Assembly: GCA_951406725.2 (NCBI GenBank)
Contig: OX597819.1
Coordinates: 74,152,001 to 74,216,000 of the forward strand
From: Octopus vulgaris
Taxonomy: Eukaryota
Reading direction: 5' to 3'
Length of the DNA stretch: 64,000 nt
In this document: positions 1 through 64,000 of the stretch, piece by piece
How positions within the stretch are numbered: position 1 is the stretch's first letter
Layout: every line of letters starts with the position of its first letter
Made by a program: the position numbers and the translations under genes
Notes under the pieces: generated by a model
What the model saw: only the letters and a program-made list of their open reading frames with translations
What the model was told of the DNA's origin: nothing
Databases searched by the model: none

Positions 1-129
1 TTGTACTTTTCTCTTAGTAAATGTTTTCTCTCTCTCCCTCTCTCTCTCACACACACACAGACACATGCACACACACAAACAGATTAATATAATATATTTT
101 TTTCTTTTTTGTCTCTTAATTATTTCTCT

Positions 130-1934
130 CATTATTTCGCCATTAGCAGAACAAATCGACCCCAAGCCTTATTCTTTACAGGGACGAAACCACACCAGCA
201 TCGGGTCTCAAGCAATGCTGGGGGGACACAAAAATTCATACATACACACTGGCGAAAATAAATGCAAGACCGATGTTAAAATTTCTATTTCTTACAAAAT
301 ATTTTGTTACTAACACCATTCAAATTAACTTTATCGTTTACACCTTATGCAGAATTTATTTCTCTTTCGAATGATGCAGACAATAACTATTTTTATACAA
401 CTTGAAGAATTCTAATGCTAAATTAATATAGACGTTTCAAATTTACCGGTAAAATTAGTTTAAAACTATATCATTACAATTTTATTTAAGGCTTAAGATT
501 GTAGCAAAAATGAGCAACAAGAACGAAATACATATTAGTACTTTGTGCCGTAGCCTTTATTCTTAATAACGGCTGAACAACGTCTCGGCATTGAATTCGC
601 TAAGTGATTACAAAATTCTATGGGAATATTTTGCCATGTTTCAATGATATAATCGAATAATTGTTTTAGATTAGATGGTTTTTTAGCATAGACATTTTGG
701 AAACATAATTCCACAGGTTGTCGATCGGATTCCGGTCCGGGCTCTGGGGAGGCCATTCGATTACGTCATTATTATGGTGATCAAAAAATTCCATAACTTC
801 TGGGCCTTGTGCACAGGACTATTGTCCTGCTGATAAATAGCCCCCGAAGGCATTTGGTGAGTCAAATATGGCACATCATTATCCTTTAGTAGATTCATAT
901 AACCTACACTATTTAGCTTTCCAGCAACTTTAACTAGAGGGCCAACATCAAAGCTACGAAATGCCGCCCGCACCATAACACCCACACACACCGCTTGCGC
1001 CGTTTTTATCAGGCATTTGGGTTGGAATTCCTCGGTTGGACGATGTTTGACGTATGTTTTACCATCTGATCCAAATATACAGAAGCGTGACTCGTCACTC
1101 CAAAGGACCCTGCACCAATCTACGGCAGTTCATTGAGCATGGCTTTTTGCGAAATTAAGGCGTTTGAATCGATTTCTTTCGGATGTTATTGGCTTTTTTC
1201 CTAGCGATTCGTCCATGTAGTCCTAATTCTCTCAAAAGGTTGCGGACGGTTTGTGGTGTAAAAATAACACCATTCTCGTCGGACAATTGCTTACAACTGT
1301 CAACGGCGGTCCGTTGCCTTCCGAAAGTCGGTGGATTCGACGTTCCAACTGTGCCGTTGTTTTTTCTTGGGGCACCAGTCCTTTGCCGATCTTTATATTG
1401 ACCAGTCTCCGAGTATATCTTCCACGCTTGCACGCAAGCCGTTTTACTGCACTTTAGGTGCTTGCTGATGTTTGAAAAGGAAACTTTTTGCTGGTGGAGT
1501 AATACGATTTTTGCTCTCGTGACTGGACTGAGGTTACGTTGTTTTCCCCTTATTAATCAATTGTATAATAACGTTAAATTATAACACTATGTAGTGCAGT
1601 TAGGCTAGTTGTGTGACCTCCAATTTTGGCAAAAAGTTTGCATACATATTACTTGGTCTTAAACTAATCTTGCCAGTAAATTCGAAAAGTTTCTATGAAT
1701 TTAGCATTAGAATTCTTCAAGTTGTATAAAAAATAGTTATTGTCTGCATCATTCGAAAGAGAAATAAATTCCGCATAAGGTGTAAAAGATAAAAATAATT
1801 TGTATGGTGTTAGTAACAAAATATTTTGTAAGAAATAGAACTTTTATCATCGGTCTCAAATTAATTTTCGCCATTGTACATACATCTCTGTTTGTCTCTC
1901 TCTCAATCCTTCTCTCTCTCCCTCTCACTCTCTG

Positions 1935-2000
<66 letters not shown>

Positions 2001-2125
2001 CATATATACGACGGGTTTCTTTCAGTTTCCTTCTACCAAAATCCACTCACACGAGAGCCACACAGTGGAACGGAACCTGCTAGCGTTTAGATCGAAAGGA
2101 ATCTTCTTACCACAGCCAGGCCACC
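130..2125 (-). mobile_element. Degenerate octopus-type SINE split by a Tc1 insertion (pieces ~130-246 and ~2005-2125)
   Basis: Left piece (atcgaccccaag..cttattcttt..caccagcatcgg..caagcaatgctgggggg) and right piece (atacgacgggtttctttcagtttcc..accaaaatccactcaca..cttaccacagcc) match a common octopus SINE as I recall it. The same split arrangement recurs at ~18655-20390 and, inverted, at ~38000-40045. Confidence 0.55.
247..1876 (-). mobile_element. Tc1/mariner DNA transposon with ~220-bp terminal inverted repeats, transposase decayed
   Basis: TIRs ~247-467 and ~1655-1876 (CACTGGCGAAAAT.. / ..ATTTTCGCCATTG then TA). Frameshifted transposase pieces: TVRNLLRELGLHGRIARKK, DESRFCIFGSDG, GPLVKVAGKLNSVGY, YQQDNSPVHKA, LANSMPRRCSAVIKNKGYGTKY. 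Confidence 0.92.
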
Positions 2126-2168
2126 GCCTATATATATACATACATACATACATACATACATACATACA

Positions 2169-2199
<31 letters not shown>

Positions 2200-2479
2200 C
2201 AGAAGATTATCATTTAAATATATACGTGCATATCAAGATATGCAAATATCTGCATGAGAATACATACATAAAACATACAAATCTGCACATATCTATATAC
2301 ATACATACAGGCATGCATACATGCATACAGACATACATACAAAATTACCCTCTTGTTTATGTTGAAATTCCAACTTAGGAAACTTAGATCTAGGTAAGAT
2401 CTGTTCTTTCTCTATTGGCAAGGAATCTTGAAATAGACTGAATAACAACATACATACATACACAGCTGCGAGTAAAGCT

Positions 2480-2760
2480 GTGCGACTCTGACATGGCTGC
2501 ACTCAGTGAATCATCACAGTAAGACGAATGGAAAGCTGGACACTTAAGATTCTGGACACGCTTGTTTCTGCAAGAAATGAGAACGAGACACGCAGCTCTC
2601 GTATTTCTGATCGCATCATGACTATTATGTCATATCCTGATTGGAACACGCTATGTTTGACAGGTACTACGCTGTAAACATGACCACCTCTGACCAGAAA
2701 AAGGACGACTTTTCCAACTAACTTTCCGATGTATAAAGGAGACATTTTCTTATAGAAAAT
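2480..2760 (+). mobile_element. Decayed RTE-type LINE endonuclease remnant within the duplicated unit
   Basis: Homologous to the better-preserved copy at ~56320-56640; retains ISDRIMT. Related copies at ~20590-20800 (+) and ~37600-37820 (-), partial at ~15650-15760. Confidence 0.55.
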
Positions 2761-4015
2761 ATGAGATTCTTCTAAAAGATTAGTAAATACAAGTGTGGCG
2801 ATATAACAGTGACCATTATTGATGTAATATCGACAAAAATATTGTGGTATTTCGATGAGCTTCGATGAGGAATGCACGAGTCCCGGGATATTTTCTCCTG
2901 CTGCATTTTCTCCAGTGAGGGCCGTAGGACATAATCTCGTCATAACATTGGAAGAACGAAAAAGAGAAGAAAGACTTTTCTAGGTTTGCATCATCTTCGT
3001 ATTTTCCTCTCAGTTGTTTCATTCAAAAGAGGAAACGATTCCTTCTGGCACAGGTTCGATGCAAGAATTGATAGTTTCCAACTTTGACTCAAGGCCAGCA
3101 ATTTCGGGGTAGGTGTAATGGATTTCGTCGACTCCATTACGTAAATGGTACTAATTTTATGATGACGGGAAGAAAAAAATGTCCTACTGGTGAGATACAT
3201 TGTAATATAATATATATAAAATATATATTGAAGATAAAGAAATAACTGTAACGTGAAATATAAAAAGAAATTATTTATAAAATAAATCACATCTTTTCTT
3301 TTCATGAAATAATGGAACAAGTAGTAAATATAATATGGATGTCTGTAACGATGTTGTAATCCACTCATTGAACAAAATCAAAAACACAAACAACTGAATA
3401 TAAAATAAAATATTAACACTTTAATGTTTCCATAGAAAAATATAATTCTCATTTATATAATAAATAATAGAAATGATGTTGGCGTATATGTGTGTGTGTG
3501 TGAGTGTGCAGGGAAGCCTTCCTAGTATAATGCATAGGAATATGGTGTATATATTATAATGAAGATTAAAAAAATAGGAAATGTAATCGGAAAATAAAAA
3601 AATTTTAAATAAATTAATTAAGGTAGGTACAGGTATGTTTATATGAATATATATAGATAAATATAGGTACGTATATATGAAAAATATATAGAGATTGATA
3701 CGTCACAGTCCCATTGGTGTAATACCAATAACATCGATGTAACACGATATTAAATAGAAATATTTATTTCATAAAGGAGAAATATATATCGTTTACAATT
3801 ATAAACGTGATAAGAAAAATATAAGATAAAAATTTATGGAAATATTGGTATTTAACGATTAATATAATCGTCGATATGATTATTAAGTGGTGAAGCTAAA
3901 ACACTTCTACATAATTAAAACGATACACTTGTATCTAATTTTTCTCTAACTGAGATTGGTTCCAGAAATATTATAAGAGGAATTATGGTTCCAGAAATAT
4001 TATAACATGGATTAA

Positions 4016-6928
<2,913 letters not shown>

Positions 6929-7031
6929 TTTGTGTGATTACTCGTTGTGAAAAAGGTTTTGAGAGAACGTCATGTTGTATTTCCTTTGCTTGTTACAATT
7001 TATTGTGTTTAAGTGACGATGGAATATCGGC

Positions 7032-7230
7032 TTATATAGTTGTTTTAGCAGTGATAGGTTTGGAAAATCCCGTTCTATGTGATGGCCTTCATGAAGCTGG
7101 AAGATTTACTCTTCCTTTCTCTATTGTTTAAATTTAGTTTACGAAAATTGCTTGCTTTCATTTCTGGCGGAAGTTGAAGCTTGTGCTAATATTTTACTTT
7201 CAGTGTGACAGAGATTTAGGTTTACGGGAA
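7032..7230 (-). promoter_or_regulatory. G1 promoter: TATA box, NF-kB site, STAT/GAS-like site
   Basis: On the - strand: TATATAA 7032-7038, GGGATTTTCC 7062-7071, TTCCCGTAA 7222-7230. Confidence 0.65.
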
Positions 7231-8919
7231 GAGGAAAGCTTTTATGAATGAACTATTTTTATCACAGTATATAGGTCACAGTCCAATTGCTAGTAGGTTA
7301 CTTTCGCTTAACGGGAATGGCCCGAGCGGGGAATAGTGCGTTACAGTTACATGTTATAAATCGTTGGTACTATCGCCGTCGCCTACGTCGTCGTCGTCAT
7401 TATCATTGTCATCATCATGTGTATCAGCTCAGTCATCTTCACCACCACCACCACCACCACTACAACCACTACCACCACCATCACCACCATCACCACCACC
7501 AGAACGAGATAAAGAAACCCATAACTCAAATATCGTATAACTCCCTCAATGACAACTCACATACATTCAGAAATCAAGGGTCTAATATCCCCAAAAACGA
7601 ATACATAAACTATTGAAAATAATTTACAACCAACAATACAAACAGTCACAAATGGAAAAATGTGTTTAGAAGGAGGGGATGGAGAAGGAGGAAGGGGTAC
7701 GAAGCAGAAGAAACAGCATCAATATATGGCAAGAACAGAAACCTACGGCTAGATCATAGAAATCCTTAAATCTACATACATACAAACATACATACATACA
7801 TACATAAATACATAAACACATAAATACATACTTTCATACGTATATAAATACATGCATAGGAACGCACACACACACACACACACACGCACACACACACACA
7901 CACACACACACGTAAGTGTAAGATCCAGGGATGGAGATTTAGTAAGACAGCTTCAAGCAATTCTACGGTAGGTGACTAAGTTTGGCGAATTTGCAAAAAG
8001 AATACAGAATGTAGAAGGAAAATCCGGTATACATGTGTTTCATGGCGAGGGAAATTTCAGAAGTGGTAAAATCCAAGTGAGGTGTATACTGCCACCTAAT
8101 CATCAGGCCAAGGATATCTTCATTAGATTAAAGGTTATAATTGTCTTGGATTGTCTCTGAAGCAAAGACAAACAGGAAAGAAAATTAAACTTCTTAACGC
8201 AAATTAGCTAATTTTCAATAAGTAGGATTTCTCTTTGCTCGGGAAAATGTGTGTGTATGTGGCCCCGTTCATGCTCTCATGCAATACCTAACAAAGGTGA
8301 AATTCATTTGAAAACACATCTGGATTTGTTTCTGCAAATGCTTGTGGAGATAGCTGATATGGAATATGAAGGAGAGAAAATAACAACCACATACAAACAG
8401 GCGCCGTAATAAAATGAAAAAGAAGCGATTCTTTAAGATATACATGGCGTTTATGTGCAGGCGTGTACATGGATCGGTGATATATAAATACATACATACA
8501 CACACAAACACACATACACACACAATTCCCATACTAATATATGTAGAATTAATAAACGAGTAGCAAAACTAGAAACAATTCATTGAGAGATAGAAGTGAA
8601 AATGTCAAAATTCCGTTTCACCTAATTTTCAATAAAATAATATGAAGAAGAGAATGTAATAAAAAAAATATGGAAGTGAGGCGGAAAATTTTTCATTTTA
8701 TTGTCGTTTTCATCTCTCCTTAAGACGTTTTTAGCGACGGAGGTAAAAAAAATATTGTCTTTTGTTCAGTATTGTCTTTTAAAGCAAAGTTAATTTTAGA
8801 GAATTTATTTTTAAAAAATACTTCTCAATATTTAAAAAATGTTTTGGATTGTCTGTTAAGCAAAGACAAACAGGAAAAAAATAAACTTGTCATCGAAAAT
8901 TAGTTAATTTTCACTAAGT

Positions 8920-8929
8920 GGGATTTCCC
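8920..8929 (+). promoter_or_regulatory. kB consensus site GGGATTTCCC in the G1/G2 shared spacer
   Basis: Perfect GGGRNNYYCC match. Equivalent sites at 26545-26554, 31824-31833 and 41249-41258. Confidence 0.45.
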
Positions 8930-9339
8930 TTTGGTCGGGATAAAGTGTGTGTATTTTCTCTCTATCACCCAAGGAGATTCCGGTTTAACCAATATAGTTT
9001 TCCTTACGACTAGGCCAGATTATGTAACACAAGAGATTTCTTGTTTCCCAATTAACATCCGTCTTTATCCCTCGGATATTTCTAAATGGTTGTAACTTTG
9101 CCTAATTCAGATTCCGCGTCAGCTATCTCAACAAGTTTTTACAGAAAATTCGGGGTTGGGGTGGGTAAGTGAATTTATCCTTGCTAGATATTTCTTGAGG
9201 GTTTTTGATTGACGCATGGTGTTGATGGTTGGGCTTTTGAAGACCAAGTCCTTTACGTTCGTGTTTCGAAGAAAGGATTGAGAGAGTCACATTGGTGTAT
9301 GTCTCTATGTTTGCCATTCCTGAGTCATAACTGGTGAGC

Positions 9340-9520
9340 TGTACCTGTAATTCAGAATGTGTCAGCCTTATCACATTCTTTATCATACTGAATCTCCTTC
9401 AGAATTACGTTAAGTGTACACGTGTCTGTGGTGTACTGAGCCGCTTGCACGTTAATTTCATGAAAACTCTGTTCGTTTCATCATATCATCTGGAACACAC
9501 GTCGTCATAACCGACGGAGA
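9340..9520 (+). mobile_element. Old SINE fragment inside the duplicated spacer module
   Basis: Diverged homolog of the body of the SINE at 18178-18558 (gaaattaacgtgcaag..ctccacagacacg..cttaacgt). Copies at ~16910-17095, ~26960-27145, ~40660-40845 and ~47150-47335. Confidence 0.6.
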
Positions 9521-10100
9521 ACCAGGTCGCTTGCAACAAGGATTTCTATTATCTAGTCGAAGATTTCTGTACTTGCCATATTCTTATATTGATGCTGTTT
9601 CTTCTGTTTCGTACCCCCTTCCTCCTCTTCTTTCTCCTCCCCCTTCCCCTCCTTCTAAACACATTCCTCCATTTGTGACTGTCGGTATTGTTGGTTGTAA
9701 ATTATTTTCAATAGTTTCTGTATTCGTTTTTTTGGATATTAGACCCTTGATTTCTGAATGTATGTGAGTTTGTGATTGAGGGAGTTATACGATGTTTGAG
9801 TGATTGGTTTCTTTATTTCGTTCTGGTATTCGTGATGGTGAGGATGGGTGTGGTGGCGGTAGTGGTGGTGTTCGTGGTGGTCGTGGTCTTGAAGATGATG
9901 AAGTTGATACACATGATGATGATAATGATAATGACGAGGAAGACGTTGTCGACGTCGATAGTAACAACGATTTGTAACCTGAAACTGTAACTCACTATTT
10001 CCCGCGCGGTTACTTCCCGTTAAGCGAAAGTAACCTACTAGCAATTGGACTGTGACCTATATACTATGATAAAAATAGTTCATTCATAAAAGCTTTCCTC

Positions 10101-10300
10101 TTTCCGTAAACCTAAATCTCTGACACATTGAAAGTAAAATATTAGCACAAGCTTCAACTTCCGCCAGAAATGAAAGCGAGCAATTTTCGTAAACTAAATT
10201 TAAACAACAGATAAAGGAAGATGATATCTTCCAGCTTCATGAAGGCCATCACATAGAACGGGATTTTCCAATCCTATCACTGCTAAAACCACTATATAAA
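10101..10300 (+). promoter_or_regulatory. G2 promoter: STAT-like site, NF-kB site, TATA box
   Basis: TTTCCGTAA at 10101, GGGATTTTCC 10260-10269, TATATAAA 10293-10300; ATG at 10403. Confidence 0.65.
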
Positions 10301-10402
10301 CCTATATTCCATCGTCACTTAAACACAATAATTCGTAACAAGCAAAGGAACTACAACTTGACGTTCTCTTAAAACATTTTTCATAACGAAAAATCAAACA
10401 GA

Positions 10403-10439
10403 ATGAATAACTGTAAGTATGAGGTCGGCATTATATACA

Positions 10440-10473
<34 letters not shown>

Positions 10474-10968
10474 CATAAACACATATTTACATACTTACAT
10501 AAACACATACATACATACGCACATACATTTATAGGAATACACACACATACACAAATGTAAGATCCAGGGATCGAGGTGTATGAAGACAGTTAATTTCAAG
10601 CAATTCGTAGTAAATATTAAGAAAAATCAACTTTCGGAACAAATTTCGGTGTATTCAGGCGGAAGATTGGGGATTATTTCATCTTTTTTTATCGAAAAAT
10701 GATACGAAGAAAAAAGTTCTTTTTATATTCTACGGTAGGCGACAAGGTTTGTCGAGTTTGCGAAAAAGAATATAAGAGTTACAGAATGGAAAAGAATAAT
10801 TCGGGCTACATGTGTTTCATGGCGAATGAAACCTCAAAAGTGGTAAATCCAAATGAGGTGTATACGGCCGGGTAATATTCAGTCGAAGGATATCTTGAAT
10901 AGATTAAAGGTTATATTGTCATGAGGAAGTAATTGTTAACACATACAAACATCGAATCTTTCCACCTG

Positions 10969-11018
<50 letters not shown>

Positions 11019-11120
11019 GATACACACATATACATACATATATATAGATATATATACACACATACATATACATACATACAAACAAACATACATACATACA
11101 TACATACATACATACATACA

Positions 11121-11154
<34 letters not shown>

Positions 11155-12126
11155 AACTGTCTATTAATTGTTTTAGTCCGCTGGTTTGCGGCCATGCTGT
11201 GACACAACCTTCAAAACTGTTTAGGTCGAATTTACCATCCCGAGGACTTATTTGAGAAAGCCATGTACTTATTCTGTTGGTAACTTTTTACCGAAGAGTT
11301 ACTTTTCCTGTATATAAACACACAAGCATTGGCCATCAAGCGGTACTCAAGAGAGAGCGACAATGACACCGCCCACACACATATACACACATATACACGC
11401 GCACAGAAATATGTAAATATATGTATGTCCCTGTCAATGTATGCAATTATCTATCTCTCTTTCTCTATCTATATATCTATCTATCCAATGCTTTCTATCT
11501 ATCTATCCAATTCTTTCTATCTATCTATCCATCTAAGTATCTATCTATCATTCTATCTATCAATGTAAGTGGCTTTAATATAAGTGGTTTTAAACGCACA
11601 TATTATATATCACATTTACTAATACTAACAACATACACACACATCTTACATATGAATTTACTACTATTAATTATATAGACACATTGACACACTACACAAG
11701 AAATTATGGTTTATATTTAGTGGAACTATGTTAAATATTTGTGAATATCGTTTATTGAGTTCCAAAATGTTCAGCTCATTGTTTACTACACGTGAAAAAC
11801 TAACAGCGACTTAACGACTTATTTCTTTTTAATAATAACAATTCCTTCAATGTCTCCCTTTCCTTCCAAATGTTCCTTAATGGTATTTTTTTCCATTTTC
11901 CCGTAGATTGGCAATATATATTGGTCCTATGTCTCTCAGTCTGGATTTCATTCATCCATGGAGCGTCTATAAAACCGACAGCGATACCAATAAATAACAT
12001 AAAAGCTCAGCTGGAGGCGGCTCGCAGGGCCTCAATAGCCGTGAACACTACTTTGCACTCTTTTGTAAGTTTACATATATTCATTCATATATTATTGTTA
12101 TTATTATTGTTATACTTGATATTGTT

Positions 12127-12167
<41 letters not shown>

Positions 12168-13585
12168 TATTACAACTTCTTATACCACTCCAATAATATA
12201 TTACTTAAAATACTACCCACATAATAATTAATAAAGTTCTCATAAAGATCAATATTTATAACTATTAGTTCAGTGTAAACGGACTTCTACTCACTTGTTT
12301 TCTAATCCTATCTGTCCAAATCTCAGACTCATAATATGTCACGTGTTTTTCTACAGTGCCACAACACTCCAATGGCTTCTGCGGTATCCTGTCGTCAGTT
12401 TATTCATATGATACTCAACCAGACGGAACTTACATTCCCTCAGCTCAACATTCAAGACAATATCACCATCGCGCAGACAGACTTAGTCAAGGTATGGACA
12501 TATTATCAAACACATTTTCTTGAAATATTTATACACTTTTTATCTAAACTCGATTCTATATTTTATAAGAAATCTCAATTAGTGTCGAATCAAATTCAAG
12601 CTTCTCACAATTCTTTATTACAGATTGCTCTATCCAATATGTCTGCAACCCTCAGTCAATATGTTACTGTGTTGAAGAATCAGACGGAAAAAGAATATGA
12701 CCAGCTGTGTGCCCCTGCCAAACGTATACAGACAGAGTGTCATTATCCGGCAGCCTGTTCTAAACTCACTCCCACATCTGATGCCATATTTTATTGTTAC
12801 TTAAAACAAACACTTTCTTACCTGGTTGATACGATACTTTTTCTGGATTCACCGGTAAGTATTATTCTCGTAATATATTTTCCTAGATGAAGATTCACGC
12901 GATTTCTCTTTCATTTCCTCACGAAAAATTAACGTAGATAAATGCCTTGTTCAATAAAACAGCACCAAAATATCCTCATGTTTATCGGAATATATTAAAT
13001 ATATATCTCATAGAACTGATCCGGGAAGATATAGTCAGTTTATTTACAGAAACTGTTGTCAAAAGTCCAAAAGTGCTATTCTTTAGATTCTCTCGGAGTA
13101 ATATATACTCATTTCGAAGCATTCTTTCAAAGTATTCTTGTGTTTCATCTTCAGGGTTTCTAAGATTTCTGTCGTAAAATACTTCGTGTAGACGATAATC
13201 AGCTTACGTTCTACACACTTTCCTCATTTATATGATGTAGACAACAATGCGAATATGTGTAATCTTCGTAGAATGTCTAATTATTTGACGGAATTACTCC
13301 AATTAGAATAATTTTGAACCGTTATAATTTAATAATATTACTTAGTCTATCAAAATATTATACGTAATATATACATACGTGTGTGTGCATATGTGTCTAT
13401 ATTATTATTAGTAGTAAATTCATATATAACATATGTGCGTTTATTATTAGTATTAGTAAATGTGATATATAATATGTGTGTATAAATGTCTCTATAGTAT
13501 TGAATGTAGAGAGAAATAGCTACATTGACCATGTTTAGATCTCATCCACGTTGGGTTAACTATAGATAAATAAATATATATATAT

Positions 13586-13639
<54 letters not shown>

Positions 13640-13933
13640 CTTTATAAGGTGTGGACTGTGAGCCCCGGTAGGTTTCATTGCATGTGTATCGTGTGTGTGT
13701 GTTTGTATGCGTGTGTGTATTAATATCAATTAATGTGTATCTCTTATTTACAATGTTCTTTTCATATATTTCAGATATTTTCAAACATCAAACAAAATGT
13801 CGAAGTGGATGACAGTCTTTTGCTACCGGATGATGTGCCAATAACCAAGCAGCGATGGTTTACCATAATTACACTCCATACACTTCATGAAAATATAAAC
13901 CACATTCAAAATACTCTACAATCCTTTATGTAA
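10403..13933 (+). CDS. G2: secreted helical cytokine-like protein, 274 aa, 4 exons
   Basis: Exons 10403-10412, 11907-12064, 12357-12854, 13775-13933. All introns GT-AG with GTAAGT donors, phases 1,0,0; continuous open frame. Confidence 0.88.
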
Positions 13934-14624
13934 TTAATTCCCGTTATAATACTTCTGGAACCAATCTCAGTTAGAGAAAAATCAGATACAAGTGTATCGT
14001 TTCAATTATGTAGAAGTGTTTTAGCTTCACCACTTAATAATCATATCGACGATTATATTAATCGTTAAATACCAATATTTCCATAAATTTTTTTCTTATA
14101 TTTTCTTATCACGTTTATAATCGTAAACAATATATATTTCTCCTTTATGAAATCAATATTTCTATTTAATATCGTGTTACATCGATGTTATTGGTATTAA
14201 AACAATGGAACTGTGACGGATCAATCTATATATATTTTTCATATATACATAGCTATATTTATATATATATATATATATTCATATATACATAACTATACCT
14301 ACGTTATTTAATTCATTTTTTATTTTTTTATTTTCCGATTCCATTTCCTATTTTTTTAATCTTCGTTATAATATATACACCATATTCCTATGCATTATAC
14401 TAGGAAGACTTCCCTGCATACTCACACACACACACACATATACGCCAACATCATTTCTATTATTTATTATATAAATGAGAATTATATTTTTGTATGGAAA
14501 CATTAAAGTGTTAATATTTTATTTTATATTTTGTTGTTTGTGTTTTTGATTTTGTTCAATGAGTGGATTACAACTTCGTTACAGACATCCATATTATATT
14601 TACTGCTTGTTCCATTATTTCTTG

Positions 14625-15307
14625 ATATGGGCCAGCAATTTCGGGGAGGTGTAATGGATTTCAACGACCCCATTACGTAAATGGTACTTATTTTATGATG
14701 ACAGGAAGACTGAATATCCTATAGGTGAGATACATTGTAATATAATGTATATAAAATATATATTAAAGATAAAGAAATGACTGTAACATAAAATATAAAA
14801 AGAAATTATAAAATAAATCACAACAATAGTGCGACTGTATTCAGAATGGGCAAAGCCCATCACGTCGGGCTTTACAACATGATAATCTTTGGAGCCATTT
14901 CACAAATATTTCTTGAAGACAAACAATTTTTACATGTCAGAGAATATCTGCTCTGTAAACTTCGGATGTTGCTCTCCACGCGTCGTCAAGAGAGCGAGAG
15001 GAAATAAACAACTTTATCGATACGACGATTCCATACAAATTTCGCTCTTTAGACTTCTATAGCTCATCTTAGCGAATTCATCCTAGAAATATATGTGTAC
15101 AACTATTGTTGTGATTTATTTTATAATTTCATTTTATATTTTATGTTACAGTCATTTCTTTATCTTTAATATATATTTTATATACATTATATTACAATGT
15201 ATCTCACCTGTAGGATATTCAGTCTTCCTGTCATCATAAAATAAGTACCATTTACGTAATGGGGTCGTCGAAATCCATTACACCTCCCCAAATTGCTGGC
15301 CCATATC
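14625..15307. repeat. Local inverted duplication: ~205-bp arms around a ~270-bp spacer
   Basis: 14625-14830 (gatatgggccagcaattt..aaatcacaacaatagt) is the near reverse complement of 15102-15307. Confidence 0.85.
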
Positions 15308-15811
15308 CAAAGTTGGAAACTATCAATTCTTGCATCCAACTTGTGCCAGAGGGAATCGTTTTGTCTTTTGAATAAAGCAACTGAGAGGAAAATACAAAGA
15401 TGATGCAAACCTAGAAAAGCCTTTCTTCTCTTGTTTGTTCTTCCAATGTTATGACGAGATTATGTCCTACGGCCCTCACTAGAGAAAATGCAGCAGGAGA
15501 AAATATCCCGGGACTCGAGCATTTTTACTCGAAGCTCATAGAAATACCACAAAATTTTTGTCAATATTAGATCAATTATGATCATTGTTATATCGCCACA
15601 CTTGCATTGAATAATCTTTTAGAAGAATCTTATATTTTCTATAAGAAAATGTCTCCTTCAATACATCGGATAGTTAGTTGGAAAAGTTGTCCTTTTTCTG
15701 CTCAGAGGTGGCCATGGTTAGAGAGTAGTGCCTGTCAAACATAGCGTGTCAAACATAGCATTTCTTGCCAATAGAGAAAGAACAGGTTTCTAACCTGGAT
15801 GTGTGTATGTA

Positions 15812-15900
<89 letters not shown>

Positions 15901-18177
15901 ATGAATAACTGATTAGAAATACGAGGGAGTTTGAGAGAACGTGCTGTGATATGTAAGTGTGGGAATTTGATGTCGAATATATGATGTCGAATATACAATG
16001 AATACTTCTAGATAATGAATAGCATGATATCATAAACATTGATGTGGAACATTGCCGGATAATGAACATTGTACGATACTAAACAGAGTATCGTACAATC
16101 ACAATCACATTCTATGTGATGGCCTTCATGAAGCTGGAAGAAATCATCTTCCTTTATCTATTGTTTCAATTTAGTTTGCGAAAATTGCTCGCTTTCAATT
16201 CTGGCGGAAGTTGAAGCTTGTGCTAATATTTTACCTTCAATGTGTCAGGAGATTTAGGTTTACGGGAAGAGGAAAGCTTTTATGAATGAACTATTTTTAT
16301 CACAGTATATAGGTCACAGTCCAATTGCTAGTAGGTTACTTTCCCTTAACGGGAAAGAACTGAGCGGGGAATAGTGAGTTACAGTTTCATGTTACAAATC
16401 GTTGTTACTATCGCAGTCGACAAAGTCGTCGTCATTATCATTGTAACCATCATATATATCATCTCCATCATCATCTTCACTACAACCAACACCATCACAA
16501 CCGCCGCAACTACCAACACCACCACCACCACCACCACCACCAGAACGAAATAAAGAAACCAATCACTCAAACATCGTATAACTCCCTCCATCACAACTCA
16601 CATACGTTCAGAAATCAAGTGTCTAATATCCCAAAGAACGAATACAGAAACTATTGAAAATAATTTACAACCAACAATACCGACAGTCACAAATGGAGAA
16701 AGGTACTTAGGCGGAGGAGGAGGAGGAGGAGGAGGAGGAGGAAAAAGGGGAGGAGGTTGTGGTGGTGGTGGTGGAGGAGAAAAAGGAGGAAGAGGTAGAA
16801 GAGGAGGGAGGGGAGGCGAAACAGAAGAAACAGCATCAATATAAGAATATAGCACGAACAGAAACCTACGACTAGATTATAGAAATCCTTATTGCAGGCG
16901 ACCTAGTTCTCCGTCGGTTATGACGACGAGTTTTCCAGATGATACAATCAAACGAACAGAATGCTCATGAAATTAACGTGCAAGCGGCCGAGTACTCCAC
17001 AGACACGCGTACACTTAACGTAATTCTGAAAGAGGTTCAATATGATAAAGAATGTGATAAGGCTGACCCCTTCTGAATTGCAGGTACAACTCAACAGTTG
17101 TGACTCAGGAATGGCAAACATAGAGGCATTCACCAATGTGACTCTCTCAATCCTTTCTTCGAAGCACAAACGTAAAGGACTTGATCTTCAAAAGCCCAAC
17201 CATCAACACCATGCGTCAATCAAAAACCATCAAGTAATATCTAGCAAAGATTAATTCACTTATCCACCCCAACCCCGAATTTTCTGTAAAAACTTGTGGA
17301 GATAGCTGATGCGGAATATGAATTAGGCAAAGTTACAACCAGTTAGAAATATCCGAGGGATAAAGACGGATATTAATTGCGTGAAACAAGAAATCTCTTA
17401 TGTTACATAATCTGGTCAATCTTAAGGAAACTACATTGGTTAAACCGGAATCTCCTTGGATGAAAGAGTGAACATACACACACGTTATTCCGAGCGAAAG
17501 GAAATCCCACTTAGTGAAAATTAACTAATTTGTGATAACAAGTTTATTTTTATCCTGTTTGTCTTTGCTTAAGAGACGATCCAAAATATTTTTTAAAAAT
17601 TGAGAAGTATTTTCTAAAAATATATTCTCCAAAATTAACTTTGCTTAAAAAAACAATAATGAACAAAAGAAAATATGGAGAAATTAATTGATAAGTACAC
17701 ATATATTTCTAGGATGAATTCGCTAAGATGAGCTATAGAAGTCTAAAGAGCGAAATTTGTATGGAATCGTTGTTTATTTCCTCTTGCTGTCTTGACAACG
17801 CGTGGGGAGCAACATCCGAAGTTTACAGAGCTGATATTCTCTGACATGTAAAAATTGTTTGTCTTTAAGAAATATTTGTGAAATGGCACCAAAGATTATC
17901 ATGTTGTAAAGCCCGATGTGATGGGCTTTGCCCATTCTGAATAGAGTCGCACTATTTGGCGTAGGGTATACATTTTCAGAAGTAAGGCCGATTCGTTTTC
18001 CATTTGTTTTCTTTCTTCTCTCTTTCTCACTCCTACTAACGAGTTCGCTGTTAAAAGATATTTCTATTTTAATGTTGTACTTTTCTCATAGTAAATGCTT
18101 TCTCTCCCTCCCTCTTTCTCTCTCTCTCATACACACAGACACAGACACACACACACAAACACACACTCACACATACG

Positions 18178-18558
18178 GATGGAAGCACTCCGTCAGTTAC
18201 GACGACGAGGGTTCCGGTTGATCCGATCAACGGAACAGCCTGCCCGTGAAATTAACGTGTAAGTGGCTGAGCATTCCACAGACACGTGTACCCTTAACGT
18301 TGTTCTCGGGGATATTCAGCGTGACCCAGAGAGTGACAAGGCCGGCCCTTTCAAATACAGGTACAACAGAAACAGGAAGTAAGAGTGAGAGAAAGTTGTG
18401 GTGAAAGAGTACAGCAGGGATGACCGCCATCCCTGCCGGAGCCTCATGGAGCTTTAGGTGTTTTCGCTCACTAAACACTCACAACGCCCGGTCTGGGAAT
18501 GGAAACCGCGATCCTACGACCGCGAGTCCGCTGCCCTAACCACTGGGCCATTGCACCC
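18178..18558 (-). mobile_element. tRNA-derived SINE (octopus type), young insertion in a (CA)n tract
   Basis: The - strand head GGTGCAATGGCCCAGTGGTTAGGGCAGCGGACTCGCGGTCGTAGGATCGCGGTTTCCATTCCC has Pol III A-box and B-box-like motifs. Absent from the paralogous site at ~50-70. Confidence 0.85.
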
Positions 18559-18823
18559 CCACTCACACATACACACACACATACACATGCACACACGCAA
18601 ACTTATTAATATAATATATGCTTTTCCTCTTTGTCTTTTACTTACTTATTTTATTATTTCGCCATTAGCAGAACAAATCGACCCCAAGACTTATTCTTTG
18701 CAAATCAAATACGTTTTCTATCGGACTACTTTGCCGAACCGCTAGTGTACGGGGACGAAACCGCACCAGCATCGGGTCTCAAGCATTGCTGGGGGGGGCG
18801 ACACAAACATTCATACATACATA

Positions 18824-20105
18824 CACTGGCGAAAATAAATGCAAGACCGTTGTTAAAATTTCTATTTCTTATAAAATATTTTGTTACTAACACCATACAA
18901 ATTATCTTTATCTTTTACACCTTATGCAGAATTCATTTCTCTTTCGAATGATGCAGACAATAACTATTTTTATACAACTTGATGAATTCTAATGCTAAAT
19001 TAATATAACCGTTTCAAATTTACCGGCAAAATTAGTTTAAAACCATATCATTATAATTTTATTTAAAGCTTAAGATTGTAGCAAAAATGAGCAACAAGGA
19101 CGAAATACAGATTAGTACTTTGTGCCGTAGCCTTTATTCTTAATAACGGCTGAACAACGTCTCGGCATTGAATTCGCTAAGTGAAAACAAAATTGTATGG
19201 AAATATTTTGCCAATCGAATAATTGTTTTAGATTAGATGGTTTATTAGCATAGACATTTGGGAAACATAATTCCACAGGTTGTCGATCGGATTCAGGTCC
19301 GGGCTCTGGGGAAGCCATTTGACTCTTCACTCAAAGGGAACCTGCACCAATCTACGGCAGTTCATTGAGCATGGCTTTTTGCGAAATTAAGGCGTTTGAG
19401 TCGATTTCTTTCGGATATAATTAGCTTTTTCCTAGCGATTCGTCCATGTAGTCCAATTTCTCTCAAAAGGTTGCGGACGGTTTGGTAGTGCAAAAATAAC
19501 ACAATTCTCGATGGACAATTGTTTACAACTATCAACGGCTGTCGGTTGCCTTCCGGAAGGCGGTGGATTCGACGTTCCAACTGTGCCGTTGTTTTTTTTG
19601 GGGCACCAGTCTTTGACGATCTTTATATTGACCAGTCACCGAGTATAACTTCCACGCTTGAACGCAAGCCGTTTTACTGCACTTTACTTGCTTGCTGGTG
19701 TTCGAAAAGGAAACTTTTGCTGGTGAAGTACTACGATTTTTGCTCTCGTGACTGGACTGAGGTGACGTTGTTTCCCCCTTATTAATCAATTGTATAATAA
19801 CGTTAAATTATAACACTATATCGTCCAGTTAGGCTAGTTGTGTGACCACCCATTTTGGCAAAAAACTTTGCATACATATTACGTGGTCTTAAACTAATTT
19901 TGCCGGTAAATTTGAAACGATTCTCTGAATTTAGCATTAGAATTCTTCAAGTTGTATAAAAATAGTTATTGCCTGCATCATTCGAAAGAGAAATACATTC
20001 TGCATAAGGTGTAACAGATGAAAATGATTTGTATGGTGTTAGTAACAAAATATTTTGTAAGAAATAGAACTTTTATCATCGGTCTTAAATTAATTTTCGC
20101 CATTG
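18824..20105 (-). mobile_element. Tc1/mariner copy with an internal deletion of the catalytic domain
   Basis: TA-CACTGGCG ... CGCCATTG-TA termini, same TIRs as 247-1876. About 340 bp of the DDE region is missing near 19320. Confidence 0.9.
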
Positions 20106-20123
20106 TACATACATCTCTGTTTG

Positions 20124-20157
<34 letters not shown>

Positions 20158-20163
20158 TCTCTT

Positions 20164-20194
<31 letters not shown>

Positions 20195-20229
20195 TTCTCT
20201 CTCTCCTTCTCTCTCACTCTTTGTATATC

Positions 20230-20269
<40 letters not shown>

Positions 20270-20418
20270 CGACGTGTTTCTTTCTATTTCCATCTACCAA
20301 ATCCACTCACACGGGAGCCACATAGTGGGACGGAACCTGCAAGCGTGTAGATCGAAAGAAATCTTCTTACCACAGCCAGGCCAGAGCCTATATATACATA
20401 CATACATACATACATACA

Positions 20419-20496
<78 letters not shown>

Positions 20497-22020
20497 TGTG
20501 TGTAGCTAGGTTAGAAACTTGTTCTTTCTATATTGGCAAGAAATCTTGAAATAGACTGAATAATAATATACATAGATACGAGTAAAGCTGTGCGTCTCTG
20601 ACATGGCTGCACTCAGTGAAACACCACAGCAAGAAATGAGAACGAGACACGCAGCTCTCGTATTTCTGATCGCATCAAGACTATTATGTCACGGCTTGAT
20701 TGGAACGCTATGTTTCACAGGCACTACGCTCTAACCATGACCACCTCTGAGGAGAAAAAGGATGACTTTTCCAACTAACTTTCTGATGTCTTGAAGGAGA
20801 CATTTTCTTATAGAAAATATGAGATTCAATAACAGTGATCATTATTGATCTAATATTGACAAAAATATTGTGGTATTTCGATGAGCTTCAATGAGGAATG
20901 CACGAGTCCCGGGATATTTTCTCCTGCTGCATTTTCTCTAGTGAGGGCCGTAGGACATAATCTCGTCATAACATTGGAAGAACGAAAAAGAGAAGAAAGG
21001 TGTTTCTTGGTTTGTATCATCTTCGTATTTTCCTCTCAGTTGTTTTATTCAAAAGAGGAAACGATTCCCTCTGGCCCAGGTTCGATACAAGAATTGATAG
21101 TTTCCAACTTTGGCTATGGGCCAGCAGCCAATTTCGGGGTAGGTGTAATGGATTTCGACGACCCCATTACGTAAATGGTACTTATTTTATGAAGACGGGA
21201 AGAAAAAAATGTCCTACTGGTGAGATACATTGTAATATAATGTATATAAAATATATAATAAAGATAAAGAAATGACTGTAATATGAAATATAAAAAGAAA
21301 TTATTCATAAAATAAATCACATCTATTGATATCAAGAAATAATGGAACAAGTAGTAAATATAATATGGATGTCTGTAACGAAGTTGTAATCCACTCATTG
21401 AACAAAAATCAAAAACACAAACAACAGAATATAAAATAAAATATTAACACTTTAATGTTTCCATATAAAAATATAATTCTCATTTATATAATAAATAATA
21501 GAAATGATGTCGGCGTATATGTGTGTGTGTGTGTAAGTATGCAGGAAGTCTTGCTAGTATAATGCATAGGAATATGGTGTATATATTATAACGAAGATTA
21601 AAAATATAGGAAATGGAATCGGAAAATAAAAAAATTAAAAATGAATTAAATAACGTAGCTATAGTTATGTATATATGAATATATATATATAGATAAATAT
21701 AGGTATGTATATATGAAGAATATATATAGATTGATCCGTCACAGCCCCATTGGTTAATCCCAACAACATCGATGTAACACGATATTAAATAGAAATATTG
21801 ATTTCATAAAGGAGAAATATATATTGTTTACGATTATAAACGTGATAAGAAAATATAAGATAAAAATTAATGGAAATATTGGTATTTAACGATTAATATA
21901 ATCGTCGATATGATTATTAAGTGGTGAAGCTAAAACACTTCTACATAATTGAAACGATACACTTGTATCTGATTTTTCTCTAACTGAGATTGGTTACAGA
22001 AGTATTATAACAGGAATCAA

Positions 22021-24850
<2,830 letters not shown>

Positions 24851-25433
24851 TTTGTGTGAATTTTCGTTATGAAAAAGGTTTTGAGAGAACGTCCATGTTG
24901 TAGTTCCTTTGCTTGTTACAATTTATTGTGTTTAAGTGACGATGGAATATCGGCTTATATAGTGGTTTTGTGCAGTGATAGGTTTGGAAAATCCCATTCT
25001 ATGTGATGGCCTTCATGAAGCTGGAAGATATCATCTTCCTTTATCTACCGTTTAAATTTAGTTTTACGAAAATTGCTCGCTTTCATTTATCGCGGAAGTT
25101 GAAGCTTGTGTTAATATTTTACTTTCAGTGTGACAGAGATTTGGGTTTACGCGAAGAGGAATGCTTTTATGAATGAACTATTTTTATCACAGTATATAGG
25201 TCACAGTCCAATTGCTAGTAGGTTACTTTCGCTTAACGGGAGGTAATCGAGCGGGGAATAGTTATTTACAGTTTCATGTTTTACAAATCGTTGGTACTCT
25301 CGCCGTCGCCAACGTCGTCGTCGTCATTATCATTGTCATCATCATGTGTATCAGCTCCATCATCTTCACCACCAGCACATACATATATACATTCATACAT
25401 ATATAAATACATGCATGCATAGGAACACACACA

Positions 25434-25464
<31 letters not shown>

Positions 25465-25469
25465 GCACG

Positions 25470-25525
<56 letters not shown>

Positions 25526-28036
25526 AATGTAAGATCCAGGGATGGAGATTTAGTAAGACAGCTTCATGCAATTCTACGGTAGGCGACAAGGTTTTGCGAA
25601 TTTGCAAAAAGAATGCAAAATGGAGAAGGAAAATCCGGGATACATGTGTTTCATGGCGAGTGAAACTTCAGAAGTGGTAAAATCCAAGTGAGGTGTATAC
25701 TGCCACCTAATCATCATGCCAAGGATATCTTCATTAGATTAAAGGTTATAATTGTCGTGGATTGTCTCTGAAGCAAAGACAAACAGGAAAAAAAATTAAA
25801 CTTCTTAACGCAAATTAGTTAATTTTCACAAAGTAGGATTTCCTTTGCTCGGGAAAATGTGTGTGTATGTGGCCCCGTTCATACTCTCATGCAATACCTA
25901 ACAAAGGTGAAATTCATTTGAAAACACATCTGGAATTGTTTCTCCAAATGCTTGTGGAGATAGCTGATATGAAATACGAAGGAGAGAAAATAACAACCAC
26001 ATACAAACAGGCCCCGTGATAAAATGAAAAAGAAGCGATTCTTTAAGATATACATGGCGTTTATGTGCAGGCGTGTACATGGATCAGTGATATATAAATA
26101 CATACATACACACACAAACACACATACACACACATATACACACACAATTTCCATACTAATATGTGTAGAATTAATAAACGAGTAGCAAAACTTCAGAAAC
26201 AATTCATTGAGAGATAGAAGTGAAAATGTCAAAATTCCGTTTCACCTAATTTTCAATTAAAAAATAAGAAAAAGAGAAAGTAATATAAAAATATGTATTT
26301 GAGGCGGAATTTTTCAGTTTAGGGTCGTTTTCATCTCTCCTAAAGAAGTATTTCGAGACGGAGGTAAAAAAAATATTGTCTTTTGTTCAGTATTGTCTTT
26401 TAAAGACAAAGTTAATTTTGGAGAATTTATTTTTAAAAAAATACTTCTCAATTTTTAAAAAATATTTTGGATTGTCTGTTAAGCAAAGGTAAACAGGAAT
26501 GTAAAAATAAACTTGTCATCATAATTAGTTAATTTTCACTAAGTGGGATTTCCCTTTGGTCGGGATAAAGTGTGTGTATGTTCTCTCTATACTCAAGGAG
26601 ATTCAAGTTTAACCAATATAGTTTTCCTTACGACTAGGCCAGATTATGTAACATAAGAGATTTCTTGTTTCGCAATTAATATCCATCTTTATTCCTCGAA
26701 TATTCTAAATGGTTGTATGGGTACACTAATTCATCATTCCGCATCAGCTATACCTACTAGTTTTTACTGAAAATTGAGGGTTGGGGTGGGTAAGTGAATT
26801 CATCCTTGCTAGATATTTCTGTGAGGGTGTTTGAATTAATGCGTGGTGTTGATGGTTGGGCTTTTGAAGACCAAGTCCTTTACGTTTGTGCTTCGAAGAA
26901 AGGATTGAGAGAGTCACATTGGTGTATGTCACTATGTTTGCCATTCCTGAGTCATAACTGTTGAGTTGTACCTGCATTTCAGAAGGGGTCAGCCTTATCA
27001 CATTCTTTGTCATATTGAACTTCTTTCAGAATTACGTTAAGTGTACACGTGTCTGTGGAGTACTCAGCCGCTTGCACGTTAATTTCATGAAAACTCTGTT
27101 CGATTGATTGTATCATCTGGAACACACGTCGTAATAACCGACGGAGAATCAGGTCGCTTGCAACAAGGATTTCTATTATCTAGTCGAAGATTTCTGTTCT
27201 TGCCATATTCTTATATTGATGCTGTTTCTTCTGTTTCGTACCCCTTCCTCCTCTTCTTTCTCCTCCCCCTTCCTCGGCTTCTAAGCACATTTCTCCATTT
27301 GTGACTGTCGGTATTGCTGGTTGTAAATTATTTTCAATAGTTTCTGTATTCGTTTTTTGGGATATTAGACACTTGATTTCTGAATGTATCTGAGTTGTGC
27401 TTCAGGGAATTATACGATGTTTGAGTGATTGGTTTCTTTATTTCGTTCTGGCGGTGGTGATGGTGGTGATGGTGAGGGTGGTGGTGGTGGTGGTGGTAGT
27501 GGTGGTGGTAATCGTCGTCGTCGTGAAGATGATGGAGCTGATACACATGATGATGATAATGATAATGACGACGACGACGTTGGCGACGGCGATAGTAACA
27601 ACGATTTGTAACATGAAAGTGTAACTCACTATTTCCCGCTCGGTTACTTCCCGTTAAGCGAAAGTAACCTACTAGCAATTGGACTGTGACCTATATACTG
27701 TGATAAAAATAGTTCATTCATAAAAGCTTTCCTCTTCCCGTAAACCTAAATCTCTGTCACACTGAAAGTAAAATATTAGCACAAGCTTCAACTTCCGCCA
27801 GAAATGAAAGCGAGCAATTTTCGTAAACTAAATTTAAACAACAGATAAAGGAAGATGATATCTTCCAGCTTCATGAAGGCCATCACATAGAACGGGATTT
27901 TCCAAACCTATCACTGCTGAAACAACTATATAAGCCGATCTTCCATCGTCACTTAAACACAATAATTCGTAACAAGCAAAGGAACTACAAATTGACGTTC
28001 TCTTAAAACATTTTTCATAACGAAAATTCACACAAA

Positions 28037-29957
<1,921 letters not shown>

Positions 29958-30057
29958 NNNNNNNNNNNNNNNNNNNNNNNNNNNNNNNNNNNNNNNNNNN
30001 NNNNNNNNNNNNNNNNNNNNNNNNNNNNNNNNNNNNNNNNNNNNNNNNNNNNNNNNN
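29958..30057. other. Assembly gap (100 N)
   Basis: Run of N. Confidence 1.
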
Positions 30058-30556
30058 CACATATACGGGTGGAAAATTCGATGATTGTATGTGTTAACAA
30101 TTACTTCCTCATGACAATATAACCTTTAATCTATTCAAGATATCCTTCGACTGAATATTACCCGGCCGTATACACCTCATTTGGATTTACCACTTTTGAG
30201 GTTTCATTCGCCATGAAACACATGTAGCCCGAATTATTCTTTTCCATTCTGTAACTCTTATATTCTTTTCCGCAAACTCGACAAACCTTGTCGCCTACCG
30301 TAGAATATAAAAAGAACTTTTTTCTTCGTATAATTTTTCGATAAAAAAAAATATAAATAATCCCCAATCTTCCGCCTGAATACACCGAAATTTGTTCCGA
30401 AAGTTGTTTTTTCTTAATATTTACTACAAATTGCTTGAAATTAACTTCATACACCTCGATCCCTGGATCTTACATTTGTGTATGTGTGTGTATTCCTATA
30501 AATGTGTGTGCGTATGTATGTATATGTTTATGTACGTATGTAAATATGTGTTTATG

Positions 30557-30590
<34 letters not shown>

Positions 30591-30629
30591 TGTATGTATG
30601 TATGTATATAATGCCTACCTCATACTTAC

Positions 30630-30639
30630 AGTTATTCAT
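30630..30639 (-). CDS. G5: exon 1 of a further copy whose remaining exons fall in the gap
   Basis: ATGAATAACT|gtaagt on the - strand, with TATA ~30743-30749 and kB 30773-30782. Intron-1 sequence continues into the gap. Confidence 0.7.
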
Positions 30640-32872
30640 TTTGTGTAATTTTTCGTTATGAAAAATGTTTTGAGAGAACGTCAATTTGTAGTTCCTTTGC
30701 TTGTTACGAATTATTGTGTTTAAGTGACGATGGAAGATCGGCTTATATAGTTGTTTCAGCAGTGATAGGTTTGGAAAATCCCGTCTATATGATGTCCTTC
30801 ATGAACCTGGAAGATATCATCTTCCTTTATCTCTTGTTTAAATTTAGTTTTACGAAAATTGCTCGCTTTCATTTCTGGCGGAAGTTGAAGCTTGTGCCAA
30901 TATTTTTTTCAATGTGTCAGAGATTTAGGTTTACGGAAAGAGGGAAGCTTTTATGAATGAACTATTTTTATCACAGTATATAGGTCACAGTCCAATTGCT
31001 AGTAGGTTACTTTCGCTTAACGGGAAGTAACCGAGCGAGAAAAATAGTGAGTTACACTTTCATGTTACAAATCGTTGTTACTATCGCCGTCACCAACGTC
31101 GTCGTCGCCATTATCATTATCATCATCATGTGTATCAGCTCCATCATCTTCACGACGACGACGACGACAACCACCACTACCACCACCACCACCACCATCC
31201 TCACCATCACCACTGCCAGAACGAAATAAAGAAACCAATCACTCAAACATCGTATAATTCCCTGAAGCACAACTCAGATACATTCAGAAATCAAGTGTCT
31301 AATATCCCAAAAAACGAATTCAGAAACTATTGAAAATAATTTACAACCAGCAATACCGACAGTCACAAATGGAGAAATGTGCTTAGAAGGCGGGGAAGGG
31401 GGAGGAGAAAGAAGAGGAAGAAGGGGGTACGAAACAGAGCAAACATAGTGACATACACCAATGTGACTCTCTCAATCCTTTCTTCGAAGCACAAACGTAA
31501 AGGACTTGGTCTTCAAAAGCCCAACCATTAACACCATGCATTAATCAAAAACTCTCATGAAATATCTAACAAGGATGAATTCACTTACCCACCCAAACCC
31601 TGAATTTTCTGTAAAAACTTGTGGAGATAGCTGATGCGGAATACGAATTAGGCAAAGTTACAACCATTTTGAAATATCCGAGGGATAAAGACGGATATTA
31701 ATTGCGAAACAAGAAATCTCTTATGTTACATAATCTGACCTAGTCGTAAGGAAAACTATATTGGTTAAACCGGAATCTCCTTGAGTGATAGAGAGAACAT
31801 ACACACACTTTATCCCGACCAAAGGGAAATCCCACTTAGTGAAAATTAACTAATTTGCGATGACAAGTTTATTTTTTTCCTGTTTGTCTTTGCTTAAGAG
31901 ACAATCCAAAATATTTTTTAAAAATTGAGAAGTATTTTTTAAAAATAAATTCTCTAAAATTAACTTTGCTTTAAAAGACAATACTGAACAAAAGACAATA
32001 TTTTTTTTACCTCCGTCTCGAAATACTTCTTAAGGAGAGATGAAAACGACCCTAAAATGAAAAATTCCGCCTCACATACATATTTTTATATTACTTTCTC
32101 TTTTTCTTATTTTTTAATTGAAAATTAGGTGAAACGGAATTTTGACATTTTCACTTCTATCTCTCAATGAATTGTTTCTAGTTTTGCTACTCGTTTATTA
32201 ATTCTACACATATTAGTATGGAAATTGTGTGTGTATATGTGTGTGTATGTGTGTTTGTGTGTGTATGTATGTATTTATATATCACTGATCCAGGTACACG
32301 CCTGCACATAAACGCCATGTATATCTTAAAGAATCGCTTCTTTTTCATTTTATCACGGGGCCTGTTTGTATGTGGTTGTTATATTCTCTCTTCTATTTCA
32401 TATCAGCTATCTCCACAAGCATTTGGAGAAACAATTCCAGATGTGTTTTCAAATGAATTTCACCTTTGTTAGATATTGCATGAGAGCATGAACGGGGCCA
32501 CATACACACACATTTTCCCGAGCAAAGGGAAATCCTACTTTGTGAAAATTAGCTAATTTGCGTTAAGAAGTTTAATTTTTCTTCCTGTTTGTCTTTGCTT
32601 AAGAGACAATCCACGACAATTATAACCTTTAATCTAATGAAAATATCCTTGGCCTGATGATTAGGTGGCAGTATACACCTCACTTGGATTTTACCACTTC
32701 TGAAGTTTCACTCGCCATGAAACACATGTATCCCGGGTTTTCCTTCTCCATTCTGCATTCTTTTTGCAAATTCGCAAAACCTTGTCGCCTACCGTAGAAT
32801 TGCATGAAGCTGTCTTACTAAATCTTCATCCGTGGATCTTACATTAATATGTGTGTGTGTGTGTGTATGTGT

Positions 32873-32937
<65 letters not shown>

Positions 32938-33505
32938 CCTATGCATTCATGTATTTATATATGTATGAATGTATATATGTATGTGCTGGTGGTGAAGATG
33001 ATGGAGCTCATACATATGATGATGATAATTATAATGACGACGACGACTTTGGCGACGGCGATAGTAACAACGATTTGTAACATGAAACTGTAACTCACTA
33101 TTCGCCGCTCGATTACCTCCCGTTAAGCGAAAGTAACCTACTAGCAATTGGACTGTGACCTATATACTGTGATAAAAATAGTTCATTCATAAAAGCATTC
33201 CTCTTCGCGTAAACCTAAATCTCTGTCACACTGAAAGTAAAATATTAACACAACCTTCAACTTCCGCGAGAAATGAAAGCGAGCAGTTTTCGTAAACTAA
33301 ATTTAAACGGTAGATAAAGGAAGATGATATCTTCCAGCTTCATGAAGGCCATCACATAGAATGGGATTTTCCAAACCTATCACTTCAAAAACAACTATAT
33401 AAGCCGATATTCCATCGTCACTTAAACACAATAAATTGTAACAAGCAAAGGAACTACAACATGACGTTCTCTCAAAACCTTTTTCATAACGAAAATTCAC
33501 ACAAA

Positions 33506-33524
33506 ATGAATAACTGTAAGTATG

Positions 33525-33619
<95 letters not shown>

Positions 33620-33681
33620 AATCCAATTCATCCATTTATCTCTCTATATATATATATATATCTCTCTAACTCTCTCTCTAT

Positions 33682-33763
<82 letters not shown>

Positions 33764-34013
33764 ATCAATTCATCCATTTATCTCTATCGCTCTCTCTCAC
33801 TCTCTATCTATCTTTTTTTTTTCTTTTTATTCTTTTAATTTTTTATTTTATTTATTTATTTATTTTTTCTTTTCTTCCCTTTTACGATCCCTCTTGATCA
33901 AAAACCTACGCCACCCCCTTTTTATTCTTTTTTTTTTGTTTTCTTCATCCCCAAAAGCTCTACCTTGTAACTTGTCCCATCTGTGTGCAGCCCTGTGTGG
34001 CCAATAAAGAAAC

Positions 34014-34103
<90 letters not shown>

Positions 34104-34783
34104 ATCTATATAAGTGGTTTTAAATAGCCCCGTCTTTCCTGTGATATATCAAATATCGCAACTTTCCCTAAAGTGAATATTTCTATTTTTATTACTGTTG
34201 AATACAAGCATCACAGTGCAGTGCATTGTTTTTATTTCTATTATTTAATTAACGCACTCAATTCCTATGGTAGAACAAAACACAACAAAACACTTAAAAC
34301 GTGGCCTTCTTCCACTCAGCCAAGTATCTATTCACTTCTCTTTAACACACTACACAAGAACTTATGGTTTATATTTAGTGGAACTATGTTAAATATTTGT
34401 GAATATCATTTATTGAGTTCCAAAATGTTCAGCTCATTGTTTACTACACGTGAAAAACTAAGAGCGACTTATCGAGTTATTTCTTTTTAATAATAACAAT
34501 TCCTTTAACGTCTCCCTGTCCTTCTAAATGTTCCTTAATGGTATTTTTTTTCTATTTTCCCGTAGACTGGCAATATATATTGGTCCTATGTATCTCAGTT
34601 TGGACTTCATTCATCCATGGAGCATCGATAAAACCTACAGCGATACCAATAAATAACATAAAAACTCAGCTGGACGTGGCTCGCAGGGCCTCAATAGCCG
34701 TGAACACTACTTTGCATTCTTTTGTAAGTTTACATTTATTTCTTCATATATTATTTTTATTATTATTGTTATTCTTGATATTG

Positions 34784-34871
<88 letters not shown>

Positions 34872-36367
34872 TATTACAACTTAAAACACTCCAATAATAT
34901 ATTACTTAAATTACTACCCACATAATAATTAATAAAGTTCTCATAAAGATCAATATTTATAAATATTCAGTGTAAACGGACTTCTACTCCGTTGTTTTCT
35001 AATCCTATCTGTCCAAATCTCAGACTCATAATATGTCTCGTGTTTTTCTACAGTGCCACAACACTCCAATGGCTTCTGCGGTATCCTGTCCTCACTTTAT
35101 TCATATGCTACTCAACCAGACGGAACTTACATTCCCTCAGCTCTACATTCAAGACAATATCACCATCGCGCAGACAGATTTAGTCAAGGTATGGACATAT
35201 TATCAAACATATTTTCTTGAAATATTTATACACTTTCTATCTAAACTCGATTCTATATTTTATAAGAAATCTCAATCAGTGTCGAATAAAATTCAAGCTT
35301 CTCACAATTCTTTATTACAGATTGCTCTATCCAATATGTCTGCAATCCTCAGTCAATATGTTACTGTGTTGAAAAACCAGACGGAAACAGAATATGACCA
35401 GCTGTGTGCCCCTGCCAAACGTATACAGACAAAATGTTATTATCCCGCTGCCTGTTCTAAACTCACTCCCACATCTGATGCCATATTTTATTGTTACTTA
35501 AAACAAACACTTTCTTACCTGGTTGATACGATACTTTTTCTGGATTCACCGGTAAGTATTATTATGGTAATATATTTTTCTAGATGAAGGTTCACGCGAT
35601 TTCTCTTTCATTTCCCCACGAAAAGTTAATGTAGATAAATGCCTTGTTCAATAAAACAGCACCAAAATATCCTCATGTTTATCGGAATATATTAAATATA
35701 TATCTCATAGAATAGATCCGGGAAGATATGGTCAGTTTATTTACAGAAATTGTTGACAAGTAATATATACTCATTTCGAAGCATTCTTTCAAAGTATTCT
35801 TGTATTTCATGACTACCAAAACATTACAAATTACATCTCTTCAGGGTTTCTAAGATTTCTGTCGTAAAATACTTCGTGCAGACGATAAAGATCTTACGTT
35901 CTGCACACTTTCCTCATTTTTATAATGTAGACAACAATGCATAGAATTGCAATCAGCGTAGAATGTCTAATTATTTGAAAGAATTACTACAATTAGAATA
36001 TGGATACATATATATATATATATATATATATAGCTTTATAATGTGTGGACTGTGAGCCACGTTATTCGGTTTCATTACATGTGTGTGTGTGTGTATGTGT
36101 GTGTGTGTGTATGTGTGTGTGTGTGTGAGTGAGTCTTCGTGTGTGTCTGTGTATTAAAATCAATTAATGCTTATCCCTACTTTACAATGTTCTTTTCATA
36201 TATTTCAGATATTTTCAAACACAAAACAAAATGTCGAAGTGGATGACAGTCTTTTGCTACCGGACGATGTGCCAATAACCAAGCAGCGATGGTTTACCAT
36301 AATTACACTCCATACACTTCATGAAAATATAAACCACATTCAAAATACTCTAGAATCCTTTATATAA
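33506..36367 (+). CDS. G6: secreted helical cytokine-like protein, 274 aa, 4 exons
   Basis: Exons 33506-33515, 34566-34723, 35054-35551, 36209-36367; canonical splice sites. kB site 33363-33372. Confidence 0.88.
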
Positions 36368-37914
36368 TAGATTTCTGTTATAATACTTCTGGAACCAATC
36401 TCAGTTAGAGAAAAATCAGATACAAGTGTATCGTTTCAATTATGTAGAAGTGTTTTAGCTTCACCACTTAATAATCATATCGACGATTATATTAAACGTT
36501 AAATACCAATATTTCCATAAATTTTTATCTTATATTTTCTTATCACGTTTATAATCGTAAACAATATATATTTCTCCTTTATGAAATAAATATTTCTATT
36601 TAATATCGTGTTACATCGATGTTATCGGTATTACACCAATGGGACTGTGACGTATCAATCTATATATATTTTTCATATATACATACCTATATTTATCTAT
36701 ATATATCTTCATATATACATAACTATACCTACGTTATTTAATTCATTTTTTATTTTTTATTTTCCGATTCCATTTCCTATTTTTTTAATCTTCATTATAA
36801 TATATACACCATATTCCTATGCATTATGCTAGGAAGACTTCCCTGCATACTCACACACACACACACACACACACATATACGCAGACATCATTTCTATTAT
36901 TTATTATATAAATGAGAATTATATTTTTGTATGGAAAAATTAAAGTGTTAATATTTTATTTTATATTCTGTTGTTTGTGTTTTTGATTTTGTTCAATGAG
37001 TGGATTACAACTTCGTTACAGACATCCATATTATATTTACTACTTGTTCCATTATTTCTTGATATGAATAGATGTGATTTATTTTATGAATAATTTCTTT
37101 TTATAATTCATGTTACAGTCATTTCTTTATCTTTATTATATATTTTATATACATTATATTACAATGTATTTCACCAGTAGGACATTTTTTTCTTCCCGTC
37201 TTCATAAAATAAGTACCATTTACGTAATGGGGTTGTCGAAATCCATTACACCTACCCCGAAATTGCTGGCCCATAGCCAAAGTTGGAAACTATCAATTCT
37301 TGCATCGAACCTGGGCCAGAAGGAATCGTTTCCTCTTTTGAATAAAACAACTGAGAGGAAAATACGAAGATGATACAAACCTAGAAACACCTTTCTTCTC
37401 TTTTTCGTTCTTCCAATGTTATGACGAGATTATGTCCTACGGCCCTCACTAGAGAAAATGCAGCAGGAGAAAATATCCCGGGACTCGTGCAATCCTCATC
37501 GAAGCTCATCGAAATACCACAATATTTTTGTCAATATTAGATCAATAATGATCACTGTTATTGAATAATCTTTTAGGAGAATCTCATATTTTCTATAAGA
37601 AAATGTCTCCTTCAAGACATCAGAAAGTTAGTTGGAAAAGTCGTCCTTTTTCTGCTCAGTGGTGGCCATGGTTAGAGCGCAGTGCCTGTGAAACATAGCG
37701 TTCCAATCAAGCCGTGACATAATAGTCTTGATGCAATCAGAAATACGAGAGCTGCGTGTCTCGTTCTCATTTCTTGCTGTGGTGTTTCACTGAGTGCAGC
37801 CATGTCAGAGACGCACAGCTTTACTCGTATCTATGTATATTATTATTCAGTCTATTTCAAGATTTCTTGCCAATATAGAAAGAACAAGTTTCTAACCTAG
37901 CTACACACACACAC

Positions 37915-37970
<56 letters not shown>

Positions 37971-38118
37971 TGTATGTTTGTATGTATGTATGTATATATA
38001 GGCTCTGGCCTGACTGTGGTAAGAAGATTTCTTTCGATCTACACGCTTGCAGGTTCCGTCCCACTGTGTGGCTCCCGTGTGAGTGGATTTGGTAGATGGA
38101 AATTGAAAGAAACACGTC

Positions 38119-38199
<81 letters not shown>

Positions 38200-38318
38200 T
38201 ATATATAAATATATATATATATATAGATATACAAAGCGTGAGAGAGAAGGAGAGAGAGAAAGAGAGAGAGAGAGAAAGAGAGAGAGAAAAGAGAGAGAGA
38301 CAAACAGAGATGTATGTA

Positions 38319-39935
38319 CAATGGCGAAAATTAATTTAAGACCGATGACAAAAGTTCTATTTCTTACAAAATATTTTGTTACTAACACCATACAAATCAT
38401 TTTCATCTGTTACACCTTATGCAGAATGTATTTCTCTTTCGAATGATGCAGGCAATAACTATTTTTATATAACTTGAAGAATTCTAATGCTAAATTCAGA
38501 CAATCGTTTCAAATTTACCGGCAAAATTAGTTTAAGACCACGTAATATGTATGCAAAGTTTTTTGCCAAAATGGGTGGTCACACAACTAGCCTAACTGGA
38601 CGATATAGTGTTATAATTTAACGTTATTATACAATTGATTAATAAGGGGGAAACAACGTCACCTCAGTCCAGTCACGAGAGCAAAAATCGTAGTACTTCA
38701 CCAGCAAAAAGTTTCCTTTTCGAACACCAGCAAGCAACTAAAGTGCAGTAAAACGGCTTACGTGAAAGCGTGGATGTTATACTCGGAGACTGGTCAATAT
38801 AAAGATCGGCAAAGACTGGTGCCCCAAGAAAAACATCGGCACAGTTGGAACGTCGAATCCACCGACTTCCGGAAGGCAACCGACAGCCGTTGATAGTTGT
38901 AAACAATTGTCCATCGAGAATTGTGTTATTTTTGCACTACCAAACCGTCCGCAACCTTTTGAGAGAAATTGGACTACATGGACGAATCGCTAGGAAAAAG
39001 TCAATAATATCCGAAAGAAATCGACTCAAACGCCTTAATTTCGCAAAAAGCCATGCTCAATGAACTGCCGTAGATTGGTGCAGGTTCCCTTTGAGTGACG
39101 AGTCACGCTTCTGTATATTTGGATCAGATGGTAAAACATACGTCAGACATTGCCCAACCGAGGAATTCCATCCCAAATACGTGAAAAAGCGGGGCAAGCG
39201 GTGGGTGGGGATGGGGTTGTGATGGTGAGGGCGGCATTTGGTAGTTTTGGTGTTGGCCCTCTAGTTAAAGTTGATGGAAAGCTAAATAGTGTAGGTTATA
39301 GGAATCTACCATAGGATAATGATGTGCCATATTTGACTCACCAAATGCCTTCGGGGCTATTTATCAGAAGGACAATATTCCTGTGCACCAAGCCCACAAG
39401 TTATGGAATTTTTTTATCACCATAATATTGACGTAATCGAATGGCCTCCCCAGAGCCCGGACCTGAATCCGATCGACAACCTGTGGAATTATGTTTCCCA
39501 AATGTCTATGCTAATAAACCATCTAATCTAAAACAATTATTCGATTGGCAAAATATTTCCATACAATTTTGTTTTCACTTAGCGAATTCAATGCCGAGAC
39601 GTTGTTCAGCCGTTATTAAGAATAAAGGCTACGGCACAGAGTACTAATCTGTATTTCGTTCTTGTTGCTCATTTTTGCTACAATCTTAAGCTTTAAATAA
39701 AATTATAATGATATGGTTTTAAACTAATTTTGCCGGTAAATTTGAAACGGTTATATTAATTTAGCATTAGAATTCATCAAGTTGTATAAAAATAGTTATT
39801 GTCTGCATCATTCGAAAGAGAAATGAATTCTGCATAAGGTGTAAAAGATAAAGATAATTTGTATGGTGTTAGTAACAAAATATTTTGTAAGAAATAGAAA
39901 TTTTAACATCGGTCTTGCATTTATTTTCGCCAGTG
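38319..39935 (+). mobile_element. Tc1/mariner copy, full length but decayed
   Basis: TA-CAATGGCG ... CGCCAGTG-TA termini, long TIRs. DESRF and WPPQSPDLNPIDNLW motifs present, with frameshifts and stops. Confidence 0.92.
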
Positions 39936-42607
39936 TATGTATGTATGAATGTTTGTGTCGCCCCCCCCCCCAGCATTGCTTGAGACCCGATGCTGGTGCG
40001 GTTTCGTCCCCGTACACTAGCGGTTCGGCAAAGTAGTCCGATAGATTTATGAATGAACTATTTTTATCACAGTATATAGGTCACAGTCCAATTGCTAGTA
40101 GGTTACTTTCGCTTAACGGGAAAGAACTGAGCGGGGAATAGTGAGTTACGGCTTCATGTTACAAATCGTTGTTACTATCGCCGTCGCCAAAGTCGTCGTC
40201 ATTATCATTGTAACCATCATATATATCATCTCCATCATCATCTTCACTACAACCAACACCATCACAACCACCGCAACACCAACACCACCACCACCACCAC
40301 CACCACCCAGAACGAAATAAAGAAACCAATCACTCAAACATCGTATAGCTCCCTCCATCACAACTCACATACGTTCAGAAATCAAGTGTCTAATATCCCA
40401 AAGAACGAATACAGAAAGTATTGAAAATAATTTACAACCAACAATACCGACAGTCACAAATGGAGAAAGGTACTTAGGCGGAGGAGGAGGAGGAGGAGGA
40501 ATGGAAGGAGGTGGTGGTGGTGGTGGAGGAGAAGAAGGAGGAAGAGGTAGAAGAGGAGGGAGGGGAGGCGAAACAGAAGAAACAGCATCAATATAAGAAT
40601 ATGGCACGAACAGAAACCTACGACTAGATTATAGAAATCCTTATTGCAAGCGACCTAGTTCTCCGTCGGTTATGACGACGAGTTTTCCAGATGATACAAT
40701 CAAACGAACAGAATGCTCATGAAATTAACGTGCAAGCGGCCGAGTACTCCACAGACACGCGTACACTTAACGTAATTCTGAAAGAGGTTCAATATGATAA
40801 AGAATGTGATAAGGCTGACCCCTTTTGAATTGCAGGTACAACTCAACAGTTGTGACTCAGGAATGGCAAACATAGAGGCATTCACCAATGTGACTCTCTC
40901 AATCCTTTCTTTGAAGCACAAACGTAAAGGACTTGGTCTTCAAAAGCCCAACCATCAACACCATGCGTCAATCAAAAACCATCAAGTAATATCTAGCAAA
41001 GATTAATTCACTTACCCACCCCAACCCCGAATTTTCTGTAAAAACTTGTGGAGATAGCTGATGCGGAATATGAATTAGGCAAAGTTACAACCAGTTAGAA
41101 ATATCCGAGGGATAAAGACGGATATTAATTGCGAAACAAGAAATCTCTTATGTTACATAATCTGGTCAATCTTAAGGAAACTACATTGGTTAAACCGGAA
41201 TCTCCTTGGATGAAAGAGTGAACATACACACACATTATTCCGAGCAAAGGGAAATCCCACTTAGTGAAAATTAACTAATTTGTGATAACAAGTTTATTTT
41301 TATCCTGTTTGTCTTTGCTTAAGAGACGATCCAAAATATTTTTTAAAAATTGAGAAGTATTTTCTAAAAATATATTCTCCAAAATTAACTTTGCTTAAAA
41401 AAACAATAATGAACAAAAGAAAATATGGACAAATTAATTGATAAGTACACATATATTTCTAGGATGAATTCGCTAAGATGAGCTATAGAAGTCTAAAGAG
41501 CGAAATTTGTATGGAATCGTCGTATCGATAAAGTTGTTTATTTCCTCTCGCTGTCTTGACAACGCGTGGGGAGCAACATCCGAAGTTTACAGAGCAGATA
41601 TTCTCTGACATGTAAAAATTGTTTGTCTTCAAGAAATATTTGTGAAATGGCACCAAAGATTATCATGTTGTAAAGCCCGACGTGATGGGCTTTGCCCATT
41701 CTGAATACAGTCGCACTATTGTTGTGATTTATTTTATAATTTCTTTTTATATTTTATGTTACAGTCATTTCTTTATCTTTATTATATATTTTATATACAT
41801 TATATTACAATGTATCTCACCTGTAGGATAGTCAGTCTTCCTGTCATCATAAAATAAGTACCATTTACGTAATGGGGTCGTCGAAATCCATTACACCTCC
41901 CCGAAATTGCTGGCCCATATCAAGAAATAATGGAACAAGCAGTAAATATAATATGGATGTCTGTAACGAAGTTGTAATCCACTCATTGAACAAAATCAAA
42001 AACACAAACAACAGAATATAAAATAAAATATTAACACTTTAATGCTTCCATACAAAAATATAATTTCCATTTATATAATAAATAATAGAAATGATGTTGG
42101 CGTATATGTGTGTGTGTGTGTGTGTGAGTATGCAGGGAAGTCTTCCTAGTATAATGCATAGGAATATGGTGTATATATTATAATGAAGATTAAAAATAGG
42201 AAATGGAATCGGAAAATAAAAAAATAAAAAATGAATTAAATAACGTAGGTATAGTTATGTATATATGAAGATATATATAGATAAATATAGGTATGTCTAT
42301 ATAAGATATATATAGATTGATACGTCACAGTCCCATTGGTGTAATACCAATAACATCGATGTAACACGATATTAAATAGAAATATTTAGTTCAAAAAGGA
42401 GAAATATATATTGTTTACGATTATAAACCCGAAAAGAAAATATAAGATAAAAATTTATGGAAATATTGGTATTTAACGATTAATATAATCGTCGATATGA
42501 TTATTAAGTGGTGAAGCTAAAACACTTCTACATAATTGAAACGATACACTTGTATCTGATTTTTCTCTAACTGAGATTGGTTCCAGAATTATTATAACGG
42601 GAATTAA

Positions 42608-44342
42608 TTACATAAAGGATTCTAGAGTATTTTGAATGTGGTTTATATTTTCATGAAGTGTATAGAGTGTAATTATGGTAAACCATCGCTGCTTGGTTAT
42701 TGGCACATCATCCGGTAGCAAAAGACTGTCATCCACTTCGACATTTTGTTTGATGTTTGAAAATATCTGAAATATATGAAAAGAACATTGTAAATAAGAG
42801 ATACACAATAATTGATATTAATACACAGACACACACGATGACGCACTCACACACACACACGTGTAATGAAACCGAATAACGGAGCTCACAGTCCACACAT
42901 TATAAAGCTTTATATATATATTTATCCAGAAGAAACCCTACTTGGAGGAGATCTAAACCTGGTCAATGTAGCTATTTCCCCCTACAATCAATACTATAGA
43001 GACATTTATACGCACACATTATATATCACATTTACTAATACTAAAAATATACACACATCTTATATATGAATTTACTATTAATAATAATATAGACATAGAT
43101 GCAAACACACGTATATATTACGTATAACATTTTGATAGAGTAAGTTATATTATTAAATTAGAACGGTTCAAAATTATTATAATTCTAGTAATTCCGTCAA
43201 ATAATTAGACATTCTACGCTGGTTACAATTCTACGCATTGTTGTCTACATCATATAAATGAGGAAAGTGTGCATAACGTAAGCTGATTATCGTCTGCACG
43301 AAGTATTTTACGACAGAAATCTTAGAAAACCTGAAGAGATGTAATTTGTAATATTTTGGTAGTCATGAATCACAAGAATACTTTGAAAGAATGCTTCGAA
43401 ATGACTATATATTACTCCGAGGGAATCTAAAGAATAGCACCATTGATCTTTGTCAACAATTTCTGTAAATAAACTGACCATATCTTCCCGGATCAATTCT
43501 ATGAGTTATATATTTAATATATTCCGATAAACATGAGGATATTTTGGTGCTGTTTTTCTTCAACAGGGAATTTATCTACATAAATTTTACGTAAGGAAAT
43601 GAAAGAGAAATCGCGTGAATCTTCATCTAGGAAAATATATTCCGATAATAATACTTGCCGGTGATTCCAGAAAAAGTATCGTATCAACCAGGTAAGAAAG
43701 TGTTTGTTTTAAATAACAATAAAATATGGCATCAGATGTGGGAGTGAGTTTAGAACAGGCAGCGGAATAATAACACTCTGTCTGTATACGTTTGGCAGGG
43801 GCACACAGCTGGTCATATTCTTTTTCCGTCTGGTTCTTCAACACAGTAACATATTGACTGAGGGTTGCAGACATATTGGATAGAGCAATCTGTAATAAAT
43901 AATTGCGAGAAGTTTGAATTTTATTCAACACTGATTGAGATTTCTTATAAAATATAGAATCGAGTTTAGATAGAAAGTGTATAAATATTTCAAGAAAATA
44001 TGTTTGATAATATGTCCATACCTTGACTAAATCTGTCTGCGCGATGGTGATATTGTCTTGAATGTAGAGCTGAGGGAATGTAAGTTCCGTCTGGTTGAGT
44101 AGCGTATGAATAAAGTGAGGACAGGATACCGCAGATGCCAATGGAGTGTTGTGGCACTGTAGAAAAACACGTGACATATTATGAGATTTGGACAGATAGG
44201 ATTAGAAAATAACGGAGTAGAAGTCCGTTTACACTGAACTAGTAGTTACAAATATTGATCGTTATGAGAACCTTATTAAATATTATGTGGGTAGTATGTT
44301 AAGCAATATATCATTGGAGTGGTATAAGAAGTTGTAATAATA

Positions 44343-44410
<68 letters not shown>

Positions 44411-44986
44411 AACAATATCAAGTATAACAATAATAATAACAATAATATATGAATGAATATATGTAAACTTACAAAAGAGTGCAAAGTAGTGTTCACAGCT
44501 ATCGAGGCCCTGCGAGCCGTATCCAGTTGTGCTTTTATGTTATTTATTGGTATCGCTGTAGGTTTTATCGATGCTCCCTGGATGAATGAAGTCCAGACTG
44601 AGATACACAGGACCAATATATATTGCCAGTCTACGGGAAAATAGAAAAAAATAACCATTAAGGAACATTTAGAAGGAAAGGGAGACATTGAAGGAATTAT
44701 TATTATTAAAATGAAATAACTCGATAAGTCGCTGTTAGTTTTTCACGTGTAGTAAACAATGAGCTGAACATTTTGGAACTCAATAAACGATATTCACAAA
44801 TATTTAACATAGTTCCACTAAATATAAACCACAATTTTTTGTGTTGTGTGTTAATGTGTCTATATAATTAATAGTAGTAAATTCATATATAAGATGTGTG
44901 TGTATATTGTTAGTATTAGTTAATGTGATATATAATACGTGCGTTTACAACCACTTATATTAAAGCCACTTACATTGATAGATAGC

Positions 44987-45029
<43 letters not shown>

Positions 45030-45037
45030 ATAGATAA

Positions 45038-45071
<34 letters not shown>

Positions 45072-45099
45072 GGATAGATAGCTAGATAGAAAGAATTGG

Positions 45100-45144
<45 letters not shown>

Positions 45145-45438
45145 TAAATGCATACATAGACAGGGACATACATATATTTACATATGTCTGTGCGTGTGTA
45201 TATGTGTGTATATGTGTGTGGAGTGTGTGTCATTGTCGCACTCTCTTGAGTACCGCTTGACGACCAATGCTTGTGTGTTTATATACAGGAAACGTAACTG
45301 TTCGGTAAAAAATTACCAAAAGAATAAGTACATGGCTTTAGAAATAAGTCCTCGGTTTGGTGAATTCCACCTTAACAGTTTTCAAGGTTGTGTCACGGCA
45401 TGGCCGCAAACCTGCAGGTTCAAACATGTAAAACACAG

Positions 45439-45474
<36 letters not shown>

Positions 45475-45532
45475 TGTATGTATGTATGTATGTATGTATG
45501 TATGTATGTATGTATGTATGTATGTATGTATG

Positions 45533-45566
<34 letters not shown>

Positions 45567-46284
45567 TGTATGTATGTATGTAGATATAAAATGTATGTAT
45601 ATATATATGTATATATATATGCTTGTATGTATATATATATATACATATATAAATATACAGGTGGAAAGATTCGATTTTTGTATGTGTTAACAATTACTTC
45701 CTCATGACAATATAACCTTTAATCTATTCAAGATATCCTTCACCTGAATATTACCCTGCCATATACATCTCATTTGGATTTACCACTTTTGAGGTTTCAC
45801 TCGCAATGAAACACATGTAGCCCGAATTATTCTTTTCCGTTCTGTAACTCTTATATTCTTTTTCGCAAACTCGACAAACCTTGTCGCCTACCGTAGAATA
45901 TAAAAGAACTTTTTTCTTCGTATCATTTTTCGAAAAAAAAATTAAATAATCCCCAATCTTCCGCCTGAATACACCGAAATTTGTTCCGAAAGTTGATTTT
46001 ACTTAATATCTTCTACGAATTGCTTGAAATTAACTGTCTACTTACCCCTCGATCCCTGGATCTTACATTTGTGTATGTGTGTGTATTCCTATGAATGTAT
46101 GTGCTTATGTATGTATGTGTTTACGTAAGTATGTAAGTATACGCTTATGTATGTATGTATATATGTACGTATGTATGTATGTATGTATGTATGTATGTAT
46201 GTATGTATGTATGTATGTATGTATGTATGTATGTATGTATGTATGTATTTATATAATGCCGACCTCATACTTACAGTAATTCAT
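42608..46284 (-). CDS. G7: secreted helical cytokine-like protein, 274 aa, with a GC-AG intron 3
   Basis: Exons 46275-46284 (ATGAATTACT|gtaagt), 44473-44630, 43659-44156 (donor GCAAGT), 42608-42766. kB site 46418-46427. Confidence 0.82.
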
Positions 46285-49103
46285 TTTGTGTGATTTTTCG
46301 TTATGAAAATGTTTTGGATAGAAGGCCATGTTGTAGTTCCTTTGCTTGTTACGAATTATTGTGGTTAAGTGACGGTGGGATATCGGCTTTTATAGTTGTT
46401 TTAGCAGTGATAGGTTTGGAAAATCCCATTCTATGTGATGGTCTTCATGAAGCTGGAAGATATCGTCTTCCTTTATCTATTGTTTAAATTTACTTTACGA
46501 AAATTGCCTGCTTTCATTTCTGGCGGATGTTGAAGCTTGTGCTAATATTTTACTTTCAATGTGTCAGAGATTTAGATTTACGGAAAGAGGAAAGCTTTTA
46601 TGAATGAACTATTTTTATCACAGTATATAAGTCACAGGCCAATTGCTAGTAGGTTACTTTCGCTTATCGGGAAATAACCGAGCGGGAAATAGTGAGTTAC
46701 AGTTTCATGTTACAAATCGTTGTTACTATCGCCGTCGCCAACGTCGTCGTCGTCATTATTATTATAACCATCATGTGTATCATCTCCATCATCTTCACCA
46801 TCATCACCACCACTACCACCACCACCATCCCAACCATCACCACCACCAGAACGATATAAAGAAACCAATCACCCAAACATCGTATAACTCCCTCAATCAC
46901 AACTCACATACATTCAGAAATCAAGAGTCTAATATCCCAAAGAACGGATACAGAAACTATTGAAAATAATTTACAACCAGCAATACCGACAGTCACAAAT
47001 GGAGAAATGTGCTTAGAAGGAGGGGAAGGGGGAGGAGAAAGAAGAGGAGGAAGGGGTTACGAAACAGAAGAAACAGCATCAATATAAGAATATGGCACGA
47101 ACAGAAATCTTCGACTAGATAATAGAAATCCTTATTGCAAGCGGCCTTGTTCTCCGTCGGTTATGACGACGAGTGTTCCAGATGATACAATCAAATTAAC
47201 AGACTGTTCATGAAATTAACGTGCAAGCGGCTGAGTACACCACAGACACGTGTACACTTAACGTAATTCTGAAGGAGATTCAGCATGATAAAGAATGTGA
47301 TAAGGCTGACCCCTTTTGAAATGCAGGTACAACTCAACAGTTATGACTCAGGAATGGCAAACTTAGTGACATACACCAATGTGACTCTCTCAATCCCTTC
47401 TTCGAAGCACAAACGTAAAGGACTTGGTCTTCAAAAGCCCAACTATCAACACCATGCGTCAACCAAAAATCCTCAAGAATTATCTAGCAAGGATAAATTC
47501 ACGTACCCACCCCAACCCCGAATTTTCTGTAAAAACCTGTCCAGATTGCTGATGCGGAATCTGAATTAGGCAAAGTTACAACCACTTAGAAATATCCGAG
47601 GTATAAAGACGGATATTAATTGCGAAACAAGAAATCTCTTATGTTATATAATCTGGCCTAGTCGTAAGGAAAACGACATTGGTTAAACCGGAATCTCCCT
47701 GGGTGAAAGAGTGAACATACACACACATTATCCTGAGCAAAGCGAAATCCCACTTAGTGAAAATTAACTAATTTGCGATAACAAGTTTATTTTTTTCCTG
47801 TTTGTCTTTGCTTAAGAGAAAATCCAAAATATTTTTTTAAAAATTGAGAAGTATTTTTAAAAAATAAATTCTCCAAAATTAACTTTGCTTAAAAAAACAA
47901 TAATGAACAAAAGAAAATATTTTCTTTTTCCTCCGTCTCGAAATATTTCTTAAGGAGAGATGAAAACAACTCTAAACTGAAAAACTTTCCGCTTCTCTTC
48001 CATATTGTTTTATTACTTTCTCTTTTTCTTATTTTTTAATTGAAAATTATGTGAAACGCTATTTTGACATTTTCACGTCTATCTCTCAATGAATTGTTTC
48101 TAGTTTTGCTACTCGTTTATTAATTCTACACATATTAGTATGGGAATTGTGGTGTGTATATGTGTGTATGTATGTGTGTTTGTATGTATGTAGATCTAAG
48201 GATTTCTATTATCTAGCCGTAGGGTTCTGTTCTTGCCATATTCTTATATTGATGATGTTTCTTCTGTTTCGTACCCCCTTCCTCCTCCTCCTTCCCCTCC
48301 TCCTAAGCACATTTCTCCATATGTGACTGACGGTATTGTTGGTTGTAAATTATTTCCAATAGATTGTGTATTCCTTTTTGGGATATTAGACCCTTGATTT
48401 CTGAACGTATGTGAGCTGTCATTAAGGGAGTTATACGATGTTTGAGTGATCGGTTTCGTTATCTCACTCTGGCGGTGGAGATAATGGTGATGGTGGCGTT
48501 GGTGGTAGTGGTGGTGGTGGTGATGATGATGTTGTGGATGGTGATGGTGGTGGTGGTTGTGTTGGTAGTAGCGGCGGTTGTGATGGTGTTGGCTGTAGTG
48601 AAGATGATGATGGAGATGATACACATGATGATGATAATGATAATGAAGACGACGACGTTCGCTTCGGCGATAGTAACAACGATTTGTAATTTGAAACTGT
48701 AACTCACTATTCCCCGCTCGGTTATTTCCCGTTAAGCGAAAGTAACCTACTAGCAATTGGCTGTGACCTATATACTGTGATAAAAATAGTTCATTCATAA
48801 AAGCTTTCCTCTTCCCGTAAACCTAAATCTCTGTCTCACTGAAAGTAAAATATTTGCACAAGCTTCAACTTCCGCCAGAAATGAAATCAAGCAATTTTCG
48901 CAAACTAAATTTAAACAATAGATAAAGAAAAGGATATCTTCCAGCTTCATGAAGGCCATCATATAGAATGGGATTTTCCAAACCTATCACTGCTAAAACC
49001 ACTCTATAAGTCGATATTCCATCGTCACTTAACCACAATAATTCGTAACATGCAAAGGAACTACAACTCTCAAAACTTTTTTCATAACGAAAAATCACAC
49101 AAA

Positions 49104-52132
<3,029 letters not shown>

Positions 52133-52556
52133 TTAATTCTCAAACCACATTCAAAATACTCTACAATCCTTTATGTAATTAATTCTCAAACCACATTCAA
52201 AATACTCTAGAATCCTTTATGTTATTAATTCCCGTTATAATACTTCTGGAACGAATCTCAGTTAGAGAAAAATCAGATACAAGTGTATCGTTTCAATTAT
52301 GTAGAAGTGTTTTAGCTTCACCACTTAATAATCATATCGACGATTATATTAATCGTTAAATACCAATATTTCCATCAATTTTGATCTTATATTTTCTTAT
52401 CACGTTTATAATCGTAAACAATGTATATATTTCTCCTTTATGAAATAAATATTTCTATTTAATATCGCGTTACATCAATGTTATTGGTATTACACCATTG
52501 GGACTGTGACGTATCAATCTATATATATCTTATATAGACATACCTATATTTATATG

Positions 52557-52600
<44 letters not shown>

Positions 52601-52614
52601 CACACACACACACA

Positions 52615-53631
52615 CTGTACTGAAGAAAACTCTATCTCGAAAAACTGTGTCTCGTCCTTTAGTTGAACATGACTTACAAGCAAGAGCACCTGCAGTGAAG
52701 CCACTGATCAGCTTCAAGAATAAAAAGTGTCGTCTTACCTTTGCAACCGAACATGTGTTGTGGTCTCAAGAAAAATGGCAAACGGTGCCTTTCAGTGATG
52801 AATCTAAGTCTATGTTATTTGGCTCAGGTGGGAAAAGGTACGTTCGTCGAAAAGCAGGTGAAAAATTGTCACCTAAATGCCTTAAGACTAGTGTTAAATT
52901 CGGTAGAGGAAGCGTCATGGTTTGGGGGATGATATCTGGAGATGTTGTTGGCCCTTTGCTGCGATTACATGGAAAGGTAAATGCAGAAGGTTATAAACAA
53001 CTTGTAAAAGATCATGTCTTGCCTGTTCTGAGAAATTCAACTAAGCGACCACCCATATTCATGCAGGACAATGCCCCATGTTACAAGGCTAAGATGGTCA
53101 TGAAATTCCTCAAGGCTAAAAAGGTTATTGTTATGTATTGGCCTGCTCAACGCCCAGACTTCAATCCTATTGAAAATGTGTGGAATATTCTAGGAGAACG
53201 TTTGAAAACCAGAAATCCTAAAACAACCGAGCAATTATGGAATGCCCTTCAGGAAGAATGGAATAAGATCACCCAGCAAGAAATTGAAAATTTAATTTCC
53301 CCATGCAGTCAAAAATGTCAAACTTTGATTGAAGCTAAAGGGCTTCACACGAAATATGAAATAATTCCAGCATTCTCTGTCACTTTTTGATTATTTTGTT
53401 ATTTTTTCAACCGTTCTGATCATTTTGGCCACCATGGGTTTTGCAGTAAATCACTATATCATCCATAACTTTTGTATTATCCACTCAAATTATACCAAAA
53501 TCTCAGACAATACCAATTAATATCGTATTTATTGTTTGTGAAAATTATAGAATATATAACAAGTTTAATAAAAACTTATATTTACTTTTCTGACAAAAAC
53601 AATGCCGTTCTGAAAATTTGGGCCGCAACTG
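52615..53631 (+). mobile_element. Second Tc1-family transposon, 5'-truncated, catalytic domain still open
   Basis: ORF 52506-53390 contains FSDESK, GSVMVWG, FMQDNAPCY and WPAQRPDFNPIENVW (Tc1-type DDE). Right end ..ggccgcaactg-TA; no left TIR visible. Confidence 0.92.
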
Positions 53632-53644
53632 TATATATATATAA

Positions 53645-53789
<145 letters not shown>

Positions 53790-54216
53790 TTCATATATAC
53801 ATGCCTATACCTACGTTATTTAATTCATTGCATAAATTATTCCTTTTTCGTTTCCATTTCCTATTTTTTAATCTTTATTATAATATATACATTATATTCC
53901 TATGCATTATACTAATAAGACTTCTCTTCCTACTAAACACGCACACTCACACACACACACATACACACACACACACACACACATACACACCCACTCATAT
54001 ACGCCAACATCATTTCTATTATTTATTATATAATTGAAAATTTATATTTTTGTATGGAAACATTAAAGTCTTAATATTTTATTTTATATTCAATTGTTTG
54101 TGGTTTTGATTTTGATCTATGGGTGGATTACATCTTCATTACAAACATCCATATTATATTCACTATTTCTTCCGTTATTTCTTGACATGAAAAGATGTGA
54201 TTTATTTTATAAATAA

Positions 54217-55785
54217 CTAGCATTATGACCCGGCGTTGCCGGGTCATAGTGCTAGTGGATGTATATATGTGTATATATATGTGTACATATTTCATGTATA
54301 TCTATATATATACATCTACATATAAAATACAAAATACAAATTTATATCTTGATATCGCTAGTGATAACAATACTCAAAGTATATAACAGACTGGAATTGT
54401 AGGCTCGTCTCTTGCAATTGCGATCAATTGTATCTTGTCCTCCCTCTTGTGTGGTTACAATCCAGCCTACTTCTACCTCTGGGGGAACATTTTAAATTTT
54501 TATTCTGGACGTCCTACGTCCAAGATATGAAGGTAAAAATAAAATATTTCCACTTTGCAAGGTTCGAGTCGAATACTCCCTTGCACTCTCCGTTGACTTG
54601 AACCTTGCTTCTATTGTGGCGAATTTACGGCCTCTGGCTAGATACTTGATATCTTTCATAGTCGCACCAAGACACTTTTCGATGGTGCTTTCCTCCAGGT
54701 GTTCAAATCTATACATTATAGACAATAGTCTTTTCTTTAATTTAATTTCTTATTTCGTTTGGTTGTGTTATCCTAGATTCACCGTCTTTGTCGGTGATCA
54801 ATCCGAAATAGGTTTGTATTTCTTCCATTTTAATTTTAATGAGCTCGCGCCCGCCGACGGCTGCAGCGAAATTCATTTTTGGTCCTTCTTCTATCGAAGG
54901 CATTTTAACAAAAATGCTTCCGTATAAACGGTGAAAATATTGTCAGTTTCCCCAAACAGTGACACAATTCAATTTTTAAACAATAACCAAAGCTCCTTCT
55001 CCCAAAGGGAGAGAGTTACGGTTTACAATTATTTAACAAATGCAACATAACAACGTTCCTCTTACGAGGAACCAACAACCGTGATAACAATAGTTAAACA
55101 GTAATAATAATAACAACAAACCTTACGGTGAATCGAAAAGCAGTACACAGTTGAAGCTATAGTCCTTTATGTATAAGAAATAAACCAACAGCAGTACTCA
55201 GTAGAAGTGGCTGTTCGAGAAAACAGACATTACATACAGCCAAACTTCATATAGATACTTAATGCAAGGTAATTAGCAATTAATTTAATGTAAAAGCCGT
55301 GGTAAAGCGTATGTGCACAGCTCCATCTGGATTATTCCATTTCTGCACACTAATTTTATTTTTAATTTATTTCCATTCATGTAAAACCACTTATTCTTGT
55401 TCAAGTCATTGATGCAATTTTATACCAATTGATATTTTTACTTTTAATTGTTATGTTAGGATTTAATTATTATATTATACTTTAGTTTGATTTTAATTAT
55501 TACTTACTACATATCATTCAATTGTTATTATTATCTCTAATTTTTATTGTTAAAGTGAATGTATCTGACATAAAGTAGAGAAATGTTTTTGTTTCATTTT
55601 TAACACGTAATGCTGAAATAGTGGAGAAGATATGATATTGCTATGGACTCGCCCTAGGCAAGAAGTTGAACATTTTTTTGCCCATGAAACTACATGGTAA
55701 GGCAAGTGTAAATTTTGAATGAAATTTTAGGGACACACACAGACAGACAGACAAACACACATTCTCAGTTTTATATATAGAGAGA
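54217..55785 (-). mobile_element. Non-autonomous Helitron
   Basis: On the - strand it starts TCTCTCTATATATAA and ends CTAG, with a GC-rich hairpin at 54216-54256. Inserted between A and T of the empty site ttttataaataa|tttct seen in paralogous 3' flanks; no target-site duplication. Confidence 0.85.
54440..54760 (-). pseudogene. Non-LTR retrotransposon ORF1-like fragment carried inside the Helitron
   Basis: ORF 54492-54725 (IKYLARGRKFATIEARFKSTESAREYSTRTLQ..LPSYLGRRTSRIKI) resembles an RRM-type LINE ORF1; from recognition only. Confidence 0.45.
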
Positions 55786-56319
55786 TTTCTATTTATATTT
55801 CATGTTACAGTCATTTCTTTATCTTTAATGTATATTTTATATACATTATATTACAATGTATCTCCCCAATAGGACATTTATTCTTTCCGTGTTGATAGAA
55901 CAAGCACCAGTAATATAATGGGTTCGAATAAATTCACTTACCCCTCCAGCGAAATTACTGGCCTTGAACAAAAGTTGGAAGCTATGAATACATTCATCCA
56001 ACCTGTGCCAGATGGAATCATTTCCTCTTTTGAAGAGAACGATTAAAGCAACTGAGAGGAAAATACGTAGATGTTGCAAACCTAGAAAAACCTTTCTTCT
56101 CTTTTTCGTCCTTCCAATTTTATGACGTGATTATGTCATACTGCCCTCACTAGAGAAAATGCAGCAGGACGAAATGTTCCGGGACTCGTGAATCCCTAAG
56201 GAAGCTTAGCAAAATATCACAATTGATATTTTTAACATTGATCTCAGTTATATGGCTACACCTCTGTTGAGTAATCTTTTAAGAAAATCTCATATATACC
56301 ATAGGAAAATGCTTCCTTC

Positions 56320-56640
56320 TGGACGTCACAGAGTTAGTTGGAAATGTCGTCCTTTTCCTGCTCAGAGGTGACCATGTTTGGAGCGTAGCACCTAACAAGC
56401 ATAGCGCAAGTGTTGTAATGAAACCGTGACATTATAGTCATTATGCGATCAGAAATACCTTTGGGTATAGATAGAAGTGGTTTGGCTATTTCTGTCACGA
56501 TGGTGAAACAAACGCCAGAGTGGCGTGTCTCGTTCTCATTTCTTCAGAACAGAAACATGCGTGTCCATTTTTCCATTCTTCTAACTGTGGTGAATCACTG
56601 AATGCGGCATTGTCAATGTTGTACACATTTACTGGAAGGG
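56320..56640 (-). mobile_element. RTE-clade LINE apurinic endonuclease remnant
   Basis: The - strand reads HSGVCFTIVTEIAKPLLSIPKGISDRIMTI..MLVRCYAPNMVTSEQEKDD, matching the APE pattern GVGF..ISDRIM..YAP..EKD. Confidence 0.7.
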
Positions 56641-57026
56641 CAATCAGTTCTCTTTCTCTTTCTATTACTGAGTAGTTTTCATGGAGAGCGCGCGCATTCC
56701 AAGAGACAAGGTTAATATTCTAATTTTCTGCATGTTTTTACCGCGTTACTGGATAATCCGTCAGCTGAGGCCGGCTGCCAAGTAAAAGGTGAGGAAGCAA
56801 TATTTATGACTCATTTATAAAATATATCAAATCTTTTCACGTCAAGAAATAACGGAACAAATAGTGATATAATATGGATGTTTGTAAGGACGTTTTAATC
56901 CATCCATAGAACAAAATCAAAAACACAAACAACTGAATATAAAATAAAATATTAACACTTTATTGTTTTCATACAAAAATATATATTCTCAATTATATAA
57001 TAAATAATAGAAATGATTTTGGCGTA

Positions 57027-57079
<53 letters not shown>

Positions 57080-57139
57080 GTGTGTGTGTATACATGAAAG
57101 TTTTACAGGACTAATGCATTAGAATATAATATATTTTCT

Positions 57140-57345
57140 TTTCTACTCCAGGCACAAGGATCGGAATTTTGGGTGAGGGAGCTTGTCGATTAGATCGATC
57201 AGTGCACGCAGGTTCTACTTCATCTATCGACCTCGAAAGGATGAAAGACAAACTGGACCACGGCGGAATTTGAACTCAGAACGTAAAGACAGACAAAATA
57301 ACGCTAAGCATTTCGCCCAGTGTGTTAACGATTCTGCCATCTCGC
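57140..57345 (-). mobile_element. Octopus-type SINE-like repeat fragment
   Basis: Contains atcgacctcgaaaggatgaaag..ggcggaatttgaactcagaacgtaaag..aagcatttcgccc, a repeat I recognise from octopus DNA. Absent from paralogous 3' flanks. Confidence 0.55.
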
Positions 57346-57460
57346 AGACTTATATATATTATATATATATTAAAGATTACAAAAATAGTAAATAAAATAG
57401 GGAAATTAATAATCTATACAATGAATTAAATAATGTAGATATAGGTATGTATATATAAAA

Positions 57461-57499
<39 letters not shown>

Positions 57500-57844
57500 G
57501 GTATGTTATATATAAAAATATATAGGTATGTTATACATAAAAATATATATAGATTGATGTGCCACAGTCCCACTGGTGTAATACCAATAACATCGATGTA
57601 ACACGATATTAAATAGAAATATTTATTTCATAAAGGAGAAATATATATTGTTTACGATTATAAACGTGATAAGAAAATATAAGATAAAAATTAATGGAAA
57701 TATTGGTATTTAACGATAAATATAATCGTCGATATGATTATTAAGTGGTGAAGCTAAAACACTTCTACATAATTGAAACGATACACTTGTATCTGATTTT
57801 TCTCTAACTGAGATTGGTTCCAGAAGTATTAGAACAGGAATTAA

Positions 57845-63332
<5,488 letters not shown>

Positions 63333-63937
63333 TTTGTGTGACTTTTCGTTATGAGAATGATTTTGAGAGAACGTCAAGTTGTAGTTCCTTTGCTTGTTAC
63401 GAATTATTGTGTTTAAGTGACGATGGAATATCGGCTTATATAGTGGTTTTAGCAGTGATAGGTTTGAAAAATCCCATTCTATGTGATGGCCTTCATGAAG
63501 CTGGAAGATATCATCTTCCTTTATCTATTATTTAAATTTAGTTTACGAAAATTGCTCGCTTTCATTTCTGGCGGAAGTTGAAGCTTGTGCTAATATTTTA
63601 CTTTCAGTGTGACAGATTTAGGTTTACGGGAAGAGGAAAGCTTTTATGAATGAACTATTTTTATCACAGTATATAGGTCACAGTCCAATTGCTAGTAGGT
63701 TACTTTCGCTTATCGGGAAATAACCGAGCGGGAAATAGTGAGTTACAGTTTCATGTTACAAATCGTTGTTACTATCGCCGTCGCCAACGTCTTCGTCGTC
63801 ATTATCATTATCATCATCATGTGTATCATCTCCATCAATATAAGAATATGGCAAGAACAGAAACCTACGACTAGATGATAGTTATGACGACGAGAATCAA
63901 CCTAACAGACTGTTTATGGAATTAATAATAATAATAA

Positions 63938-64000
63938 TGTTCGTCCTTCGGTTCGAAGATGACCAACTGACATCATCGGATGGAACTGCTGCCATGAGAC
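63938..64000 (-). mobile_element. Possible RTE-like LINE 3' end with (ATT)n tail, cut by the window edge
   Basis: The - strand ends gtcatcttcgaaccgaaggacgaac followed by (ATT)n; only ~60 nt visible. Confidence 0.35.

Follow-up and report, generated by a model that had tools for sequence, protein, structure and literature searches.

We analyzed positions 10101 to 10418 of a 64,000-nt stretch of the Octopus vulgaris genome (the window; G000:C6:74152001-74216000). We put at about 60% the probability that this interval comprises the core promoter plus the first coding exon of a Rel-inducible, secreted long-chain four-helix cytokine (class I, IL-6-family-like) that is encoded by an array of about 30 copies. 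Nine copies fall in the window (G1 to G9), and the interval is part of G2 (Table 1). We infer that, after infection or injury, a Rel/NF-kB dimer would bind a site located 23 nt upstream of the TATA box, possibly with help from a distal kB site common to head-to-head gene pairs. Binding would switch on many array copies at once, as in the octopus IL-17 genes, and the secreted protein would signal via a class I cytokine receptor and JAK/STAT.

Table 1. Features of G2, promoters of the other copies in the window, and inverted blocks (window positions unless a contig handle is given)
Feature	Position	Strand	Details
STAT-like 9-mer TTTCCGTAA, G2	10101..10109	+	Probably not a functional STAT site
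Proximal kB-consensus site GGGATTTTCC, G2	10260..10269	+	Exact in 26/29 array promoters
TATA box, G2	10293..10300	+	23 nt past kB site
Exon 1 coding part, G2	10403..10412	+	10 nt, phase 1, GTAAGT donor
Exon 2, G2	11907..12064	+	Signal peptide and helix A; 158 nt, ends phase 0
Exon 3, G2	12357..12491	+	A-B loop; 135 nt, ends phase 0
Exon 4, G2	12624..12854	+	Helices B and C; 231 nt, ends phase 0
Exon 5 coding part, G2	13775..13933	+	C-D loop, helix D, and stop; 159 nt
Distal strict kB site GGGATTTCCC	8920..8929	+	~1.34 kb upstream; between head-to-head G1 and G2
G1 promoter and exon 1	6919..7230	-	kB 7062-7071, TATA 7031-7038, exact TTCCCGTAA 7222-7230
G3 promoter and exon 1	24841..25155	-	kB 24986-24995
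G4 promoter and exon 1	27735..28046	+	kB 27894-27903; gene enters N gap at 29958
G5 promoter and exon 1	30630..30939	-	kB 30773-30782; intron 1 enters N gap
G6 promoter and exon 1	33204..33515	+	kB 33363-33372
G7 promoter and exon 1	46275..46586	-	kB 46418-46427
G8 promoter	48812..49115	+	kB intact 48970-48979; TATA altered; exon 1 donor broken
G9 promoter and exon 1	63323..63632	-	Variant kB GGGATTTTTC 63466-63475
Inverted block pair, 39 kb	G000:C6:74064921-74104137 vs 74142823-74181957
Inverted block pair, 21 kb	G000:C6 74123487-74144214 vs 74182058-74202782

The original prediction was that every copy carries a kB site beside the TATA box, ahead of a 10-nt coding exon. GGGATTTTCC was found without mismatch in all eight places predicted (G1 to G8), and G9 has GGGATTTTTC, also as predicted. 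The site fits the kB consensus GGGRNWYYCC near a core promoter, and it is separated from the TATA box by 23 nt in eight of the nine copies and by 24 nt in G3. From the usual TATA spacing, G2 transcription would start near 10321 to 10325. This arrangement of kB site, TATA box, and micro-exon holds in most copies, but not in G8, where exon 1 is missing two bases, so that the donor is lost and an in-frame stop is left. The G8 TATA box reads TCTATAAG, and this copy is likely a pseudogene. The two-base donor lesion (window 49104-49115 in G8) occurs in 3 of 29 promoters, and exons 2 to 5 of G8 stay open.

The array contains 29 full promoters. Exact GGGATTTTCC is present in 26 of them, the G9 variant in one, and a degraded site in another, and the last is without a site. 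Apart from two outliers, the promoters are 88 to 100% alike. The window holds 16 matches to the kB motif at one mismatch or fewer, versus 2.4 expected, an excess that is due to duplication. The original prediction had cautioned that the copies are recent duplicates, and we agree that the nine copies amount to one observation. It had overlooked the second, distal strict kB site, GGGATTTCCC, which lies at 8920, 26545, 31824, and 41249. This site is intact in 15 of 18 distinct copies, and its 2 changes versus 3.9 expected are not significant as a sign of constraint. The head-to-head pairs G1/G2, G3/G4, G5/G6, and G7/G8 are about 3 kb apart and have a common upstream region.

The 10-nt coding exon is real. 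It reads ATGAATAACT/GTAAGT in seven of the nine copies and ATGAATTACT/GTAAGT in G7, and it opens a five-exon reading frame of 230 aa. The spliced G2 model has coding exons of 10, 158, 135, 231, and 159 nt with phases 1, 0, 0, 0; the vertebrate IL6 intron phase series is 1, 0, 0, 0. Two Octopus sinensis RefSeq models (P0003 and P0004) begin with the same residues as the array reading frame, which supports the micro-exon. The G1, G3, G6, G7, and G9 models are likewise 230 aa and stop free, making seven in all if the broken donor of G8 is ignored, and the G4 and G5 models run into the N gap. The pN/pS ratio is about 0.27 (mean 0.023/0.086; 15 pairs from 6 copies), and the array reading frames are under purifying selection.

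In the 2.8-Gb genome, exon 4 has 39 matches. About 30 are at 73.95 to 74.30 Mb, and the others are elsewhere on that contig, near 71, 110, 124, and 131 Mb. There are 30 exon 1 matches within the array. This copy number might be inflated by the assembly, because the region holds two sets of inverted blocks (39 and 21 kb) with 99% identity, each of which stops at a 100-N gap (window 29958). The blocks are either recent palindromes or an assembly duplication. Intron 3 (window 12492-12623 in G2) is 132 nt and free of in-frame stops in most copies, and so gene callers have been misled into read-through models such as P0001. Its divergence is 0.038, versus 0.086 at synonymous sites.

Judging from the sequence and the model, the 230-aa protein has an N-terminal signal peptide, with a hydrophobic helix at residues 4 to 20. 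An AlphaFold model built from 18 sequences reached a pLDDT of 81.5, with the five models spanning 40 to 81. It has helices at residues 32 to 59, 97 to 129, 153 to 175, and 201 to 229, and the A-B and C-D loops are long. The predicted model therefore has both the length (150 to 280 aa) and the four helices of a long-chain class I helical cytokine. In a structure search of 48,161 chains, helical cytokines took all of the top 28 places, headed by IL-11 (Z 15.5, rmsd 2.7, 156 residues aligned), CLCF1 (Z 15.1), LIF (Z 14.7), IL-6 (Z 14.5), and CNTF (Z 13.8). The IL-6/IL-12 family scored 12 to 15.5, and the best noncytokine match scored 7.6. Z scores below about 13 can be common among helical bundles, but the top rows exceed that value and stand well above the unrelated rows. 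Foldseek ranked LIF and G-CSF at the top, and none of its matches reached an E value of 0.001 or lower. In a comparison of Atlas features, IL6, IL11, GCSF, IL12, and LIF clusters scored 0.90 to 0.93. One matching cluster has 114 members, which are mostly from molluscs, and 11% of them have Pfam IL6. On the predicted model, the protein is built like an IL-6-family cytokine.

Pfam and PDB sequence searches with the array protein returned no match, and 0 of 18 family members matched Pfam IL6, IL11, GCSF, or LIF at an E value of 1 or lower. The IL-6 signature C-x9-C-x6-G-L-x2-[FY]-x3-L (PMC5716431) was absent from all nine proteins tested; its L-x2-Y-x3-L tail alone remains, in helix B. Strict membership of the IL-6 family, as defined by signature and Pfam match, is therefore not shown. 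Sequence relatives are confined to coleoid cephalopod proteins and unnamed records, and the named ones (Octopus, which are the closest, Argonauta, and cuttlefish) are all called uncharacterized. The cytokine reading of the original prediction is well supported, with the support coming from fold and gene structure and not from the sharing of motifs among copies.

To ask if the kB site is more than chance, we shuffled the 100 nt preceding the TATA box 5000 times, with 300 nt used for the STAT-like motif. With one promoter taken alone, 0.7% of shuffles produced a strict kB consensus, and 152 kb of other DNA sampled had 7 strict sites. On a tree of 22 distinct promoters, with the two outliers dropped, the kB site had 1 change versus 5.2 expected (Poisson P = 0.035), and 9% of windows were as low in change. 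When all 24 promoters were used, the effect vanished, and 24% of windows were as low. The site is intact in 21 of the 22 distinct recent promoters, degraded or missing in the two most divergent ones, and still carried by three promoters with a broken exon 1. Therefore, the proximal kB site may be under mild constraint at most. None of the 40 differences examined, out of 218, is in 10260-10269, which does not by itself prove identity there. As for conservation of the site across lineages, divergence in the runs from organisms B and C amounts to just a few percent. Run X1 was rejected as RNA, because its contig spans the promoter and the exon 1 donor unspliced and so behaves as DNA.

A genome-wide count of the combined kB and TATA pattern gave about 587 matches, versus 132 for a reversed control. 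We dropped this count as evidence; the matches sit mostly in retrotransposon coding sequence, so the pattern proves little alone. The mimicking stretch (loci L049-L078) is present in hundreds of copies, and we take it to be the endonuclease of a non-LTR retrotransposon, as assigned from its reading frame. This retrotransposon stretch is unrelated to the array promoter, and a transposon origin of the promoter was not supported.

Divergent paralogs outside the recent expansion have 28 to 41% identity, and exon 1 was located in five of them (a sixth, at 71.14 Mb, was left out because its exon 1 call is uncertain). Exon 1 is 10 nt and in phase 1 in the paralogs at 71.08, 124.01, and 124.77 Mb, and it is 4 nt in those at 74.30 and 131.35 Mb. 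The 10-nt phase 1 exons in these older genes show that the micro-exon is ancient. None of the five has a strict kB match next to its TATA box, and the proximal site is a feature of the expanded lineage. The site matches the kB element of the IL6 promoter, as the original prediction had it (PMC4967822). With the proximal site limited to the expanded lineage, that identity is more likely convergence than descent, and we regard the match as probably convergent. The 71.08-Mb paralog has a strict kB site at -597. The paralogs at 124.01 and 124.77 Mb (L012-L015) have a perfect CRE, TGACGTCA, 153 nt above the ATG, with no clear TATA box nearby. In those at 71.14 and 71.16 Mb (L008-L011), the last exon enters a long tandem array with a 30-nt unit that resembles helix D.

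The octopus IL-17 genes provided an independent comparison. The genome has 64 IL-17 domain matches, which are clustered. Upstream DNA of 40 loci was taken, exon 1 was located in 25 with a profile built from sequence downstream of the TATA box, so that the kB zone was excluded, and a TATA box was found in 21, leaving 14 nonredundant promoters. Over the 45 nt immediately upstream of the TATA box, GGGRNWYYCC was matched exactly in 2 of the 14, with one mismatch or fewer in 4, and with two or fewer in 10. The corresponding background values, from 813 windows at the same loci, were 0%, 1.5%, and 16%. The promoters are paralogs, so that binomial P values overstate the contrast; the background windows all come from these immune loci, and one seed locus (L092) was originally picked via its own kB site. 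Three of the four loci dropped for want of a TATA box also have a kB-like site. Most IL-17 sites read GGTAATTCC, which is not the strict consensus, others read GGGAAATTCC, and at many only the TTCC half is well kept. An initial scan had found 3 strict sites in 114 kb, versus 20 for reversed controls, and the signal emerged once exon 1 was located. These promoters (G000:C1, L079-L118) have the kB-like site 10 to 35 nt above the TATA box and a short phase 0 coding exon 1. They also have a further WTCC peak about 90 to 105 nt above the TATA box.

Because unrelated IL-17 promoters use the same layout of kB site, TATA box, and short exon, the Rel/NF-kB reading gains independent support. The genome has two Rel-homology loci, and transcripts of the NF-kB pathway are reported from O. 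vulgaris hemocytes (PMC4199593). Together with the low change at the site, which weighs weakly, these observations partly support a role for Rel/NF-kB, as judged from sequence. For the JAK/STAT side, one STAT N-domain match exceeded the cutoff. STAT_bind and IL6Ra-bind domain searches of the genome gave no match, and a FERM_F2 (JAK) match fell below the cutoff; these results do not imply absence. A weak Lep_receptor_Ig match is a multi-Ig protein with no WSXWS motif in the 40 kb read.

The original prediction also included STAT feedback through a site about 150 nt further upstream. A STAT-like 9-mer does lie 148 to 151 nt upstream of the kB site in all nine copies, but just four of them (G1, G4, G8, and G9) have it as exact TTCCCGTAA. 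It is TTTCCGTAA in G5, G7, and G2 itself, and TTCGCGTAA in G3 and G6. PMC4029728 bears out the description of TTCCCGTAA as the M67 core and gives TTC(N)3-4GAA as the GAS consensus. If the full circuit of Rel induction with STAT feedback were real, it would fit with exact TTCCCGTAA being more frequent than any other form (10 of 22 distinct promoters), its presence in one outlying array copy and in contigs of runs X1 and X3 and mostly X2 and X4, its 0.4% chance per 300 nt, and the presence of a STAT gene. However, TTCN3TAA arises in 35% of 300-nt shuffles, and the 300 nt preceding the TATA box contain neither TTCN3GAA nor TTCN4GAA. In 12 of the 22 promoters the 9-mer is altered, 7 of them in the TTC half-site, and its 4 steps versus 4.7 expected are the background rate, so that it is no more conserved than its flanks. 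One-mismatch matches to TTCCCGTAA also fall on the exon 2 splice acceptor and in the 3' UTR. The 9-mer is most likely incidental, and we consider the full circuit distinctly unlikely.

Three other explanations bear on the kB site or on the role of the protein. The cytokine might be real but its kB site a chance 10-mer of one ancestral promoter, passively duplicated, with other factors in control. This would suit the single independent origin, promoters that are so alike but for the two outliers, the lack of the site beside the TATA box in all five older paralogs, its retention in three broken copies, and the marginal constraint. We nevertheless think it unlikely, given the 0.7% chance per 100 nt, the second strict site 1.34 kb upstream, and the use of the same position by IL-17 promoters. 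Another idea is that the gene encodes a helical cytokine or hormone outside immunity, acting in growth, metabolism, or development (leptin-, GH-, or Upd-like), with a promoter to match. IL-6-family chains score highest against the model, which argues against it, even though placental lactogen, GH, and leptin score 10 to 13, a Hormone_1 cluster is at Atlas rank 3, and older paralogs have a CRE. Rapid tandem expansion and an IL-17-like promoter layout are typical of immune genes, and the array has both, so we regard a nonimmune role as improbable. We give slightly less weight again to a functional site that is read by an ETS protein or, in an osmotic or stress response, by a Rel-homology protein of the NFAT5/TonEBP type. 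The lower strand of G2 reads TGGAAAATCCC, which we take to fit the TonE consensus, and the TTCC half is the only part well kept at many IL-17 sites. However, the sites in the array match kB over all 10 bp and have the same sequence as the core of the IL6 site that RelA binds (PMC4967822).

A Rel-inducible array cytokine, our preferred reading, has parallels in known systems. Vertebrate IL-6 has five exons, with the first intron in the signal peptide and three in the domain (PMC13081863), as in the array gene. The long-chain four-helix fold is also shared (Z 14.5 between the predicted model and 1ALU), and the human IL6 promoter has the same 10-bp kB core, where RelA binds it (PMC4967822). Unlike vertebrate IL-6, the octopus protein lacks the family signature and has its six conserved cysteines in other places, with identity of about 11%; its gene is in about 30 tandem copies, and the kB site is not common to older paralogs. 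IL-11, CLCF1, LIF, CNTF, and G-CSF are the best structural matches (Z 13.8 to 15.5, and LIF and G-CSF by Foldseek), but these gp130-family and related long-chain cytokines have no sequence match to the octopus protein. Because the structural scores are tied, no single ortholog can be named. The first intron of IL-11 is 7 bp past the start codon (PMC3271213) and is also in phase 1. Drosophila Unpaired-3, acting through Domeless, Hopscotch, and STAT92E, is an invertebrate IL-6-like ligand that feeds innate-immune JAK/STAT signaling (PMC8226699), but no sequence link between it and the octopus protein was found. Octopus IL-17 arrays resemble the G2 array in their clustered expansion, in the kB-like site just above the TATA box, and in a short coding exon 1 about 130 to 165 nt downstream. 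They differ in that the protein is an unrelated cystine knot, exon 1 is in phase 0 and 3 to 15 nt long, the site is mostly GGTAATTCC or GGGAAATTCC, and the promoters have no clear sequence likeness to that of G2.

It is possible, though doubtful, that the array is a true IL-6-family homologue, with the five-exon gene, fold, and NF-kB control all from the bilaterian ancestor. If so, a pathway in which Toll/Rel induces an IL-6-type cytokine that in turn acts on JAK/STAT would predate the protostome-deuterostome split, and octopuses would use one kB-TATA layout for two separately expanded cytokine families. Oysters reportedly have interferon-like and IL-12p35-like proteins. Our literature search, which covered few subscription journals and no supplements, found no such cephalopod or mollusc cytokine. 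One review (PMC8226699) recognizes no invertebrate member of the IL-6 superfamily by sequence, save for reported cases like that of Drosophila Unpaired-3. Genes of the STAT and NF-kB pathways are present in molluscs, and a JAK/STAT ligand is not established in the literature searched. The array offers a concrete candidate that is unannotated, in about 30 copies, and equipped with a defined promoter element that is open to mutagenesis. Cytokine promoters with a kB site beside the TATA box are already known (PMC7201933). The site alone is ordinary, and the interest lies in the gene and in the IL-17 parallel. The layout common to the array and the IL-17 promoters suggests a simple rule for finding cephalopod Rel targets, as well as inflammation markers for farmed octopus.

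Some minor observations concern the surroundings of G2. Promoter fragments without exon 1 lie at window 16103-16409 (minus strand) and 40046-40277. The longer fragment type breaks within the kB site, where it reads GTGATT, and the array has three such copies. A very high-copy repeat fragment is upstream of the promoter at window 9388-9460. At 9997-10006 and 10156-10164 there are an E2F-like TTTCCCGC and an ETS-like ACTTCCG, respectively, which we presume to fit the consensus for these factors; the E2F-like motif differs among copies. The 3' UTR (767 nt) has five ATTTA motifs and two nonamers, as raw counts without a chance expectation. Finally, a 207-nt inverted pair is located 3' of G2 (window 14624-14830 and 15102-15307), and its two arms are 98% complementary.
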